A stretch of DNA of 64,000 nt, taken from contig JBHLLT010000006.1 of assembly GCA_048938855.1 (NCBI GenBank), forward strand, positions 1-64,000. The letters are read 5' to 3'. The notes beneath the pieces are model-generated. The model saw only the letters and a program-made list of their open reading frames with translations. It was not told the origin of the DNA and searched no databases. A program made the translations under genes and the position numbers. How positions within the stretch are numbered: the first letter of the stretch is position 1; each line of letters begins with the position of its first letter. Source of the DNA: Promethearchaeota archaeon. Its GTDB lineage: Archaea; Asgardarchaeota; Lokiarchaeia; Sigyniarchaeales; SOKP01. Positions 1-64,000 of this stretch are shown piece after piece.

Positions 1-511
1 CCTTTGCCGCATCTGAGTTTGGTCCACCCCATCTTTTCTGCCATAGAAGTCCTCCTAAAGGATTATACTTAAGTAATATAGCATCTATCCAACCAGGACT
101 AGCTATATCTGAATATCCAGCTATATACACATTACCATTCGAATCTAATGCAATATCATTTGCCTGATCAACTGACCCACTTGATCCCCATATAGCATGC
201 CAAATGTAACTACCATCGGGAGCTAATTTAAGAACGCATGAATCACCATTGTTTGTTTGAGTCCACCCTGCGAGATAATAATTACCAACCGAGTCAATTG
301 TCATTGCTTCACAGACAGCACCATTTCCTGAGCAATTCCAGCTTGAAACAAGATTAAATCCAGAGGAACTACTCTTAAGTTTCATTTCCAAAGAATTTTT
401 ACTAATTCTTAATGAAAAATTAGTCTCAACTAATAAGAATAAATATGTTGTATTAAGATTTAAGCATAATAAAATTGTGAGTTTGAATAACCTAAGGTTT
501 TTGTTCCTCAA
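1..511 (-). CDS. Secreted beta-propeller (SBBP-like repeat) protein, N-terminal part; runs off the window edge
   Basis: Manual translation from TTG at 511: basic/hydrophobic N-terminus, then repeats 'TIDSVGNYYLAGWT', 'DIALDSNGNVYIAGYS', 'AILLKYNPLGGLLWQKRWGG'. Not in the ORF track because there is no stop in the window. Confidence 0.8.
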   Translation of the reverse strand, partial: MRNKNLRLFKLTILLCLNLNTTYLFLLVETNFSLRISKNSLEMKLKSSSSGFNLVSSWNCSGNGAVCEAMTIDSVGNYYLAGWTQTNNGDSCVLKLAPDGSYIWHAIWGSSGSVDQANDIALDSNGNVYIAGYSDIASPGWIDAILLKYNPLGGLLWQKRWGGPNSDAAK

Positions 512-670
512 AATCTTTAGAATACTTTAATTATTTTGGATTGTTCCTTAAGTTATTCTTTTTTTTTCTTATTAATTTAAATCTTTTCTATAGATTTTAT
601 TTAATTTTATATTTTCCAACATTGAAAGTAAGATGATGTTGACTGAGTTTATAATTATAAAAGAATTAAA

Positions 671-1012
671 CTATGTCATCTGCTTAAATAACGCTTGAAA
701 TTCTTCTTTTACAGCGGTTAAACCTAGACTTTCAAATAATTCAATTGTTTTTTTACTTAGAGAATAAAAAGAACGAGGTTCAGAGCGCTTATATCCGATT
801 CTTTTCTCATTTTTAATAAAGTCTTTTTCCTTAAGTTTATTTAAATGGTATATCAAATTATTTTCGGGCACTGAAGGTAATAATTCCTTCAATTCAGTAA
901 ATGAAAGAGACTCCTCACTAGCTAATAGGGTTAGTAGTATTTTATACCGCGTTTTCTCAGATATAATTTCTAATTCTTTCCTCATATTTTCAAAATTTTT
1001 AGGAGTATCCAA
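671..1012 (-). CDS. ArsR-like winged-helix transcriptional regulator
   Basis: 'TRYKILLTL...SLSFTELKELL...NNLIYHLNKLKEKDFI...FYSLS' wHTH pattern. Confidence 0.85.
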   Translation of the reverse strand: MDTPKNFENMRKELEIISEKTRYKILLTLLASEESLSFTELKELLPSVPENNLIYHLNKLKEKDFIKNEKRIGYKRSEPRSFYSLSKKTIELFESLGLTAVKEEFQALFKQMT

Positions 1013-1184
1013 ATCTTATGCCTCTTTTAATTTAAATTAAATTTTTCATCTAATTTCATGCTATATATGAATAAATAAATATTTAAATTTAACTCAAAAC
1101 TAATTGAGGCAATTGTTGTTGATATATAATAATTTATAGGATAGATGAATTTCTAAGTTATTTCATATAAATAGGGAAAAGAGA

Positions 1185-1676
1185 ATGCAAGTTGCACATG
1201 ATAATGCATGGGATGATTTTTTAGAAGAATTTACAAATATTTTTTCAGTTTATGATCTAATTAAAAACAAAGTCTTTATATGCGGTTCTTATAGTGAAGA
1301 AACTTTTCCTACTCTTCAGGATGTACAGAATATTGTAAATAATCTTGAAAATAACCTTGGGTTTTTAGAAAAGGAATTTAGACGTACCCATCTTGAGAAT
1401 CTGATTTTAAAATTTGATCTAATTGCAAAATTTTCTAATGAAATCATCATGATTATTGAACATGATAAAGGAGGCCACATGATTGAGATGGGAATTATCC
1501 TTTCCTTTAGAGAATATTTGGACAAGGCAAAAGTATTTGTATTAAAGGACGCGGATATAACTGATGTATTAAAGAGAGGTGGCCTATTAACTCCGTTCTT
1601 TAAGGAGGAAGAAAGCTTATTTTACTTTGAAAATATTGAAGATTTAAGATCCTTTCTCAAAGAATTATATTGTTAA
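1185..1676 (+). CDS. Hypothetical protein, possible nucleoside-deoxyribosyltransferase-like (NDT/TIR-type) fold
   Basis: 'KVFICGSY', 'SNEIIMIIEHDKGGHMIEMG' resembles the GxxxE-hydrophobic-G motif of NDT-like proteins. Confidence 0.5.
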   Translation: MQVAHDNAWDDFLEEFTNIFSVYDLIKNKVFICGSYSEETFPTLQDVQNIVNNLENNLGFLEKEFRRTHLENLILKFDLIAKFSNEIIMIIEHDKGGHMIEMGIILSFREYLDKAKVFVLKDADITDVLKRGGLLTPFFKEEESLFYFENIEDLRSFLKELYC

Positions 1677-1789
1677 TTTAGTTAATTTAGTTTAATTTTA
1701 TTTTAGTTTATTGATTTAGAGAAGTTTTTCTCATTTATTCTGTTTTTATTCCCATAATTCACATTTATATTCTAAAACTTTCTATTTCT

Positions 1790-1834
1790 TTCGAACTTCT
1801 TAAGAAATTATGCAATAAAAACTATAATATGAAG
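1790..1834 (+). promoter_or_regulatory. Putative promoter: TTCGAACTTC element plus BRE/TATA-like TAAAAACTATAATATGAAG (copy 1)
   Basis: Same two blocks with identical spacing recur at 5326-5370. Confidence 0.5.
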
Positions 1835-1852
1835 TTTATCTACATTAAATTT

Positions 1853-2929
1853 ATGATAAAAACAAAAAAAAGTGTCACTTTAGGTAGAAAAAGTCATTTT
1901 GGATCTCCTTATTCATTAAAAGAAAATTTTAGTTGGTTTAGACGATTAATTTTTGGGCCAAATACAAATAATTCTGGGAATGTTCAGTATCTTTCTAAAA
2001 GTTCTGTACTAAACAAAATTACTCCAAAATATACAATATCTTTTATAGGAGATATAATGGATGTAGATTTAAAAGACCTAATTATCAGTGATAACGTTAA
2101 ACAATTTATAGAAGGATCAGACTTCCTTATTGGAAATTTCGAGGCAACTCTAACCTCAGATAAAAAACGTATAAATCGTAAACGCCATAAACCCCAAATA
2201 TTGGATGCTCTAGCCAATTTATTCAATCCTAAAAAAACATATTTATCAACAGCAAACAATCATAGTGCTGATTTTAGTGAAAATATTTTTTCAGAATCTA
2301 TTGCGCAAATGAAAAAGAAAGGTTTTCATGTGTTTGGTAATGAAGAGACACCTTTTCTAGATGTAGCGGATGATTTAAGAGTGATTGGATGCACTCAATG
2401 GTCAAATTATCCTTGCGATTATTTAGTTGAATTAGAAGAATCAAGCCAATATATTAAGGACGATTCTTTTAACTTGTTATTTCCACATTGGGGGTATGAG
2501 ATGGAACTCTATCCTCGAATAGAAACAATTGATAAGGGTAAGGAATTATTGGGTAAATTTAATGCATTGGTTGGCCATCATTCGCATAATCCTCAACCAG
2601 TATCATTTATTCCAGATGGTAATGGTAATAAATTAATTGCCTATTCTTTAGGAAATTTTTGTGACGGTAAGGAATTTGAAATGCACAATTATGGAATAGT
2701 AATAAAGATTGAAATTGGAACAGATGCTAATGGTAATTGGCAGGTTGGTAAATGTGAATGGATTTTTCTCACAACTCTATCTGTATCAAAAACAGAATTT
2801 CTAGTAGATGTAACTAATAATTTTTCAAACTTTATCTTCGAGTTTAAATCTTTAAACGAAGACTATGAAGTGAACGAAGTCTTTTACGAGAGTTCTATTG
2901 AGATGGAACAGGTAGTAGTATGTGCATAA
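1853..2929 (+). CDS. CapA/PgsA (poly-gamma-glutamate synthesis-like) metallophosphoesterase family protein
   Basis: Motifs GDIM, GNFE, ANNH, HWGYE, GHHSH, YSLGNF. The track start is 1829; ATG 1853 fits the promoter better. Confidence 0.85.
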   Translation: MIKTKKSVTLGRKSHFGSPYSLKENFSWFRRLIFGPNTNNSGNVQYLSKSSVLNKITPKYTISFIGDIMDVDLKDLIISDNVKQFIEGSDFLIGNFEATLTSDKKRINRKRHKPQILDALANLFNPKKTYLSTANNHSADFSENIFSESIAQMKKKGFHVFGNEETPFLDVADDLRVIGCTQWSNYPCDYLVELEESSQYIKDDSFNLLFPHWGYEMELYPRIETIDKGKELLGKFNALVGHHSHNPQPVSFIPDGNGNKLIAYSLGNFCDGKEFEMHNYGIVIKIEIGTDANGNWQVGKCEWIFLTTLSVSKTEFLVDVTNNFSNFIFEFKSLNEDYEVNEVFYESSIEMEQVVVCA

Positions 2930-3011
2930 ATAAGTTTTGTTTCTACTTATTTCTTTAATTCTTTAATAAAAATTTTATTAGATAGACCAAAAAAGACATT
3001 TTAAAATTATA

Positions 3012-3308
3012 TTATCGATAACCATAATAAAAGTACATAATAAATAGAATAATCGAAAAAGCAAAAATCATAAAGAGAGTAGCTAATATCACGGTTAATA
3101 AAGATCTCAAATCAGGTACTAGAATCGCTAATACAATAGTAAGAATCATTAATACAAAACTTAGCAATATTAACCAAATGATTCGTTTTCTTCGTGACAC
3201 TTCAAATTTCTTTCGAAGGGTTACAAAATCTATCTTTGAGCCACATGAGAGGCAAACCTTATATTTAAGATAAAGTTTTGCGCCACATTTTGGACATCTC
3301 GCCATCAA
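3012..3308 (-). CDS. Zinc-ribbon protein with two C-terminal TM helices
   Basis: CPKCG...CLSCG followed by two hydrophobic segments. Confidence 0.7.
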   Translation of the reverse strand: MMARCPKCGAKLYLKYKVCLSCGSKIDFVTLRKKFEVSRRKRIIWLILLSFVLMILTIVLAILVPDLRSLLTVILATLFMIFAFSIILFIMYFYYGYR

Positions 3309-3565
3309 TACTCCACCTTATTCTAATAGATCTTGTGTAATCTTATAATACTTACTCTTGAGTTTTAAGGTTTAATTAATGATATATTTAAAAATTTATG
3401 ACTAATTGTATTTATTCCTTAAAGGATAAATAAAGTTATACAAATAAATCCAATAAAGAAAGCTTAAATATGGAAAAGACATATATCAACATTGGAAAAA
3501 TCCCATGATAACGAAATTAGAATTAAAAAAAAAAATAAATAAAGCAAGATGTGAGGATTAGAATT

Positions 3566-3943
3566 ATGAAGGATTTAACAGTAATTTTAAAGAATGAACC
3601 AGGAATGCTAGCAAATATGGGGGAATGTCTTGGCAAAATGGGTATTAACATGGAAGGATTATGTGGATTTCCATTAAAAAATGAAGCTGTGGTGCACATT
3701 TTGGTCGAAGATGATGAAACAGCACGTTGGGCACTTGAAGATGCAGGTTTTGAAGTGCGTGCTGTACGTGAAGTTCTTGTATTGGATATTGGTCATATTG
3801 CGGGAAAACCAGGAACAGGAGGGAAGATGGCTCGCAAGATTGGGAACGCAGGTGTAAATATTGATCTAATCTATTTTGCTGAAAATAATAGAATAGTACT
3901 TGGAGTAGATAACCTAGAAAAGGCTCGTAATGCTTTATTCTAA
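3566..3943 (+). CDS. Tandem ACT-domain protein
   Basis: 'LKNEPGMLA...GINME', 'KPGTGG...AGVNIDLIY'; GAGGA upstream of ATG 3566. Confidence 0.85.
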   Translation: MKDLTVILKNEPGMLANMGECLGKMGINMEGLCGFPLKNEAVVHILVEDDETARWALEDAGFEVRAVREVLVLDIGHIAGKPGTGGKMARKIGNAGVNIDLIYFAENNRIVLGVDNLEKARNALF

Positions 3944-4334
3944 TTATTAGGTGATGCTATAAGGGTATATATACCTACTAAACTTAACTTTTTCTTAATT
4001 AATGTTCTTCTTAATGATTGTAAATTTTGATTAAAACGATACTTAATTATCTGAGAAATCTATATAAATAATTTTGCTTTTGGGAGATTACCACTATTTA
4101 TAATTATCTCTATTTCAACTTCTTATTCTAATCAATGACTAAGTTGAATTTCTTAACTTTATAAAAGGATTTAGTTTAAATAAAATATTTAATAAGATAA
4201 TAAGTAGCAGCTTTAAAAGATTTTAATTGTAATTTAATTTTATGCCTTGTATTAATTTTGACAAATCCGACAAAAATATGCAAACATAAATAAGTACTAT
4301 ATTTACATATGATGCCTTAAGAATATATTTTATA

Positions 4335-4640
4335 ATGTGGGGTTATATTATGAGCATTGAGGAGTTATATTCAGTTTTAAATAAACGAGGATTTTTTAAT
4401 ACATTTCTTGTCCTTTCGCAATTTGAAGAGTATAAAGCTGAGAAAGGTGTTTTTTATAGAAATCTTATAGATTTTAGTAATTATAATTCCTTTTTACGGA
4501 TTAAAGATAAATTATTAGAAGCAGAATTAATTAATCTTGAAAAAAATAATGGCGCAGAATATATTGGACTTACAGAGAAAGGAAAGTCCGTCTATAATAG
4601 CTTAGTACGCCTTAATGATCTAATCAATGGCAAGAAATAA
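4335..4640 (+). CDS. Small winged-helix protein
   Basis: C-terminal 'LLEAELINL...YIGLTEKGKSVY' wing motif. Confidence 0.7.
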   Translation: MWGYIMSIEELYSVLNKRGFFNTFLVLSQFEEYKAEKGVFYRNLIDFSNYNSFLRIKDKLLEAELINLEKNNGAEYIGLTEKGKSVYNSLVRLNDLINGKK

Positions 4641-4660
4641 TCATTTGAAAATCCCTCAAA

Positions 4661-5176
4661 TCATTTTGTTATGGAGTTATTTGGCTTTAAATATGGTAGT
4701 TTTCTTACTTCCAAAGTTGTTCCTGTTGCTCTTATTAATTTTTGAAAATCAGGTCCACGAATTTGTAATGTCTCGGTGTTAATATTTGGATGACAGCAAA
4801 TTTCTTTTGCATTCCATACAAGCTCATCAATCATAAAAATAACCTTATTATCTATGTCATTTATTAATCCCATTGGAGATACTGCACCAGGATTAATACT
4901 TAATAATTGAGAAAGATCTTCAGGTTCAGCAAAACGTATTTTCGGAGCACCTATCATTTTCCGGAATTGATTTAAATCCAAACGGTTTTCACTAGGAAAG
5001 GTGACTAAATAAAGTTGACCGGATTTTTTATTTTTGAGGAACAGATTCTTACAATGAGTTCCTGGAATATGTCCACAATGCACTTTTGCTTCAGGTACTG
5101 TAAAAACTGCGGGGTGAGAATGTAATACATAATGAATCCCACGTTCATTTAACCATTGCTTTAATTTATCATTCAT
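4661..5176 (-). CDS. YbaK/ProX family aminoacyl-tRNA deacylase
   Basis: 'HPAVFTV', 'KNLFLK', 'PGAVSPMGLIND', 'CHPNINT'. Confidence 0.9.
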   Translation of the reverse strand: MNDKLKQWLNERGIHYVLHSHPAVFTVPEAKVHCGHIPGTHCKNLFLKNKKSGQLYLVTFPSENRLDLNQFRKMIGAPKIRFAEPEDLSQLLSINPGAVSPMGLINDIDNKVIFMIDELVWNAKEICCHPNINTETLQIRGPDFQKLIRATGTTLEVRKLPYLKPNNSITK

Positions 5177-5325
5177 TTTTCTCTCTCAGTATTATAAAAA
5201 AGCGTCTTAAATATAAGTTTTTAATGAAAAGTTTAAAAGTTGGGTTTTTCTATTTAGAAAATTCTTTAATCTAGGAACTCTAAATAATAATTTCTATTAA
5301 TCATATTTTATAACTTTTAGAGCGC

Positions 5326-5370
5326 TTCGAACTTCGGGAAAAGTTTCATATTAAAAACTATATTATGAAG
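5326..5370 (+). promoter_or_regulatory. Putative promoter: TTCGAACTTC element plus BRE/TATA-like TAAAAACTATATTATGAAG (copy 2)
   Basis: Duplicate of 1790-1834. Confidence 0.5.
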
Positions 5371-5420
5371 CAATCTCATATTATAATTAATAAAAAAACT
5401 CTAAAAGAGGGAAAAAAAAA

Positions 5421-5492
5421 ATGAAAAGAAAAAATAACGCGGAATTTGTTGTTAAGAATGCTGGATTTGCTTTTCAATGTGTAGTAAGATAA
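5421..5492 (+). CDS. Possible 23-aa small protein MKRKNNAEFVVKNAGFAFQCVVR
   Basis: ATG preceded by GAGGG, promoter-like motif upstream, T-rich tract downstream. Confidence 0.35.
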   Translation: MKRKNNAEFVVKNAGFAFQCVVR

Positions 5493-5686
5493 TATTTTTA
5501 TTTCTAGTTTTATTTTAATTTTTAATTTTATTCTATTTTTATTCTATTCGGATTAATAAATTTAATATTGAGATATATTCTAATTCTAATTTCTTCTATT
5601 AGTCATAATATCATTGTAATTATCACATTTTTTAGTGTAATTTTAAATATAAATCAGTTTTCTTCAATTACTTAGTGGTGATTATA

Positions 5687-6553
5687 ATGAATGAAATAAC
5701 AACAAGATTCCCTATAGAATTTAAAGAAGTGACACCACACACAATTCTCGTAAATTTCAAGGATTATTTCAATTTAAATGCAGGTGCGATTATATTAAAC
5801 AATTTTATTATAGCTATAGATACTCTTATGTATCCTATACAAGCGAAGCGATTTAGGGAAAGATTAGAAATGAAATTTAATTTACCAGTGAAATATCTTT
5901 TCATTACTCACTATCATGCTGATCACCTTTTTGGTGTTGCTGCATTCAAAGATATCGAAATTTTTGGATCTTCTCTCTTAATTGAAAATATGAAAAAAAA
6001 AAGAGAAGGAAATTGGACAACAGAAGCATTTAATGAATGGAAAAAAGAAGAACCAGAAATTGCAGAAATAATTGATGAAATTGAAATTATAATTCCAACA
6101 AATGGATTTAAAACTAAGCGAGTAATAAAAGATGATGGGTTGAACGTAAAATTCTATCACTCAGGAGGTCATACAGGGTGTTCTTCTTTCGCATATTTCC
6201 CAGAAGAGAAGGTATTGTTTTCTGGTGATTTAATTGCTGCTGGATATTGGCCATTTATAAGTGATCCTACTGAAGATTTCGAAGGGTGGATTAGTTCATT
6301 TGAATATATGTTAAACCTTGATATTGAAATAGTTATACCTGGACATGGCCCATTAGTTGAAAAAGGATATATAAAAGAACAGCTAATATTCATGAAAAAT
6401 CTTAAGAATAATGTGTTAAAGGCAATTTCCGAAGGAAAAAAACCAGAACAGATAGAAATACCAGAATACGAATATAAACCCGCAGAAGATTGGCAGATTC
6501 CAAGAGCGTTAGAATATTTATTTAATTTCTATTCAAATGACTCGATATATTAG
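5687..6553 (+). CDS. Metallo-beta-lactamase fold hydrolase (glyoxalase II/cyclase-like)
   Basis: THYHADH, GHT, SGDL, PGHG. Confidence 0.9.
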   Translation: MNEITTRFPIEFKEVTPHTILVNFKDYFNLNAGAIILNNFIIAIDTLMYPIQAKRFRERLEMKFNLPVKYLFITHYHADHLFGVAAFKDIEIFGSSLLIENMKKKREGNWTTEAFNEWKKEEPEIAEIIDEIEIIIPTNGFKTKRVIKDDGLNVKFYHSGGHTGCSSFAYFPEEKVLFSGDLIAAGYWPFISDPTEDFEGWISSFEYMLNLDIEIVIPGHGPLVEKGYIKEQLIFMKNLKNNVLKAISEGKKPEQIEIPEYEYKPAEDWQIPRALEYLFNFYSNDSIY

Positions 6554-6583
6554 TATCAGAATTCTAAAATTCATTTTAATAAA

Positions 6584-7378
6584 TTAGTGATCTGATTTAA
6601 GCGGTTTTTTTTCCATTTCACTTTTGATATATTCAATATTCTCTTTAAGTGTGTCTCTTATGGGCTCATCTCCCATTTTAAGGTTATCTAAAACTTGAAT
6701 AGCATCTTCAAATCGTTTTAATGCTTCAGGATATTGAGATCGTTTGTAATAAACTCCTGGAATCTTAGAAAAAGTAAATGAAATGCATTGTATTGCTGTA
6801 ATTAAAACCCAAGATATTATCAGAATTGCTAAGATCCATTCTACTACGGGAAAGCGTGTAATGAAAAATAAAATTAGCATAACTCCTATAAGAAAGCCAA
6901 AATATGCCAGATATTTTTTGAATGCTGGACCTTTATAAATTTTAGATTTTGGACCTTGGTACATTAATATACTATATAATACAATATAGATAGAAGATCC
7001 AATAAAACTTGTTAATGCTACGAATGTATGAAAAGTACCGAAAGCTATTGTAAAGGTTTCATCTGGAATTATTCCAACCAGTGCAATACACACATTAGTA
7101 AAAATTGAAATTCCTGTAGCAAGTCTTCTTATGTTTTCTTCAATATTTACTAACTCTCTCTCTAAATAAATATAAAAGGGAATTAGTAGAGAACCACATA
7201 CTACAAATCCTATACTGAATAAGGTTTTTGCATCACCTTCTCCTAACATACTTACATAACTTTCTAAAGGATTAAATCCCGGAGTAGAAAGAATGGCAAT
7301 AGGTAAAATAACTAATATAAATAAAGCACCAATAAAACCAAATAGAACTTCCATTCTACTTTCTTTTATGACAACCAT
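6584..7378 (-). CDS. DUF998-like multi-pass membrane protein with C-terminal TPR-like helix pair
   Basis: 'FNPLESYVSMLG', 'LVGIIP', 'FHTFVA', 'PVVEW'; tail 'GVYYKRSQYPEALKRFEDAIQV'. Confidence 0.7.
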   Translation of the reverse strand: MVVIKESRMEVLFGFIGALFILVILPIAILSTPGFNPLESYVSMLGEGDAKTLFSIGFVVCGSLLIPFYIYLERELVNIEENIRRLATGISIFTNVCIALVGIIPDETFTIAFGTFHTFVALTSFIGSSIYIVLYSILMYQGPKSKIYKGPAFKKYLAYFGFLIGVMLILFFITRFPVVEWILAILIISWVLITAIQCISFTFSKIPGVYYKRSQYPEALKRFEDAIQVLDNLKMGDEPIRDTLKENIEYIKSEMEKKPLKSDH

Positions 7379-7463
7379 ACCAAATCCTCAAAATAGAAAG
7401 TTATTTATTAAAATCCAATCACTATTTATAAGTAAGAGAAATTTCTATTTAAAGAGTGATTTA

Positions 7464-8006
7464 ATGAGTAAATTCAAAAATAAGATAACAGTTATTGGAG
7501 ATGGTTTTGTTGGAAAAACGTCTTTAATAAAAAAATTTACACAAAAGCACTTTGAAGAAGAATATATTAAGACTATAGGAGCAAATTTTTTCAATTACGT
7601 TGAAGAAAATGACGGTGATCGTTGGAAATTAACTTTCTGGGATATAGCAGGTCAGGATGATTTTCATTTCCTAAATCCTTCTTTCTATAGATCAAGCGAT
7701 GCTTCCATTGTGGTTTTTTCTCTTGAAGAAAATGAATTGGGTCGAGACAGTTTAAAACACGTTTCTGATTGGTATAAAGAAATTAAGAAATTTTGTGGAG
7801 ACATCCCCGTAATTCTTTTTGCAAATAAAGTTGATTTAATCAATGAGAGTAAAACAGATAAAGAAAAAATTCAAAAAATAATGAAAAAGCATAATTTCAT
7901 TGATCTTTACCTTACATCAGCAAAAACTGGGCATAATGTTGAAATTGCATTTAAAACCGTAATTGAAGTATTAAAAAATAAAAAACAACTGAAAGATTCT
8001 CTATAA
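7464..8006 (+). CDS. Rab-like small GTPase
   Basis: GDGFVGKT, TIG, WDIAGQ, NKVD, SAK. True start is probably ATG 7464; the track start 7293 overlaps the opposite gene. Confidence 0.92.
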   Translation: MSKFKNKITVIGDGFVGKTSLIKKFTQKHFEEEYIKTIGANFFNYVEENDGDRWKLTFWDIAGQDDFHFLNPSFYRSSDASIVVFSLEENELGRDSLKHVSDWYKEIKKFCGDIPVILFANKVDLINESKTDKEKIQKIMKKHNFIDLYLTSAKTGHNVEIAFKTVIEVLKNKKQLKDSL

Positions 8007-8028
8007 ATTACTTGAAAAAGATATATTC

Positions 8029-8727
8029 TTGATAAGAATGGATATAAATAACTTAATTAAAATAATCGCCGCAGTATTCACTTTTATATTAGCAGTAATA
8101 GTTGGATTGCGTGTTTATACCTTAAACCCACGAGAATCACTGAATAGATGGTTTACTCTTTTTTTTATATCTACTTCCATAGGATTTCTACTATACACAA
8201 TCTACCATTTAATTTTAAATAATGCTTCTGTTATTATACCTCTTATGATTACTACCCATATTTTTTTCAATTTTATTCCTATATCTTTAGTTATGACAGT
8301 TTTTCTATTGGAAAAATATAAAAAGGGTGCTATGAGCTTTAAGTATCTTGGAACTATGATGATAATATTAATTATTATGAGTTTTGGATATTTTGTTTGG
8401 CCTCCAGAATTGAATTTAACTAGATATGTTTTAGGTATTGTGGATACTGAAACTCCATTGTTTTGGTTTATTTTTGTGAATTTAATTAGAGCGGTTTTGA
8501 TTATATATGTGATTTACAAATATGCTATGATAACAAAAAAAATTGAAGACCGCATTAAAAAGAAAGTACAACTGTTTTTTATAGGAATTATTTTCGTTAT
8601 ATTAGCAGTTATTATCAATTTAATTGGAGGAATTATTGAATTCGTTATAATCGAAGTAATTGCTTTAGTTACGATTGATATAGGATCAATAGTAATACTG
8701 AGAGGATTTTTACTTAAGTCAAATTAG
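8029..8727 (+). CDS. Stand-alone seven-TM membrane protein (resembles histidine-kinase N-terminal 7TM sensor region)
   Basis: Seven hydrophobic segments; 'NPRESLNRWFTLFF' after TM1; no soluble output domain. Confidence 0.7.
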   Translation: MIRMDINNLIKIIAAVFTFILAVIVGLRVYTLNPRESLNRWFTLFFISTSIGFLLYTIYHLILNNASVIIPLMITTHIFFNFIPISLVMTVFLLEKYKKGAMSFKYLGTMMIILIIMSFGYFVWPPELNLTRYVLGIVDTETPLFWFIFVNLIRAVLIIYVIYKYAMITKKIEDRIKKKVQLFFIGIIFVILAVIINLIGGIIEFVIIEVIALVTIDIGSIVILRGFLLKSN

Positions 8728-9131
8728 TTAAATAATTCTCAATATTTTAAAAAATTTAATTAAACCTTTGCCATTATAAGATTTTTCATCGCAATAATAC
8801 TCACATTTAGGTTTTTGATTAATTTTTATTTGAATTAATATATTAATTGATTAGATTTTTAGTCTTAAAAAATGGAATTTAAACTACCATAAGGTATTTT
8901 AGATGAAAAAATTAGTTGAAAAACTGAAGAAAGTAGATATTGAGTTAAGTAAATGGACAAGAAATATCATATTTGAGCATTTAATGGATGTATTAGAAGA
9001 TCTAAAGGAACATAAAGTCTTAAAAATGGTATTACTGCTTAGAAATAATAATTATATTCCTAGCTTACTATTGAAAACTCTAATTTTAGAAGTTAATAAG
9101 ATTTAAATTTCCATTTATTATATTTTTCTTT

Positions 9132-9425
9132 ATGCCAATATATATACTTGCAACGAAACTTCAAAATCCCGACTTATTCCAAAAAAGAAAAGAACAAGGA
9201 GCAAAATGGTTGAATACAGTAAGAGAAAAAGTTCCCGATATTAAGTGGATCGCACATTATGCCATATTAGGGCCTTACGATTTTATTGACATTTTTGAGG
9301 CAAAGAATGAACAAGATGCTGCTAAAGTATCGATGCTTTCTCGTTCTGCCGGAGCTATCTTTGCTGAGAGCTGGACTGCAATTCCTTATGCAGAATTTAT
9401 CGGTTTAGTTGAGGATTTGAAATGA
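9132..9425 (+). CDS. GYD-domain protein
   Basis: 'MPIYIL', 'YAILGPYDFIDIFEA'. Confidence 0.88.
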   Translation: MPIYILATKLQNPDLFQKRKEQGAKWLNTVREKVPDIKWIAHYAILGPYDFIDIFEAKNEQDAAKVSMLSRSAGAIFAESWTAIPYAEFIGLVEDLK

Positions 9426-9575
9426 AACAGTAGTAGAATGACTCTGGATTAAAATCCTAATTACGTATTCTTTAATAATTAATTCAAATCAGAGCTCTAC
9501 TTTTATTAGGAGTTTAAAAGGTTTAATTTTAAAATATAGCATAGAATTCAATTAAAATATGAGATGGTAAAATGA

Positions 9576-9770
9576 ATGCTTAAATTAAAAAAGAAAAAAT
9601 TTGAAAGTGATAGAACTTCTTTTGCTAAGAGATATCGGCAATGTAATCGTTGTGAAAAACAATTGAATATCCACAGTAATGAAGAAATTGTTTGTGTTTT
9701 GTGTGGAGAAACATTTTGTGATGTTTGTATAAATAGTCATCAGAAATATTGTTATAGCTCAACTCTTTAA
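9576..9770 (+). CDS. Small Cys/His zinc-finger protein (B-box/AN1-like)
   Basis: CNRC...CVLC...FCDVC...H...C. Confidence 0.65.
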   Translation: MLKLKKKKFESDRTSFAKRYRQCNRCEKQLNIHSNEEIVCVLCGETFCDVCINSHQKYCYSSTL

Positions 9771-9856
9771 AAATAAAAGATACTAATCTGTTGGTCAAAT
9801 CAATAATAATACTCTATGAATTAAAATAGTTGGATATTTTTATGTTATATAAAGTA

Positions 9857-11035
9857 CTAAAGGTCAACTGATTTTATTTTTGAGATAAAATCCTGAGTTG
9901 GTAATGATTTTGATAAAAACATATCTACAACATGGTTTTTAAACTCTGGATCTGTTTCTGCTAAAGCCAATAATTTATTTAGATTCTCTCCCCTATTCTC
10001 ATAAAAGAATTTAACCATTGAACATTTTAATTTAAAGTTTCTAATCATTTTTTTGATTTCTGGGTGCTTTTTGTAATTTTTTAAATATGCTTTTGAATAA
10101 TTCTCCTCTTCTAAAGCTTTAATTGCTACTTCAGCTGCTGAATTCCCAGATATTATTGAGGTATGAATTCCTTCACCACTTATAGGGGAGACAAAACCTC
10201 CAGTATCTCCAATTAACATTACATTATCATCATATAAGCTTTTTTCCAAAACTCCTTTAGCGGGAAAAGGATAAGCCCCAGTCCAAATAGTTTTATAGTC
10301 TGTTTGTAACAAATATTTTTTTATATGTGGATTTTTAAAAAATTCATTATAAAGAATAGATAAATTATAATTGGTATTATCTTCAGCAAATGTTGTTACA
10401 CCGATGTTAAACCTTTTGTTTCCTAATGGAAAAATCCATCCATACCCTTTGTATGGTCTAAAATAAGTATAAATAAATTCCTCGTCTAGTTGATTATTAC
10501 CTTCCATTATTGAACATTTAGCAAGTCCTAATTCTTCAGTTTTCCATTTTGATCTCAATCCTGATTTTAGCGCTAATTTAGAACTCATCCCATCAGCCAC
10601 AATCAAGATTCTTCCATAGTATTCTTTAGTTTCTGATTTAGTTTTTGTTTTTATTCCGATTTTTTTATTATCCTTTATGATAAAATCTACAGATAAATTA
10701 TTATTAAAAAGATCAACTCCTTCATCAATAGCAGTATTTCTCATCAAATTATCAAATTCTAATCTATCAATTACTGTACCATATTTTTGACCTCTAATCC
10801 GATATTCTAACTTATGGTAATCTGCTGAATGCATAACAATTCCTTTTATTTTAGGGATATTTAATTTCTTTAATTTTGGAACTAAAGAAAAAGCTCTATG
10901 ATGCACTCCTCCACCACATGGTTTTCGCCAATCTATATCTTTTTCTAAGAGAGCAACTTTAAATCCCTTCTTAACTAAAACTTCTGCGCATTTTGATCCT
11001 GAGGGTCCAGCACCTGAAATTATCACATCATACAT
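9857..11035 (-). CDS. Geranylgeranyl reductase family FAD-dependent oxidoreductase
   Basis: GAGPSG, KPCGGG, DRLEFD, ADG, GYGWIFP, GDTGGFVSPISGEGI. Confidence 0.92.
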   Translation of the reverse strand: MYDVIISGAGPSGSKCAEVLVKKGFKVALLEKDIDWRKPCGGGVHHRAFSLVPKLKKLNIPKIKGIVMHSADYHKLEYRIRGQKYGTVIDRLEFDNLMRNTAIDEGVDLFNNNLSVDFIIKDNKKIGIKTKTKSETKEYYGRILIVADGMSSKLALKSGLRSKWKTEELGLAKCSIMEGNNQLDEEFIYTYFRPYKGYGWIFPLGNKRFNIGVTTFAEDNTNYNLSILYNEFFKNPHIKKYLLQTDYKTIWTGAYPFPAKGVLEKSLYDDNVMLIGDTGGFVSPISGEGIHTSIISGNSAAEVAIKALEEENYSKAYLKNYKKHPEIKKMIRNFKLKCSMVKFFYENRGENLNKLLALAETDPEFKNHVVDMFLSKSLPTQDFISKIKSVDL

Positions 11036-11419
11036 TATTAGATGTTAAAATAATCTCTTAATTTTTAAAAATTTACTTTAATTGAATTTATATATAACAA
11101 TTCAGTAATAGAAAAAGTGATACTCTGAAATTTAATAATATTCCTGTCGTATATTATAAAAATGTTATTCAGAATCTTATTGTATTAAAAATTTGGTTTT
11201 AAGAAAAAGGTTAAGGTTATTTTGTGTTTAAAGTAAATTTAGAGGAAAAATTTTCAATCATTAATTTTTGTAATATAATTTTTTTTAGAATATTGTCTAT
11301 CGTTTAATTTATCATTATCTCCATTTTCGTTGTAATTAGATAATAGATGAATATGACCATGGTAAATTACAATTTTAAATTTATCATTAGAAATATTCTC
11401 AGATTCGGGCATGAGATAT

Positions 11420-12136
11420 TTATGAAATTATTTTATTTTTGTTTAGGATCCAACTATCTATACTAAATTTTTGTGGTATATCCTTAACATTTTCGAAACC
11501 AGAACGAATTTTTGATTTCGGTATCCAAATTTCTGCGTTATTTCCAAATTGAATAAGTAGAGCTTTATTTGTTTCTTTTTTAATAGAACCACTAACACTT
11601 TTTACTTTTCTTTGTTTTTCATTGACTTCTTCAATAAAATCCTCATCCTCATCCTTGCTAGTTTCCTTGATTATTTCTTCTTGTATAATGATACTATTCA
11701 ATTTATCAGATCCTTTTTTTTTAGTAGGAGAAACAATAGTTGCAAATTCTATTTTTTCTTTAAGGATATGCTTCATAAGCATGGTTAAAATAGTAAATTG
11801 GGGATATTCTAACACTTTTGAATAAGAACCTATATGAATCCAAAATTTAGTTTTTTCTACATTTTCCCATTTGAATGATATCTGAGTTTGACTTTCTTTA
11901 AAACTATGGTAACCAGACCATGAATTTACTTCTTTATTTAATACTTGCAGTATGCATATAATTTCTTCTAGCGAAAATTTAATTATTTTACCCTCTCCAC
12001 TACTAGGTTTTTCCCAAGATCCATCATTCTTGCGTTTTATTAATCTAAAAAACAAATGAGGTTCACCTTTTAAAGCACTTTGGACAATCAGCCCTACTTT
12101 TTGACCAAAAAAACTATAATTATGATTATCAACCAT
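11420..12136 (-). CDS. Hypothetical protein, possible Whirly/PC4-like N-domain plus small C-terminal beta domain
   Basis: Intact ORF; two-domain layout with an acidic linker; 'ETNKALLI...EIWIPKSKI' C-terminal motif. Confidence 0.6.
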   Translation of the reverse strand: MVDNHNYSFFGQKVGLIVQSALKGEPHLFFRLIKRKNDGSWEKPSSGEGKIIKFSLEEIICILQVLNKEVNSWSGYHSFKESQTQISFKWENVEKTKFWIHIGSYSKVLEYPQFTILTMLMKHILKEKIEFATIVSPTKKKGSDKLNSIIIQEEIIKETSKDEDEDFIEEVNEKQRKVKSVSGSIKKETNKALLIQFGNNAEIWIPKSKIRSGFENVKDIPQKFSIDSWILNKNKIIS

Positions 12137-12254
12137 AAATCTATCATTATTTGTATATTTTTAAAGAAAAACAGAGTAGAAGTTTAGTATTTTTGTCGAA
12201 GAAGAAGTAAATACTTCGCTTAAATTTTTTACATTTGTAAGATTATATGCTTTT

Positions 12255-13085
12255 ATGGGAAATCAAACAGTTAAAAAGTCTGAAAAGGATGTTATAGCAT
12301 CTACTCCGCAACCAAATACAATAACTACCTTAAAAACAGATTTTGAAACCCTAGGAGTTAAACCAGGTTCAATAATAATAATGCACAGCTCATTAAGTAA
12401 GATTGGTTGGACAGTTGGTGGACCTGTTGCGGTTATAGAAGCAATACTCCAAATTCTTACCCCAGAAGGTACTTTAATTATGCCTACTTTTTCTGGTGAT
12501 AATTCTGATCCCTCTTATTGGGAGAACCCTCCTGTACCGGAAAGTTGGTGGGAAATAATTCGTAATGAAATGCCTGCCTATCACCCTAAAATCACACCCA
12601 CGAGAGGAATGGGAGTAGTTGTAAATACATTTAGAAATTGGCCTAATGTGATTCGTAGCAATCATCCGATATCCTCATTTGCTGTATGGGGAAAACACGC
12701 AGAGTTTATCACAAATAACCATGAATTACTAGCAGATTTGGGTGAAAACTCTCCATTAGCTCGTATTTATGATCTCGACGGCTTAATATTATTAGTAGGA
12801 GTTACTCATGAAAATAATTCATCTCTACATTTAGGGGAATTTCGAAGTGATTATGCAAATAAAAGAAAAAGATTAACGGGATCAGCAATATATGTAAAAA
12901 ATGAGAGACAATGGATTGAATGGGAAGAATTAAACATAAATAGTGATGATTTTGAACAATTAGGATCAGAATTTGAGTCAAAAATCAACTATGCTCCTGG
13001 TAAAGTAGGATTAGCTGAAGCGAGATTATTATCACAAAAAGAAATGGTTGATTTCGCTGTTGAGTGGTTTAAAAAAAATCGTTAA
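12255..13085 (+). CDS. AAC(3)/YokD family N-acetyltransferase
   Basis: HSSLSKIG, GTLIMPTF, RSNHP, SSLHLGE. Confidence 0.92.
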   Translation: MGNQTVKKSEKDVIASTPQPNTITTLKTDFETLGVKPGSIIIMHSSLSKIGWTVGGPVAVIEAILQILTPEGTLIMPTFSGDNSDPSYWENPPVPESWWEIIRNEMPAYHPKITPTRGMGVVVNTFRNWPNVIRSNHPISSFAVWGKHAEFITNNHELLADLGENSPLARIYDLDGLILLVGVTHENNSSLHLGEFRSDYANKRKRLTGSAIYVKNERQWIEWEELNINSDDFEQLGSEFESKINYAPGKVGLAEARLLSQKEMVDFAVEWFKKNR

Positions 13086-13124
13086 GTTTTAAGTATTACC
13101 CCAAATTTAAGAAAAGTGTAAAAT

Positions 13125-13283
13125 ATGCGAAATAATTGTCTTTCAGGTCCAAAATATTGCCCCAGATGTGGGAAAGAATTGGATACATACGATATCTCAT
13201 GTAAATTTTGTGGTACAAGCCTGATTCCATATCAAAATGAAGATAGACAAAGAAAGACTAGTAAAAAGAAGAAAATTACATAA
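13125..13283 (+). CDS. Small zinc-ribbon protein (52 aa) missed by the ORF track
   Basis: MRNNCLSGPKYCPRCGKELDTYDISCKFCGTSLIPYQNEDRQRKTSKKKKIT. Confidence 0.65.
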   Translation: MRNNCLSGPKYCPRCGKELDTYDISCKFCGTSLIPYQNEDRQRKTSKKKKIT

Positions 13284-13290
13284 AAATTTA

Positions 13291-14082
13291 ATGGATATGT
13301 TTGGAAAAGAGGAAATAAGACGCCTACAAGAGAGATTAATGAATGTTTGGCCCGCTGACCATTATTATTTTCTAAATGGGTGGATTTTACGTTTTACTAA
13401 TGGCATAACGGCTCGTGCGAATTCAGTTTTTCCTTTATATTATACCGGAGATTTGGATACTATCGATCAAGATATTGAATATGTTGAAAAAGCCTATAAT
13501 TCCTACAAATTACCCTCGATATTTACAATACCAGAATTTTTTGAACCCGATAATTTAGATATCAAATTATTAGAACATGGATACCAACAATTAGGTTGTA
13601 CAACTCATACGATGATTTGCTCAATATCAGACTTAAAAAATAAAAAAATAAATGAAAAATTTACATACTTTATCAAATCAGAACGATTAAAAGAATGCTC
13701 ACAATTCTTAGCAGAATATTCCCATAGAAACCAAGAGGCTCAAAATGTCCTAGAGGCATTATCAAAAAGAATTATTATTCCCCAAAAACGGTTTATCATT
13801 GCTAAAGATGAAAATAAAGTCATAGGAACCCTTGCAGGTATCCTTGATCCTCATGGTTTTTTATATATAGTTGATGTGTTAGTGCATCCAGATTTTCGCC
13901 GTCAAAAAATAGCAACTTCCATGTTTTTTAGTTTAATTAGTAATCGGGGAATTATGAATGATATTCAAACAGTATGGCTACAAGTTGAAACTGATAATTA
14001 CAAAGCCATGAATTTATATTTGAATCTTGGGTTCAAAAAAGCTTACAGTTATTATTATCTTGAAAAAACTATGAAAATGTAG
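13291..14082 (+). CDS. GNAT family N-acetyltransferase
   Basis: 'GWILRFTNGITARANSV', 'VHPDFRRQKIA', 'LQVETDNYKAMNLYLNLGF'. Start is probably 13291 or 13297 (track 13237). Confidence 0.9.
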   Translation: MDMFGKEEIRRLQERLMNVWPADHYYFLNGWILRFTNGITARANSVFPLYYTGDLDTIDQDIEYVEKAYNSYKLPSIFTIPEFFEPDNLDIKLLEHGYQQLGCTTHTMICSISDLKNKKINEKFTYFIKSERLKECSQFLAEYSHRNQEAQNVLEALSKRIIIPQKRFIIAKDENKVIGTLAGILDPHGFLYIVDVLVHPDFRRQKIATSMFFSLISNRGIMNDIQTVWLQVETDNYKAMNLYLNLGFKKAYSYYYLEKTMKM

Positions 14083-14113
14083 TTTTTAATTCTAATCTAA
14101 ACTTTAAATTCTT

Positions 14114-15001
14114 TTACGGGTAAGATTGAGTGCCATAAGAATATTTTTCTTCTAAAGCTATTGAACCACTTAAAAAACCAGACTCAATAAGACATAATAA
14201 TTCATTAATTTCTGGATATCTCTTATAAAGATCATCAATAATACTCTCGAAATAAATAAAAAATTTACCGTAAGGAATTTTATAACAAATAAACTCTTTA
14301 TAATTTAAATGAAGGATTAGAAAACGTGCAAATTTAACTCGTAATCTCTCATCTAAAGTATTGATGATGCTATAAATTAAGTTTAAATTATATTTCAAAT
14401 CGATAAAGGTTATTAAATCGATTAAATCATTTATCTTTTTATAATTAGTAGCCGCAGATATCATTAATTCCTTTAAATTATTAACAATTATCTGAGAGAA
14501 TTTTATTTTAATGTTGTCTAAAACTATTCTTAATTCTTCTGTATTTAGATAAGATAAAAATTCATTATAGAGCAAAAATTTTATTACAGTAATGTTTTTA
14601 CTCTCAAATCTTTTTGCTATTTCCTCTTTAAAAATCTTCCTTGCGTTAAGATCTCCTGCTTTTGTAAGTTCTCTTAAGAGTGGAAATGATAAATTACTAT
14701 GAAGTAGTGAACTATTGTAATTATCTTCATGCCATGCTTGAAGATTTGAACAATGAGCCCAAAATATCACTTCTGGAGTAAAATTCTCAAATTTAGCTTC
14801 TATAGATTCAGAAGAGCTACCTAATAATTCTACTGCATCATCTACTGAACTAATTTCGCTACTAATGTCTAAATTCTCAACAGGAATGTTCAATAAGATA
14901 TATTTACATTGTCTAAATAATTTGTTATTAACATAGATATTAGTTTTACTATCTTCAAGTCTCAAGTCGAGGAACTTGTTGATTCTAAATTTTTGCATCA
15001 A
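14114..15001 (-). CDS. Lokiarchaeal expanded-family protein (domain usually fused to LRRs), here without LRRs
   Basis: 'LRLEDSKTNIYV...FRQCKYILLNIP...FWAHCSNLQAW...LLHSNLSFPLL...FKEEIAKRF'. Confidence 0.7.
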   Translation of the reverse strand: MMQKFRINKFLDLRLEDSKTNIYVNNKLFRQCKYILLNIPVENLDISSEISSVDDAVELLGSSSESIEAKFENFTPEVIFWAHCSNLQAWHEDNYNSSLLHSNLSFPLLRELTKAGDLNARKIFKEEIAKRFESKNITVIKFLLYNEFLSYLNTEELRIVLDNIKIKFSQIIVNNLKELMISAATNYKKINDLIDLITFIDLKYNLNLIYSIINTLDERLRVKFARFLILHLNYKEFICYKIPYGKFFIYFESIIDDLYKRYPEINELLCLIESGFLSGSIALEEKYSYGTQSYP

Positions 15002-15292
15002 GAATTATGAGTAAAACTTCTGATATATTCTTTGTCTTCAAAAATAATAAATTTATTGCTAAATAAAATTAGAAATTTTTGTATTGGAAGCTCAATTATT
15101 CTTATAAATCGCAAATGCCTTACTGTTAAATGAGATTTTATCTAAAAGTTCTCTGATTTTCTCTAAAAGCTTATTTTACATTTAAGTAAATGAACTAATC
15201 AGCTATTACCAAAGCTTTTTTATATTCTACTATTACGTAAATCATATTTTAGCGTACTTTTTTAAATTAAAAAAAAAATAGAAATTATTGAA

Positions 15293-15799
15293 ATGAAAAA
15301 AACTGTAAAACTTGTTGTTTCTGGAGATGGTGGTGTTGGAAAAACCTCCTTTCTCAATCGACTAATTCATGACAAATTCAATAATAACAATGAATTAACC
15401 AAGGGTGTTGAGTTTTTTTCTAAAACACTTGCTATAAACGGACATGATTATAATTTTGTACTTTGGGATTTTGCAGGGCAACATCAATTTCAAGAATTAT
15501 TGAATGATTTTGTCGATGGATCAGTCGCAGCATTTGTTTTATTTGATTTATCACGACTTAGTACACTAGAAGGATTAGAAGATTGGATTGAAAAATTGAC
15601 CCGAAATGATATCTCTGTTTTCATACTAGGCACTAAATGTGACACAATCAATCTTGATGATTGTAAAATTTTTGACGATTATATTTTAAACATTATAAGA
15701 AAATACAACAATATTGTAGGATATTTAAAAATATCCTCAAAAACGGGGCATAATATAAAGAATGCATTTGATTCTTTATTAAAAAAAATACCCAATTAA
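15293..15799 (+). CDS. Rab-like small GTPase
   Basis: GDGGVGKT, WDFAGQ, TKCD, SSK. Confidence 0.9.
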   Translation: MKKTVKLVVSGDGGVGKTSFLNRLIHDKFNNNNELTKGVEFFSKTLAINGHDYNFVLWDFAGQHQFQELLNDFVDGSVAAFVLFDLSRLSTLEGLEDWIEKLTRNDISVFILGTKCDTINLDDCKIFDDYILNIIRKYNNIVGYLKISSKTGHNIKNAFDSLLKKIPN

Positions 15800-15815
15800 G
15801 ATAAATAGATAGAAA

Positions 15816-16853
15816 TTAGATTTTAACCATCCATCCAAAAGTATCTTCAATTTCTAACCTTTGAATACCGGTCAGTAATTTATACATTTTGGATGTAATT
15901 TCACCAGGTTCTCGATTATTAAATATTCTCGATTTTCCCTCAATATTTACTGATGCAATTGGAGTAATAACTGCTGCTGTACCACTACAAAATACTTCAG
16001 TACATGAATCTTTATATAATTCTTTATAAGATATATCTCTTTCCTCAACCTCTAAATCCAGTATTTTTGATGCAAGAGTCAAGATAGATTCTCTTGTAAT
16101 TCCTTCTAAAATTGTTCCTGTTTTCCTTGGAGTGACAAGTTTACCATCAATCATTCCGAAAAAATTAGCAGCTCCAACCTCTTCGATATACTCAAGCTGT
16201 ACTGCATCTAAATAAAGAATTTGAGCAAAACCTCTTTCTTGTGATTCTTTAGCCGGTAACATAGTCCCAGCATAATTACATATTGTTTTTGCTGAACCAG
16301 TTCCTCCAGGAGCCGCTCTAGTATATTTTTTTGATATTTCCAAATCAATTCCTTTAAATCCTTCAGGAAAATAAGGACCAACAGGGACAACAAAAATAAT
16401 AAATTTAAACTCTAATGCTGAATGTACTCCAAGAATTGGACCATAACCAAATAATAAAGGTCGAATATATAAAGCGCCGTTACTGTTATATGGGGGAATA
16501 TATTCTTCATTTTCTTTTACTACCTTTTTTACAGCATCAATAAATTTATTAGTATCATAGTCAGGCATTAACATCCTTCTGGCACTGAAATTAAATCTTT
16601 TTGCATTTTCCTCTGGTCTAAAGAGAGTTATTTCTCCGTTTTTAGCCCTTAAAGCTTTCATTCCTTCAAAAATACCTTGCCCATAATTTAACACACATGA
16701 TGCTGGCGAAATTTCAATGTTACCAAATGGGATTAATTTACCGTTATCCCACTTCCCTTTTTTATGTGTTGCCATGAACATAGTTTTTGTTTCAATAAAA
16801 TTGAAACCTAAAGAATAGAAATCAATATCCTCTGGTGCTACCATATCTTTCAA
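15816..16853 (-). CDS. ilvE: Branched-chain amino acid aminotransferase
   Basis: YGQGIFEGMKA, LFRPEEN, YIRP, KTICNY, EEVGAAN, ILEGITR, GTAA. Confidence 0.95.
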   Translation of the reverse strand: MKDMVAPEDIDFYSLGFNFIETKTMFMATHKKGKWDNGKLIPFGNIEISPASCVLNYGQGIFEGMKALRAKNGEITLFRPEENAKRFNFSARRMLMPDYDTNKFIDAVKKVVKENEEYIPPYNSNGALYIRPLLFGYGPILGVHSALEFKFIIFVVPVGPYFPEGFKGIDLEISKKYTRAAPGGTGSAKTICNYAGTMLPAKESQERGFAQILYLDAVQLEYIEEVGAANFFGMIDGKLVTPRKTGTILEGITRESILTLASKILDLEVEERDISYKELYKDSCTEVFCSGTAAVITPIASVNIEGKSRIFNNREPGEITSKMYKLLTGIQRLEIEDTFGWMVKI

Positions 16854-17090
16854 TTTGTTTTTTTTTCTTAGTAGGTTTAATATATGAAGCTTGTATTAAA
16901 AAATCTTATCAAAAAAAATTGAATAAAATAAGATTTAAAGCAAAATAACATGTCAAATATGTTTTTCGAGGGACTTAATTTCCCAAAATCAAAAAAACAC
17001 ACATTAGAGAAGATATATAATGAAAATTTTTCATAGTTTCACAATCAAATTACCATAAAATTTATGAAAAGGAAATAGTTATTTGAACAT

Positions 17091-17975
17091 ATGTCCTTAC
17101 AAAAAGTCACAGTAAAAGATATTATTGAAAAGAAAAAAAAAGGCGAAAAAATAGTTACCATCACTTCTTATGACTACTCGTTTGCCAAAATTGTTGATGA
17201 TACTGGTATTGATCTTATACTTGTAGGAGATACGCTTTCAATGGTAATGCTTGGATATAAGAATACATTATCAGTAACTATGGATGAAATGATTCATCAT
17301 ACTAAAGCGGTGAGCCGAGGAGTATCAAATGCATTACTTGTTGGAGATATGCCTTTTCTTTCATATAAAATTAATATCACTGATGCCGTTAAAAATGCTG
17401 GAAGATTCATACAAGAGGGTGGTGCTGAAGCTGTCAAAGTTGAAGGAGGAACAGAAATTTGTCCTACGATTAAAGCAATGATTAATGCAGATATTCAAGT
17501 TATGGGGCATATTGGTCTCACTCCCCAAGCAATTTATGAGTTTGGAGGTTATTTAGTTCAAGGGAAAACAACAGAAGAAGCAAAAAGATTAATATTAGAT
17601 GCAAAAAATTTAGAAGAAGCAGGTGTTTTCTCAATTGTTTTAGAAGGTATTCCTTGGCAATTAGCAAAAATAATTACAAGAAGCGTTGACGTTCCAACTA
17701 TAGGTATTGGAGCTGGAGTGTATTGTGATGGGCAGATTTTAGTGATTCATGACATGCTGGGTATCTTTACAGAATTTAAACCTAAATTTGTTAAATACTT
17801 TGGTAACATAGGAGAATCTATTCGCCTCGCTTTAAATAATTATAAAGATGAAGTTTTAAATAGTGTATACCCAGATAGAGAACATTCATATGAATTTCCT
17901 CAAAAAGAACTAACCAAGATTAATGAATGGATTGAAGGCATTGACATTTGTGAAGAAGCTCGTAAATTAATTTAG
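17091..17975 (+). CDS. panB: 3-methyl-2-oxobutanoate hydroxymethyltransferase
   Basis: [42 protein letters not shown]. Confidence 0.96.
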
Positions 17976-18168
17976 ATCTACCATTTATTTTCTTAATTTA
18001 AAAATACATATTATTGCGATATCTTACTTAGTTATTAGTGAAATAACGTAATTTCTTTTTTTTAAATAAAATTATAAATTTGTATTTATAGTTATAATAT
18101 ATAATAGCTTGAACATTCTAGAATATACTAGATATTTATTTTATTGATAGGTAAAGTGGGAACATTTA

Positions 18169-19776
18169 ATGGCCGAAGAATATGATTATCTTTTTAAGTC
18201 AATCGTTGTAGGAGATGGTGGTGTAGGGAAAACAGCGTTAACCCTCAGATTTAGTAAAGGTTTTTTTACAGAAGATTACAAGATGACAATTGGTGTAGAT
18301 TTTCATGTAAAAACAATATCTATTGACTCTGTTGAAGGACCAATACGTGCAAAACTCCAAATCTGGGACACTGGTGGTCAAGAGCGTTTTAGTTCAATTA
18401 GACCTATGTATTATAGAGGATCTTTAGGTGCATTACTAATCTTTGATCTTACAAATTCTGCTAGTTTTGTGCACTTACCACAATGGATTGAAGAAGTTAG
18501 AGCAAATGTAAAAATTGAAATTCCTTTATTACTTGTTGGGAATAAAAGTGATTTAGTTGATCAAAGAGCCGTTTCTCTAGAAGAAATCAACACTTTCACA
18601 AGTGATTTTAATCTATACTATATGGAAACCTCAGCGAAGACAGGGGAGGGAGTAGGTGATTGTTTTTACATTTTAGCATGTCTAATGATTGGTTCAGGTG
18701 TCCCTGATCAATTGATCTCAAGGGGAATCGTATTCAACCCTGGTCAAGTTCCAACCACTGCTATAGGAGCTAGTCCAACTCCAATGCAACAATTGGAGCC
18801 TGAATTTGATTTTGCAGCACCTCCTGTTCCAGAACCGGAAACAACCCAAACAAATGAGTCTATCCCATCATTTGAACCAGAACCGGAATATGAATTTGAA
18901 GCACCACCAGTACCTGAGCCAGTATTCGAGCCTGAATTCGAACCTGAAATTCCCTTACCTGAGTCTCAATCCATTGAACCCCCAAGTCAAGTGGTTGAAT
19001 TTGAATTTAAAACTCCCGATGAAATATTATCAACACTAGATTCAGAAGAATCACAAATATCAACTACACCGCCCATCAATATTACGAGAGGAGAAGATTC
19101 ATACAAACCAAAGGCAATCCCTTTTTCGGATAATGTTCCAGTTCCGGCTCCTGCACCGGAAGGATTCCAACCTCAATCAGCATCAGCTCCTATTGAGAAT
19201 TCTTCTTCAAACATTAATACGTTCTTTCCAACTCAACAAGCAAATAAAACTAAATCGGATTCCTTAATGGATTATTTACCTGAACCTATGTATTCAAAAA
19301 AAGATAAGAAGAAAGCAGAAAAACAGAAAAAGAAAGACGAGAAAGAGAAGAAACTCAGAGAAGAACAAGAAAAACAAGAAAGAATGTTAGAAGAAATGAA
19401 GAGAACCAAGAAAGAAAAGAAGCAAAAAACAAAGAAAGAAAAGAAAACGAAACCTGAGAAGATACAGGAAAAACCTACTCCAACACCAGAAACAGCTACA
19501 GCTCCATCGCTCTTTCAAACATTATCTCAAAAATCTGAACCTGAAAAGACCTCAGTGGCAACATTTATGCCGTTTATAGCAAAAGAAGAACCAGTAGCTC
19601 AAGAAACCAGCAAATTACGGATTATTCCAAATGTTTCAAACATCGAAAGTACACCTCAATCTGTTCAAGCAAAACAAGCGAAACCAGCTGGAAAAGAAAT
19701 CCTTATTTGTAAACAGTGCGGTGCTATATTGTCAAGTGATTATCAATTCTGCAATAAATGTGGATCACAACTTTAA
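18169..19776 (+). CDS. Rab-like GTPase with long Pro/Glu-rich disordered tail, Lys/Glu-rich helix and C-terminal zinc ribbon
   Basis: YDYLFK, GDGGVGKT, TIGVDF, KLQIWDTGGQERF, YYRG, NKSD, SAK; C-terminus CKQC...CNKC. Confidence 0.9.
   Translation: MAEEYDYLFKSIVVGDGGVGKTALTLRFSKGFFTEDYKMTIGVDFHVKTISIDSVEGPIRAKLQIWDTGGQERFSSIRPMYYRGSLGALLIFDLTNSASFVHLPQWIEEVRANVKIEIPLLLVGNKSDLVDQRAVSLEEINTFTSDFNLYYMETSAKTGEGVGDCFYILACLMIGSGVPDQLISRGIVFNPGQVPTTAIGASPTPMQQLEPEFDFAAPPVPEPETTQTNESIPSFEPEPEYEFEAPPVPEPVFEPEFEPEIPLPESQSIEPPSQVVEFEFKTPDEILSTLDSEESQISTTPPINITRGEDSYKPKAIPFSDNVPVPAPAPEGFQPQSASAPIENSSSNINTFFPTQQANKTKSDSLMDYLPEPMYSKKDKKKAEKQKKKDEKEKKLREEQEKQERMLEEMKRTKKEKKQKTKKEKKTKPEKIQEKPTPTPETATAPSLFQTLSQKSEPEKTSVATFMPFIAKEEPVAQETSKLRIIPNVSNIESTPQSVQAKQAKPAGKEILICKQCGAILSSDYQFCNKCGSQL
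18796..18921 (+). repeat. Intragenic imperfect repeat EPE[FY][DE]FxAPPVPEP (2 copies)
   Basis: EPEFDFAAPPVPEP at 18796 and EPEYEFEAPPVPEP at 18880. Confidence 0.7.
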
Positions 19777-19850
19777 ATGTAGAATTTAATATCTTTACAC
19801 TTTTTATTATAAAAACCGTAATTTAAATTCATTATTATTTTTCAAGTACT

Positions 19851-20624
19851 TCAGAGTGATTTACCACAAATTGGGCAGATACTCCACATTTTTTTAATTT
19901 TGGAATTACAATGAATACATACTTTTAAATCTGGATCAATTTCGGTTTGGGGTTTTCCAAAAATGGTTAGTTTTTCTGCAATGTATTCTTTAGAAGCACT
20001 GCTTTCCAGTTGCATATTCTCTTCTTGAGGTACATTAGTGGATTGTTTAACCACTTCTCTTTTAACACGAGGTTTTTCTAGTGGAGCCTCTGTAGGAGGT
20101 TTTTGGTACTTCTGAGGCTTTCTAGTAGATTGATCAATACTTTTTTTAATTGCTTCACTTTCTTGAGGTGTAGTTTCAGGTTCAGCTTCTTCAATTGGGA
20201 CACCCACCTTATAAAAAAAGTATTTTCCCTCATTATTTTCTATTATTTTTTCTCCATCCTCCAAATAGACTTCAACATAATAAATAATTACAGATCCAAT
20301 CGGTACTTCTGCAATTTCAGCAATGAAATAATCCATCTTTTGATCCATTTCCATTTGATACCATGAGTTGCCCCGATCGGCACTAAAAATTAGATTAACT
20401 GAAAAAATGGCTTTATTAAAAGTTTCTTCGGTAATTTTTACTACAATTTTAATTGTTTTTTTATGACTATCTTTAGTAACAGGTATTACTTCTGTATTAT
20501 CCCAAGAAGCCCCACATTTAGGGCAATTTGTAAACCAGTTAGGATATTCGTAACTACACTTAGTACATTTCTTTGTATAATATCTTGTTGTTTTTATTCC
20601 AAGTTTCTTTTTTTCTTTACCCAT
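19851..20624 (-). CDS. Protein with zinc ribbons at both ends and a central beta-sandwich-like domain
   Basis: CTKC...CPKC; 'SWYQMEM...AEIAEVPIGSVIIYYVE...ENNEGKYF'; CIHC...CPIC. Confidence 0.75.
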   Translation of the reverse strand: MGKEKKKLGIKTTRYYTKKCTKCSYEYPNWFTNCPKCGASWDNTEVIPVTKDSHKKTIKIVVKITEETFNKAIFSVNLIFSADRGNSWYQMEMDQKMDYFIAEIAEVPIGSVIIYYVEVYLEDGEKIIENNEGKYFFYKVGVPIEEAEPETTPQESEAIKKSIDQSTRKPQKYQKPPTEAPLEKPRVKREVVKQSTNVPQEENMQLESSASKEYIAEKLTIFGKPQTEIDPDLKVCIHCNSKIKKMWSICPICGKSL

Positions 20625-20791
20625 GTTTTAAATTCCAGTTTTTCGAAATTAAACTGCCAAATAAACCTAATAAATAAATAATAACTATTCCTAAATATAT
20701 TTTTTTTTTAACTTTAAATCTATTGAAATATTGATCAATTCTAGGGAAAGAATTAAAAATCATAAATTCAGTTAGCAAATAGAATTCATTG

Positions 20792-21973
20792 TTATGAAAT
20801 ATGTAATTTTCTTACAATCTCCTCTAATTCATTACTGAAATTTTGCAAATGGGATTCTTGTACATGTGGCATAATTACTACCCTAATTAAATTGAACTTT
20901 TTAAATTTACCAACCATCCAATTTCTTTTTCGTAATTCTTCATCAATTTGACAAATACTTTCTCCACTTTCAGTTGTAATGCCCACAATATTCATGATTG
21001 GATCTGTTGCTAACTTCAGTCCTTTTATTTCATTTATGCGATTGGATAAGTAGTATGTATTTTCCATACATTTTTCAACAATTTTTTTAAAGCCCACCTT
21101 TCCCAAAGATTTCATTATTGCCCAAAATGCTATCACCGTTCCTCCAGATCGAGTTCCAACTATATGCAGGTGTTTAAAATTCCCTCCAGCTAAATAAGGA
21201 ATTTCAAATCCTAATTTTTGTAAAATCGAAGAATCTCTCAGAAAAAAACCTCCTGAAGGTATGATTCCTAAACCCATTTTATGCGGATCGGCAGTTAAAG
21301 AATCAACGCCATTCACAGAAAAATCCCAGGGAGGTACATTATGGCCCAATTCTTTTAAAAAAGGTAATACAAACCCACCAAATGCAGCATCAATGTGAAA
21401 AAAAATGGCTCTTCCTTCAATAAGGCTTCCAATATCTAGTATTGGGTCAATCAACCCTAATGATGTGGTTCCAGCAATTCCTACAACTCCACATGTATTT
21501 TCATTAATAAGTGAATCAAAATGATTTAAATCTAATTCAAAATTATCCAGTAATTTTGCTTTTCTAAGTTTTATTCCAAGCAAATCAGCAGCCTTATCAA
21601 AAGATATATGAGCAGAGCAAGGTACAACAACTTCAGGTTTTCTGAGATCAGGTCTTAATTTTTTGGCAATCCTCATAGCTATTAAATTCGCTTCAGATCC
21701 TCCAGTTGTAAAGGTTCCAATTATATTTTTACCGTTAAAAAGTGTAGCAATATCTTTGACTAACTCTTCTTCCAATAATGCGGTACCCTGAAAAAGGCCT
21801 GGATCTCCCAGATTTTTAGAGATGTATTTTATATAAGCCTCAACTCCAACTTTATGAGGCTCTGTACACATAGATCCTAAGATTTCCCCCGTCTTGTACG
21901 AACAATCTTTTTCTAATTTCTGTGCTAATATCTTAAGTACTTCCCCTTTCTTTAGACCCTTTTCTTGCATCAT
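20792..21973 (-). CDS. mfnA: PLP-dependent tyrosine/aspartate decarboxylase (MfnA family)
   Basis: ILGSMCTEP, NLGDPGLF, GGSEAN, HIDAAFGG, DPHKMG, GTRSG. Confidence 0.9.
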   Translation of the reverse strand: MMQEKGLKKGEVLKILAQKLEKDCSYKTGEILGSMCTEPHKVGVEAYIKYISKNLGDPGLFQGTALLEEELVKDIATLFNGKNIIGTFTTGGSEANLIAMRIAKKLRPDLRKPEVVVPCSAHISFDKAADLLGIKLRKAKLLDNFELDLNHFDSLINENTCGVVGIAGTTSLGLIDPILDIGSLIEGRAIFFHIDAAFGGFVLPFLKELGHNVPPWDFSVNGVDSLTADPHKMGLGIIPSGGFFLRDSSILQKLGFEIPYLAGGNFKHLHIVGTRSGGTVIAFWAIMKSLGKVGFKKIVEKCMENTYYLSNRINEIKGLKLATDPIMNIVGITTESGESICQIDEELRKRNWMVGKFKKFNLIRVVIMPHVQESHLQNFSNELEEIVRKLHIS

Positions 21974-22081
21974 TACTAACTTTTATAATTTGACTTTAAT
22001 ATTATTCCCAACTTTATCTAAAAAGTAGAACATTTTAAATAATTAAAATTTTACAGCTTAATCGGAATATTATTAATTGAT

Positions 22082-22399
22082 TTAAACAAATCTTTGTGAA
22101 TCTCTTGTTGAAAATTTAGTGATCACTTTATTTAATTCGTGATATAAATCAATTTTATAATAATTTGATAAACATATTAAAGCATATAGGATATCTGCTA
22201 ATTCCTCCCCGATTTTTTCTTCATCATTTTGATTCTTTTTAGGTTTAAATCCTTCAATGTGATTTATTTCTTTTGCCAACTCACCAACTTCCTCTATTAT
22301 AGCAGATAACATTGCTAGAGGAGGCCAATACCCCCCATGTGTTGTGATCCAATCATCCACTGCTTTTTGCATATCATGAAGAGAATTCTTATCAAACAT
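22082..22399 (-). CDS. MazG-like nucleotide pyrophosphohydrolase
   Basis: GGYWPPL, EEVGELAKE, EELAD. Confidence 0.9.
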   Translation of the reverse strand: MFDKNSLHDMQKAVDDWITTHGGYWPPLAMLSAIIEEVGELAKEINHIEGFKPKKNQNDEEKIGEELADILYALICLSNYYKIDLYHELNKVITKFSTRDSQRFV

Positions 22400-22491
22400 A
22401 AGTACATTATTTTTTAATAATTTAAATAATCGCCAGAAAAAAATTTTAAATACATCTTTGTAATTAGTGTGATATGATTTTCTAACTTCTA

Positions 22492-23304
22492 CTATTTTTT
22501 ACTTAACATTTTTAAAATTGCCCATTTTTTATTGGGGAAATCAAATATCCAATTTGCCTTGCTTATGGTACTATAACCCAATATCAAATCCATAGGTATT
22601 TCAGTTGTGGAGTTAATATGAGTTAAATCAACTCCAGCAACAACATGAGAAGGGAATTCAATGTTATCAATAACAATTTTTTGCATAGTGAACATAGGGG
22701 TTTCTAATTTGGCTCCTGTAGAATCAGTACCCTTAGATTTTCCAATTTCTTCGAAAAATGAAGGATTTTTTTTAATAAATTTAATATTTACAACTGTAAT
22801 TCCTGCCCCGGTATCCCAAACTGCTGTGACTTTCAGTTCTTTGAATTGAACTTTGATATAAGGATGAAATTTCTCTCCAAGAATTAGTTCTTGAACATTC
22901 TTATAATTATGAATACCTTTTGAGCTGTCTACCAAAACTCTATTTTCATCGAAAAGAAAATGTAAACAGAAGTTTTTAAGAAGATCCATACCAATTAAAT
23001 TTTGAATATTGGAATAATTTTGAGATGAACGAGCTAATGTGAAATCACTTTTTGAGATAGGGCCAAGTTTAATATAAGGCACAGTAATTAAATCATCTTT
23101 AATATCAGCAAAAACTCCAGAAGAATTATTCTTTTGAATACTATCAAATTTAGAAGTGTATTCATCAAATTGAACAAGGGTCTTAGCAGCCCCCGTATCA
23201 AGAATAAAACGGTATTTTCTGCCATCAATTATTCCATCAACATATACCTCGGCAGCATCGATATCATCTTCGTCTGATTTTATTATTAAATTAAATCCAT
23301 TCAT
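22492..23304 (-). CDS. Tandem retropepsin-like aspartyl protease
   Basis: Two D-T-G-A motifs (FILDTGA, VWDTGA) with LIGMD/LILGY closing motifs; track start 23352. Confidence 0.85.
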   Translation of the reverse strand: MNGFNLIIKSDEDDIDAAEVYVDGIIDGRKYRFILDTGAAKTLVQFDEYTSKFDSIQKNNSSGVFADIKDDLITVPYIKLGPISKSDFTLARSSQNYSNIQNLIGMDLLKNFCLHFLFDENRVLVDSSKGIHNYKNVQELILGEKFHPYIKVQFKELKVTAVWDTGAGITVVNIKFIKKNPSFFEEIGKSKGTDSTGAKLETPMFTMQKIVIDNIEFPSHVVAGVDLTHINSTTEIPMDLILGYSTISKANWIFDFPNKKWAILKMLSKK

Positions 23305-23742
23305 CTTTACATATTTTTTAGTTATTAATAATTTATAATCGCTTGTATCCAATTTATAGTTTAAAATTATGAAGTTATATTGAAGTATAAATAATGATAA
23401 TAATGATTTGCTTACGTGTTAATTATATCAACAAGAATATCTTCGTAACTCTCTTCATCGATATACCTCTCACCGCTCTCAGATATTTCCAATTCCGATT
23501 TCCTCGAAACTCCATACAAAGGAGGGTATTTAGCAGTGTACCTGCCCAAATTGCGGTTTAAAATATCACTATGAAGATTTTAATATCTATTTTGATTTAA
23601 CGGCACATTCCTATTCACCATCGCGATATAGACTCTATTCCTCATAAAAAATGTGTATAATATTCTCAATTTTAAGAAGAACCGCAGGATTTATGACTAG
23701 AAACATTTTTTTTCATTTTAAAACCTGAAAGGAAAAAAAATA

Positions 23743-24513
23743 TTAGGATTTTTTAAAAATCCTTTTTATTATAATACCAGTAACGAAAATTACTATGCTT
23801 ATTATCCATATTAACCCATATCCAGGAATATTTGATAAAGGTTCACCATTTCCACTAGTGATTAAGACTGTGACCGAAATAACATTTGAATCTGTCACTC
23901 CTATTCTATTATACGCTCTAACAATGAAGTAGTAGGTGCCATTTGAGAAGCCGGAGAGAGGAAATGGAGACAACGCAGTTTGATTAGCTAGAGTTGTCAA
24001 TGTGCTATTGATTTCGCTTATGAAACTAGAATGGCGAAATAAAGAATAATTGTCGACCCCGAAGGCTGTAGTCCAAGTTAGATCGAATATACCATCTGGA
24101 TCTGGAGAACCGGCGTTTGAAGAAAGTATAAAACTACTCGGTTTTACATTCGGATTTATTACATCAATTGTCCTCGATATTGACCCACTAATGCTACAAA
24201 ATGCACGTGCTTGAATAGTTGCCCCATGTTTGGCAGTAACATTAAATTGATACATAAACGTACTTGTGGTAGGTTGACTTGTATAACCCTCTGATAATAC
24301 AATACTACCATTCACTCTAATTTCCACTAATTCTATATAATGTGTATTTGGATTTACCACATTGTGAGTAATTGTAACATTAAGTTCTTGTTTAGAAAAA
24401 TCGTAAGCTAGGACCATATTTTGAGGATTATGTGCTTTTACAGTTAATGTAAATAAACACAATGAAAAAAAGCAAAAAAGTATTAGCAATATTATAGTCT
24501 TATTATTTTTCAT
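23743..24513 (-). CDS. Secreted, membrane-anchored surface protein (His-containing Ig-like domain, Fn3-like domain, IPGY-TM-basic C-terminal sorting signal)
   Basis: Signal peptide ending VKA-H; 'HNP...THNV...THYI'; 'LTW...GTYYFIVRAYN'; 'IPGY'+TM+KRIFKK. Confidence 0.8.
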   Translation of the reverse strand: MKNNKTIILLILFCFFSLCLFTLTVKAHNPQNMVLAYDFSKQELNVTITHNVVNPNTHYIELVEIRVNGSIVLSEGYTSQPTTSTFMYQFNVTAKHGATIQARAFCSISGSISRTIDVINPNVKPSSFILSSNAGSPDPDGIFDLTWTTAFGVDNYSLFRHSSFISEINSTLTTLANQTALSPFPLSGFSNGTYYFIVRAYNRIGVTDSNVISVTVLITSGNGEPLSNIPGYGLIWIISIVIFVTGIIIKRIFKKS

Positions 24514-24990
24514 GCATATCCTACAAATCTTTTTATTGAAATAAATCTGTCTTTAGTAAGTTGAATAATTTAATATTTAATCATTTTCATTAAAAAATAT
24601 AGGATAATTGATCTTAGCTACAACACAATGTAATTGCTTCTTCTTTGGAATTCTTGTTATAGTATCCATACACTTTATATATCAATACGCTACTTCCTCT
24701 TTTATTCCATTTCCTATTAATAATCAGTAATTTTCTTTTTATAATAACGAGAAAAATTGGTTTTAACAAAGGTTATTACTAAAGGATATAGAATAAGAAC
24801 AGAATTAGTCTGTTATTTCAACTTTTCACCTATAAATTAAACATTTAAATGGTTAAACTGTAATAATTAGATCAAATCGATTGAATTTTTTTAACATTAA
24901 ATATTGATAAGTGTCTCCAGAATTATTTCCTAAATAGATAAGGTATGTAAATCGACTTCCCTATTTGATTGAATCAATTCAGCGAAACAT

Positions 24991-25626
24991 TTAGCGTATG
25001 TGATTTTTATTTAAACTTAACTTTTTTCTTCTTTTATAGCCAAGATATCTCTTGTAAATCAAAACTGCAAAACTTAGAATTATCATTATTGTAAAGATAA
25101 TTAGAAAACCAATACTTTGAAGGTCTTCACCAATAAGAACTCCATGAACGTAAGCCAGAAATAATGCCAGATAATTTAAAGAATGGATAATTCTCCAGAT
25201 CTTAATAATTTTTTTCCTAAGTAAGGCTCCAAAAACTGCAAGATAAATTAAAGGGAGAGCTATACGACCCCCATAGGTCCAAAACACAGACCAAGAAGTA
25301 AAATCTGGTAATAAAATAGTAAAATCTACAACAGAAATTGCAAGTGTTATAGGATGGAGAGTAAGAAATGCGATTCCAGTAATTGAAAAGATATGATGTA
25401 TCTTAACAAATGGTTTCCCGAAAACTTTATATAATTGAACTGCAAAAGGAGACATAATAGTTGCTACAAAAGTAGAAGTAAAACCAAATAAGGCAGCAAA
25501 TCTAATAATAAAATTGAATGTATCATAAAACGGAAATGGTGTCATAAGGAATAAAACTAAGATAAGAAGATATAAACTTATCGTTGGAAGAATTATATAT
25601 ATAGCTTCTCTTTTAGGTGGTGGCAT
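24991..25626 (-). CDS. Ferric reductase-like transmembrane (heme b) domain protein
   Basis: 'KIHHIFS...LHP', 'WRIIHSLNY...VHG' His pairs in TM helices. Confidence 0.8.
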   Translation of the reverse strand: MPPPKREAIYIILPTISLYLLILVLFLMTPFPFYDTFNFIIRFAALFGFTSTFVATIMSPFAVQLYKVFGKPFVKIHHIFSITGIAFLTLHPITLAISVVDFTILLPDFTSWSVFWTYGGRIALPLIYLAVFGALLRKKIIKIWRIIHSLNYLALFLAYVHGVLIGEDLQSIGFLIIFTIMIILSFAVLIYKRYLGYKRRKKLSLNKNHIR

Positions 25627-26009
25627 AATTTATAACTCAATAAATTAGAATTAATTTTTACAGTCGTAATTGAATTATTCTTTTTATATTTATATAAAAA
25701 TAGGTAAATGTATTATTCAAGTATTATTAATTTACTACCATATACAATACAAAGGGCATGGATTTTTTTTGAATAGTAGAATTAATATGGGGCTGTTGAA
25801 AATGAAGAGATAGATACCATGACATATTCAGAACGATTGGCATTAAAATAAATCTTTAAGTTTGCTAAACGGGAATTTAAGCAAAAGATGTCTTAATTTA
25901 AATTTAACATATCATTCAAAAAAAAATTAGGTTAATAATTAACTATTATGTAATCAAGGTGGATTGGTAGATCAACTGTAAATCAATTTATTAGCGCAAT
26001 CCCTTTTTT

Positions 26010-26232
26010 TTAATGAAAATTTTACTATTTTCGTTACTGCATAACTTGCTATCGAGATTGCTATTATTTATAGAGATATTGACCCTAATATTAAAGCACA
26101 TAAAAAGATCAATAAACCACGACGGGGGAATTTACTTTTGTGAAGCAATTTCACGCAATCCAAACACATCTCGTCTAAATCATTTGTTTCCTTATCTGAA
26201 ATCTTGCTTCCGCATCTAATACAATTAACCGT
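26010..26232 (-). pseudogene. Decayed zinc-finger plus TM protein
   Basis: ACG-VNCIRCGSKISDKETNDLDEMCLDC...GLLIF, then frameshift into LCALILGSISL*IIAISIASYAV. Confidence 0.5.
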
Positions 26233-26378
26233 TAAAATCCAACTCTAAAATTTTCTTGATGAAATTATTTATTCTTATTCTTATAAATTTATTGTAAGTC
26301 GCTTAAAACAATACAGAAATTCAATTATAATACTGTTAAAAGAATTTTATAACATTTTCTAAATTTAAAACAATCTTA

Positions 26379-26504
26379 TTAATCGAGCATATTCAAAAAT
26401 CTTCTTCGGTAACGATTTTGGCTCCTTGATCTTAAGCTTTTTCATATTTCACTACTCCTTGCTTGTCCACTATTCTTTCTTACAAGTTCTTCAGCTTCTC
26501 CCAT
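26379..26504 (-). pseudogene. BRCT-domain remnant (LigA/RFC1 C-terminal type)
   Basis: GEAEELVRKNSGQARSS / KYEKA*DQGAKIVTEEDF / NMLD*, with frameshifts, a stop and an internal deletion. Confidence 0.7.
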
Positions 26505-26811
26505 TAGTATGCAGGATTTCGTAAAAGGAACTTTTTATCAGCTTTTAAGGGAGTTTGTGTTAATAGAGAGAAAAGTTGGTTTTATTGGAGGATAAGACTA
26601 GGGGATATATAATAAAAACAGGATTTAGTATTAATTTATTCAACTTTTCTCATCGAAATATACGGAAATGCTATAATAAAACATTATAATATCTTTATAA
26701 TAATATAATGATTTTTATTTTTTACTGAAGATTATTTTTTCTAGTTCTTATATTTGCTAGACTTGGACAGTTTAAAAAGATAATATAATAAAAATTAAAA
26801 AGTAGCTTAAA

Positions 26812-28947
26812 TTATATAGAAAGAATTTCTCTTCTGCGAGCCTCCCATTCTGCTCTTTTTCCAAGATTATACCTATTTACCTCACTGTAATATCCTGTTA
26901 TTCTTGAGTATATTTTTACATCTTCAGAGAGACATTGTGGACAACTAAAATTTGCCCCTCGAAACATTTTTCTACAATGAGGACAATATGTAAAATCTGG
27001 TGAATAGGCAAAATAAGCGGTATTGGTATTAAGGCAAATATTTTTTGTAAGTTCCCATAAACCATTGATATCAGGCTTTTGTTCTCCCAACCATATATGG
27101 GTTATAACACCACCATTAACAATTGGATGAAAATCACCTTGTTTCATAATTCGTTCAGATAATGAGATTTCAGCATCATATCTAAAATGATCAGAATTAG
27201 TATAATAAGCTGACTTTCCACTCGACTGAGTAATTGCTCTTTTTGGAAAATGTTTTAAATCTAATCTAGCAAAACGTCCAGAACTAGATTCTGCTGGTTG
27301 TTCCCAAAGAGAATAATATTTATGGTCTCTTTCTGTCATGTTATTACATTTTGCAACCATATAGCTTAAAATCTTCTTTCCTAACTCATAAGCATTATTA
27401 TCTTCATGTAGTTCATAACCGGCAAGGCTTTTTACTGCTTCATTTAAACCTGTAAAACCTATTGATAGGTTTTGGTCATTGATATTAAAAATTGGTTTAT
27501 CATCTATTTTACCACTACATAAAGGTAAATGACCTGTCTTTAATCTCTTTTCCATTAGATTCCATTTTTTTTGAAGAATTTTTGCTGAAAGTTCCATTTT
27601 ATCATCTAATATCGAGAAATAATCATCTGCATTTTTAGATAAATATGCATACCGAGGAAGATTTAAACTAACACTCTGTAAAGAACCAATAGTAACGTAA
27701 TTTTCCCATATATTTACATTCTTTCTCTTTTCAGGATCAAGGATACATTGCTGGATAATCTGATTTCCGCTTAAAAATTTTCTGCAACATTGGCTATGAA
27801 TTTCATCCGGCATCCAATCTGGGCACATATTAAGGAAGTAAGGAGTTCCCATTTTTGCTACTTCTTCCATTATTTTTAAATATGATGGCTCAAATTCTTG
27901 CAACCATTCTTTTTTAATCTTAATCTCATGCTTTGGAAAGGCAAATAGCTTTCCATTATGATCCCCTTGAATATATACATCAGTTAATGCATCAAAGAGT
28001 TTAAGACATTCATCTTTGTAATCACCATATTTTCCTACTATATTTCCATGAGGTCCAACAGCAGGAATATCTACTAATCCATCGGGGATAGTAGGAGTGC
28101 AAGAAATTGATGTAAATGGTACCTGTCCTCCCCTTGCAGCAAATATCTGGTTTGTTTCAAAAATTAAACATTGCATTGATTGCTCTATCTCTCTTGAACT
28201 TAAATTACGAGCATAAGGGGCTAAAAAAGTAGTAATATAATCATATCCTTGACCTCCACTGAATTCACCTTGAATTATTCCCAACCATTTAGCAAGATGA
28301 GTAACTGCAACACGTAAACTACCAGCGGGACCTGATTTGCTACAATGTGCCCAACTTTCGACTGGAGGGAGTCCATGTTCAAGAATCATACGTGGATCCC
28401 ATTCTTGGCAAAATGGTCTTAAATCGAAATATCTTAACATATGTATGTGAATATCTCCATATAAGTGTGCATGAGCTTCTTCAGAATCTAAAATCCTTAA
28501 TAAAGCATATTCATCTGATATTCTATTCGCCGCCCAATGATGAATACTCTCAGGATTCATATCCTGATTTGCATTTTCATCTACTCCATATTCTAAAATA
28601 GCCTCATAATCCATTAATGGCATTCCTATTCTTGTGTATAATTTACGCTCATCTTCAAAATGTTGTTCTGATAATATAGAACATACTATCTCTCTAATAT
28701 GAGGGCCTGATAAAAATCTAATACCTGAAGATATTATTCTTCTTACTACTAATTCTGTAATCTTATCTGCCGATTTTTGCTCTAAACCTGTTTCATTTAT
28801 GAGACTCTGCTCAATTTTTGCTGGATCAAATGAAACTACATCGCCTTCAGTTCGAAATACTTGTGGTAATAATTTTATCAGATATTTACGCTTTATTTTT
28901 TCACTCTTTTTTTCTTCTAATGCTTCTGAATCTGATACTAAGACCAA
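26812..28947 (-). CDS. nrdD: Anaerobic (class III) ribonucleoside-triphosphate reductase with N-terminal ATP cone
   Basis: ATP cone 'VVSFDPAKI', HIH, SGGQG, SQCCR, PAES, YYTNS, CPHC...CPQC, glycyl-radical 'RITGYY'. Confidence 0.95.
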   Translation of the reverse strand: MVLVSDSEALEEKKSEKIKRKYLIKLLPQVFRTEGDVVSFDPAKIEQSLINETGLEQKSADKITELVVRRIISSGIRFLSGPHIREIVCSILSEQHFEDERKLYTRIGMPLMDYEAILEYGVDENANQDMNPESIHHWAANRISDEYALLRILDSEEAHAHLYGDIHIHMLRYFDLRPFCQEWDPRMILEHGLPPVESWAHCSKSGPAGSLRVAVTHLAKWLGIIQGEFSGGQGYDYITTFLAPYARNLSSREIEQSMQCLIFETNQIFAARGGQVPFTSISCTPTIPDGLVDIPAVGPHGNIVGKYGDYKDECLKLFDALTDVYIQGDHNGKLFAFPKHEIKIKKEWLQEFEPSYLKIMEEVAKMGTPYFLNMCPDWMPDEIHSQCCRKFLSGNQIIQQCILDPEKRKNVNIWENYVTIGSLQSVSLNLPRYAYLSKNADDYFSILDDKMELSAKILQKKWNLMEKRLKTGHLPLCSGKIDDKPIFNINDQNLSIGFTGLNEAVKSLAGYELHEDNNAYELGKKILSYMVAKCNNMTERDHKYYSLWEQPAESSSGRFARLDLKHFPKRAITQSSGKSAYYTNSDHFRYDAEISLSERIMKQGDFHPIVNGGVITHIWLGEQKPDINGLWELTKNICLNTNTAYFAYSPDFTYCPHCRKMFRGANFSCPQCLSEDVKIYSRITGYYSEVNRYNLGKRAEWEARRREILSI

Positions 28948-29367
28948 GGGTTATCATTCCTTTTTTTAATTCTTATATTTTTTATTATAAAATAACGCAA
29001 AAATGCGCTATGTTCAAACTAAAAATTTTGTCGATAATCTGAACTGAATTAAGAGAATTATTAACTGTTTATTATCGTTAATATTTTACCTCTTTTGATA
29101 TAAAAATTTATTTGTTTTTCCAATTTAAACTTAATTTATTAACACTTTATTTGATCCTTTAAAAGCTGCGTATTAAAATTACGAAAAAATTCTTAATCCT
29201 TTGGAGTCTTTCCAATTTCTAATTTATAAATTCTTAAATTGTATTTAATATGAAATAATGTCGAATAGTTCGTATAAGTATCCATATTTTTGCCATAAAA
29301 CCTTTATAAGAATTAATTACAGTTATATTTAAACAAAAAAAGTTAATCAAAAAATAAGAAAATAAGG

Positions 29368-29703
29368 TTGATTATGTCTGAAAGAACCATAAATAAAGAT
29401 AAAATTAAGCCTACTAAAATTATAGAGGGTGTTTATCGAAAAACTTTAGCTTATAATGATTCTGTAATGTTATGTCACTTCTTGCTTGAGAAAGAGGCAA
29501 AAATTCCCATACATAATCATAAAGAACACCAAATTGGTTATGTGATTAATGGAAAAATCAAATTTTTAACAGAAAACGGTGATTTTATTGCTATAACCGG
29601 AGATAGTTATGTTTTTGACTCTAATGAGAAACATGGAGCTATCTTGCTTGAAAAATCAGAAATAATTGAAGTTTTTCATCCTTTAAGAGATGATTATAAA
29701 TAA
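29368..29703 (+). CDS. Cupin domain protein
   Basis: PIHNHKEHQ...GDSY...HG...EVFHPLRDDY. Confidence 0.9.
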   Translation: MIMSERTINKDKIKPTKIIEGVYRKTLAYNDSVMLCHFLLEKEAKIPIHNHKEHQIGYVINGKIKFLTENGDFIAITGDSYVFDSNEKHGAILLEKSEIIEVFHPLRDDYK

Positions 29704-29743
29704 TAATAATTCTTTTTGTTTTTTTTAAGGAGAGTGGTAAAAT

Positions 29744-30097
29744 TTACCATTGATATGCTGCTATTGCGAAAACGGCTAGCATACAAAAGATAAATTCTGC
29801 TACAAGCCAATCGAGGAAATACTGTCTTTTCTTATCTTGATTATTTTTCATCTTTGAGGCTAAAGCAAAACTTATTCCGGAATTTGTACCAATAAAAATT
29901 ATAATACTAAATTCTACAGCATCTAACTCTAAATTTATAATATTTAAAACATTATCTAAGATTAACCAACCACCTAAAAAACCAATAAGTCCCAATAGAA
30001 ATAACCAACCTGAAAATTGGATAATTTTTATGAAGTTAATATCTAATTCTGAAAGAGTTGACGAGCTAACAACTGGTTTTTTTTTAATTTTTGACAT
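29744..30097 (-). CDS. Three-TM hypothetical membrane protein
   Basis: Three hydrophobic segments; co-oriented with nac. Confidence 0.7.
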   Translation of the reverse strand: MSKIKKKPVVSSSTLSELDINFIKIIQFSGWLFLLGLIGFLGGWLILDNVLNIINLELDAVEFSIIIFIGTNSGISFALASKMKNNQDKKRQYFLDWLVAEFIFCMLAVFAIAAYQW

Positions 30098-30176
30098 TTA
30101 AAATTAAACTCTCTACTTTTTGAATATTAAAGATTTAATAATTCTTAATCTTTATGATTTAATTTACTTTTTCAAA

Positions 30177-30656
30177 TTAAGGCCTGTTTTTAAAATACAA
30201 AATAGCTTTAGCAATATCTCCATTATATTCTTTTAATATTGTCTCTGCTTCTTGTTTATCTACGTTTGCTTGTGTAGCAACTAACATAATATCATTTTCT
30301 GTTATAGTTGCCTTCATTTCAGTTTCTTCTAATTGAGTAAGTTCATCAGATGTTCCTCCAGTTTCAATTATCAATTCCTCGGGTGATACTTCTTCTCCTT
30401 GTCCAATCACTTGATACATTTCTTGACCTGCTTGTTTCATAAGAAAAACTTCGGGTTGTTCTATTATTAAAGTCTTTTCTGGTCCCTCTATTATAACTCT
30501 TGTGGCATCAATTTGATCCATATCTATACCTTGCTGTGCCATTCTTCTCCGCATCTGTCTAGACCCAAACTGTTGTCCATCTCGCTTTGCTACTGGTTGA
30601 GGTCTTTTAGGTTTATTTTTTGCTTTATTTTGCATTTCTTTTGGTAATTTTACCAA
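30177..30656 (-). CDS. nac: Archaeal nascent polypeptide-associated complex protein
   Basis: RQMRRRMAQQGID...RVII...YQVIG; UBA-like 'DIMLVATQANV...GDIAKAIL'. Confidence 0.93.
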   Translation of the reverse strand: MVKLPKEMQNKAKNKPKRPQPVAKRDGQQFGSRQMRRRMAQQGIDMDQIDATRVIIEGPEKTLIIEQPEVFLMKQAGQEMYQVIGQGEEVSPEELIIETGGTSDELTQLEETEMKATITENDIMLVATQANVDKQEAETILKEYNGDIAKAILYFKNRP

Positions 30657-30708
30657 TTTTTATCACTTTAATTTGAGTTATTTTGTAATTTATATAATAA
30701 TTTGAAAT

Positions 30709-31200
30709 TTAAATTTTTGACTTATAAATCCCTTTTCTTATATTAATAGCAATCCCTACAGAAAAGTCTTTTATATATGGAACAGGTACCTTTAATTTAC
30801 CAATACCTAACAACTCATCATCTTGATTTACAACAATTACTTCATCTAAAGGTCTTAGTGTGTTATCAATATTGACAACATGTTTACAAAAAACATTTCT
30901 TCCTTTTTTAATGAATTCTGAAATTTCATTTAATACAACTACTCTTAATTTTGGAACTAAAGTATTCTCAATTATTTTTTTAGCTGAAAAAAGACTTAAA
31001 GTAAAAAAACCATTTGTAGGTCTTAAAGTAAGTATCAAATGGTTTTGATAAAAAACATATTTAATTTTATTTGTTTTTGATGACCTTTCAAAAGAAATTT
31101 GATCTAAATCATCAAAAAGAATATCAGTAATCTCTTTCCCAAATTGATAATCTGAAATTCCTTGAATTTGTCTTAAACCTAATAATAAGTCTGTTTCCAT
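30709..31200 (-). CDS. PUA-domain RNA-binding protein (ArcTGT C-terminal-like)
   Basis: 'DYQFG', 'TLRPTNG', 'GRNVFCKHV', 'DEVIVV'. Confidence 0.85.
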   Translation of the reverse strand: METDLLLGLRQIQGISDYQFGKEITDILFDDLDQISFERSSKTNKIKYVFYQNHLILTLRPTNGFFTLSLFSAKKIIENTLVPKLRVVVLNEISEFIKKGRNVFCKHVVNIDNTLRPLDEVIVVNQDDELLGIGKLKVPVPYIKDFSVGIAINIRKGIYKSKI

Positions 31201-31257
31201 ATATCAATGATTCAAGTTATTAATTAAATTAAAAAAAGCATATGATATATAAATAGA

Positions 31258-32466
31258 TTATGAGTAGAGTCTGGATTCGATAAACTGATCCTTAACTTTA
31301 TTCATAACTTTATCTACAGCATCAAAAAAATCTTTGTTAACAATCATATCAGCATCTTTTCTAATGGCAAACATTCCTGCTTCTGTACATATAGCCTTGA
31401 TATCTGCTCCTGTTGCTCCTTCTGTTAGATTCACCAATCTTTTGAATTCAATTGAATCTTCGATATTTAGATTTCTTGTATGTATTTTGAATATTGCTCC
31501 TCTAGCCTCCTCATCAGGAATTGGAAACTCAATCATACGGTCGAATCTCCCTGGTCTTAATAGGGCGGGATCTAAAATATCAACCCTATTTGTAGCACCA
31601 ATAATTTTTACATCTCCTCTTTGTTCAAATCCATCTAATTCACTTAGTAATTGCATTAGGGTTCTTTGAACTTCTCTATCACCTGAGGTCGCTATCTTAA
31701 GTCGTTGAGAACCAATAGCATCTAATTCATCAATAAACAAGATGGTAGGGGCTTTATCTTTTGCCAAATTAAAAATCTCTCTAACTAAACGAGCACCTTC
31801 ACCAATGAATTTTTGGACTAATTCAGATCCAATAATTCGTATAAAAGTCGCTTCTGTTTCATGAGCAACTGCTTTTGCTAATAATGTCTTTCCAGTTCCT
31901 GGAGGACCGAATAATAATACTCCTTTGGGGGGTTCAATCCCAATTCTTTTAAATAATTCAGGTTTTTTCAAAGGCAATTCTACAGTCTCTCTTACTTCTT
32001 GCATTTGATCTTCTAAACCTCCAACATCGGAATATGAAATATCTGGAATTGAATCAATTACCTCCATACCTTTCACAAATGGATCTAATTTTGTAGGCAA
32101 AACCTCCATGATAGCAAATGTTCTTTGGTTTAATGCTACTCGTGTTCCCGGATCCAATTTTTCATTTTTGACTTTTCTGCTAGTATTAACAACAAAACTA
32201 GGTCCGGTTGAGCTTTTTACAATTGCTCTTCCTTTTTCATCTAAAAAATCAATAATAGTGGCAGAGACTAATGGTGGTTCTCTTAATCTATCAATTTCAT
32301 TTCTTAAACTATGGAGTTCTTGTTCCAGTCTTAGGCGTTCTGCATCTAATAATTGTTTTTCTGTTTCCAAATTTCTGAGTCGCTTTTCTAAATGCCTAGT
32401 ATAGGTTATTAGATATTCTCCATCTTTAGTTTCTTCTTTTTTCCGCTTTTCTTTAGTTGTAGTCAA
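31258..32466 (-). CDS. pan: Proteasome-activating nucleotidase
   Basis: Coiled coil plus OB plus AAA+: [27 protein letters not shown]. Confidence 0.97.
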
Positions 32467-32706
32467 AAAAAGTATACCCCTTTCTTTCTTACTATAATTT
32501 ACTATTTTAAGAAAATGATTTAAATTATTAATAAACTTTTAATCATTTAAATTTAAGGCTAGTTCTATATTGTTTCTTAAAAATGTCGATTTTTAAAAAA
32601 TTTATACATTATAAAATATAATGAATGGAAAGCGTAAATTATAAGAATATCTAATTAAATTCTATATATATAACCTTTCTTTCAATAAAATTTTAAATAT
32701 TTATCA

Positions 32707-33240
32707 ATGCCAAAATCACGATATAATGAACTTGATAAGGAATGCCCCATATGTGGAAGCATTATTTGGGGAAAGGGTGAAAGAGTTTTACTAGAAGGAG
32801 CTAGAATAACGGTTTGTCATAATTGTGCTCAACATGGAATCAAAATTCAAAAAACCCCAACAAATACCCAAGCTAAGAACACATACCCAGATAATAAAAA
32901 ATTAGCACCCAAACGACAATCTGTTAAAAAAGATTCTATTAATAGTCTTGAGATAATACCTGATTATGCTAAAAAGATAAAAGCTAAGAGGAGTTCTCTT
33001 GGATTAAACCAAGATCAATTTGCTCAGAGATTAAATGAGAAACCTTCATTACTGAGAAGAATTGAAGCGGGAAAAGTTGAACCTACAATAAAATTGGCAA
33101 AGAAGATAGAAGATGTCTATAAAATTAAAATTCTAAAAAAATCCGATGAGATCGAAGCTAATGTTCAAAATAATAAATACATGAAGAAAACCACCGGTAC
33201 ATCTCTTGGTGATATTGCTTTCATTAAAAAAAAGAAGTAG
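32707..33240 (+). CDS. mbf1: Archaeal multiprotein bridging factor 1
   Basis: CPICG...LEGA...VCHNC Zn ribbon, HTH, terminal 'SLGD'. Confidence 0.92.
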   Translation: MPKSRYNELDKECPICGSIIWGKGERVLLEGARITVCHNCAQHGIKIQKTPTNTQAKNTYPDNKKLAPKRQSVKKDSINSLEIIPDYAKKIKAKRSSLGLNQDQFAQRLNEKPSLLRRIEAGKVEPTIKLAKKIEDVYKIKILKKSDEIEANVQNNKYMKKTTGTSLGDIAFIKKKK

Positions 33241-33267
33241 ACTCATGTATATATAAAGATCCTTATT

Positions 33268-35310
33268 TTAAATGTCAATTTTCTCTATTTTTACTATTGC
33301 TGAATTAAACACTCCAGAAAAACCTAACTCTTCTGGTTCATCAGGAATAAAAAAATTAACATTTATACCTTCTTGTGTACTAGATGATAATCCAGAATAG
33401 ATTAATGCAGTTCTAGGTTTCAATTTTTGAGATTCTGCTAAAATATATATACCAGATCCATATTCATTAGAGACTTTAACTTTGGATCCTTCTTCCAAAT
33501 CTAAAATTTGAATATCTTTAGATGTTAAGAAGATTTTACTAAATTCATTTAAATATCTTTGATTTATTTGCCCCAATTGTGAATGTAAGAAGTGGAAATG
33601 AGAGGGAGATATAAGTATAAACTCATTTTTTTCCATATTTAATTTGCGCATTAATTCGTTTTCACCAAATGTAAAATTCGACCCCAACACTTGAATTCTG
33701 TTATTAAAAGTCGGCCATTGTAAATCACTGAATGGAACGGAATCCAATCCAAATAATAAATAATAACCTTTAGACTGAAGATTTTCTTGAATTTTTGAGG
33801 GTAACATTCTTATACTGTTTCTAAAAATTGTTTCTTCAGATTCTTGGAATATATCATGGTTTTTAAAGTCGAACTCCTGTGTTAACTGTTGAAAGAATTC
33901 ATAATTTGAAAGACAATTTTGATATGGGCAAGGTCCTCCAATATTAATCGATAATCCAGGGATATAATAAGGAGATATTAAATCAAATGATTCCACATCA
34001 AATTTGACAGGAATTACAATATCAGCATACTTAGTAGTTTCATTGAGAAACATATCCAATACAATAATATATAAATCATCTCTTAAAAACGCACTTCTTA
34101 ATAAATTTTGATTTGGTAGGGAACTTGCGGGATTGAAATTATAAATAAATAGCATTCTATAAATCCCAGAAGAGAGCACATTTCCTAGGTTAATTATCGG
34201 AATTTCAGTCATTTTCGATTCTCCTTTAATATTAGTTATATATTCTCTAAGAGGTTGAAGTAACGGTTTCATAAAATCACTCTGGGAATATATTATTCCA
34301 GTACCCGTCTTTCCTAAGTTTCCTAGCATAATCTGAATTAAAGCAATACATTTTACTATCTTTCCACCAAAAAAATCTTTCTGAACACCATATCCAATGT
34401 TAAAAATAGTATGGTGCTTGAATTTTATCATAAATTCAACAAAAAGTTTAAAGCTTTGAATATCAATTCCAATTTGCTTCAGAAGTTCCATTTTTTCGAC
34501 TTTAACTGTTTCCTGAATAATTGAAGAGTAAGATTCAACATTTTCAATTAGGAAAACTTCATCATGCGCGTGATTAGCAATTATTTCATTAATAGTCAAC
34601 TTAACTAATAAATGATCAGTTCCCGGAAAGATATGTAAAAATAAATGAGCCTTTTGGGATATTATTGTTTCTCTTGAATCCACAACCACAAGTTTAATTC
34701 CATTTTTTAATGCTTTTTTAACTAAGTAATATGCATGATTATTACTCTCAGATAAATTGCTACCCCAAATCACTATTAATTTGGTTGAGGGATTTATTAT
34801 CTGAAAAGGATTTGTGGTAGAATATGTACCGAATAACTCTTTGAGTCCTGCACATCCTCCTTCATTGCAAATTCCTCCGTTTGTTATAGATGCACCTAAT
34901 TTTTCAAAAAATCGTAAAGGAGCATACTGAGATATTATTCCAGAGTTCCCTGAATAGAAAGCACCCAAAATAGAATTAGAATTATCTTTTTCTCGAATTT
35001 CTTTTAGTCTTTCTGCAATAAGGTTAATTCCTTCTTTTAATGAAATTTCTTCAAATTGGTTTCCAGGTTTAGGCCCAGATCGGATTAATGGAGTTTTCAA
35101 ACGTTCTGGATGATATATTAAACTCTCTCGATTTTTAAATTTTGGACAAAAAAAACCATTAGTAAACGGATGATTTTTAGAAGGAATTGCAAATAGAAAT
35201 TTATGTTCTAATGCCTTATCATCCCAATATCCTTCAAAAACGCATGAACCGTAACAGTCTTTTGAGCAAGTACCAAATCTAGTTTTATCAAATGGGTGAT
35301 TTAAGTTCAT
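33268..35310 (-). CDS. Molybdopterin-dependent oxidoreductase (DMSO reductase superfamily, uncharacterised subfamily)
   Basis: CSKDCYGSC...HPFTNGFFCPK, ERLKTPL, WGSN, PGTD, 'DMFLNETTKYADIVIP'. Confidence 0.88.
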   Translation of the reverse strand: MNLNHPFDKTRFGTCSKDCYGSCVFEGYWDDKALEHKFLFAIPSKNHPFTNGFFCPKFKNRESLIYHPERLKTPLIRSGPKPGNQFEEISLKEGINLIAERLKEIREKDNSNSILGAFYSGNSGIISQYAPLRFFEKLGASITNGGICNEGGCAGLKELFGTYSTTNPFQIINPSTKLIVIWGSNLSESNNHAYYLVKKALKNGIKLVVVDSRETIISQKAHLFLHIFPGTDHLLVKLTINEIIANHAHDEVFLIENVESYSSIIQETVKVEKMELLKQIGIDIQSFKLFVEFMIKFKHHTIFNIGYGVQKDFFGGKIVKCIALIQIMLGNLGKTGTGIIYSQSDFMKPLLQPLREYITNIKGESKMTEIPIINLGNVLSSGIYRMLFIYNFNPASSLPNQNLLRSAFLRDDLYIIVLDMFLNETTKYADIVIPVKFDVESFDLISPYYIPGLSINIGGPCPYQNCLSNYEFFQQLTQEFDFKNHDIFQESEETIFRNSIRMLPSKIQENLQSKGYYLLFGLDSVPFSDLQWPTFNNRIQVLGSNFTFGENELMRKLNMEKNEFILISPSHFHFLHSQLGQINQRYLNEFSKIFLTSKDIQILDLEEGSKVKVSNEYGSGIYILAESQKLKPRTALIYSGLSSSTQEGINVNFFIPDEPEELGFSGVFNSAIVKIEKIDI

Positions 35311-35398
35311 ATAAATTTAAATTAAATTGTAAAAAAGATAATATTCTAATTAAACATATCTGTTCTAATAATATTTTTGGTAATCAGAATTAATTCTT

Positions 35399-35989
35399 TT
35401 AATCAATAGAAATTCTAGTGTTTTGAACTTGTGCAATCTTATTCTTTAATAATTTAATAATTGCTTGATTATCTTGAGCTTCAAGAGAACCTCCACAGTC
35501 GGGGCATCTAAAATTAAGCTCAAATGCTTCATCAAAATTATATTTAATGTTCGATTCTTGACAGTTATAGCATATAAAGAAATAGTTATTCTGTTCAAAT
35601 TGTAACCTATCTCGTAATTTACCATCAATCAACTTCTTCTTTTCAATAAGAATTTCTTCAAGCAAATCAAATTCATGCCACCAATAGTAGATAAACCATC
35701 CTGTTGATTTATCTCTTATGCGTCTGAATTGGGCAAGTTTTTCTGAATAAAGTTTATAAAGTGTTTTACGCACTGTATTTAATTTTAGAATTTCGGCGTC
35801 ATCAGGTTCAAAGTCAACATCTGTACCTTCAATACTCTCTTTTATGTTTTCTGTAATATCTTCATCTGTTATATCCTCAGATTCAGAATTTAAAAGTTCC
35901 ATTCCAACATATATTGCGATTTCACCGCCAATAATATATAAAAAAGATCGTAAGAAAGGATTTAATTCTTTAATATGATTTGGCCTCAT
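35399..35989 (-). CDS. tfe: Transcription factor E, alpha subunit
   Basis: 'LNTVRKTLYKLY', 'RDKSTGWFIYYW', 'FDEAFELNFRCPDCG'. Confidence 0.93.
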   Translation of the reverse strand: MRPNHIKELNPFLRSFLYIIGGEIAIYVGMELLNSESEDITDEDITENIKESIEGTDVDFEPDDAEILKLNTVRKTLYKLYSEKLAQFRRIRDKSTGWFIYYWWHEFDLLEEILIEKKKLIDGKLRDRLQFEQNNYFFICYNCQESNIKYNFDEAFELNFRCPDCGGSLEAQDNQAIIKLLKNKIAQVQNTRISID

Positions 35990-36079
35990 TCACTTTATCA
36001 TTTTAAATTTAATAAATAAATCTTTGATAAAAATTAAATTTTTGTGAAAATTCTACTTATAAACCATTAAACTTAATCT

Positions 36080-36862
36080 TTAAACAATAATTGAATATTG
36101 TTTTTCTATAATTTCCCCATCAATATCTAAGCTACGAAACATTTTCCCTTTTCTTATTGACATTATTCTTAACAATTTTGAATTTGAAATATTTTTGGGG
36201 ATTTCTATATCTGCAATTTTATAATTATTAAAGATAGTAATTGACTTCCAATTTTTTGGGAGATCAGTTCTAAAATCGTGTAAAGCATTATTTATTAAAT
36301 TATTAAGATTTTTTTCTGAATTTGCCATATATCCTGTACAAAATTGAATCCTTTTACTTACATCATCTTCTTCTATTTTCTTTTTAGATGGTTGTGGTAA
36401 ATTTTTTTTGGTAGTCACCTTACAATTTGGATTCAAATTGAATGAAATTAAAAAGTAACTAGTCTCCCGAAATGCCTCAATACATTGCAATAAAGAATCT
36501 TTTTTAACGGAATCAATAATTTCTGCTTTAAAATTTTTTGTTTGCCCTGAAGATTGCTTGAGATCCCAAGTAAATCCTAAATTAGAAATAATATCAGTAA
36601 TATCGGAACCACTGATTAATTTTCCTTTAATTTCAAAATTATCAGTTGGATTTGACATCCCACTAGTTACTAATTCTTGGATCAAATCCTCGTATTCATG
36701 GCTTCCCTTCAGTGTAAATTTTGCTTTTGTCTGGCTTATTTTCAAAGCTGGACCAATAAAATCTCCTCTTGAATATCTGTAAAAATGCCGATGAATATCC
36801 ATATGATTATTTGCGGGATCTTCCAAAAGTGGAGTTTCAACAATTTTTTTAAGAAAATGCAT
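36080..36862 (-). CDS. Conserved hypothetical protein upstream of tfe
   Basis: Intact 260-aa ORF; 'HRHFYRYSRGDFIGP' N-terminal motif. Confidence 0.7.
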   Translation of the reverse strand: MHFLKKIVETPLLEDPANNHMDIHRHFYRYSRGDFIGPALKISQTKAKFTLKGSHEYEDLIQELVTSGMSNPTDNFEIKGKLISGSDITDIISNLGFTWDLKQSSGQTKNFKAEIIDSVKKDSLLQCIEAFRETSYFLISFNLNPNCKVTTKKNLPQPSKKKIEEDDVSKRIQFCTGYMANSEKNLNNLINNALHDFRTDLPKNWKSITIFNNYKIADIEIPKNISNSKLLRIMSIRKGKMFRSLDIDGEIIEKQYSIIV

Positions 36863-37016
36863 CTTATCTATTCATTTAATTTTCTATAAATTTAATTCTA
36901 ATTTTATTTAATAAATATCAAAAGATTATAATTATAAATTTTATTCATTAATAAAATTAAAAAAAAATAAATCATAACTAAAAATACAGATTACAAAAAA
37001 AAAAAATGTATGCAAT

Positions 37017-37217
37017 ATGACTGATATTCCATCCCTAACAATTTGGTCCTTAGCGTGGGTTTTTCTAATTATAGGGCTAATAACCTTAACGATTTTAGTC
37101 ATATATACTAAGTATGGGAGAGAAATTTCAATTAAGTTATCCATCATTAACGCGGTAATTTCAGCTGTATTTTTAGCTTTTGCTTTTCATTTTTTGTTGC
37201 TTTCATGGGGTTATTAA
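37017..37217 (+). CDS. Small two-TM membrane protein
   Basis: Two hydrophobic helices. Confidence 0.6.
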   Translation: MTDIPSLTIWSLAWVFLIIGLITLTILVIYTKYGREISIKLSIINAVISAVFLAFAFHFLLLSWGY

Positions 37218-37373
37218 ATAAAAAATTGTCTTTTGCTCTATTATATTTTAATAACTTCTATAATTCTCAATTTCCATAACTTTTTAAATTAATTTGTTAA
37301 TATTTAAAAAAGATGAAAATTTTTTCTCTTTAATCAAATTTTCTTCAATCTAATATAAAAAAAGGAAAATAAA

Positions 37374-37793
37374 ATGTTATTTCAGTTAGATCCTATTATT
37401 TGGTTTATAATATGGCTTGTCTTAGCGACCGTAATAGTGGCGTTAATCTTATTTATTGTTGTCTTATTAATTGTATCGAAGACTAAAGCCTCTGATAAAA
37501 AGTTTATAATTATTTTACTTGCTTTTATCTTTGTACTTGTAATTCCGGTAGTTTTAGGGGCAATTAGTACTGTATTTGGGGTATTTAATGGAATCCCATG
37601 GAGTGATGGAAATTACTTAATGCTTTTGGTGCCGATCATCGGTTTTCTAATAATCTTGATTTTAACTAAATACCTTTTAGATGTTGCTTGGGATAAGGCT
37701 GTTTGGATATCTTTGTTAACTCTATTTATATTATTCCTACTCTATACTCTGATACCTGGATTAGCTTCTTTTCTAGGATTTGTACTGGCATAA
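37374..37793 (+). CDS. Four-TM membrane protein
   Basis: Four hydrophobic segments. Confidence 0.75.
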   Translation: MLFQLDPIIWFIIWLVLATVIVALILFIVVLLIVSKTKASDKKFIIILLAFIFVLVIPVVLGAISTVFGVFNGIPWSDGNYLMLLVPIIGFLIILILTKYLLDVAWDKAVWISLLTLFILFLLYTLIPGLASFLGFVLA

Positions 37794-37819
37794 ATCAAAA
37801 ACTTTTTTAATAAATTAAT

Positions 37820-37847
37820 TTTTATTTTTTTTTTTCCAACTTTTTTG
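37820..37847 (+). terminator. Oligo-T terminator-like tract between convergent genes
   Basis: T-run just downstream of the 37793 stop. Confidence 0.4.
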
Positions 37848-37926
37848 ATTGACTTTAAGATGAAAAAAGGTATCTTAAGAATTAAAATGAGGATAATAAT
37901 AAGAAATATGAAAGTAATTCCAAGTT

Positions 37927-40900
37927 TTAGATTTTTTCCTTTAATTTTAAACGGGGAGCTAAACCTAAACTCATCATTTCCTGTAATAATAATTTAAAAG
38001 CGTATGAACAAACAACTTTGGAAATTATCGTTCCTTCTCCACAAACTGGGCAATATCGTTTATCTCTATTTCTATCATAAACGGCAAGCAGTCCACATTT
38101 TTCACAGACTAATATTACTGTTCGATCTGATTCATCTAAAAGACGTTCTTTTAATAACAATGCTGAACCATGTCCAACTAAACAGTCTCTCTCCATTTCA
38201 CCGAATCTCAATCCTCCTTCACGAGCACGACCCTCTGTTGGTTGTCTTGTTAAAATTTGTACTGGACCTCTTGCTCTAGCATGAAGTTTATCTGCAACTA
38301 AGTGATATAACTTTTGATAATAAATTGGAGCGCAATATATTCCTGCTTCATACTTTTCTCCAGTAATACCATTATACATCACTTCTCTTCCATTGAATTC
38401 AAATCCTGCTGCTACTAATTGTTCCTGAAGCTTAGTAATATCGGTCCACTCAAAAGCGGTTGCATCTCCTAATTTTCCGGTTGTACACGCAATTTTACCA
38501 CTGATACCTTCAAAAAGCTGTCCTAAGGTCATTCTTGAAGGCATAGCGTGGGGATTTACAATTATATCTGGAATTACACCAGAAGCAGTGTAGGGCATAT
38601 CAGCTTGTTCAACAACTAGTCCTAATACTCCCTTTTGCCCATGGCGTGAAGAAAATTTATCTCCTAATTCTGGAATTCTTAGATCTCTAACCTTTATTTT
38701 AACTAGTTTATTTCCGTCAACGGTTTCTGAAATTATTACAGTATCAACTATTCCTTGTTCATTATGGCGCATATTTTTTGATGTTTCACGTCTATTTGGC
38801 TGCATTAGTTCAAATTCTTCATATGACTTAATGAATCTAGGTGGTGAAGTTCTTCCTATTAGGACATCTCCTCCATTAACTTGTGTTTCAGGTTCAATAA
38901 TTCCATCAACTTCTGATAATAATCTGTAGGATTCAGCAGATTTAAATCCTCTTACACCTCTCTCTGGAATCTCAAACTTATCGACTTCTCCTCCGGGATA
39001 TTTTCTCTCTTCAGCATCATAAGTTCTAAAGAAATGACTACGAGCAAGACCTCTCTCTATTGATGCTTTATTTATAATAATTGCATCTTCTATGTTAAAA
39101 CCTTCAAAACTCATCATAGCAATAATAAAATTTTGACCAGCAGGTCTTTGATTTATCCCAATAATCTCCATTGGACTTGTTTTTACTAAGGGTTGTTGAG
39201 GATAATGTAAGGTGTGTCCTCGAGTGTCTAATCTTAAATGCATGTTCGCTGCAAATAAACCTAAAGCTTGCTTTACCATCCCCGCTTCATAAGTATTTCT
39301 AGGAGATTGGTTATGTTCTGGAAATGGAATTATAGAAGCACAAATTCCCAATATTGCTGCTGGTGATATCTCTAAATGAGTATGTTCAAGGGTAATATCT
39401 TCTTCAAACATTGCGATATAAGCATTCTCCTCTTCTTCAGCATCTAAATATTCAATAACACCCTTATGGACTAAGTCTGACCAAATAAATTTTTTTTGCC
39501 TAATCTTTTCAATATCTTCTTTTGAAACAAGCAGATTCTTATTTTTTAAAACAAATAGAGGTCGAGTAGCTCTACCTGCATCACAATTAATTTGAATTTC
39601 TTTTGAGTCATGATAATAACCAATGTTTACATGTTGTCCAATCTCTCCTTTTCTTCTTTTTTCTCGTAATTGGCGAATAAAAGGATTATGTTGTTGATGG
39701 ATTCCTACTAATTTCCCGTTTAAAAACACCTTGATTTTCTCTCCCTTCACATTCTTGACTTCATTGATCGGAATAACCCCTAAATCGATTAAGATATTTT
39801 CAATAATTCTTTCATCAGTTCCAACAGATATTATTGATGCTAATCCAAGGTTCTTAACTAAACCGCAATTAGGACCTTCTGGAGTTTCAGCTGGACAGAT
39901 TTTGCCCCATTGAGTTGGATGTAAATCTCTAGCTTCAAAGTGTGGCTGACTACGGCTTAATGGCGAAATTACTCGTCTTAAATGGCTTAAAGTACCAACA
40001 TGATTAGTTCGATTCAAAAGTTGGCTAACTCCTGCTTTTCCTCCAACCCAATTACCTGTTGCCAATGCGTGTCTAATTCTTTCAGTTATTACGTCTGCTC
40101 TTACAGCCGTTTTAATATTTGGGGCTCTTCCTCTAACAGCTGTTCTTTCTAATTGATATTTTATATCTTTAACCAGATTTAAGAATGCAACTCTAAATAA
40201 AGAAGTAAATAATTCTCCTGCTAATTTTAACCTTTTATTTGCATAGTGATCTTTATCATCTGGCTCTCGGAGCCCTAAAGCAAGTTCCATTACTTTTTGA
40301 GCCATCTGTCCTAAGTAATAAGCTTTTTTAATTCTATCTTCTTCTGCATTTCCTATATGAGGTAAAAGATATCTATCTAGAACTTGAAGAGCTCTCCTAA
40401 TACGATAATCTTTAGTTTGTCCAATCGCTACTCTTTTTCCGATATAATCCAGCGCATTTTGTTGAGATTTTTCTGGATCTTTTAAAACTTGGATCTCTGA
40501 AGCTACATCTATTACTGGAATCAGTTCTTTCTGGATTTCCTCATTTTCAGATATTGCTTCAAAAATTTCTCTGTCTGAATGTAATCCTAAAGATCTCATA
40601 AGAATTGCTAAAGGGATTTTACCTGGGACTGATGGAAATGAAACTCGTAAATTACCATCTTTTTTCCTTTCAATTGTAACTGGTGCTCGAAATCCACTTC
40701 TCGTTGAAAAAACTTTCGCTTGATGGGTTGCACTCGAACTTCTACTCGCCTCTTCGGCAAGAATTCTATTAGGTGCTAAATCTTCCTGAGTAACGAGAAC
40801 TCGTTCAGTTCCGTTTATTATAAAATATCCGCCCGGATCTAATGGATCTTCTCCTCTATTTATTAATTCATGTTCAGAAAGGCTTTCTAAGGGGCAACGG

Positions 40901-41298
40901 CAACTCTTAAGCATTATTGGAATTTTTCCTATGTATATATCAAGAGTTTCTTCCGCTTCTTCTCTCTGTGTTCGCTCATCAATTGTTATAGGAGTCATTT
41001 CTAATGTAATATCAGCCGCATAACTAAGTTCTCTAATCCTCGCTTCTATTGGAGTGATTTCCATAGTAGCACCATCAGCTTCTCTTACTTTTGGTATCCC
41101 AACTTTAATTTTTCCAAATTTTATTTTAAAACCAGGTATATCAGGAATAACTTCGCCAGATTCATCTACAATGGTTTGCATTTCATATTCAATAAAATTA
41201 TTGTAAGAATCTAAATGTTGACGAACTAATCCCTTCTCATCAAATAAACTCTTTAAAATAACCCATTTATCAGAATTTGATAATTTTCCAGAACTCAA
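37927..41298 (-). CDS. rpoB: DNA-directed RNA polymerase subunit B (unsplit Rpo2)
   Basis: GGYFIINGTERV, ETPEG, GDKFSSRHGQKG, YYQKLYHLV, GGLRFGEMERD. Confidence 0.98.
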   Translation of the reverse strand: MSSGKLSNSDKWVILKSLFDEKGLVRQHLDSYNNFIEYEMQTIVDESGEVIPDIPGFKIKFGKIKVGIPKVREADGATMEITPIEARIRELSYAADITLEMTPITIDERTQREEAEETLDIYIGKIPIMLKSCRCPLESLSEHELINRGEDPLDPGGYFIINGTERVLVTQEDLAPNRILAEEASRSSSATHQAKVFSTRSGFRAPVTIERKKDGNLRVSFPSVPGKIPLAILMRSLGLHSDREIFEAISENEEIQKELIPVIDVASEIQVLKDPEKSQQNALDYIGKRVAIGQTKDYRIRRALQVLDRYLLPHIGNAEEDRIKKAYYLGQMAQKVMELALGLREPDDKDHYANKRLKLAGELFTSLFRVAFLNLVKDIKYQLERTAVRGRAPNIKTAVRADVITERIRHALATGNWVGGKAGVSQLLNRTNHVGTLSHLRRVISPLSRSQPHFEARDLHPTQWGKICPAETPEGPNCGLVKNLGLASIISVGTDERIIENILIDLGVIPINEVKNVKGEKIKVFLNGKLVGIHQQHNPFIRQLREKRRKGEIGQHVNIGYYHDSKEIQINCDAGRATRPLFVLKNKNLLVSKEDIEKIRQKKFIWSDLVHKGVIEYLDAEEEENAYIAMFEEDITLEHTHLEISPAAILGICASIIPFPEHNQSPRNTYEAGMVKQALGLFAANMHLRLDTRGHTLHYPQQPLVKTSPMEIIGINQRPAGQNFIIAMMSFEGFNIEDAIIINKASIERGLARSHFFRTYDAEERKYPGGEVDKFEIPERGVRGFKSAESYRLLSEVDGIIEPETQVNGGDVLIGRTSPPRFIKSYEEFELMQPNRRETSKNMRHNEQGIVDTVIISETVDGNKLVKIKVRDLRIPELGDKFSSRHGQKGVLGLVVEQADMPYTASGVIPDIIVNPHAMPSRMTLGQLFEGISGKIACTTGKLGDATAFEWTDITKLQEQLVAAGFEFNGREVMYNGITGEKYEAGIYCAPIYYQKLYHLVADKLHARARGPVQILTRQPTEGRAREGGLRFGEMERDCLVGHGSALLLKERLLDESDRTVILVCEKCGLLAVYDRNRDKRYCPVCGEGTIISKVVCSYAFKLLLQEMMSLGLAPRLKLKEKI

Positions 41299-41344
41299 AA
41301 TACAATAAACCTTATTATTTTTTATTTTTTTAAAAAAACCAGTT

Positions 41345-41602
41345 TTAGACTTTTTCCTTTTTTACATATCGATAATAATTTACTGATTTAACCGTTGTAT
41401 CGGAATCTCTTGTAATTTTTATTATATCTCCTTCTTTTGCTCCAATAGCAATCGCAACAGGATCTTTTTCAAATATTTGAGGTAAGTCATTTACGTCAAT
41501 GCGAAATGTCTCTAAAAGATTTTGTGATTCTTCTTTAGTTAAAAGAACATGTCTAGGGACGAATTTATGTAGTAAAACATCAATCTGTTTCTTTTTAGTC
41601 AA
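41345..41602 (-). CDS. rpoH: DNA-directed RNA polymerase subunit H (Rpo5)
   Basis: HKFVPRH, LPQI...DPV...GDIIKITR...YYRYV; likely start TTG 41602 (track 41641). Confidence 0.95.
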   Translation of the reverse strand: MTKKKQIDVLLHKFVPRHVLLTKEESQNLLETFRIDVNDLPQIFEKDPVAIAIGAKEGDIIKITRDSDTTVKSVNYYRYVKKEKV

Positions 41603-41704
41603 GGAAAAATCCTCACTTTTTAAAAAATGATAGATATACAAATGATACTAATCTAAAAAATTTTTCGTTTATTTTATCTTTACCAATGAGAATTAATTGA
41701 TTTG

Positions 41705-42337
41705 TCACTCATGAAAACATCTAAAAACCCAATATCCGCTTCGTTTGCATAATATTTCAACCTTTTTATCAGGATAGGTATCTTCAATATATTTTAAAAT
41801 ATAAGGTGCTCCCATTTTCTTTCTAATGACAAATTGAAAAGAACCCTTTTTTTTTAAATAATCTTGAACATCAGAAAGCGTATGTAAAAAATCTTTCCTT
41901 CCTTGGCGTAAAGGTGGATTCGTATATATTCCATCGAATTTAATATTTTTATTTTCAATAGGTTCAAAGTAGTTTCCATATAAAGCTATAACATTTTTTG
42001 TTTGATTAGGAAGGTTTAATTTAATATTCTCTTTAGAACACCAAATGGCACGTTTATTAATATCTATTAAATAAATGGAACTCTGATTTGATTCATATCC
42101 TAATACAATTCCTATTACACCATAACCACATCCTAAATCAAGTAAATAAGATGGCTCTTTTGGAATAATCATATGGTTAATCAATACTTTGGTTCCAAGA
42201 TCGATTTTGCTAAATGAAAACACCCCGGGGATAGTCTTGAAAATAAAAAGGTGTCTTCTTAAACTTTCAGAAATAGTATGAATTTTTACATCTACATCAG
42301 GAAATTTACTATAATAATGACTTTTCTTATCTTCCAT
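41705..42337 (-). CDS. Class I SAM-dependent methyltransferase (RsmC/MTS family)
   Basis: GVFS...DLGT, LDLGCGYG, TNPP. Confidence 0.9.
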   Translation of the reverse strand: MEDKKSHYYSKFPDVDVKIHTISESLRRHLFIFKTIPGVFSFSKIDLGTKVLINHMIIPKEPSYLLDLGCGYGVIGIVLGYESNQSSIYLIDINKRAIWCSKENIKLNLPNQTKNVIALYGNYFEPIENKNIKFDGIYTNPPLRQGRKDFLHTLSDVQDYLKKKGSFQFVIRKKMGAPYILKYIEDTYPDKKVEILCKRSGYWVFRCFHE

Positions 42338-42365
42338 AATACAAAATCAGATTAATTTAAGCTTT

Positions 42366-43370
42366 TCATTTTTTCTCTTTCCAGTGTGGATATATTCCCC
42401 TCTTCATGAAAATTTTATTAGTTTTTGCAAGAATTCCTGATTTAGCTTTAAACATTTCCATAGCATCTTTTAACGCTGTTCCAAATCCTATTAGTTCTTT
42501 TTTTAAAGTCATAAAGGCAACAAGCATGTTTTTTTTAATCCTAGCATCAATATAACATATACCCGCAGAAGCTAAATCCGCTCCATGACATAATGCATCT
42601 ACTGCTGTGTCTCTAACATAAATTTTCGGCAAATGAGAGACCATCCTTTCCATTGGGAATATAATTTTTCTCAAATAATATTCATTGCCTTCTATTTGAT
42701 AGATTGTGTAAGCATCCTTTAAATTCTGAAGAGATATAAGATTGTCAGTTTCTTTAAAATTGCCAACTCTAGTTCTTCTAAGTTCTAGCATATGAGCTCC
42801 CGAACAAAGAGCTTCCCCTAAATCAAAACAAAATTTCCTCACATAAGTCCCTGCTTCACAGCCAATTCTAAATAAAATGTGATTATTATCAACTTCAATG
42901 ACTTTGCTATAATATATCTCTCTTATTCTTAATCTTCTAACAACAGATGATTTTAATGGAGGTCTTTGATAAATTTTTCCGGTGAATAATTTAAATATCT
43001 TTTCTATCCGTTGTTTTTTCTCAGGGTTGTGTAAATACATTACACCAAAATATTCCTTACCCGCATTTAAGAGTGCTGATAAAGCACGAGTTGCATTTCC
43101 TAAAGCACACGGTAATATGCCAGTAACTTTAGGATCAAGCGTTCCACCATGCCCCGCATTTGAAATATTTAAAATTTTACGAACCCATGAAACAACTTCA
43201 TGACTCGTTGGACCGCTTGGCTTGTCTAGATTTATTACTCCATAGTCCAATAGCGATTGAATACTTCTCTTTTCAGGTTCGCATCCATAATTAGGGTGAG
43301 TATTGTCTTGAGATTTTATTAATAATTGCTCAGGTTCATCAGAGGGTAATTTAAATTCTAAATTTTCCAT
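42366..43370 (-). CDS. cbf5: H/ACA RNA-guided pseudouridine synthase Cbf5
   Basis: LDKPSGPTSHEV, GHGGTLDP, QRPP, GTYVR, C-terminal PUA. Confidence 0.96.
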   Translation of the reverse strand: MENLEFKLPSDEPEQLLIKSQDNTHPNYGCEPEKRSIQSLLDYGVINLDKPSGPTSHEVVSWVRKILNISNAGHGGTLDPKVTGILPCALGNATRALSALLNAGKEYFGVMYLHNPEKKQRIEKIFKLFTGKIYQRPPLKSSVVRRLRIREIYYSKVIEVDNNHILFRIGCEAGTYVRKFCFDLGEALCSGAHMLELRRTRVGNFKETDNLISLQNLKDAYTIYQIEGNEYYLRKIIFPMERMVSHLPKIYVRDTAVDALCHGADLASAGICYIDARIKKNMLVAFMTLKKELIGFGTALKDAMEMFKAKSGILAKTNKIFMKRGIYPHWKEKK

Positions 43371-43485
43371 TTGAATTTGTTATGAAGGAGATTAATTAAT
43401 AATTATAAATTTAAAGATCTCATAAATCTTTCTTAAACTTGAAGATTTATTTAATAATCGTAAAAATGGTATAAAAAGGAAATAA

Positions 43486-43592
43486 TGGCGGGCTATAGGG
43501 GAATTGAACCCCCGACCTTTCTTTTTAAGGGAGAGCTTCCCATAAATGTCAGGTTAAAAGCCTGCTGCGCTACCTGCCTGCGCCAATAGCCC
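43486..43592 (-). tRNA. tRNA-Lys(UUU) with a ~30-nt insertion/intron near position 44/45 (approx. 43518-43547); CCA encoded
   Basis: GGGCTAT/ATAGCCC acceptor, GCGC D-stem, CAGG-CTTTTAA-CCTG anticodon arm, GGGGG-TTCAATT-CCCCT T-arm. Confidence 0.88.
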
Positions 43593-43709
43593 ATTAAGAT
43601 TTTTATTTATGTTAAAGCTTGAATTGTAGTAGTATAAATCCATAATAATATAAAAATTTTATTGTAATCAGTTTCTTTCCTTTATTAATCTCTTTAAAAC
43701 TATCATGGA

Positions 43710-44735
43710 TTAATCCCTTTTAGTGAAATGCTCAAACCCATAACTAATTATTTCTTTTTTTTCTCCCTCTTTAGAAATAGAAATATGTTCCTCGGAAACT
43801 ATTTTTCCTATTTTAAAAATATGTCCCCCAATAGATTGAACTGCTTTTTGGGCTTCTTTAAGATCTTTAGGATTAATTGTGAAGATATGAATAAATTCTT
43901 CCCCTCCATTAAAAACTAATTCTTCCAAAGAAACATCAAATTCATTTGAATATTCAATGGATTCAGCATCAATTAAATTACCATTAAAATCTATTTCAAA
44001 TCCTATATTTGGATTTGATATCATTAGATCCTCCAAGGACTTATATAGTCCATCAGAAGAATCTATGCTAGCAGTTGCTAAACTCTTTTCTGCCAGTATA
44101 AATGCTTCATTTTCAGAAATAACCGGTTCTAAAACACTCATTATAGATCTTTTGTACTTAGAAAACTCATTTAAATCTCCATTCTTCTTCAAAAGAATAT
44201 CAAACCCTACACCTGTTAAACCAAACTTATTATTTGCTACTAATATATCACCTACATTTATACCTTGTCTATAGATTATTTTTGAGGGGTTCTTGAATCC
44301 AAAAACCGTAGGATTGATTATTATTTCCTTTGATTCATTAATATCTCCTCCTATATAGTTCAGATCATATGTTAAACTACAATCTATAATCCCATTCAAT
44401 AAATTGATAAATTCGAGTAGTTCAAATATTTTTGGTAGACCTAATGATATGATTAAACCTCTTGGTTTTACACCCTTAACTATTAAATCACTCACATTCA
44501 TAATTATTGACTTTCTACCTATTTGATAAGAACTCATTTTAACTGGCACATCAGTGGTTGATACGAGCATATCAGAGTTAAAAACTAGATTCCCATCCAA
44601 ATCCATATCCTTTAAATCAAAATAAAAAGAATCATCTTTCATAAGATGTTTACCAGTTTTTTTCAAAATCAAATCTTCTATTATTTCTATTAACTTTTTT
44701 TCTCCAAGATTTTCTAACTTAGGATTATTTTTCAT
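43710..44735 (-). CDS. thiL: Thiamine-monophosphate kinase
   Basis: GEKKLI, NVSDL, GGD, DSSDGL, GGEEF. Confidence 0.9.
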   Translation of the reverse strand: MKNNPKLENLGEKKLIEIIEDLILKKTGKHLMKDDSFYFDLKDMDLDGNLVFNSDMLVSTTDVPVKMSSYQIGRKSIIMNVSDLIVKGVKPRGLIISLGLPKIFELLEFINLLNGIIDCSLTYDLNYIGGDINESKEIIINPTVFGFKNPSKIIYRQGINVGDILVANNKFGLTGVGFDILLKKNGDLNEFSKYKRSIMSVLEPVISENEAFILAEKSLATASIDSSDGLYKSLEDLMISNPNIGFEIDFNGNLIDAESIEYSNEFDVSLEELVFNGGEEFIHIFTINPKDLKEAQKAVQSIGGHIFKIGKIVSEEHISISKEGEKKEIISYGFEHFTKRD

Positions 44736-44944
44736 GAGGCAAGAATTAACTTTTTTATGTGATTATGTTTTTTGAATAAAATTGAATAACTTCAAATTTA
44801 TAGAAGCTAATTCTATTGAAAATATATGACCATATTATTTAAATAGTAACTTCACAAAGCTTTTACAAGGAAATATATAACAAGCTAAAATTTTTTTTTA
44901 ATATAGTATTATATCATTATGATTTTAAACTATATTAATAGTTT

Positions 44945-45046
44945 GCCTCTGTAGCTTAGTGGTTATAGCAACATTTTTAGTCATTTTGAAAAAAATGCTA
45001 GAGATTCGTAATCTGTAGATCGGGGGTTCAATTCCCCCCAGAGGCT
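44945..45046 (+). tRNA. tRNA-Thr(CGU) with a 29-nt intron at 28/29 (44973-45001)
   Basis: GCCTCTG/CAGAGGC acceptor; after splicing ACAGA-TTCGTAA-TCTGT; central helix AGCA/TGCT with ACA and AGA bulges. Confidence 0.92.
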
Positions 45047-45050
45047 CTAT

Positions 45051-46064
45051 TTATACTTCTTCTGTAAAAACAAAACGTTTAATCATTTGAAGGGCTAGCA
45101 TTTTAAAAGCATCGTTTATATTTTCACCTGTTTTTGCTGAAGTTTCAATATATGAAAGGCTAATTTTTTTAGAAAGTTCTTCTCCTTGTTCTGTGGACAC
45201 GACGCGATTATCTTCAAGGTCTATCTTATTTCCAACTAGTATCATTGATATAGTTGGTGAAATGGTTTTGATCTCTTTAAACCAACTTTCTAGAATGTCT
45301 AAAGTCTCTTTGCGAGTAACATCATATACTAAAATACCTGCTTCAGCATTAGCAAGGTATGTCTGTCTCACTCTTTTAAATTGTGCTTGTCCTGCTAAAT
45401 CCCAGATAACGAAACGAACTTTAGATTCTAGTCCTTTAAATTCACATTCTTTTTTCATTATTGATGTACCTATTGTAGATTTATAATCTGTTTGAAAAGA
45501 GTCTTCCACAAATCGGTGAACCATACTAGTCTTTCCAACTCCACCTTCACCACCCAGGATTAATTTAAAAGCATATTCTCCAGATTCTATTTTAATCTTT
45601 TGAAGAGTATCTACTTTTCTCTGGATATTGTGAGACTCTCTATCAATAGATAACTTAGGAATTACTGGGCTTACTGATCTTCCATCTAAAATTCTAGCAA
45701 TTTTCTCAGCAGCTAAATAAGCATATGGAAAAACAGGATCTACCATAGCAACTGCTTTCAATACAGTGACAAAAACTGCTTCAGGACCAGCTTCACAAAA
45801 TATGAATCGTTGCTCTTCTGTATCAAAAGTTCCCGTTCCAAAAGAACCAGAACTAAACTCTTCTGTGATTCTAGTCAAGACAGGTTCGACTAATGCACTA
45901 ACTCCTCCAATAACATCTTCTTCTACCTCTGCATCTGAAGAACCTTTTAATGCGGTCATTACTAACCCTTCTCTATTTACAATAAGAGTCGCGATTAAGT
46001 TCTCTCCTACTTCTTGCTTATACCATTTAAGTAAGGCTTCAAGTTTTTTTCGATCGACTGACAT
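45051..46064 (-). CDS. Roadblock/LC7 domain-Rab-like GTPase fusion
   Basis: N-terminal 'LIVNREGLV' roadblock; C-terminal GEGGVGKT, TIG, WDLAGQ, NKID, SAK. Confidence 0.9.
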   Translation of the reverse strand: MSVDRKKLEALLKWYKQEVGENLIATLIVNREGLVMTALKGSSDAEVEEDVIGGVSALVEPVLTRITEEFSSGSFGTGTFDTEEQRFIFCEAGPEAVFVTVLKAVAMVDPVFPYAYLAAEKIARILDGRSVSPVIPKLSIDRESHNIQRKVDTLQKIKIESGEYAFKLILGGEGGVGKTSMVHRFVEDSFQTDYKSTIGTSIMKKECEFKGLESKVRFVIWDLAGQAQFKRVRQTYLANAEAGILVYDVTRKETLDILESWFKEIKTISPTISMILVGNKIDLEDNRVVSTEQGEELSKKISLSYIETSAKTGENINDAFKMLALQMIKRFVFTEEV

Positions 46065-46294
46065 CAGCTCACATCCTTTTTACGCGGTTTACAAATGCAC
46101 TATAAATAACTGAAGTATATTATTGTATATAAGAGGTTTGTTATAAAAATTTATAGAAAAAGAAAACGTTAGGTAGAATTTGAATTTATAGTTCTAAGTT
46201 AATGAAAAACTTCAAGGAATAAAATTTTAAAAATTAAATTCATTATCTTATTTCATCAATTCTAAAATGTTAGAACATAAATCATTTTAAAACC

Positions 46295-46467
46295 GCAGGA
46301 GTTGCCAAAATAATACGTAGTCCTACTTTTATGGCTAAGCTTGGTCTACGGCGCTAGAATTTTACGTAATAGTACGTATATGGCGTAACTGAGGCTCTAG
46401 TGACATAGGTCTTCGAAGGATCTACTTCTTCGTCCTAAATTCGTGGGTTCGAATCCCACCTCCTGCA
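46295..46467 (+). tRNA. tRNA-Leu(GAG) with three introns: 46309-46338 (14/15), 46358-46387 (30/31), 46412-46439 (variable arm)
   Basis: Removing the three segments gives an 85-nt class II cloverleaf: GCAGGAG/CTCCTGC, CTAGA-CTGAGGC-TCTAG, GAC-ATAG-GTC variable arm, GTGGG-TTCGAAT-CCCAC. Confidence 0.9.
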
Positions 46468-46701
46468 CATTGTATTTTAACCCCAATGTTTTTAAAAATA
46501 ACTATTAATAATAATTTAAAATCCCTCTAATCTCACCATAATTGTTATCGTACAGCCTTATGCATATATCGTATAAAAGTTTTTCAATATAGGTTACTTA
46601 ACCTAATATTTTGATTAGTTCAATTTCTATAATATGAGAATTTATATTTGTATCAATTCTCTTTAATAGTGAATTAGAATAATATTTAATACAATTCAAG
46701 A

Positions 46702-47934
46702 GTGATTTTTATTTCAGACATACGATTATATGATGACCCAAAAACTATGGAACATATACAAGCTCTAGCATTTAATAGGACAGCTTCATCTACAGGAGAG
46801 ACTGAAGCTTTAAATTATATAGAAAGTGAATTAATAAGAAATAACATCAATCCAGAAGTTGAACATTTTAATTGGAGAGGGCCTTTATCGATTCTTATGA
46901 GGACGAGTTATCTTCTTATTTTGATAAATTTAATCCTATTTCGTATGATTTTGATTGTCGTTACCTATTTTATTATAAAGTATGCTTTCTCAAGGTTGCG
47001 TGAGCTCAGTTTCATTAGTAGGGAGGAATCTAAAAGCATTTTTACGTTAATTAAATCCAAAAATAAGATTCCAAAGCGACCAATAGTAATTATAACTGCT
47101 CATTATGATTCCATCTCAGCAAATCTTCCATATAGATTGCAAGTTGTTATTTTTTTCATTTATAGATTGATCGTAGTTTTCTATGGCATAGTATTTTTTA
47201 CCTTTGCCGGGATATTCTTTCTTGATCTTTTAAGAGTCATTCCAGTAGCTAGTTTTTTGACGGTATTTATTTCTTTTTCTTCAGTGGGTGGAGTTTTGAT
47301 TTCAATTCCCATCTTATATTTAGTTTTTAAAGAACGACCTTCATCAGGAGCAATTGATAATGCAAGTGGAGTAGCAATATCAATTGAATTAGCCAAGATT
47401 TTCAATAAAAATCCTCTCGAAAATACCGATGTCCTGATTTTATGGCCTGGTGCTGAAGAATGGGGTTTAAAAGGTTCAAAAGCATTTTGTAAAAATCATT
47501 TTAAAAGTCTGAAAAAGATATATGATCTTGATAATTCATATAATATTAATATTGATATGGTAGGTTCTTACATCGGACTTTTAAATAAGACTGGATTAAT
47601 TTTTAGACGTAAAATGAACAAGAATTTAAATGGTATATTTGATGCAACAGCAAAACAATTAAATATCCCTTTAAAAGTCTTCAACAAAGTTATTAGCCCA
47701 AAAAGTGATTATAAATCATTTAAAAAATACGCTAAAAGAAATAGGACTAAATTTCAAGTAAGTTTTTTTCATTCAAGTAAGGATTCTAAATACATTCATT
47801 CTTTGAAAGATACTCCAGATAAATGCTCTTTAGAAAGCTTGAATGGATGTATAAATATATGTCATCAGGTATTAAGAAGTATTGATATGAGGGTAGAGGG
47901 AGTCAAAAAAAGTCAACTAACTTATGCTGTTTAA
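46702..47934 (+). CDS. M28 family metallopeptidase, membrane-embedded
   Basis: AHYDS, GAIDNASG, GAEEWG, NIDMVG, SDY, IHS...D. Confidence 0.88.
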   Translation: MIFISDIRLYDDPKTMEHIQALAFNRTASSTGETEALNYIESELIRNNINPEVEHFNWRGPLSILMRTSYLLILINLILFRMILIVVTYFIIKYAFSRLRELSFISREESKSIFTLIKSKNKIPKRPIVIITAHYDSISANLPYRLQVVIFFIYRLIVVFYGIVFFTFAGIFFLDLLRVIPVASFLTVFISFSSVGGVLISIPILYLVFKERPSSGAIDNASGVAISIELAKIFNKNPLENTDVLILWPGAEEWGLKGSKAFCKNHFKSLKKIYDLDNSYNINIDMVGSYIGLLNKTGLIFRRKMNKNLNGIFDATAKQLNIPLKVFNKVISPKSDYKSFKKYAKRNRTKFQVSFFHSSKDSKYIHSLKDTPDKCSLESLNGCINICHQVLRSIDMRVEGVKKSQLTYAV

Positions 47935-50900
47935 TCTTTGGATTGTTCGTTAGGCTCTCCACATATTCCTCAATCAATTCCATTCTTTGTTTTGTATAAT
48001 CATCTAAGTTAAAATCTGTGCACAATTTTAATGCGCGAGGTATATATTTCTCAATACCTCCACGATTTACTGTTAAAATAATTCGATTGCCGCATTTAGG
48101 ACATTTTCCACTATTAGTTAATGGTGGACGCCTGAATTTTTCATTACATTTAACACATCGAAAACTTTGGACTGTAAATTTTCTTAAATTACCCAGTATA
48201 TCAGGATTGAAATGGGTTGTTAAAATCTTCTCTGCTACTTTTTTTGCTTCGACAGCTTTAATAATTTTTGCTAGGTGAAGTTGAGCCTCAATTTTATCAT
48301 CCATAGACTCATACAATTTATAGGCTGTTGTTGTTGGACCTTCATTAATATTTGTAGTAGGGATATTGAAACCAAGATTCTCATATTGTTCAGGTGTTCC
48401 TAATCGACTTTTAACTAAACACATCAAAGATTCTATTTCTGATGGAGAACTGTATCGTTCTGTTGCCTCATAGAACTCAAGTGGATATCGGTTTAATGTG
48501 TCTAAATTATGAGATTCAACATCTATCTCATTAGGATCTATTTTTGTACCGATTACTAATGTAGCGTCCATTCTACCACCAATTTTACTGGGAAGGTAAT
48601 GCCTTGAAAAATTTAATAATGGATCCAAAAGTAGCATAACTCCATCTTCATCTCCATCACAGTTGCGTCTTTTTGCTGCATGCCAAAAAGGATGAGCATA
48701 TATCGCTCTTGCTGGTGTAAACCCGATTATTCGGCCTATTATCCCCGCACTAGTGTGAGGAGCTAATCCTACTGCTAAATGTCCTAATAGATCATCTCTA
48801 GTTGATATATTATAAAACCGTCTCTGTTTATAAAACAATTCTAATTCATCATCTAAGAAGTTGGCAACTTTTATAAAATATTTAGCACAATCATTAGAAA
48901 GAATAATATCTTGAACCTTCAACTCCAAAATCTGATTCCCATCAATTAGCGGCTTTTTATCAATATCCTTATCATACCCCAACTCTCGTAATTTTTCAAT
49001 AGGAGTACCAATTTCATTTGGTTTAAAGTGAGATAATGGTATATCCGTGGCATCATATCTTATCTCGGCTGTTTTATAAACAAGAACATCATTTTTTGCT
49101 CTCAATAATCCTTTCTCAATAGGTTCTGGAACTTTATATTCATTAGTTAACCCTATAATACCTTTAAATTTCTGAGGGAATATTATATCTAGTGATCTTA
49201 AAGCAGAATTTACATATTTTCTTATGTTGAATTTTGCTTCACTTGAGCTTTTCAAAGACTCTTGACATTTTGGACATATTTCTTCAAAAGTAGGATAAAG
49301 ACTCTTACATCGAGTACATATTTTCTGTAATTCTGTATGACCACCACAGTTATGACAAATATTAAAAATACTTGAAGTACCGCAATTTACACACTTTTTC
49401 CTACATACATCAATTTGAACCTTACCAGTTTCAACAACATTATTCTTATTAGCAAAATCGTACGAGGATTTCTTTTTAGGGATTGAATCATTTATACCAT
49501 TTTTTCGTGTACTATATCCCATAGCTTTTTCAAATAGTCGTGAATTACCAACTACACTACTTAATGGAAATAAAGAATGAATTCCTTTCATGCTTTTTCT
49601 TTCTGACTTTTCTGGTCTACCCATTCGAGAACCCATAAAGTATGGAGCCTTATTTTTAATTTTAACTGAAGAGAGTTTAAAAAAGTAAGTGAAGACATCA
49701 TCATCTTGATCAACTTCTATCAATTTCTTTTCTTCTAAAGCAAATATTTTTTTATATATAAAGCTCCTTTTTAAACTAAGAAATATCTTGTTATCCTTTA
49801 TTTTATGAGGAATAAACGCTTTTTCTAATATTTTTTTTATTGGTTTCTCATAATTAAAGATAATTCTTTGCGTTGATTCAGAAAAATTCTTAATAAGTTC
49901 ATTTCTTAGTAGTGTCAATTCTTCCAATGATAAATTGCCCCAAAAATCTAAATAAAACGGGTGTAAGGGAACCTCATATTTTCTTGAAATATCTATTGCC
50001 TCTACTTCGGTAGGTATATTTTCTAAAGGATTTTCAATAAAAGATGTTATTTTTTTATCTACTATTTCTGTATTATTAATAGCCTTTTCTAAATCTAATG
50101 CCCACCATTCTTCTACATAACCAGATGGCACTAATATATGGTTATTTTCAGTAAACTCACCATATCCAAACAATAGGTCCCCCAAAAATAATACTTTTTT
50201 AATATCTGAAAAAATTTGTTTAGCTTTTATTGAATTTGTAACTTTTATTACATCACCATTTCTTAATTTTACAATAGGAGGCTCAATACTATCAACAGGG
50301 CATACACTTGTGCTTTTTCCAGGTCGTTCAATTCTTAATTGCGTTCCAATAGCTATAAATTCATCTAAAATAACCATTGAAGCAGGATGAATTCCTCCAG
50401 CAGCTAAACCAGTATTTCTAGATCTACCATATCTTATTCTATGACCTCCTATAACAGACGGATGGCTGAAAACTGGTCGTCCGGCAATTATATCTGCTAC
50501 ATATTTAGAATTTGGAGGTATTTTAATTTCCTTTTTCAACTCGTTTTGCTTTTCTTTTTCCATTTTTTCTTGGGTCTGAGCTATTTTTTTAAGTTCAACA
50601 AGCCAATTCCACCCATCTAAATTCATCACCTTGGCAATTTTTAATAATTTTGGGGCTTTTAGAAGAATCCCATCATTTAAAACCAAGCAAGCACCACCTC
50701 TTATATGGTTTGTTTCAATCCGAGGTAAATCTCTAAACGCAGAGACCTCTTCATCTTCTGTTGAATCTCCATTTATTTCTATTGGCAAATGACTCACAGC
50801 ATACCTTATTTCTTTATTAGATGATGGATATTGCAGATGAACATTTCTATCGTACAATTTTACTTCTTCTACATACCTACCGATTTCTGCTTCAGTCGCT

Positions 50901-51424
50901 TCATATTTAGGAATGTTTGATTTTTTTCTAACGTAATCTGCAATTAATACACATAGGGCTGCTGTTGTTCCTCCAGCTGCTCTAATTGGTCCCGCAAAAT
51001 ACAGAGATAAATACTTTCTACCAAAACTATCTGTTCGAATTAAAATCTTTGAAATACCTTCAAGGGGAGCACTCACGACACCCATAGTTTTTATAGCTAA
51101 TCCAATTCTTATTGATCTATCAACTCGGGCTTCTATAGAGTCAAAATTTCCAATTTTTTCTTCCAAAATGTCAGCAACCACCTTAAAAACAAGTTCATCT
51201 TCTGTTAACCCTTGTCTTTTTAATGTTCTAATTACATCTGCAACACCTTTTGGACCCACAAGTTTTTCAACTCTTCCAGCTAAATCTTTTGCTTGAGGAG
51301 ATTCAACTTCTAATTCAGGATCAAATCCTTTTTCACGTGCACGTTCTGCAATTGAATAACATCTATCAACTTGCATTTGAATTGAATTAAAGTATGATTC
51401 CATTGCTTTACTTATATTTACCAT
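47903..51424 (-). CDS. polC: DNA polymerase D large subunit (DP2)
   Basis: AGPIRAAGGT, YGRSRNTG, RMGRPEK, AAKRRNCDGDED; no intein. Confidence 0.98.
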   Translation of the reverse strand: MVNISKAMESYFNSIQMQVDRCYSIAERAREKGFDPELEVESPQAKDLAGRVEKLVGPKGVADVIRTLKRQGLTEDELVFKVVADILEEKIGNFDSIEARVDRSIRIGLAIKTMGVVSAPLEGISKILIRTDSFGRKYLSLYFAGPIRAAGGTTAALCVLIADYVRKKSNIPKYEATEAEIGRYVEEVKLYDRNVHLQYPSSNKEIRYAVSHLPIEINGDSTEDEEVSAFRDLPRIETNHIRGGACLVLNDGILLKAPKLLKIAKVMNLDGWNWLVELKKIAQTQEKMEKEKQNELKKEIKIPPNSKYVADIIAGRPVFSHPSVIGGHRIRYGRSRNTGLAAGGIHPASMVILDEFIAIGTQLRIERPGKSTSVCPVDSIEPPIVKLRNGDVIKVTNSIKAKQIFSDIKKVLFLGDLLFGYGEFTENNHILVPSGYVEEWWALDLEKAINNTEIVDKKITSFIENPLENIPTEVEAIDISRKYEVPLHPFYLDFWGNLSLEELTLLRNELIKNFSESTQRIIFNYEKPIKKILEKAFIPHKIKDNKIFLSLKRSFIYKKIFALEEKKLIEVDQDDDVFTYFFKLSSVKIKNKAPYFMGSRMGRPEKSERKSMKGIHSLFPLSSVVGNSRLFEKAMGYSTRKNGINDSIPKKKSSYDFANKNNVVETGKVQIDVCRKKCVNCGTSSIFNICHNCGGHTELQKICTRCKSLYPTFEEICPKCQESLKSSSEAKFNIRKYVNSALRSLDIIFPQKFKGIIGLTNEYKVPEPIEKGLLRAKNDVLVYKTAEIRYDATDIPLSHFKPNEIGTPIEKLRELGYDKDIDKKPLIDGNQILELKVQDIILSNDCAKYFIKVANFLDDELELFYKQRRFYNISTRDDLLGHLAVGLAPHTSAGIIGRIIGFTPARAIYAHPFWHAAKRRNCDGDEDGVMLLLDPLLNFSRHYLPSKIGGRMDATLVIGTKIDPNEIDVESHNLDTLNRYPLEFYEATERYSSPSEIESLMCLVKSRLGTPEQYENLGFNIPTTNINEGPTTTAYKLYESMDDKIEAQLHLAKIIKAVEAKKVAEKILTTHFNPDILGNLRKFTVQSFRCVKCNEKFRRPPLTNSGKCPKCGNRIILTVNRGGIEKYIPRALKLCTDFNLDDYTKQRMELIEEYVESLTNNPKIKQHKLVDFF

Positions 51425-51664
51425 AAAAGTACCAACCTTTAAGGTCGAGAAAAATGAATATATTAAAACTTAGATTTAATATACTAAATTTTCTGAATTA
51501 AATTAAATTCATTTATTAATCAGCTATTTCTTTAATAAATTTAGAGAGAATGCTAATTTTCTACAGTCTTAGATTATAAATAGAAATTTGTTTTTCCTTT
51601 AATAAAAAGTAATTTAATTTCATTGTTCAATTAATATATTAACTCCATCTTAAGCAGCTTAAAA

Positions 51665-53458
51665 TTGAAAGACGATAATTTAAACAGAAAGGAAAATATT
51701 ATCAAAGAATTAATTAATTCTGGGATTAATATAACCCCCTCAACTTTAGAAATGCTTCTAAATTTAGATAATCCCTTAAAGAAAGTTAAATCAGTAATTA
51801 AGAGCGTTAGTTTTCTTCCGAATTTTAATAGTCATCTAACTGAGGAGATACTTCAGAATATATCAAAAGAGGATTCACAGAAATCACTAAAAAAGGTATT
51901 ATTAAAAAAGATGGAGTTAAAAATTACTCAAGAGAAAGAATTAAACCAAGCTATTGGAAAAGATGTATCCACATCAGTAAGTATAGAAACAAATGAGAAG
52001 ATACTGCCCAAATCTCAAAGATCCACTGAGAATACTTCTATGTTAGAAAATTCTGTGGCTTTAAATAACGAAAAAATAATTACACCTAATTCTTATGGAA
52101 CTTTTTCTAAAAATATTGTAAAAAGTAAGGTAAAGATGAGTAATGTTGAAGGATCGCGATCATCTCTTACCTTTAAACCGATAGCAAAAGAATTTACATC
52201 TTCTTATAGTATTTTAAAAGATCCTACGGGAAAACTTTATACAAGTGGAGAATATGAAGATTTCTATAATTTAACGGTAGATAAATTCAACAGACTTCGA
52301 AAATTAATAAGAAAAAGATCTGATGTTCTTTCTGCTAATAATATTAATAATATCCTAAGACTAACAAATAATGTTGAAGTATCAGCAATAGGATTAGTCA
52401 ATGAAATTCGAAAAACTAAAAATGGAAATTTCTTCTTAACTATGGAAGATCTTACTAATAACGTCAATGTACTTATACGTAAAGATTCAGAAAATCAAGA
52501 AAATGTAAAAATTGCAGAAAGAACTATTAATGATCAAATGATTTACATCGAAGGGACTTATAAACCAGGAGAAAAAGGAAAAAGTGGTATTATATATTGT
52601 AATTATATCTCCAAAATTGATGTTCCAAAGGATTTTGAACCTAATTTTTCACCAGATCCATTATCAATTGTTTTAATTTCTGACACTCACATCGGTAGCA
52701 AAGAATTTGAGGAAAAATTATGGGAAAGGTTTCTGAAATTCTTAAATGGAAAAATAGGTAATAAAACTCAAAGAGAACGAGCTGGAAAAATTAAATACAT
52801 TATAATAAATGGAGATTTAGTTGATGGTATTGGCATTTATCCTACACAAAAGAGTGATCTATTAATTACAGACATACATAATCAATTTAAAAGGGCAGCG
52901 GAAATCCTTTCTGAAGTACCTGATTATATTAAAATTTTTTATAGCTCCGGGAATCATGAACCCGTGAGAAATGCACTTCCTAGACCTGCTGTACCAAAAA
53001 AATATTCAGCGGAACTTATAGATCTCGGTGTTTTATGTATTGGAAATCCCTCACTTTTACAAACACATAATGTAAATACATTAATTTATCATGGTGATAG
53101 TATCCTTGATTTAAATATGGTGATACCGGGTTTAGATAACAATAAACCTGTAGATACAATGATTGAATTATTAAAATGTAGACATTTAGCACCCATCTAT
53201 GGAAAAAAAACCCAAATTGCTCCCACCAATAAAGATTGGCTCGTAATTGACAAAATTCCAGATATATTTCATACAGGCCACATTCACATTAATGGTATGG
53301 ATTATTATAATCACATTGCATTAGTAAATTCGGGATGTTTTCAGTCTCAAACAGATTTTATGAATTCATTAGGGATACATCCAACTCCTGGTATTCTCTC
53401 GATCATTGAACTAGATAGTCTTAAAGGAATTCAATTAGACCTAAAAAATAATATTTAA
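51665..53458 (+). CDS. polB: DNA polymerase D small subunit (DP1, proofreading exonuclease)
   Basis: ISDTHIGS, GDLVDG, GNHE, YHG, RHLAP, TGHIH. Confidence 0.96.
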   Translation: MKDDNLNRKENIIKELINSGINITPSTLEMLLNLDNPLKKVKSVIKSVSFLPNFNSHLTEEILQNISKEDSQKSLKKVLLKKMELKITQEKELNQAIGKDVSTSVSIETNEKILPKSQRSTENTSMLENSVALNNEKIITPNSYGTFSKNIVKSKVKMSNVEGSRSSLTFKPIAKEFTSSYSILKDPTGKLYTSGEYEDFYNLTVDKFNRLRKLIRKRSDVLSANNINNILRLTNNVEVSAIGLVNEIRKTKNGNFFLTMEDLTNNVNVLIRKDSENQENVKIAERTINDQMIYIEGTYKPGEKGKSGIIYCNYISKIDVPKDFEPNFSPDPLSIVLISDTHIGSKEFEEKLWERFLKFLNGKIGNKTQRERAGKIKYIIINGDLVDGIGIYPTQKSDLLITDIHNQFKRAAEILSEVPDYIKIFYSSGNHEPVRNALPRPAVPKKYSAELIDLGVLCIGNPSLLQTHNVNTLIYHGDSILDLNMVIPGLDNNKPVDTMIELLKCRHLAPIYGKKTQIAPTNKDWLVIDKIPDIFHTGHIHINGMDYYNHIALVNSGCFQSQTDFMNSLGIHPTPGILSIIELDSLKGIQLDLKNNI

Positions 53459-53497
53459 TTATTCTACTTATATCATAAAAAACCCAAATTTTTTCTT

Positions 53498-54178
53498 ATG
53501 AATTTTGCAATTTCTCGAAATAGTACTTCCGAAATGTTAATGTATATTTGGAAAATTCTTGATCTTCCTTCTATATTATATAAGGATTTACTTTTTAGAA
53601 TTTCATTTGATTTATATCTTGATCCACCAGAAAAAGCTAAAATTTTCATAAACAAATGTATACAAGAAAAATTTCTTATTAAAGATGATAACAATAATCT
53701 TAAATTATCAGAGAGTTTAAATAGACAACTCCTTGATTGGCAAAAAAAAAGAAAAATTATGGTTCTTAAAAAGGTTAAGACTGCTAATAAAATTGAACAC
53801 TTAAAAAATGATATTTCAAAAAAAACTACCAATTTTAGTGTTTTGATTAATGCATTTGTTGATAAGGGAACTCTAAATAGGGCTGTAACTGTGTCAGATA
53901 CTGCTTTTGAGATACTGAAATTTGATCCTTCTATAGGAATTATTAAGGCAAAAGTTAAAGGGACCAAGGAAGAATCATACATAATTGAAATTGATATAAA
54001 TAATAAAATACTACGCCATACATGTCACGACTTTGAATCAAGAAGAGCTGATATGAAAAAATTTTGCAAACATTTAATAAAACTATTTTTGCTGTTAAAG
54101 GAAAGAAATGAGAAACATGCTGAATTTTTTCTCACTAAAATTGCTGAAAATATTGAAATGTGGGATTTTACTATTTAA
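53498..54178 (+). CDS. Hypothetical protein with N-terminal DUF2240/wHTH-like region and C-terminal SWIM-like zinc finger
   Basis: 'AKVKG...YIIEI...HTCHDF...FCKHL'. Confidence 0.7.
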   Translation: MNFAISRNSTSEMLMYIWKILDLPSILYKDLLFRISFDLYLDPPEKAKIFINKCIQEKFLIKDDNNNLKLSESLNRQLLDWQKKRKIMVLKKVKTANKIEHLKNDISKKTTNFSVLINAFVDKGTLNRAVTVSDTAFEILKFDPSIGIIKAKVKGTKEESYIIEIDINNKILRHTCHDFESRRADMKKFCKHLIKLFLLLKERNEKHAEFFLTKIAENIEMWDFTI

Positions 54179-55482
54179 ATCAATTTTTTAAAGATGTTAT
54201 TTTTTAACTTAACTTTATCAGTTTGTAAAAAAATAGGTTTATGGTTCATTATTCCTTTTATCTTTTCAATAACAAATAATACTTTCTCTAATAATTCCAA
54301 ATCGATATCAAGTTTAATTATCTTAGTTCTACCATAATGCCCCATTGATTTGATTTCGGCTGAGATTATACCTGCTAATGATAATTCGTTAATATAATCA
54401 CTTATTCTTCTTTTAGTCAATTGTCGTATTCCTGGTAGTAATTTCCTGATCTCGGAGTAAACATCATAAATATCCCCTGAAATGATTACATGATCCGGAC
54501 TAAATTTTGAAATTAAATATATGGAAGCTAATATAAGTTGTGCTTGTAATGGCATAACCTTGATATATTCCATAATGTGATCATTTTCTAAATCTTCTTG
54601 AGCCTTCTTTACATGTTTGGTGGAAACAATTTTATTTTGATCTCTCTCAGCTAATTCCCCTGCTTTCCTTAATAATTGGAGTGCTTTTCGGGCATCACCA
54701 TGTTCCTTTGCTGCTAAAGCAGCACATAAAGGAATAACATCCTCTTTTAAAATATTCTCTTGAAATGCGATTTTAGCTCTTTCAATCAAAATATCTTTCA
54801 ATTCATTTGCGTCATATGAAGGAAAAACTATGTGTTCCTCACCTAAGCTAGAAATTATTCTAGGATCCAAATTTTCTCGGAATTTTAATTTATTTGAGAT
54901 ACCAATCATGCTTGTTTTACAATTATCCAAATTCTCATTTAATCTTGTTAAATCATATAGAATTTCATTTCCGCCCTTCTTATCGACTAACATATCTATC
55001 TCATCTAAAACAAGAAAGCATATGGAATACCCAATCTTAGAATCTAATAATCCTAAGAGCTTTTTGAATATAATATCTTTTGGTAAACCTGTGGGAGGAA
55101 TTTTCTCCTGTCTGGAAATTGTATTATATATGTGGGCTAAGATACGATAGGGGGTTGAAATTATATTACAGTTAATATAAATCCACCAAGGCTTAATTTC
55201 TGAATTCTGTTGAGCTAACTTTTGGCTTACATATCTTATAGTTGCCGTTTTTCCTGTGCCCGTCATCCCGTAACATAAAAAATTTGGAGGAGTATCACCT
55301 AATAGAGCACATGCAGTCTTTTCAGCGATATCTCTTATTTGAGAATCACGATGTGGTAACTCATGGGGGATGTAAGATGCATCTAAAGCATCTCTATTAT
55401 TAAAGATTTTAGATCCTTTAAGATAGTTCTTATAAAATTTATCGATATTAAATTGGTGATCATGATTATTATTTTTCAACAA
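54175..55482 (-). CDS. cdc6: Orc1/Cdc6 replication initiator
   Basis: LPHRD, GMTGTGKT, YINC, LDEID, GDARKAL, C-terminal wHTH with GHYGRT. Confidence 0.96.
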   Translation of the reverse strand: MLKNNNHDHQFNIDKFYKNYLKGSKIFNNRDALDASYIPHELPHRDSQIRDIAEKTACALLGDTPPNFLCYGMTGTGKTATIRYVSQKLAQQNSEIKPWWIYINCNIISTPYRILAHIYNTISRQEKIPPTGLPKDIIFKKLLGLLDSKIGYSICFLVLDEIDMLVDKKGGNEILYDLTRLNENLDNCKTSMIGISNKLKFRENLDPRIISSLGEEHIVFPSYDANELKDILIERAKIAFQENILKEDVIPLCAALAAKEHGDARKALQLLRKAGELAERDQNKIVSTKHVKKAQEDLENDHIMEYIKVMPLQAQLILASIYLISKFSPDHVIISGDIYDVYSEIRKLLPGIRQLTKRRISDYINELSLAGIISAEIKSMGHYGRTKIIKLDIDLELLEKVLFVIEKIKGIMNHKPIFLQTDKVKLKNNIFKKLI

Positions 55483-55521
55483 TTATAACTCCGCTACTCC
55501 TTTTTTTATGTGAAGAAATTT

Positions 55522-55574
55522 TTGCACTCGAAATTTTTTATGGGTATATTGCATATTTAAATTTTCTACTGGAT
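55522..55574. promoter_or_regulatory. Two inverted mini-ORB-like boxes upstream of cdc6
   Basis: TTGCACTCGAAAT (+, 55522-55534) and ATCCAGTAGAAAA (-, 55562-55574) fit YTnCAnTnGAAA. Confidence 0.45.
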
Positions 55575-55803
55575 ATTTAAAATTAATTATTAATCTTTAA
55601 TTTATTAGAAAAATGTTAAAGCCTTAATAGCTAATTTTGATGAATCTTTTTAATAATTTATAATATTATTGTCGGGATTTTAAAAGAATATTATTTATGA
55701 AGCAATATTTATTAAATTCTTATTAATAACTCATTCTATTAAAAAAAGTTTAATTTAATTAACTATTTATTTTACTAATGTAAAAACACTTTTATTTTAA
55801 CCT

Positions 55804-56574
55804 TTGTCCGCTAAATCTAACCTTTCCGAAACTGAAAAAAACAATAAAAAAATAGCGGTAATCTTAGCAATTACTTTTGCTTGTTTGATTTTAGGGAGTT
55901 TTATTTTAATAACAATAATGTTCAATTGGGCTGATTGGATTGCTTTATTAATATTCAGCCTTTTAATTATTGTTCCAGCATACATTTCAAATGCATCTAT
56001 GGTGATAACAGGGGGAGGTAAACCAATAGATGGTGGTAGAAATCTCCGAGACGGGAGAAGAATATTGGGAGATCATAAAACTTGGAATGGATTAAAAGGA
56101 CCGTTATATATTGGAATACCCATATCATTTTGTATCTTTCTTCTTTTTAATGGATTATGGGAGCCAATCAATAGAGTTATTATTGATGCAACCATGCAAG
56201 GGCAATATTCTTTATATGTTGATATCAATATATTTAAATATTATTTCATAGGAGGAAATTTTCCAATTAATTTCCTAGTTTTAATTATAAGGATTGTTTT
56301 AGCTTCATATGGTGCGGTATTGGGTGATTTGATAGGATCGTTTTTGAAAAGAAGATTCAATATTAAAAGCGGAGAACCATTTTGGATTATAGATCAATTG
56401 GATTTTGCATTAGTAGCACTATTATTCATCGCTATTCCAGGATTCATCGCTCCAAACCTCTTTTTCTTGCCAGATCCTTTCATTATCATTTTTCTAATTA
56501 TCTTGACTCCTGCAGTAAGTGTTATAGCTAACACAGTTGCTTATGTAATTGGTTTAAAAGATGTACCTTGGTGA
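55804..56574 (+). CDS. carS: CDP-archaeol synthase
   Basis: PAYISN, PIDGG...DGRRILGDHKTW, GDLIGSFLKRR, DQLDF, GLKDVPW. Confidence 0.95.
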   Translation: MSAKSNLSETEKNNKKIAVILAITFACLILGSFILITIMFNWADWIALLIFSLLIIVPAYISNASMVITGGGKPIDGGRNLRDGRRILGDHKTWNGLKGPLYIGIPISFCIFLLFNGLWEPINRVIIDATMQGQYSLYVDINIFKYYFIGGNFPINFLVLIIRIVLASYGAVLGDLIGSFLKRRFNIKSGEPFWIIDQLDFALVALLFIAIPGFIAPNLFFLPDPFIIIFLIILTPAVSVIANTVAYVIGLKDVPW

Positions 56575-56591
56575 GGAGTAATAAAATAACC

Positions 56592-57095
56592 CTATGAATC
56601 CTTGAATTTACACTTAACTTTCAATGGTGAATTTTGATTTTCAAAAATAACGAAATTTTCAAATATTTCATTAACAGCTCTAATATAATCTCCATTTCGC
56701 CCTATTGCAATTCCTCTTTCTTTAAAAAATAAAAAATAGATCGAAATTTCTCTGTTATTTGAATGATTATCAAATTCTATCTTGATATTTTCAATATTTA
56801 AATCTGGAAAAAAACTAAATAAAATGTTGATTAATATTTTTTCAATTCTTATAATAATTATCTTTCTATTTCCAATTTCCCTTCTCATAGAATCTAAATA
56901 CACTTTAGAGCAAAAATAATGTTGCTTTTTTACGAAGAAAAAGATAAATTGTCTTATAACAACCACAAATTCTGGATAGATTCCCTGTGTTTTTTCAAAA
57001 AAATATTCACGTAGTTTAAGTTCAAAATTCGAATATTTTTTTCTAAATGTAACTAATTGATAAAAAATTAAGTCATCCGCAATTGTATAGAACAT
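56592..57095 (-). CDS. Divergent NusA-like KH-domain protein
   Basis: 'RGIAIGRNGDYIRAVNE' KH GxxG motif; first KH motif is degenerate. Confidence 0.55.
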   Translation of the reverse strand: MFYTIADDLIFYQLVTFRKKYSNFELKLREYFFEKTQGIYPEFVVVIRQFIFFFVKKQHYFCSKVYLDSMRREIGNRKIIIIRIEKILINILFSFFPDLNIENIKIEFDNHSNNREISIYFLFFKERGIAIGRNGDYIRAVNEIFENFVIFENQNSPLKVKCKFKDS

Positions 57096-57205
57096 ACTTT
57101 ATTATTTTTTGTTTTCAATTTAAACTACTAAGAAATTTAATTAGTTAGAAATATCTTATTAATATCAAGAATTTCAAGCAGATAGAAATTTATTTAATTA
57201 ATTGA

Positions 57206-57649
57206 ATGAAGATGAAGAAAGTAGGGTACAAATTTTTAGATCACACTGCTGACGTTTCAGTCGAAGCTTTTGGTACAACATTAGAAGAAGCTTTTGAACA
57301 AACCGTTTATAGCTTAATGGAGACTATCACTCCTAGTTTAGGAGCAATATCCCCGATTATTGAAAGAAGTGTTGTAATTGAAGCTGAAGATAAAGAAGCA
57401 TTATTATTTGATTTTTTATCTGAATTTCTATATATTTTTGATGTAGAAGAACTAATATTCAATAAAATTGAAATTCAACCAATTATTAAAGAAAAAAATA
57501 AATATATTCTAAAAGCGGTAGCTAAAGGAGAAAAGTTTAATAAGCTCAAACATGAACCTGGAATTGAAGTTAAAGCTATAACTTACTCTTTTATGAATAT
57601 TGAACAAAAAAAGAATGAAGTCAAGATAAATATTATATTTGATATTTAA
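57206..57649 (+). CDS. Archease (RtcB activator)
   Basis: FLDHTAD, EVKAITY, terminal FDI. Confidence 0.95.
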   Translation: MKMKKVGYKFLDHTADVSVEAFGTTLEEAFEQTVYSLMETITPSLGAISPIIERSVVIEAEDKEALLFDFLSEFLYIFDVEELIFNKIEIQPIIKEKNKYILKAVAKGEKFNKLKHEPGIEVKAITYSFMNIEQKKNEVKINIIFDI

Positions 57650-57673
57650 ATTAAAACTAATAATCAAAAGGAT

Positions 57674-59146
57674 TTATCCTTTTACTACTCCTACAGGAAC
57701 TAATCTTACTATTTTTTCAACGATTTCAAGATCGTGGCTCACCTGAACAACTTGATCTATGTCTTTATATGCACCGGGTGCCTCTTCGGCAATCACTTTC
57801 ATCGAAGCTGCTCGTACCATAATTCCTTGTTTACTTAAACTATCTTTAACACGTTCTCCCCAATATTTTTTTGTAGCTTTAGCTCTTGACATTACTCTTC
57901 CCGAACCATGCGCAGTGGAACCAAATGATAAATCCATCGCATTCTCCTTCCCAACACATAGATAAGAAGCAGACCCCATAGTTCCTGGAATTAATACTGG
58001 TTGTCCAATAGATTTATATTTTTGTGGTATATCAGGATGATTTGGCGGAAATGCTCTCGTAGCACCCTTTCTATGAACGTTTAACTTCATTTTTTTACCA
58101 TCAATTTCATGTTCTTCAATTTTTAAGATATTGTGGCAAACTCCATAAATAAGGTGTAAATCTAAAGCATCTATATCTCTTTGAAAGGTTTGCTGAAATG
58201 ATTCTCTTAACCAATGTGTGATTAATTGACGGTTAGTAAATCCAAAATTAGCTGCACATGCCATTTGTTTTAGATAATTTTGTGCCTCAGGAGTATTTGC
58301 AGGTACGCACGCTAATTCTCTATCTGGTACTTTTATATTATATTGTTTCATAGCCTGCTCAATATTGCGTAAAGAATCTGAACATACTTGATGTCCAAGG
58401 GCTCTGCTTCCTGTATGAATCATAACAGTAATTTGATTCTTATCATGAATTCCCAACTTTTCAGCGATACTTTTATTATAAATTTCATCGACTTTTTGGA
58501 TTTCTAAAAAATGGTTTCCACTACCTAATGAACCAAGCTGTTTTATTGCACGCTGTTTTGCTTTCAATGAAACCAGTTTAGCATCTGCATCCATTAAACA
58601 TCCATTTTCCTCTAAATGATTAATGTCTTCTTCAATAGCATAACCATTATCTAATGCCCATTTTACACCATTATTTAAAACATCATCTAACTCTGAATAA
58701 CTAATATTAAGTTTGCCCTTCGAACCCAATCCTGAGGGGATATTTGTAAATATTCTATCCAATAAATTGGGAAGAACATTCTTAATATCATTAAGAAATA
58801 AATTAGATCTTAATAATCTTACACCACAATTAATATCATATCCTACTCCTCCAGGAGATATCATTCCTGTATCTGCATCTGTTCCAGCAACACCACCAAT
58901 ACAGAATCCATATCCTTGGTGGGCATCTGAAAGAGCAATCGCATGTTTTTGTATTCCGGGTAAACAAGCAACATTACAAATCTGATCTAATGTCCGATCC
59001 AACTTTATTTTCTCCAAAATATAATCATTAGCATAAATTTTTACAGGAACTCTCATCTGAAATTTTTCGATATTTCCTTTAATCCGCGACATTAATGTTT
59101 TTGGAGGAATTTCATAGATATTGTTATCAATTTTATTGACATTCAT
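57674..59146 (-). CDS. rtcB: tRNA-splicing ligase RtcB
   Basis: DAHQGYG, DINCG, GNHFLE, HTGSR, HN, HRKGA, HGSGR, EAPGAYK; no intein. Confidence 0.97.
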   Translation of the reverse strand: MNVNKIDNNIYEIPPKTLMSRIKGNIEKFQMRVPVKIYANDYILEKIKLDRTLDQICNVACLPGIQKHAIALSDAHQGYGFCIGGVAGTDADTGMISPGGVGYDINCGVRLLRSNLFLNDIKNVLPNLLDRIFTNIPSGLGSKGKLNISYSELDDVLNNGVKWALDNGYAIEEDINHLEENGCLMDADAKLVSLKAKQRAIKQLGSLGSGNHFLEIQKVDEIYNKSIAEKLGIHDKNQITVMIHTGSRALGHQVCSDSLRNIEQAMKQYNIKVPDRELACVPANTPEAQNYLKQMACAANFGFTNRQLITHWLRESFQQTFQRDIDALDLHLIYGVCHNILKIEEHEIDGKKMKLNVHRKGATRAFPPNHPDIPQKYKSIGQPVLIPGTMGSASYLCVGKENAMDLSFGSTAHGSGRVMSRAKATKKYWGERVKDSLSKQGIMVRAASMKVIAEEAPGAYKDIDQVVQVSHDLEIVEKIVRLVPVGVVKG

Positions 59147-59272
59147 ACTAACTTTATAAGTAAAACAATAATCAAAAATATTTTCCTTTAATCTAATAAT
59201 AAATAAAATATTCTTGGGATTTATAGAGGCTCTTTACTAATTTGTATTACTTATTAAAAAAGAATTACAAGT

Positions 59273-59998
59273 TTATTTTATGTCAATAAACGATAGTAAA
59301 CCTAAATCATCTAAACTTTTTATTATTTTTTGGATTTCTGACTCTGGCCGACCTCCTTCTTCAGCAATTTCAGCAATAGTATGAAAACCATCAGCGAAAT
59401 GAGCAATTTTATACTCCTTCTTATCTAGAAATCCTTGAGTAATAACTTGTTTTGGTAGTCTCTTCGCCGTCCATTCCGGCTTTTGATCACGTACTTGGCG
59501 TAAATCCTCCTCTGAAAGCACTAAACCCCTTTTTGCAATTTGCTTCTGAGATTTCTGAAAGTCTTTCTTAAAAATCTTTAAAATAGGAAGTCTTAATTGG
59601 ATCTCTGCAAGTCTACCATTTTGTAAAATCTCATCAATAACTTGATCAAAATCCCGGAAGATACGGACATCACCAGCCCAATTCTCAAGCTTATCACCAA
59701 ACTTCTTCACAAACTTATCAATAATATCAGTTAAGGCCTTATGTGTTATTTTTGCATCATCATTTTTATCTGCTGCTGCAGTTATCAATACTCCCTCCTT
59801 AAAGACCAAAAGCAAGTAAAAGACTTGCATATCAATTACTTTCAATTCTCCAGAACCCTTCGAAAATTCTACACTAAAATCCTTTAATGCTGTTAGAAAA
59901 CCGCTAACTAAATCTTGATTAAATTCTATAGTTCCATATTTACGATGGATTAAGCAAATTCCTGTTAATTGATGTATCAAATAAACATTGTGTAAAAT
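59273..59998 (-). CDS. Longin-domain protein with C-terminal winged helix (NPRL2-like architecture)
   Basis: 'HNVYLI...GICL...DLVSGFLTALKDF...KFVKKF' longin; 'DGFHTIAEIA...IIKSLDDLGLLSF' wHTH. Track start TTG 59980; probable ATT 59998. Confidence 0.8.
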   Translation of the reverse strand: MLHNVYLIHQLTGICLIHRKYGTIEFNQDLVSGFLTALKDFSVEFSKGSGELKVIDMQVFYLLLVFKEGVLITAAADKNDDAKITHKALTDIIDKFVKKFGDKLENWAGDVRIFRDFDQVIDEILQNGRLAEIQLRLPILKIFKKDFQKSQKQIAKRGLVLSEEDLRQVRDQKPEWTAKRLPKQVITQGFLDKKEYKIAHFADGFHTIAEIAEEGGRPESEIQKIIKSLDDLGLLSFIDIK

Positions 59999-60593
59999 GA
60001 GTCCTTAGCACCTCTTTCCTCTATTATAATGAAAAAAATTCTTTTAAAAAGTTTATATTAACATATTTTTATTGATAATAAGAATTTTACTATTTATAAT
60101 TACTGTTGAAAGACTAATTTGTAATGTTCTTATTACAATATTTTATTCCTCCATATTTAAATTCCTAATTAATTATTTTATGGCTTTTTTCTCTCCCTCT
60201 ATACTGAAGTTCTTACAAATTTTAGACATCGATTTTCAATCAGCTTTCTGTAATTTAAAAACTGTATGAGTAAACACTAAAAATTTTCTTATATAGTGTT
60301 CTACAAGAGCTTTTGTGTCTAAATTATCCCATAAATATGACAAGCTTTCGTATTTCAATATCTTGAATCCTATTTGATTGTAATTACCATTAAGATCTTG
60401 GTTTTTTAGTTTATGTTTTAGATTTTTAAGGATAGTACTATGGCCATTTCTAAGTGTGTTAATTATTTCATTATAAAGGTTTCCTGACTATTTTTGGAAG
60501 AAGGATTAAAGGAAATTATAACAGAATACTCATTAATACTCGTATTTAAAAGCGCAAAAAACCAAAATTTAATCATTCTGTAAAATCGAATTC

Positions 60594-60614
60594 AAAAAAT
60601 AAAAAAAAAAAAAA
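60594..60614 (-). terminator. Oligo-T terminator-like tract after the ABC substrate-binding gene
   Basis: Long A-run on + (T-run on -) ~40 nt past the stop at 60654. Confidence 0.45.
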
Positions 60615-60653
60615 TTAATTAATAGATTTTTATGATATGTAAATACTAATTTT

Positions 60654-62414
60654 CTATTCGCGATAGGTTGGATAAAAGTATAGATTTCTCATACTATTAT
60701 ATGGGAATCCTTTCAAGGTAGCTGCGTGTACAAAATAGAGTTTGTCATATTCTAAAGGCATATGATAAGCTTGTACGTCGATAATATAACCTTGAAGTTG
60801 TTCATATAAGGCATATCTCGTAGCAGTATCAGTTTCTGCAGCAGCCTTCGCTAGAAGATTCTGTAAATGATGATCATTAATTCTAGCAAAGTTAGAAGCG
60901 GAGGCATTGTTAACTAATGGATCAATCATGTTGAAGGTTTCAAAATAATCAGGACCCCATCCGACATAATAGATGTGAAGTCTTTCGGGATGAAGTTGAC
61001 CCAGCCTAATAAATTGATCCCAAGTTAATATTTGGGGTATAACATCGATTCCAATTAAATCCATATCCTCCGTGAACCGTTGGATAAGAAGTTCCATGAA
61101 GTGACTAGCTACATTGTGTCGGAAATTCCATTGATTGTTTGAGAAGTTTCCTGCACCAGCAGTTGGCACAAATTGCGCTGCTGTCCACTGAGCCTCATCA
61201 CCACCTGGAGTGAATACATCTCCCACTTGAGAGCCAACCTGCCAACCAACTCCAAAACCCATAGATTGCAATATCGTTCTGGCTTTTGGGATATCATAAC
61301 TGGCACCTGTGGTTGAATAATTATGCGCAGGAAAGCCAGGAGGAACTAATGAGTTAGCTTTCACAGTTCTATCTTGATCAATTTCTTGATTGAGATATGT
61401 ATAATTAAACGCGTTTGAAATTGCCTTTCTCCAGGTTCGGTTTATGACTTCAGAGTTAAATGCAATATACCAATAAATAGAACCATTAATATAATCATGA
61501 ACTCCATCTCCAGTTACCGTAATATCTGGATCTGCTACAAAATCAGGTTTGAGTGAAGCAATACCTTGACCTAGGTAATCAATATCCCCAGCCAACATTG
61601 CATTATTGGCAGTGACAGCATCTCTATAAAATACAAAAACAATCTGGTCCCAATAAGCACCAGTTCTCCAGTATCGCTCCCATCGGGCAAATCTAATCTC
61701 TGAATTAGGAATGTATCTCACTAATTTGAAAGGTCCAGTTCCAATAGCGAGATCTTGACCAAGACTTAGCATTCTATACTTTGGAGTAGATGTATGACCG
61801 ACAATTGAACTTGCTGTATAAGCTAATAAACCCTCGCAAGGGGCAAAGGCTCCGGTCAAATAGAGTCTGACTGTTAATGGATCAGATGCTTTATGTGCAT
61901 TCCACCAGACTCTGCTGGCTGCAGTATCAAAGATTGCTGTTCCATTACCAAATTTGTAAATTGAATGTGGAAAAGCCTGAGTTGTGTTATCGGGTAATGT
62001 TCCTGTCGAATTGCCAAAATAATTAATTCTTTCGAATGTAAAAATAACATCTTCTCCTGTTAGTTTTTGACCATCATGGAAATACACATCATCTCTTAAT
62101 TTAAACTCAACTATTGTTTCAGTAGGCCAACTCCATGATTCAGCAAGTCTAGGAATAATTGGGAAACTTGGGTCTGATAAATCAGTAGCAATTAGAGGTT
62201 CAACAACCTGATCAAGCATATTATTTGATACACTATCCCAAGTATCCAGAGGATCCATAGTGACAGGATTAGATGTTGTGGCAACTTTAAGGACTTCTCC
62301 TTGTACCGGAGGTGAAACAACGGTCAACATAGCTAAGATAACGTTTCCAACACCAGAAGCAGCTAAAACTACTGCTAGGATGATTATCGCTAAATTTTTT
62401 TTCTCCATTTCCAT
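60654..62414 (-). CDS. ABC transporter peptide-binding protein (OppA/DppA, family 5), N-terminally anchored
   Basis: 'PRLAESW', 'FKLRDDVYFHDG', 'GTGPFKL', 'GWGPDY'. Confidence 0.92.
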   Translation of the reverse strand: MEMEKKNLAIIILAVVLAASGVGNVILAMLTVVSPPVQGEVLKVATTSNPVTMDPLDTWDSVSNNMLDQVVEPLIATDLSDPSFPIIPRLAESWSWPTETIVEFKLRDDVYFHDGQKLTGEDVIFTFERINYFGNSTGTLPDNTTQAFPHSIYKFGNGTAIFDTAASRVWWNAHKASDPLTVRLYLTGAFAPCEGLLAYTASSIVGHTSTPKYRMLSLGQDLAIGTGPFKLVRYIPNSEIRFARWERYWRTGAYWDQIVFVFYRDAVTANNAMLAGDIDYLGQGIASLKPDFVADPDITVTGDGVHDYINGSIYWYIAFNSEVINRTWRKAISNAFNYTYLNQEIDQDRTVKANSLVPPGFPAHNYSTTGASYDIPKARTILQSMGFGVGWQVGSQVGDVFTPGGDEAQWTAAQFVPTAGAGNFSNNQWNFRHNVASHFMELLIQRFTEDMDLIGIDVIPQILTWDQFIRLGQLHPERLHIYYVGWGPDYFETFNMIDPLVNNASASNFARINDHHLQNLLAKAAAETDTATRYALYEQLQGYIIDVQAYHMPLEYDKLYFVHAATLKGFPYNSMRNLYFYPTYRE

Positions 62415-62725
62415 AGTTAAATCACATATTTTTCTTTGTTTTTTTCAAAATTTTTGATTTTTTAAAGAAATCTTTTTCAAGACTTACTTCATTTTTATCG
62501 ATAAATTATAGATTAATTAAAACACGCAAATCTCTTATTTAAATATTATTCTTAATATTTCCGGGTGAATACGCTTTCCCACATATCAAGATATTCTGAA
62601 ATGATTGATTTTTCCGAATTTTCAAAATATCAAAAAACAATTAAACTCTACTTTGTTATTTCTATGTTATAATTCTGTAGAACCCATCTTGACTTTAAAA
62701 TTGAGATATTTGGGAATGAGAGAAT

Positions 62726-62752
62726 TCTCCTAGAAGACATTCTTCTAGGAGA
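62726..62752. repeat. Perfect 12-bp inverted repeat with a 3-nt spacer
   Basis: TCTCCTAGAAGA-CAT-TCTTCTAGGAGA. Confidence 0.75.
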
Positions 62753-63308
62753 GGATCTTATATCTCTCAATACGAAAATGGAAAAGAAAAAAGAGAGAGA
62801 ATAAACATGTGGATATAAATTCAAACTTGTCAATACTGTAGTGTTTTTATTCATAATGTTAATGATCTATTTGGTTTTTTTATTCAAGATTATAATTTCT
62901 TCTGATTTCTAAGATTTTGACTTTTTAATATCCTTATTTATTAACTCTTTCTTTTTAATACACTTGATTGTTATTGTTTTTTTTAATAGTTTAAATTAGT
63001 TTTAATTATAAATTTCTTTAAAATTAAAACATGAAGATTTTTTATTTAAACCTTATTTGCAGTGTTTTCTTAAAATCTATTTTCCAAAAATTTCAAAATA
63101 TTAGAAAATGACTTATTTTTCTAAAACTTCAAGATATTAGAGAATAAGATCTATAACTTGAATTATCTGCTTATGTCTAAATATATTGACAAATATTATA
63201 TTAAAAAGCTAGAATTTAATTTGTTCAAATGTCAGCCAATAAATCTTAATAAAGTTGATATTAATTATTGAATTAATCTGATTATTAAATATTAAAAAAA
63301 GATCTAAA

Positions 63309-63623
63309 ATGAATCATTATATTTTCCTTGTAACTGTCTCGAATATAGAAGAAGGTAAGAAAATAGCTAAAGTTTTGGTTGAATGTAAACTCGCTGCATG
63401 TGTAAATATTATTCATAATATTTTATCGATATATAGATGGAAGGGAGAAATCGAGGAAAGTGAAGAGCATTTATTACTTATCAAAACTATTGAAAAAAAT
63501 AAGGAGCATATTATAAAGAAAATTAATGAATTCCACAGTTATGAAACACCAGAATGTATTGGATTTAAGATTGATATTGGTTCTGAAAAATATTTAAATT
63601 GGATCGACGAAGTTGTAGAATAA
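63309..63623 (+). CDS. cutA: Divalent-cation tolerance protein CutA
   Basis: LAACVNI, SIYRWKG, HSYETPE, YLNW. Confidence 0.95.
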   Translation: MNHYIFLVTVSNIEEGKKIAKVLVECKLAACVNIIHNILSIYRWKGEIEESEEHLLLIKTIEKNKEHIIKKINEFHSYETPECIGFKIDIGSEKYLNWIDEVVE

Positions 63624-64000
63624 AACTTAATTTGATCTTCTAATATCATGACATTTTTTCAAATAGACTGGATTACTATTGATATTATTATAATATTCCT
63701 ATTACTCCTTCTACTAATTGGTGTAAGAATTATTAAAATTACTCAGAGATGGCGCTATTCTTTTTCAAATGAAGCAATAGAATATACAAAATTTTCACCA
63801 TCACCAGAAAGGAGAAAAAATCAAATTATATTATCAAAAAAATCGAGCTTGACTAGAAATTCAATAATTAAAAATAGTCTCCATAAATCTCCTCTAATTC
63901 TAATCATTAGAACGAAAATCGTTAGCAAACTCTTAAAAATTATTACAGAGGGGTTAATTAGTTATGGTTTTGATGTTATAAATTTAAAAGTTAAACTTAT

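What the first reader, a model, noticed from the sequence alone, without database searches (positions are those of the whole stretch)
18169..19776. Strongly Rab-like GTPase with a ~330-aa disordered tail, repeated acidic-aromatic motifs and a Zn ribbon
Seen: near-complete RabF-type signatures (YDYLFK, IGVDF, KLQIW, RFSSI, YYRG, LIFDLT). These are followed by repeated EPE[FY][DE]FxAPPVPEP motifs, a K/E-rich helix and a terminal CxxC...CxxC instead of a prenylation CC/CxC. Inference: a eukaryote-style scaffold in which short linear motifs recruit partners and the basic helix or Zn ribbon provides localisation without lipidation.
Basis: partly seen in the sequence, partly recalled or inferred. 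Interest (0 to 1): 0.7.

Follow-up and report, generated by a model that had tools for sequence, protein, structure and literature searches.

The report
Rab-like GTPase with zinc-ribbon tail
This Lokiarchaeial gene encodes a very strongly conserved Rab-like molecular switch that, instead of a lipid anchor, carries a 350-residue mostly disordered tail with conserved short motifs, a lysine-rich helix and a terminal zinc ribbon, and it almost always lies beside a second zinc-ribbon gene, which gives a testable lead on how such switches were positioned before lipid anchoring existed.

Summary
ORF 18169..19776 (+) encodes 535 aa. It has a complete Ras-superfamily G domain (Pfam Ras, E 1.6e-51) with all five RabF-like motifs, and its best solved relatives are Rab8A/Rab1 and "Thorarchaeota Rab".

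The 350-aa tail holds:
- an acidic proline-rich block with two acidic-aromatic-APPVPEP motifs;
- several further conserved short motifs;
- a 48-residue Lys-rich helix;
- a C4 zinc ribbon (PF13240).

It is single-copy among 68 small-GTPase matches in this genome. Orthologues occur in most genomes of the same order and almost nowhere else in the phylum. The G domain is about 92% identical across the family. Tail motif islands are conserved (0.7-0.9) while linkers drift (0.2-0.4). In sister families only the long tail and the ribbon persist.

A gene for a beta-sandwich plus disordered linker plus the same ribbon type stays adjacent across the order, although its orientation differs between families.

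The orthologue KKK40223 is the published exemplar "archaeal Rab-like GTPase", whose tail the literature overlooked. Phylogeny does not show it to be a true Rab. Localisation and partner recruitment remain inference.

The scan had already noted this family in other genomes. I rate it a new variant of a known kind.

The parts
18169..19776 (+). Whole gene: 535-aa Rab-like small GTPase with a long tail and a C-terminal zinc ribbon
   Evidence: ORF. More than 120 full-length orthologues at 55-92% identity. Single copy in its own genome.
18169..18723 (+). G domain (aa 1-185) with the P-loop GDGGVGKT, DTGGQ, GNKSD, ETSAK and the RabF1-5-like motifs
   Evidence: Pfam Ras E 1.6e-51. PDB best hits are Rab8A at 2e-44 and Thorarchaeota Rab 7ezb at 3e-44. 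92% mean identity over 47 family orthologues.
18724..19098 (+). Acidic, proline-rich, low-confidence block (aa 186-310; net charge -25, 25 Pro)
   Evidence: Composition. pLDDT mostly below 50.
18796..18837 (+). Motif copy 1, EPEFDFAAPPVPEP
   Evidence: APPVPEP is invariant in alignment A1. Two copies occur in 114 of 121 orthologues.
18880..18921 (+). Motif copy 2, EPEYEFEAPPVPEP, followed by the degenerate EPEFEPEIPLPE (18928-18963)
19000..19029 (+). FEFKTPDEIL motif, predicted as a short helix
   Evidence: Present in 96 of 121 orthologues. Helix 283-292 in the model.
19102..19170 (+). YKPKAxPF...PxPAPxPEGFQ motif
   Evidence: YKPK..PF is present in 121 of 121 orthologues and PAPxPxxF in 117 of 121.
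19255..19302 (+). SDSLMDYLPEPxYSKK motif leading into the charged helix
   Evidence: Alignments A1 and A3. Present in 93 of 121 orthologues.
19297..19440 (+). Lys/Glu-rich long helix (aa 377-424; the 373-432 region holds 28 K/R and 14 D/E, net +14)
   Evidence: AlphaFold2 helix with pLDDT 88-92. Charge count. Encoded by a purine-rich AAGAA-type tract.
19504..19635 (+). Three further conserved islands: PSLFQTLSQK, FxPF and SKLRIIPNV
   Evidence: Present in 117, 117 and 119 of 121 orthologues respectively. Identity 0.85 at 481-490.
19696..19773 (+). C-terminal C4 zinc ribbon (CKQC-x10-CNKC)
   Evidence: PF13240 at 30.8 bits when scored alone. The four Cys are invariant in 52 sequences, including sister families. 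pLDDT about 82.
19851..20624 (-). Conserved adjacent gene, 257 aa: N-terminal zinc ribbon, FN3/CBM-like beta-sandwich (aa 55-139), disordered linker, and a C-terminal zinc ribbon of the same type
   Evidence: Model; fold searches. Adjacent in all 49 same-genus genomes (G000 included) and 8 sister-family genomes, with a different orientation.
22082..22399 (-). MazG-like pyrophosphohydrolase gene that stays within one or two genes of the pair across the order (loosely linked; may be plain synteny)
   Evidence: Pfam MazG. Present in loci L001-L013.

Best explanation
The gene encodes the Lokiarchaeales orthologue of the exemplar archaeal "Rab-like" small GTPase (Asgard Ras-like group).

Shown:
- It has a catalytically complete GTP-switch domain.
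- The surface of that domain is almost frozen in evolution.
- The G domain is joined by about 325 mostly disordered residues to a C-terminal C4 zinc ribbon.
- The linker is modular. It holds an acidic Pro-rich block with two acidic-aromatic-APPVPEP motifs, at least six further conserved short motifs, and a 48-residue Lys-rich helix.
- A gene for a beta-sandwich protein with its own disordered linker and the same ribbon type stays next to it across the order.

Inferred mechanism:
- The zinc ribbon fixes the protein at a cellular site or in an assembly, taking the role of the prenyl anchor of eukaryotic Rabs. The polybasic helix may help.
- The long flexible tail lets the nucleotide-dependent G domain search a radius of tens of nanometres.
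- The short motifs act as multivalent docking sites for lineage-specific partners.
- The neighbour, tethered by the same kind of ribbon, is the best candidate for a co-located partner or effector.
For: Identity and switch competence:
- Pfam Ras E 1.6e-51.
- G1-G5 motifs, the catalytic Gln and RabF1-5 are read directly from the sequence.
- The 60 listed (best) PDB matches are Rabs, apart from one Arabidopsis entry labelled 'small GTP-binding protein-like / RABF2b' and one unnamed Drosophila protein.

A single conserved function:
- It is one copy among 68 GTPase matches in the genome.
- It was found in 118/134, 12/14 and 2/4 genomes of the three families of the order, against 2/239 genomes from other orders.
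- G-domain identity of 85-95% exceeds that of NrdD, IlvE and PanB in the same loci.

A functional tail:
- Conserved islands contrast with drifting linkers.
- Motif counts are consistent across 121 orthologues.
- The ribbon cysteines are invariant in 52 sequences across families.
- The ribbon and the helix are confidently folded while the rest is low-confidence.
- Two further related lineages (Helarchaeota-type and WKFCTYCG-type) also end in a zinc ribbon but with different linkers. The ribbon is therefore the constant element.

Partner gene:
- Homologous neighbours are convergent in the window's family and co-directional upstream in the sister family.
- Genomes lacking one gene mostly lack both.

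Precedent: in Haloferax a Ras-superfamily GTPase works with a zinc-ribbon-plus-long-disordered-linker protein, ArcoC (bioRxiv 10.64898/2026.07.23.738820).
Against: - No tool result shows binding, localisation or zinc content.
- The acidic-aromatic/APPVPEP motifs are only family-level. They are not recognisable in MK-D1-like and L. ossiferum-like orthologues, so they cannot be the core of the conserved function.
- Tail-less forms of 185-196 aa nest inside the family in the tree, so the G domain can apparently work without the tail.
- The same ribbon type ends 35 unrelated ORFs in this genome. It is a promiscuous module of unknown role, not a dedicated GTPase anchor.
- Adjacency among related genomes is partly inherited synteny. 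In one genus (G131, G132) the two genes are about 4.3 kb apart.
Confidence: 0.5

Rival explanations
1. It is a genuine Rab: a direct relative of the eukaryotic Rab ancestor acting in membrane or vesicle identity, with the zinc ribbon and polybasic helix as a pre-prenylation membrane anchor.
For: - All five RabF-like motifs are present.
- The best PDB matches are Rab8A, Rab1 and Rab30.
- The best eukaryote-like sequences score higher (155 bits) than the best paralogue in its own genome (144 bits).
- The family clusters with 12 prenyl-motif Rabs at SH-aLRT 92.
- The 373-432 region has net charge +14.
Against: - Within that cluster the branching is an open polytomy, and the tree has no Ras, Rho or Ran.
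- Vargova et al. recovered no Asgard sequence specifically sister to Rabs.
- Surkont & Pereira-Leal found the phylogeny inconclusive.
- There are no prenylatable terminal cysteines.
- No internal membranes have been reported in cultured Lokiarchaeia (PMC10933270).
- The helix has no hydrophobic face. It holds 14 acidic residues and only one aromatic residue.
Confidence: 0.12
2. It is part of a spatial-patterning or cell-shape/division module analogous to the haloarchaeal Arco/Dip system. There a Ras-superfamily GTPase carries a zinc-ribbon-plus-disordered-linker passenger that regulates a cytoskeletal target.
For: - ArcoA is a GTPase. ArcoC has an N-terminal zinc ribbon, a disordered linker of about 245 residues and a C-terminal segment. 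Both are encoded in one operon.
- Here the GTPase and its neighbour both have ribbon-plus-long-linker architecture and are co-directional neighbours in the sister family.
- That paper does not list Lokiarchaeia among the Asgard groups with Arco.
- PF09845 is not found in this 97%-complete genome, which leaves room for an analogue.
Against: - Neither the tail nor the neighbour matches PF09845.
- ArcoA is Arf/SR-beta-like with an N-terminal amphipathic helix, not Rab-like.
- No SepF-like gene was seen beside the pair in the loci examined.
- The resemblance is in architecture only.
Confidence: 0.15
3. The ribbon and Lys-rich helix bind nucleic acid or ribosomes, making this a GTPase tied to nucleotide, DNA or RNA transactions rather than to membranes.
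For: - Weak matches of the ribbon include TFIIB, RPB9, NOB1 and A2L-type nucleic-acid-associated ribbons.
- The Lys-rich helix has net charge +14.
- Linkage with MazG-like and, in the family, NrdD genes persists.
Against: - The best ribbon match is the generic PF13240, which has no assigned function.
- Many of the 35 ORFs with this ribbon type in the genome look like membrane proteins by their N-termini.
- The MazG and NrdD linkage may be plain synteny.
- Rab-like G domains have no known nucleic-acid role (established knowledge).
Confidence: 0.13
4. The tail is a tolerated low-complexity spacer without specific function, and its apparent motifs reflect recent common ancestry.
For: - The tail averages 55% identity against 92% for the G domain.
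- Tail-less relatives exist.
- The K/E tract is encoded by a slippage-prone purine repeat, and its length varies between orthologues.
Against: - In the same sequences, motif islands reach 0.7-0.9 identity while flanking linkers fall to 0.17-0.4.
- The motif count is fixed at two in 114 of 121 orthologues.
- A tail of 300-450 aa plus the ribbon is kept in sister families whose G domains have dropped to 55-59% identity.
Confidence: 0.05

Closest known systems
Lokiarchaeum GC14_75 KKK40223, the exemplar 'archaeal Rab-like GTPase' modelled by Surkont & Pereira-Leal 2016 (PMC4915359)
   Same: It is an orthologue. P0106 carries accession KKK40223.1. It is 58% identical over the full length and 92% over 173 tree-alignment columns of the G domain. 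It has the same tail motifs and ribbon.
   Different: Nothing essential differs. The paper modelled only the G domain. It states that archaeal Rab-likes lack an extended C-terminal region, a polybasic region and C-terminal cysteines. That does not hold for this 587-aa exemplar or for the window's protein.
Thorarchaeota Rab (PDB 7EZB/7EZD/7EZE; Tran et al. 2024, PMC10933270)
   Same: It is an Asgard Rab-like G domain matching the query at E 3.1e-44 over residues 6-175. It has RabF motifs and no prenylation site.
   Different: Thor-Rab is a 182-residue G domain only, described as lacking any C-terminal extension. The window's protein adds 350 residues and a zinc ribbon.
Eukaryotic Rab GTPases (Rab8A, Rab1, Ypt1)
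   Same: They share the G1-G5 motifs, the catalytic Gln, the YDYLFK N-terminus and five RabF-type motifs. Rab8A matches at 154 bits.
   Different: Eukaryotic Rabs have a hypervariable tail of about 30-40 residues ending in geranylgeranylated CC/CxC and cycle with REP/GDI (established knowledge). Here the tail is ten times longer, motif-rich, and ends in a zinc ribbon. Specific sisterhood to Rabs is not supported.
Asgard Ras-like (RasL) group of Klinger 2016 / Vargova 2024 (bioRxiv 10.1101/2024.02.28.582541)
   Same: This is the most likely phylogenetic bin. The closest relatives are Asgard proteins of several classes at 53-59% identity, and own-genome paralogues sit in the same cluster.
   Different: Those studies treat G domains. 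In the passages I searched (the terms Rab, zinc, 'C-terminal extension' and 'disordered'), I found no description of this tail, the ribbon or the partner gene.
Arco/Dip system of Haloferax (ArcoA GTPase + ArcoC zinc-ribbon/disordered-linker protein; bioRxiv 10.64898/2026.07.23.738820)
   Same: An archaeal Ras-superfamily GTPase is encoded beside a protein built as zinc ribbon plus long disordered linker plus a second module.
   Different: ArcoA is Arf/SR-beta-like and membrane-bound by an amphipathic helix. ArcoC is PF09845, which matches neither protein here and is not found in this genome. In the window the GTPase itself also carries the ribbon.
Lipid-free or polybasic-targeted eukaryotic small GTPases (Rit, RGK, and the K-Ras4B polybasic region)
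   Same: The analogy is to a basic C-terminal extension that contributes to localisation without prenylation, or in addition to it. This comparison rests on my own knowledge and was not tested.
   Different: Those extensions are short and bind acidic phospholipids directly. Here the basic element is a 48-residue mixed-charge helix inside a 350-residue tail, and lipid binding is untested.

Membership tests
Ras superfamily small GTPase (Pfam PF00071) | G1 P-loop, G3 DxxGQ, G4 NKxD, G5 SAK, and a profile match above the cut-off | tested here: met
   GDGGVGKT at residues 15-22, DTGGQ at 67-71, GNKSD at 124-128 and ETSAK at 153-157. The PF00071 score is 174.5 bits against a cut-off of 21.6.
Rab family (eukaryotic sense) | RabF1-RabF5 family motifs | tested here: met
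   IGVDF matches 5 of 5 positions, KLQIW 5 of 5, RFSSIR 4 of 6 against RFrsiT, YYRGS 4 of 5 and LIFDLT 3 of 6 identical (L, D, T) with the other three substitutions conservative. The consensus motifs are from Pereira-Leal & Seabra 2000 as cited. The orthologue KKK40223 was scored as having all five by Rabifier.
Rab family (eukaryotic sense) | C-terminal prenylatable cysteines (CC, CxC and similar) | tested here: not met
   The protein ends ...CNKCGSQL. The cysteines belong to a CxxC-x10-CxxC ribbon. The residues after the last Cys vary among orthologues and form no conserved CaaX or CC.
Rab family (eukaryotic sense) | Phylogenetic placement specifically with Rabs rather than with Ras, Rho or Ran | tested here: inconclusive
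   My quick tree puts the orthogroup, 12 prenyl-motif Rabs and 13 own paralogues in one cluster (SH-aLRT 92). Its interior is unresolved and it contains no Ras, Rho or Ran. Published trees find no Asgard sister to Rabs or are inconclusive.
Rab family (eukaryotic sense) | Cycle with REP/GDI and Rab geranylgeranyl transferase | not tested
   I did not search for these here. Tran et al. report finding no REP1 or RabGGTase homologues in Asgard databases.
Asgard Ras-like (RasL) group | Clusters with Asgard Ras-like G domains in a superfamily-wide phylogeny | tested here: inconclusive
   The nearest relatives are Asgard proteins of many classes, and the tree groups it with own-genome paralogues. No reference RasL set was available to include.
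Zinc ribbon (Pfam PF13240, Zn_Ribbon_1) | Two CxxC knuckles about 10 residues apart, forming paired beta-hairpins, with a profile match above the cut-off | tested here: met
   C514, C517, C528 and C531 are invariant in 52 sequences. The score is 30.8 bits against a cut-off of 25 when residues 500-535 are scored alone, and 24.7 in the whole protein. Strands 511-513 and 520-522 have pLDDT about 82. Metal binding itself is not testable here.
ArcoC/OapC (Pfam PF09845) | Profile match to PF09845 | tested here: not met
   The family is absent from the hit lists, searched at E up to 5, for the tail, the ribbon and two neighbour homologues. There is no match in the own genome, while the control genomes respond.

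The most novel reading that the evidence does not exclude
Lokiarchaeales position a Rab-like switch without lipids by a two-gene module. The GTPase and a beta-sandwich partner are each tethered through a long disordered linker to the same kind of terminal zinc ribbon, which docks both at a common site. The family-specific acidic-aromatic/proline motifs add multivalent effector recruitment. This would be a pre-prenylation solution to the localisation of Ras-superfamily GTPases in the closest relatives of eukaryotes. The terminal ribbon found on 35 proteins of this genome would then be a general targeting tag.
Probability: 0.2. Interest if true: 0.8.

Novelty: new variant of a known kind. Interest (0 to 1): 0.6.

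Why it matters
Asgard "Rab-like" GTPases are central to arguments about how membrane trafficking and cell polarity arose. A standing objection is that they have no means of localisation. Two papers state that they lack C-terminal extensions, polybasic regions and terminal cysteines.

This family is the most conserved and most Rab-like of the 68 GTPase matches in the genome, and it is the orthologue of the literature's own exemplar. It has all three features in a different form, plus a persistently linked partner gene.

That turns "how are archaeal Rab-likes positioned?" into concrete experiments in the two cultured Lokiarchaeia, both of which appear to carry the gene pair (genomes G135 and G138).

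Tried and rejected
- Complex prediction. Full-length GTPase (alignment A3) with the neighbour (A2) gave no verdict, score 0.00. This is neither support nor evidence against binding.
- Fold of the neighbour. Foldseek against the PDB gave only weak generic CBM21, CBM56 and FN3 sandwiches at E about 1e-3. VIA-align wide gave Z no higher than 8.2 for FN3/CBM-like domains, which lies within the range the tool calls common arrangement. I looked for AP2/GGA ear-like or Mss4-like matches as a way to explain acidic-aromatic motif or Rab binding. None was listed, which does not exclude them.
- ArcoC/OapC homology of the tail or the neighbour: no PF09845 match.
- Extension of the gene pair beyond the order. 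The Helarchaeota-type relative (L014) has an unrelated 352-aa upstream gene. The WKFCTYCG-type locus (L015) shows no such gene downstream, and its upstream side is cut by the contig end.
- Rab-versus-Ras phylogeny. No Ras, Rho or Ran sequences could be obtained. The representative search returned mostly tandem or fused GTPases and few named eukaryotes, so the tree answers only part of the question.
- CAF1A_acidic and other weak Pfam hits on the K/E tract were dismissed as low-complexity matches below their cut-offs.
- CaaX-type reading of the terminal CGSQL was rejected. The spacing is wrong and the end is not conserved.
Full report
**The observation.** The window has about 29% G+C throughout. 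It carries a 535-codon ORF at 18169..19776 on the + strand.
- Pfam gives Ras (PF00071) at E 1.6e-51 over residues 10-170 and a terminal zinc ribbon.
- Scored alone, residues 500-535 reach 30.8 bits against PF13240, above its 25-bit cut-off.
- The G domain has a complete nucleotide-binding set: GDGGVGKT, DTGGQ, GNKSD and ETSAK.
- Against solved structures, the 60 listed (best) matches are Rabs, apart from one Arabidopsis entry labelled 'small GTP-binding protein-like / RABF2b' and one unnamed Drosophila protein. The best are Rab8A at 2.2e-44 and the crystallised "Thorarchaeota Rab" 7EZB at 3.1e-44.

**Anatomy of the tail.** An AlphaFold2 model built on a 52-sequence alignment gives low confidence for most of residues 186-509. 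Four parts are better defined:
- a short helix at 283-292 (FEFKTPDEIL);
- a 48-residue helix at 377-424 with pLDDT about 90;
- a short helix at 449-453 (SLFQTL);
- a folded ribbon at 510-535 with pLDDT about 82.

The charge is segregated. Residues 186-310 carry net -25 with 25 prolines, and residues 373-432 carry net +14 with 28 K/R and 14 D/E. The Lys/Glu tract is encoded by an AAGAA-type purine repeat, and its length varies among orthologues.

**Who has it.**
- The window's genome (3.95 Mb, 97% complete) gives 68 small-GTPase matches to this protein. Only one has this tail, and the next best paralogue is 47% identical over the G domain.
- Among 400 genomes of the phylum, a match at E <= 1e-60 occurs in 118/134 genomes of the window's family. 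In the other families of the order the counts are 12/14, 2/4 and 0/1. It occurs in only 2/239 genomes from other orders. One of those two is a full-length match on a small contig (possibly a misbinned fragment), and the other is a bare 185-aa G domain.
- The order includes two single-contig genomes of 4.36 and 6.04 Mb whose sizes fit the cultured strains MK-D1 and L. ossiferum. Both have an orthologue of about 590-605 aa.
- The protein database holds more than 120 full-length orthologues of 495-615 aa, all from Asgard metagenome bins.

**Conservation.**
- Over 47 family orthologues the G domain is 92% identical to the window's protein and the tail 55%.
- In the same loci the G domain (85-95%) is more conserved than NrdD (78-89%), IlvE (70-77%) or PanB (73-81%). 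Such a frozen surface is what one expects of a hub with many partners; this is inference.
- Within the tail, islands of 0.7-0.9 identity alternate with linkers at 0.17-0.4. This internal control argues against conservation by relatedness alone.
- Exactly two APPVPEP-type motifs occur in 114 of 121 orthologues. YKPK..PF occurs in 121, LRIIP in 119, the ribbon in 118, and SLFQxL and FxPF in 117 each.
- The residues before APPVPEP are consistently E-P-[ED]-[FY]-[DE]-[YF].
- In the sister family, which includes the MK-D1-like and L. ossiferum-like genomes, the G domain falls to 55-59% identity. The tail stays long and disordered-looking and ends in the same CxxCG-x-FCNKCG ribbon, but the acidic-aromatic/APPVPEP motifs are not recognisable.
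- The motifs are therefore a family-level elaboration. The long tail plus ribbon is the order-level constant.

**Wider relatives.** A G-domain search found three kinds of relative:
- Tail-less forms of 185-196 aa at 72-79% identity, which keep the helix-5 extension and the VFxPGQ segment.
- Helarchaeota-type proteins of 295-323 aa at 53-56% identity. They have a helical module and then a different C-terminal zinc ribbon.
- G-domain-only proteins from several other Asgard classes at 55-59% identity.

The exhaustive representative search added a further lineage of 440-612 aa ending in a WKFCTYCG-type ribbon.

I built a quick maximum-likelihood tree of 87 G domains (LG+G4, SH-aLRT only, rooted on one distant paralogue).
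- The window's family is a clade (SH-aLRT 97) with the tail-less forms nested inside.
- The two other ribbon-bearing lineages join it in a group supported at 86.
- This Asgard orthogroup (93), 12 of 15 prenyl-motif sequences (88) and 13 own-genome paralogues (96) fall in one cluster (92) whose interior is unresolved.
- Four of those 15 sequences (the 'euk' group) are confirmed eukaryotic by name.
- The best eukaryote-like sequences score 155 bits against the query, above the best in-genome paralogue at 144 bits.
- The tree contains no Ras, Rho or Ran, so it cannot test Rab-specific kinship.

Published work bears on that question. Surkont & Pereira-Leal found the phylogeny inconclusive. Vargova et al. 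recovered no Asgard sequence specifically sister to Rabs and place such proteins in an Asgard Ras-like group. I therefore call the protein Rab-like by motif and structure, not a member of the Rab family.

**Link to the literature.** The Lokiarchaeum GC14_75 orthologue (P0106, 587 aa) carries accession KKK40223.1. That is the sequence Surkont & Pereira-Leal chose as the archaeal Rab-like protein with all five RabF motifs and modelled in 3D. Their discussion argues against membrane association from "the absence of an extended C-terminal region", the absence of C-terminal cysteines and the lack of a polybasic region. Tran et al. likewise conclude that Asgard Rabs lack the C-terminal extension. 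These generalisations do not hold for this orthogroup. Full-text searches for Asgard + GTPase + zinc-ribbon, and for the accession itself, found no description of the tail.

**The neighbour.** The convergent gene at 19851..20624 (-) encodes 257 aa. In order, it has:
- an N-terminal zinc ribbon;
- a seven-strand beta-sandwich (residues 55-139, pLDDT 80-88);
- a helix;
- a disordered stretch;
- a C-terminal CxxC-x10-CxxC ribbon of the same type as the GTPase's.

Its fold matches only generic FN3/CBM-like sandwiches, and every source that names it calls it hypothetical or gives it a generic zinc-ribbon label (RPABC4/Spt4, Nob1, 'PIN domain').

I compared the coordinates of both genes across the order.
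- In all 49 genomes of the window's genus that have them (G000 included), they are convergent neighbours 40-125 nt apart.
- The same arrangement holds in the other genera of the family that I checked.
- In eight sister-family genomes the homologous gene lies immediately upstream on the same strand. It lacks the N-terminal ribbon there (BLASTP E 1e-11 to 1e-13 between families).
- In one genus the two genes are about 4.3 kb apart.
- Genomes lacking one gene mostly lack the other.

Adjacency that survives an inversion is better evidence of a functional link than synteny alone. These genomes are kin, however, so the counts overstate independence. A MazG-like gene also stays within one or two genes of the pair. 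The Helarchaeota-type and WKFCTYCG-type loci do not show this neighbour.

**How it most likely works.**
- Shown: a competent GTP switch, a long mostly disordered modular tail, a conserved terminal zinc ribbon, and a linked gene with the same ribbon.
- Inferred: the ribbon, perhaps with the Lys-rich helix, fixes the protein at a site or in an assembly. The tail acts as a long flexible tether, and its short motifs act as docking sites. The neighbour is a co-located partner.

The haloarchaeal Arco/Dip system is a precedent for a Ras-superfamily GTPase working with a zinc-ribbon-plus-disordered-linker protein in spatial control of division. It is not homologous to anything here. The same ribbon type ends 35 ORFs of this genome, including another small GTPase. 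The ribbon is therefore a general-purpose module whose partner is unknown.

Rival readings are a true Rab with a membrane anchor, a nucleic-acid-associated GTPase, and a functionless spacer. Each is weighed in its own section of this report.

**Earlier notes of this scan.** The same family was flagged by first readers in at least eight other genomes. One follow-up (e1-4844867) reached the same reading, including the partner gene and the link to the 2016 exemplar. I re-derived both points independently here.

**Verdict.** This is a real, strongly selected gene. Its G domain belongs to a known kind. The tail-plus-ribbon architecture and the linked partner gene appear undescribed in the literature I could search.

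Noticed in passing
G000 genome-wide, e.g. C79:12825-13409 (-): 35 ORFs of at least 80 aa in this genome end in the same [FY]CxxCG...[FY]CxxCG zinc ribbon. One is another small GTPase of 194 aa, and many have hydrophobic N-termini. The ribbon looks like a promiscuous terminal module of unknown role.
   Followed up: partly
P0333, P0350, P0352, P0331 (Helarchaeota-labelled proteins); locus L014:4001-4891: Relatives at 53-56% G-domain identity carry a helical module of about 70 residues (KHKEY...YQEALKLLKEAY...WIEEQT) and then a different C-terminal zinc ribbon (CxYCN...CPKCG). There is no long disordered tail and no beta-sandwich neighbour.
   Followed up: partly
P0420, P0434-P0436, P0442; locus L015:333-2171: A further lineage of 440-612-aa Rab-like GTPases ends in a W[KR]FCT[YF]CG ribbon. 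One of them is labelled Lokiarchaeota.
   Followed up: partly
P0257, P0265, P0268 and second matches in genus g12 genomes: Tail-less paralogues of 185-196 aa (72-79% identical) end exactly after the conserved VFxPGQITL segment. They nest inside the family in the tree, which suggests duplication with tail loss.
   Followed up: partly
window 15293..15799 (+), 7293..8006 (+), about 45078..45587 (-): Three more small-GTPase genes lie in the window. The 168-aa one, together with the adjacent class-IV aminotransferase gene (15816..16853, -), recurs upstream of the long-tailed GTPase in several related loci.
   Followed up: partly
window 12255..13085 (+): An ORF gives a strong match to aminoglycoside 3-N-acetyltransferase (PF02522, E 9e-86). 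A GNAT acetyltransferase gene follows at 13237..14082.
   Followed up: no
window 14114..15001 (-) and 8029..8727 (+): ORFs of 295 aa and 232 aa have no Pfam match at the thresholds used.
   Followed up: no
window 22082..22399 (-); L006-L013: A MazG-like pyrophosphohydrolase gene stays within one or two genes of the GTPase/ribbon pair in every locus of the order I examined, even where the pair's orientation differs.
   Followed up: partly
P0366-P0368, P0376, P0379, P0382, P0390: Many top hits of the exhaustive search are proteins with two to six tandem Rab-like G domains, up to 2322 aa. Their origin was not determined.
   Followed up: no

Follow-up and report, generated by a model that had tools for sequence, protein, structure and literature searches.

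A tRNA-Leu(GAG) gene with three introns in a Lokiarchaeia genome, and the probable origin of one intron as a copy of another

How does one tRNA gene come to hold three introns, and how might they be removed? The question is raised by a 173-nt gene at positions 46295-46467 (+ strand) of a 64,000-nt stretch of DNA from a Promethearchaeota archaeon (Lokiarchaeia; assembly GCA_048938855.1, contig JBHLLT010000006.1), here called the window. This is almost certainly a real and functional tRNA-Leu(GAG) gene with three introns. Our preferred reading, to which we give a probability of roughly 0.85, is that the gene is essential and present in a single copy, that its introns are spliced at bulge-helix-bulge (BHB) motifs and were acquired stepwise, and that intron 1 was copied from intron 2.

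All parts of the gene lie on the + strand. Exon 1 (46295..46308; 14 nt) provides tRNA positions 1-14 and does not vary in 11 orthologues. Intron 1 (46309..46338; 30 nt) follows at site 14/15 in the D arm. Exon 2 (46339..46357; 19 nt) provides positions 15-30 and intron 2 (46358..46387; 30 nt) interrupts the anticodon stem at site 30/31. Exon 3 (46388..46411; 24 nt) includes the anticodon (GAG, 46391-46393) together with the greater part of the variable arm. Intron 3 (46412..46439; 28 nt) is in the 3' foot of that long arm, 3 nt before G49. Exon 4 (46440..46467; 28 nt) supplies the T arm, the acceptor 3' strand and the discriminator A73; CCA is not encoded. The outer coordinates, the intron lengths (30/30/28) and the helices (TGCC/GGCT, CGCT/GGCG and TAGG/CCTA) are those of the first-pass annotation. 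Furthermore, a profile alignment that allowed introns only at BHB-like sites, with no preset boundaries, returned the same three introns.

Joining the exons yields an 85-mer that ARAGORN identifies as tRNA-Leu(gag), its acceptor stem having seven pairs and its variable arm being long. The 85-mer matches the spliced product of a one-intron orthologue at 84/85 positions, and intronless orthologues from this locus at 74-75/85, and the clean Leu cloverleaf proposed earlier is thereby borne out. Partly spliced forms fared worse with ARAGORN; there was no call if intron 1 was kept and a wrong call if intron 3 was kept. The gene is also covered by overlapping DNA contigs from a second study, with 0 differences inside the gene, and by a single contig from a public DNA run that may be the source. 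Among reads of four DNA runs on the gene, there was no joint skipping an intron.

The gene was not called by ARAGORN in the raw window and was missed there by Rfam at the gathering threshold. A genome-wide Rfam search recovered the 3' part only (19 bits). Thus, the suggestion that standard annotation may overlook such tRNAs is correct for this gene. The gap is already in print: in a recent preprint on Asgard archaea, tRNAscan-SE misses 30%, mostly in the D arm (bioRxiv 10.64898/2026.10.13.758758). Two other tRNA genes in the window have introns. These are tRNA-Thr(CGT) (44945-45046, + strand), whose anticodon stem is interrupted by a BHB intron of 29 nt and which ARAGORN wrongly calls Phe, and tRNA-Lys(TTT) (43489-43592, − strand), whose 30-nt intron lies close to the anticodon stem or variable region, the boundary being approximate.

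The window belongs to a metagenome-assembled genome (MAG) that is 97% complete with about 7% contamination. Next to the tRNA gene is a divergent gene for a roadblock-like and small GTPase protein (45051..46064, − strand), named from motifs only, which served as synteny anchor and tree marker. Relatives of this GTPase gene mostly have Promethearchaeota or Promethearchaeia labels, including Loki_b32 and Loki_b31, and some have other Asgard labels; on this basis the host is an Asgard archaeon of the Lokiarchaeia type. Contigs C11, C19, C29, C30, C37 and C35 are about 65% GC and look foreign in a 30% GC MAG. Contig C35 also carries a second version of the Leu(TAG)-Glu-Asn tRNA cluster found on C31, in which the introns differ; this contig is probably from a second strain or species.

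The tRNA census, which was tallied by hand and in which some intron boundaries are uncertain, comprises about 46 loci, of which 34 contain introns and about seven contain three. The intron load is about 1.15 per tRNA gene, and most introns are AT-rich and 28-33 nt long. Three-intron genes are those for Leu(GAG), Leu(TAA), Val(TAC), Ser(GGA) and Asn(GTT) and two whose anticodon is unassigned. In the raw genome the other six (C89:10216-10392, C81:162192-162354, C49:52192-52355, C31:5246-5414, C34:244171-244334 and C49:43788-43962), which each seem to have three introns, are all missed by ARAGORN. A degenerate tRNA-like sequence at C6:104247-104318, below the Rfam threshold, is possibly a pseudogene.

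All five Leu anticodons occur in the genome, GAG at 46295-46467 only. The first-pass annotation had raised the case of Leu(GAG) being supplied by another gene; the genome was searched, and neither a second GAG gene nor a pre-spliced copy was found in the MAG. The first and last exons each occur once in the genome, and its long ORFs contain about 22,900 CUU and CUC codons.

The genome encodes two paralogues of the splicing endonuclease EndA and the ligase RtcB. The paralogue on contig C93 best matches A. pernix EndA alpha (E=4.5e-34) and has the catalytic Tyr138/His146/Lys177, with lysine K55 of its L1/CSL loop aligned to A. pernix K44. The second, on contig C34, lacks the catalytic His and the loop. 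This division into one catalytic paralogue with the loop lysine and one non-catalytic paralogue is that of (alpha-beta)2 EndA from Aeropyrum pernix (PDB 3p1z/3ajv). Taken together, the C93 triad and K55, the C34 paralogue and RtcB support the broad-specificity splicing system that had been proposed for this lineage. Such an Asgard EndA is already in print; this type and its loop have been reported for Asgard archaea, and the lysine is tied to cleavage of relaxed motifs (PMC5829648). In the literature examined, we found no report on the subunit assembly or activity of an Asgard EndA. Judged from its sequence, RtcB (57674..59146, − strand; PF01139, E=3e-170) is the likely exon-joining enzyme. 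It is encoded 11 kb from the tRNA gene, a proximity for which we claim no functional linkage. The same information-processing region holds genes for RNA polymerase B and for Cbf5-like and PolD-like proteins, the latter two named from sequence motifs.

We infer the following route to the mature tRNA. The gene would be transcribed into one precursor, in which each intron would refold with adjacent exon bases into a BHB. An (alpha-beta)2 EndA would then cut after the second base of each bulge and RtcB would join the exons. Because the chemistry of EndA and RtcB is established, we expect three cycles of cutting and joining, followed by end trimming and CCA addition. The final 85-nt tRNA would read CUC and CUU.

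The gene adjoins the same GTPase gene in 64 genomes, in about 16 intron layouts. Orthologues have between 0 and 3 introns, at about nine positions, and 10 are intronless. The 173-nt layout of the window is common to 11 species-level genomes. Across these 11 genes, only 3/85 exon columns vary, compared with 46/88 intron columns; since exons are near-invariant and introns variable, the sequence layout is not due to chance. The central-helix pairs persist despite G-U and A-U changes, in 164/164 cells from 41 orthologues for intron 2 and in 94/96 cells from 24 orthologues for intron 3.

Intron 1 is present in 11 of the 135 family genomes searched, all from one genus. We examined intron distribution on a tree of one neighbouring gene, that for the GTPase, on which kin are not independent. 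A single clade was rejected for carriers of intron 2 (37), of intron 3 (22) and of a 59-nt intron described below (9; p=0.0001). These carriers therefore reflect repeated gain, loss or exchange. For the 11 carriers of intron 1, one clade was not rejected (AU p=0.30), the best tree having two changes. Within the genus, the introns were probably gained and lost stepwise. The 30/31 intron is the most widespread and the variable-arm intron is more restricted; the 14/15 intron would have come last, as a copy of intron 2 placed 49 nt upstream, where the site looks similar. Intron 3 shows no sequence kinship with introns 1 and 2 or with the T-arm introns of relatives, the scores being within background. 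Separately, no gene among orthologues L003-L111 combines the variable-arm intron with a T-arm intron.

Comparison of the sequences suggests that intron 1 is a probable copy of intron 2 of the same gene. The two introns are colinear, with the same length and register, and are identical at 21/30 positions here and at 27/30 and 28/30 in two relatives. Intron 1 averages 21.8/30 identities to intron 2 of its own group and 17.5/30 to intron 2 of genomes that do not have intron 1. Because intron 2 is the more widespread, and its own-group alleles are the closer, the likely direction of copying is from intron 2 to intron 1. The insertion sites are also alike; 5/8 flanking bases are identical and the rest differ by transitions. 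In addition, G10-C12 offers a ready-made complement to the GGC with which intron 2 ends. As to agents, a reverse transcriptase was sought and the draft genome contains no PF00078 match, which does not imply absence. Ongoing gene conversion between the introns was considered and is not supported; within-genome identity was 22.2 and cross-genome identity 21.8 (permutation p=0.13), with one genome alone (G009) suggestive.

One alternative is that introns 1 and 2 were inserted separately from a third donor, a tRNA intron or mobile element now lost or unsampled. Transposition of the Thermoproteales type and the integration model for Caldiarchaeum provide precedents (PMC3293823). There is also a weak resemblance, with a score of 6, between intron 2 and the intron that Val(TAC) has at roughly the corresponding position, and every genome here is a draft. 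However, a profile scan of this genome and a 3-mismatch search of five relatives found no third copy, and the intron-2 alleles that intron 1 most resembles are those of its own group. Hence, we regard a third donor as unlikely, and copying of intron 2 within the gene as the better account.

Does the D-arm intron leave the precursor at the expected boundaries? In a scan of registers, those of the first-pass annotation had the top score among those tested for all three introns. In these registers, a full hBHBh' occurs in intron 2 only, the one strict and canonical motif of the three. The motif of intron 1 is relaxed. It has a strong intron-side helix and three central pairs with a U-U mismatch (U9-U), which is found in 11/11 orthologues, and a usable exon-side helix is absent. 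Intron 3 has an HBh'-type motif with four central pairs and a weak exon-side helix of 1 bp; the copy in this genome also has a U-U beside the bulge. Thus, in the register that gives the product, the exon-intron boundaries fit a strict BHB for intron 2 and relaxed BHBs for introns 1 and 3.

The three motifs occupy separate exon bases and so force no fixed order of splicing. Folding predictions for this genome would nevertheless favour removal of intron 2 first and intron 1 last. The predicted helix probability in the full precursor is 94% for intron 2. That of intron 3 rises from 14% to 84% after removal of intron 2, and that of intron 1 from 2% in the naked full precursor to 28% with the other introns gone. 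Averaged over 11 orthologues, the bias is largely gone; the mean for intron 1 is 49% in the full precursor and 70% with the other introns gone.

An alternative register for intron 1, slipped so that A13 pairs with U, is 0.2-0.5 kcal/mol more stable. Its central helix consists of four Watson-Crick pairs, and the small gain in stability holds in 11/11 orthologues. Excision in this register would lengthen the D loop by two A, and it is conceivable that imprecise or slipped splicing gives some tRNA with one or two surplus A there. In tRNA, G15 takes part in the 15-48 pair. The slipped register would move G15 out of that pair. Orthologues without intron 1 have a two-A loop, and the 30-nt colinearity between introns 1 and 2 agrees with the normal register. 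We therefore find slipped splicing doubtful, and retain the normal register. Excision of intron 1 at 8/9 was also rejected; it would disrupt the acceptor stem and, judged by eye, orthologues do not preserve it.

Might the likeness of introns 1 and 2 be convergence between AT-rich 30-nt hairpins that both end in GGC? Most introns of the genome are of this size and composition, and one orthologue has a core identity of only 13/23. Outside the motif-constrained ends, identity in the window gene is 16/23 (shuffle p=0.004). The cores match at 23/23 positions in G009 and 22/23 in another relative (p<1e-4 against shuffles). Among 990 pairs of introns from the genome, these two also rank first, with a score of 12 against 8 for the runner-up and a mean of -5, in a comparison built on a first census parse with some mis-set intron boundaries. 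The identical cores largely refute convergence, which we consider very improbable. Finally, a pseudogene or an assembly artefact is scarcely credible: the MAG is a draft with contaminant contigs, but 11 species-level genomes share the layout and conserve the exons, the gene is also present in DNA from an independent study, and it is the sole GAG gene found.

Some orthologues have a different intron in the D loop. Nine (L014, L016, L019, L020, L022, L023, L024, L039 and L047) contain an intron of 59-60 nt at 15/16. It reads as a 29-nt hairpin intron in which a canonical BHB intron of 30-31 nt is nested at offset 23, with perfect central and inner helices in 8/9 cases and in 8% of shuffles. A single excision of the whole intron is also possible. 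No outer-only 29-nt form was found in the 135 genomes searched. A literature search that did not include Fujishima 2010 and Sugahara 2007 returned no relevant report of nested archaeal tRNA introns. The 59-nt intron is always accompanied by changes to G6 and A9 in exon 1. Its carriers are scattered on the tree of the neighbouring gene, which suggests that the 5' part of the tRNA gene may have been exchanged between lineages.

The architecture itself is not new. The first-pass annotation took three-intron tRNAs to be mainly a feature of Thermoproteales, a premise now out of date given published Asgard cases, including one for Leu (PMC11291895; bioRxiv 10.64898/2026.10.13.758758). In three Asgard genomes, 92-95% of tRNA genes have introns and over half have several, and Supplementary Data 4 of that study includes a tRNA-Leu(CAA) with three introns (Valentin-Alvarado 2024, PMC11291895). 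The Asgard focal families of the preprint have 2.2 introns per gene, and up to five, with repeated recent gains; copying between tRNA types accounts for 1.5% in Asgard archaea versus 28% in Thermoproteales (bioRxiv 10.64898/2026.10.13.758758). As in the tRNAs of Atabeyarchaeia and Freyarchaeia/Jordiarchaeia, several short BHB introns occupy non-canonical sites of one gene here; further likenesses to Asgard multi-intron tRNAs are D-arm introns that annotators overlook, gains that are recent and repeated, and a two-subunit EndA. Unlike those archaea, the host belongs to Lokiarchaeia, which the main text of the preprint does not name, and its intron burden is about half that of the preprint's families. 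Moreover, two introns of one gene are homologous here, whereas the preprint's copying test was between tRNA types.

Thermoproteales also have up to three introns per gene, use of the 30/31 site, similar introns at different positions, an (alpha-beta)2 EndA and known intron transposition (Sugahara 2007, 2008; Fujishima 2010; as reviewed in PMC4090602 and PMC4033280). In that order, a family of introns is spread over many types of tRNA. The family described here comprises two members, both in one gene, and no further copy in another tRNA was found in this genome or five relatives. Site 14/15 is absent from the site list of the Thermoproteales review, which is itself incomplete.

The three-intron layout extends a known Asgard trait to Lokiarchaeia. 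The comparative value of the locus is in one syntenic gene with about 16 layouts in 64 genomes and a near-identical intron pair inside the gene. We think it likely that the locus records intron gain in an Asgard archaeon by copying within a gene, from 30/31 to 14/15. In sister lineages, the locus has a 30-nt BHB intron apparently nested in one of 29 nt. Within-gene copying lies outside the preprint's test; the preprint names the route of intron arrival as the central open problem (bioRxiv 10.64898/2026.10.13.758758). With its strict, relaxed and nested introns, the locus offers a natural substrate set for Asgard EndA, and is a small, testable case of intron arrival. If our reading is correct, within-gene copying would be a concrete and recent example of how intron DNA arrives.

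What the first reader, a model, noticed from the sequence alone, without database searches (positions are those of the whole stretch)
46309..46387. Introns 1 and 2 of tRNA-Leu look like copies of each other
Seen: AATAATACGTAGTCCTACTTTTATGGCTAA versus AATTTTACGTAATAGTACGTATATGGCGTA. They have the same length and 21/30 ungapped identities, and both keep a hairpin. Established: intron translocation between tRNA sites has been proposed for Thermoproteales. Inference: within-gene intron copying, meaning tRNA introns may behave as tiny mobile elements in this lineage. Part of the identity (GGC) is forced by pairing with similar exon sequence.
Basis: partly seen in the sequence, partly recalled or inferred. 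Interest (0 to 1): 0.75.

Follow-up and report, generated by a model that had tools for sequence, protein, structure and literature searches.

The report
tRNA intron copied within its gene
In a group of Asgard archaea, a 30-base intron of a leucine tRNA gene was copied once to a second spot 49 bases upstream in the same gene, a dated case with a known donor for the open question of how these tiny introns arrive, although it is a rare event and not a roaming mobile element.

Summary
Confirmed, and relatives make it much stronger. The gene is a three-intron tRNA-Leu(GAG) (46295-46467) of a Lokiarchaeia-type Asgard archaeon, not a Thermoproteales. Introns 1 (14/15) and 2 (30/31) match at 21/30, the best of 1,485 intron pairs in the genome. 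That alone is borderline, and equal length means little (18 of 55 introns are 30 nt). In relatives the pair reaches 27-28/30, beyond 2 million simulated hairpins. Intron 2 is in 41 of 51 genus genomes; intron 1 is in one 11-genome clade, so intron 1 is the copy. Position 14/15 is the only other site in the gene where intron 2's pairing strand forms a full four-pair splicing helix. Intron 1 later moved sideways into another lineage on a ~300-bp tract. 'Tiny mobile elements' overstates it: no close copy lies elsewhere in 54 genomes, and 270 other same-gene pairs reach at most 50%. DNA or RNA route is unresolved; splicing is untested. A 2026 preprint found no copying route in Asgard but tested only between-tRNA families. 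The scan noted this gene's three introns before, and intron birth by exon duplication on other DNA, but not this copy.

The parts
46295..46467 (+). tRNA-Leu(GAG) gene with three non-canonical BHB introns (spliced length 85 nt)
   Evidence: missed by ARAGORN and by Rfam at gathering score; orthologous and syntenic across the genus
46295..46308 (+). exon 1 (nt 1-14); nt 9-12 are the 5' strand of intron 1's central helix
46309..46338 (+). intron 1, position 14/15, 30 nt, relaxed BHB (3 of 4 central pairs); the derived copy
46339..46357 (+). exon 2 (19 nt, D-loop to anticodon stem)
46358..46387 (+). intron 2, position 30/31, 30 nt, canonical BHB (4 of 4); the older donor
46388..46411 (+). exon 3 (anticodon loop and start of variable arm)
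46412..46439 (+). intron 3 in the variable arm, 28 nt, unrelated to introns 1 and 2 (33-40% identity)
46440..46467 (+). exon 4 (T arm and 3' acceptor strand; CCA not encoded)

Best explanation
Intron 1 is a one-time, in-register copy of the older intron 2 of the same tRNA-Leu(GAG) gene, gained on the stem of an 11-species clade of Lokiarchaeia-type Asgard archaea. SHOWN by sequence and tree: homology, direction and timing; confinement to this gene. INFERRED: the copy survived at 14/15 because exon nt 9-12 pair with the donor's own 3' helix strand, so the new insert formed a bulge-helix-bulge at once and could be cut by EndA and joined by RtcB, restoring the tRNA. Positions 28-29 then changed in the copy, and the two introns drifted apart. 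Later the copy spread to at least one other lineage by homologous recombination of a short tract. INFERRED, weakly: the copy was made at DNA level by a local replication slip or template switch over 49 bp (about 55%), rather than by reverse splicing plus reverse transcription (about 30%).
For: Pair identity 21/30 here, 25 (G003), 27 (G017), 28 (G009); intron-1 and intron-2 consensuses 25/30; parsimony ancestors at the clade stem differ at 5 of 30 positions and share the same unpaired 4-nt loop. Null tests. Intron 2 in 41 of 51 genus genomes, intron 1 in 11 that form one clade with local support 1.0 on a tree of flanking PolD, GTPase and ThiL proteins; an ancestral intron 1 would need about six losses. 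In-clade intron-2 alleles are closer to ancestral intron 1 (mean 21.6 of 27) than out-of-clade alleles (16.9). Intron 2 keeps its pairing but not its letters across the genus (pairs 9-18 and 10-17 switch type), so shared letters reflect descent. Only two places in the 85-nt exon give four central pairs with intron 2's helix strand, and they are the two occupied sites. Two EndA genes and RtcB are in the genome; no RVT_1 reverse transcriptase found in a 97% complete assembly. Lateral move: L198/L201 carry intron 1 and a clade-type upstream spacer, but flanking proteins on both sides, intron 2 and intron 3 group with G100/G031 outside the clade.
Against: In this genome alone the identity is not decisive (0.12 expected by chance over equal-length pairs). 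Intron 1 has only 3 of 4 central pairs and position 28 is a fixed U in 17 of 17 alleles, which the simple copy does not explain. A shifted register with four pairs exists and would leave two extra A's in the D-loop (read from the sequence). Standard folding does not favour intron 1's BHB. No spliced RNA was seen. The tree is of flanking genes, not whole genomes. Nothing here separates DNA from RNA routes directly.
Confidence: 0.85

Rival explanations
1. Chance or convergence: two unrelated AT-rich 30-nt hairpins under the same BHB constraint look alike.
For: 30 nt is the modal length (18/55); part of the 3' end is forced by similar exon sequence; P for this genome alone is only 7.6e-4 per pair; one random place in the window also scores 21/30.
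Against: Inner 22/23 and 23/23 in G017 and G009, never reached in 2,000,000 constrained simulations; 270 other same-gene pairs at most 50%; loop shared in the reconstructed ancestors; intron 2's letters are free to change across the genus.
Confidence: 0.04
2. The intron is an active tiny mobile element that spreads among tRNA sites genome-wide, as proposed for Thermoproteales.
For: One real move between positions; one lateral move between lineages; a sharp 30-nt length mode could reflect old serial copying.
Against: No copy at up to 2 mismatches outside this gene in 54 genomes; no other cross-position family among 114 gene-position classes, the other high scores being same-position paralogues or boundary shifts; the preprint 10.64898/2026.10.13.758758 found 1.5% cross-type families in its focal Asgard lineages against 28.3% in Thermoproteales.
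Confidence: 0.07
3. Both introns came separately from an outside donor (virus, plasmid or another cell's tRNA gene), or intron 1 is the older one.
For: Intron-bearing 5' halves of this gene do move between lineages (L198; patchy long intron at 15/16); mobile-element delivery of a tRNA intron has been proposed for Caldiarchaeum (PMC3293823).
Against: Intron 1 is closest to intron 2 of its own clade and is monophyletic on the locus tree. An outside donor would itself need the same cross-position copy. Viral collections were not searched.
Confidence: 0.04
4. Sub-hypothesis: after the copy the two introns keep exchanging sequence (gene conversion), which holds them alike.
For: In G017/L205 intron 1 carries intron 2's derived loop letters; G009's introns are identical over the first 24 nt.
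Against: Within-genome identity 22.4 against 22.0 between genomes, permutation P = 0.053 over 17 non-independent alleles; G009's match is close to the ancestral state of both.
Confidence: 0.25

Closest known systems
tRNA intron transposition in Thermoproteales (Sugahara 2008; Fujishima 2010, as summarised in PMC4090602 and PMC4033280; the originals were not held)
   Same: Short BHB introns of similar sequence at different positions; target limited by the need to form a BHB; mechanism unknown.
   Different: There, many families span different tRNA genes (28% of introns at 80% identity or more, per the 2026 preprint). Here one family is confined to two sites 49 bp apart in one gene, in Asgard archaea, polarised on a tree with intron-less relatives. 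I could not check whether Fujishima 2010 lists same-gene cases.
Multi-intron, non-canonical tRNA genes of Asgard archaea (Valentin-Alvarado 2024, PMC11291895; Goswami, Ghosh and Sinha, bioRxiv 10.64898/2026.10.13.758758)
   Same: Several non-canonical introns per gene, D-arm introns with relaxed motifs missed by annotators, repeated recent gains at BHB-compatible sites.
   Different: [quoted passage not shown] This case supplies a gain with an identified donor.
Intron gain at tRNA-Thr(GGU) 24/25 in Caldiarchaeum subterraneum via a mobile element (PMC3293823)
   Same: Recent gain of an extra non-canonical intron; recombination moves intron-bearing tRNA parts.
   Different: There the proposed donor is an integrating element; here the donor is the gene's own neighbouring intron, and the flanking genes are housekeeping genes syntenic across the genus.

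Membership tests
Archaeal BHB tRNA intron | Removal restores a canonical tRNA that exists uninterrupted in relatives | tested here: met
   85-nt cloverleaf after removal; orthologues lacking intron 1, intron 2 or both
Archaeal BHB tRNA intron | Bulge-helix-bulge at the junctions (four-pair central helix, two 3-nt bulges) | tested here: met
   Intron 2 canonical, 4 of 4; intron 1 relaxed, 3 of 4 plus intron-side helix conserved in 17 alleles
Archaeal BHB tRNA intron | EndA and RtcB encoded | tested here: met
   Two PF01974 genes and one RtcB
Archaeal BHB tRNA intron | Excision shown on RNA | not testable with these tools
   No RNA holder was listed
Thermoproteales-type transposed intron family | Over 70% similar introns at different positions | tested here: met
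   70% here, up to 93% in relatives
Thermoproteales-type transposed intron family | Family spans evolutionarily distinct tRNA genes | tested here: not met
   All close matches in 54 genomes lie in tRNA-Leu(GAG); none in the class comparison
Thermoproteales-type transposed intron family | New site constrained by BHB formation | tested here: met
   14/15 is the only other four-pair site for the donor's helix strand in the exon
Autonomous or repeatedly mobile element | Multiple dispersed copies or repeated independent insertions | tested here: not met
   One gain on the tree; no dispersed copies
Retro-mobility (reverse splicing plus reverse transcription) | Reverse transcriptase available | tested here: inconclusive
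   No RVT_1 match in this 97% complete assembly; says little about the ancestor or its viruses
Intron born by duplication of host exon or leader sequence | Intron matches nearby exon or leader | tested here: not met
   Within 600 bp the only match above 18/30 is intron 2; at most the last three bases may come from exon 1

The most novel reading that the evidence does not exclude
Short-range DNA copying inside a tRNA gene (intron to new site, or exon to new intron), filtered by BHB compatibility and then spread between lineages by recombination, is a main source of Asgard micro-introns. The sharp 30-nt length mode would be the decayed trace of such serial copying, and cross-gene tests would miss it by design.
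Probability: 0.2. Interest if true: 0.8.

Novelty: new variant of a known kind. Interest (0 to 1): 0.55.

Why it matters
How intron DNA enters Asgard tRNA genes was declared open in October 2026 after tests of between-gene copying, mobile elements and reverse transcription failed. This is a gain with a named donor, a direction, a branch and a structural reason for the landing site. It points to a test that the published census lacks (same-gene pairs, with close relatives so that similarity has not decayed). It also shows that intron-bearing tRNA halves move between lineages, which would inflate counts of independent gains. The limit: it was the only case among 76 site-pair classes examined, so it is one route, not the general answer.

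Tried and rejected
ARAGORN and Rfam at gathering score missed the gene. Ongoing gene conversion between the introns: inconclusive, P = 0.053. A second within-gene copy, intron 2 against the T-loop intron in G093/G036/G024/G102, suggested by a shared core: at most 50% identity, not accepted. Surveys of tRNA-Val(TAC), Asn, Trp, Ser(GGA), Leu(TAA) and neighbours found no other cross-position copy. Origin from host exon or leader: rejected. Hybrid 3' junction as evidence for a DNA slip: two of five ancestral differences lie in the last three bases, and the copy's end resembles the end of exon 1, but 34 of 55 introns end in AA anyway, so it is weak. Folding energies of native and cross-paired precursors lie within about 4 kcal/mol and do not discriminate. 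Fujishima 2010, Tocchini-Valentini 2011 and Sugahara 2007 were not held. Census limits: 55 introns in 34 genes, ten genes corrected by hand, several tRNAs (e.g. Cys, Tyr) not resolved, assembly 7% contaminated. G064 and the degenerate second copy in G099 were left out of the trees. Viral collections were not searched.

Full report
Setting. The window is contig C81 of a 3.95-Mb, 30% GC assembly. The neighbouring ORF at 45051-46064 reads as a roadblock-like domain fused to a small GTPase (my reading). So this is a Lokiarchaeia-type Asgard archaeon, not a Thermoproteales.

Anatomy. ARAGORN and Rfam miss the gene. It is tRNA-Leu(GAG), 46295-46467, with introns at 46309-46338 (14/15), 46358-46387 (30/31) and 46412-46439 (variable arm). 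Removing them gives an 85-nt cloverleaf. Intron 2 has a canonical four-pair BHB, intron 1 a relaxed one with three pairs. The genome encodes two EndA subunits and RtcB.

Is 21/30 more than chance? I built a census of 55 introns in 34 tRNA genes of the genome. The pair ranks first of 1,485 (mean 0.34, next 0.60). Eighteen introns are exactly 30 nt, so equal length says little. Leaving out the BHB-forced ends and simulating hairpins of the same shape and composition gives P = 7.6e-4 for 16 of 23 inner matches, about 0.12 expected over 153 equal-length pairs. On this genome alone the claim is suggestive only.

Relatives decide it. The gene was found in 51 of 54 genus genomes and is syntenic. The two introns match at 25/30 in G003, 27/30 in G017 and 28/30 in G009. 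The inner scores of the last two were never reached in 2,000,000 simulations, which survives correction for picking the best of 17 alleles. Across the genus intron 2 keeps its pairs while changing letters, so the shared letters are not a structural demand. Parsimony ancestors of the two introns differ at five positions and share the unpaired loop.

Direction and timing. Intron 2 is present in 41 of 51 genus genomes, down to the basal branches. Intron 1 is in 11, which form one clade with local support 1.0 on a FastTree of the flanking PolD, GTPase and ThiL proteins (repeated). One gain explains this; an ancestral intron 1 needs about six losses. Intron-2 alleles of the clade are closer to ancestral intron 1 (21.6 of 27) than those outside (16.9). 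The tree is a locus tree and its tips are related, so these means are descriptive.

Why 14/15. Scanning the spliced exon for four-pair partners of intron 2's 3' helix strand gives two sites only: nt 9-12 and the site before 30/31, which are the two occupied positions. A fresh copy at 14/15 would have been removable at once. This fits the BHB constraint described for Thermoproteales (PMC4090602) and Asgard gains, and cannot tell targeting from later selection. All 17 intron-1 alleles have U at position 28 where intron 2 has G in 41 of 42; this loses a pair and is unexplained. One idea, untested, is that it limits cross-pairing between the two near-identical introns. A shifted register with four pairs also exists and would leave two extra bases; only RNA can show which is used.

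How the copy was made (inference). Strict locality (49 bp), no reverse transcriptase found and a 3' end that resembles the end of exon 1 favour a DNA slip or template switch, possibly a tandem duplication of exon 2 plus intron 2 followed by loss of the first exon 2. Exact register at the 5' splice site and the ready-made pairing fit reverse splicing equally well. I put these at about 55% and 30%. Ongoing conversion is not established (P = 0.053).

Not a roaming element. A degenerate pattern for the family finds, at up to two mismatches in 54 genomes, only these two sites; three-mismatch hits are about as common as in the reversed control. Among 337 distinct intron-bearing tRNA genes gathered from the genus and family, 270 other same-gene pairs reach at most 50%, and the only other high class-to-class scores are same-position paralogues or boundary shifts. 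The survey covers in depth about ten of the genome's tRNA types.

A second mode of spread. Two metagenome contigs (L198, L201; identical over the compared stretch, perhaps one population) carry intron 1 and a clade-type upstream spacer, while their flanking proteins on both sides, intron 2 and intron 3 belong with G100/G031 outside the clade. Their intron 1 matches G094's at 28/30 and their own intron 2 at 18/30. This reads as lateral transfer of a tract of about 300 bp ending in exon 2; a chimeric assembly is not excluded.

Comparison with what is known. It works like Thermoproteales intron transposition but fails that pattern's defining feature, families across different tRNA genes. The October 2026 preprint on Asgard tRNA introns (10.64898/2026.10.13.758758) tested only cross-type families, found 1.5% against 28.3% in Thermoproteales, and states that how intron DNA enters remains unknown. 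I found no paper in the searched library describing a within-gene copy, but could not read Fujishima 2010. Earlier scan notes record this gene's three introns and, on other DNA, intron birth from host exon duplication; I tested the latter here and it does not explain intron 1.

Verdict. Observation confirmed; within-gene copy well supported (homology about 0.95, direction about 0.9); general mobility not supported. New variant of a known kind, interest 0.55.

Noticed in passing
L011, L014, L017, L018, L020-L022, L039, L052, L063, L081: tRNA-Leu(GAG) position 15/16: A 59-60-nt, internally repetitive intron, about twice the modal length, with a possible inner BHB at a recurring offset (intron within an intron). 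It is patchy on the tree (e.g. G027 among intron-less close kin) and travels with two exon changes and a longer upstream spacer, which suggests lateral swaps of the 5' half.
   Followed up: partly
G000 genome-wide and 281 genes of relatives: Sharp intron length mode at 30 nt: 18 of 55 in this genome, 181 distinct sequences in the wider set, against medians of 22-23 nt in the preprint's focal families. Unexplained.
   Followed up: partly
G000 C31:5009 +, C35:391 -, C28:8350 -: Two tRNA-Glu(TTC) genes and tRNA-Gln(TTG) have C instead of the near-universal U at position 33; 12 of the 23 Glu gene sequences gathered share it.
   Followed up: partly
G000 C49:43962 - (L210): Three-intron tRNA that splices to an apparent tRNA-Ile(TAT), rare in archaea; the 46-nt anticodon insert lacks a clear BHB, so the anticodon call is uncertain.
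   Followed up: no
window 57677-58984 -: RtcB RNA ligase gene lies in this window, 11 kb from the tRNA.
   Followed up: no
window 43489-43592 - and 44945-45046 +: Two more intron-bearing tRNAs: Lys(TTT) with a 30-nt variable-loop intron and Thr(CGT) with a 29-nt anticodon-stem intron; unrelated to the Leu introns.
   Followed up: yes
G004, G019, G098, G099, G002, G105, G107 (L040, L043, L046, L047, L058, L066, L073): In this clade the 30/31 intron is absent and a different D-loop intron is present; at least six positions of this one gene have hosted introns across the family.
   Followed up: partly
L090 (G099:C51): A degenerate second copy of the 3' part of tRNA-Leu(GAG), with G022-like introns and no 5' exon.
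   Followed up: no
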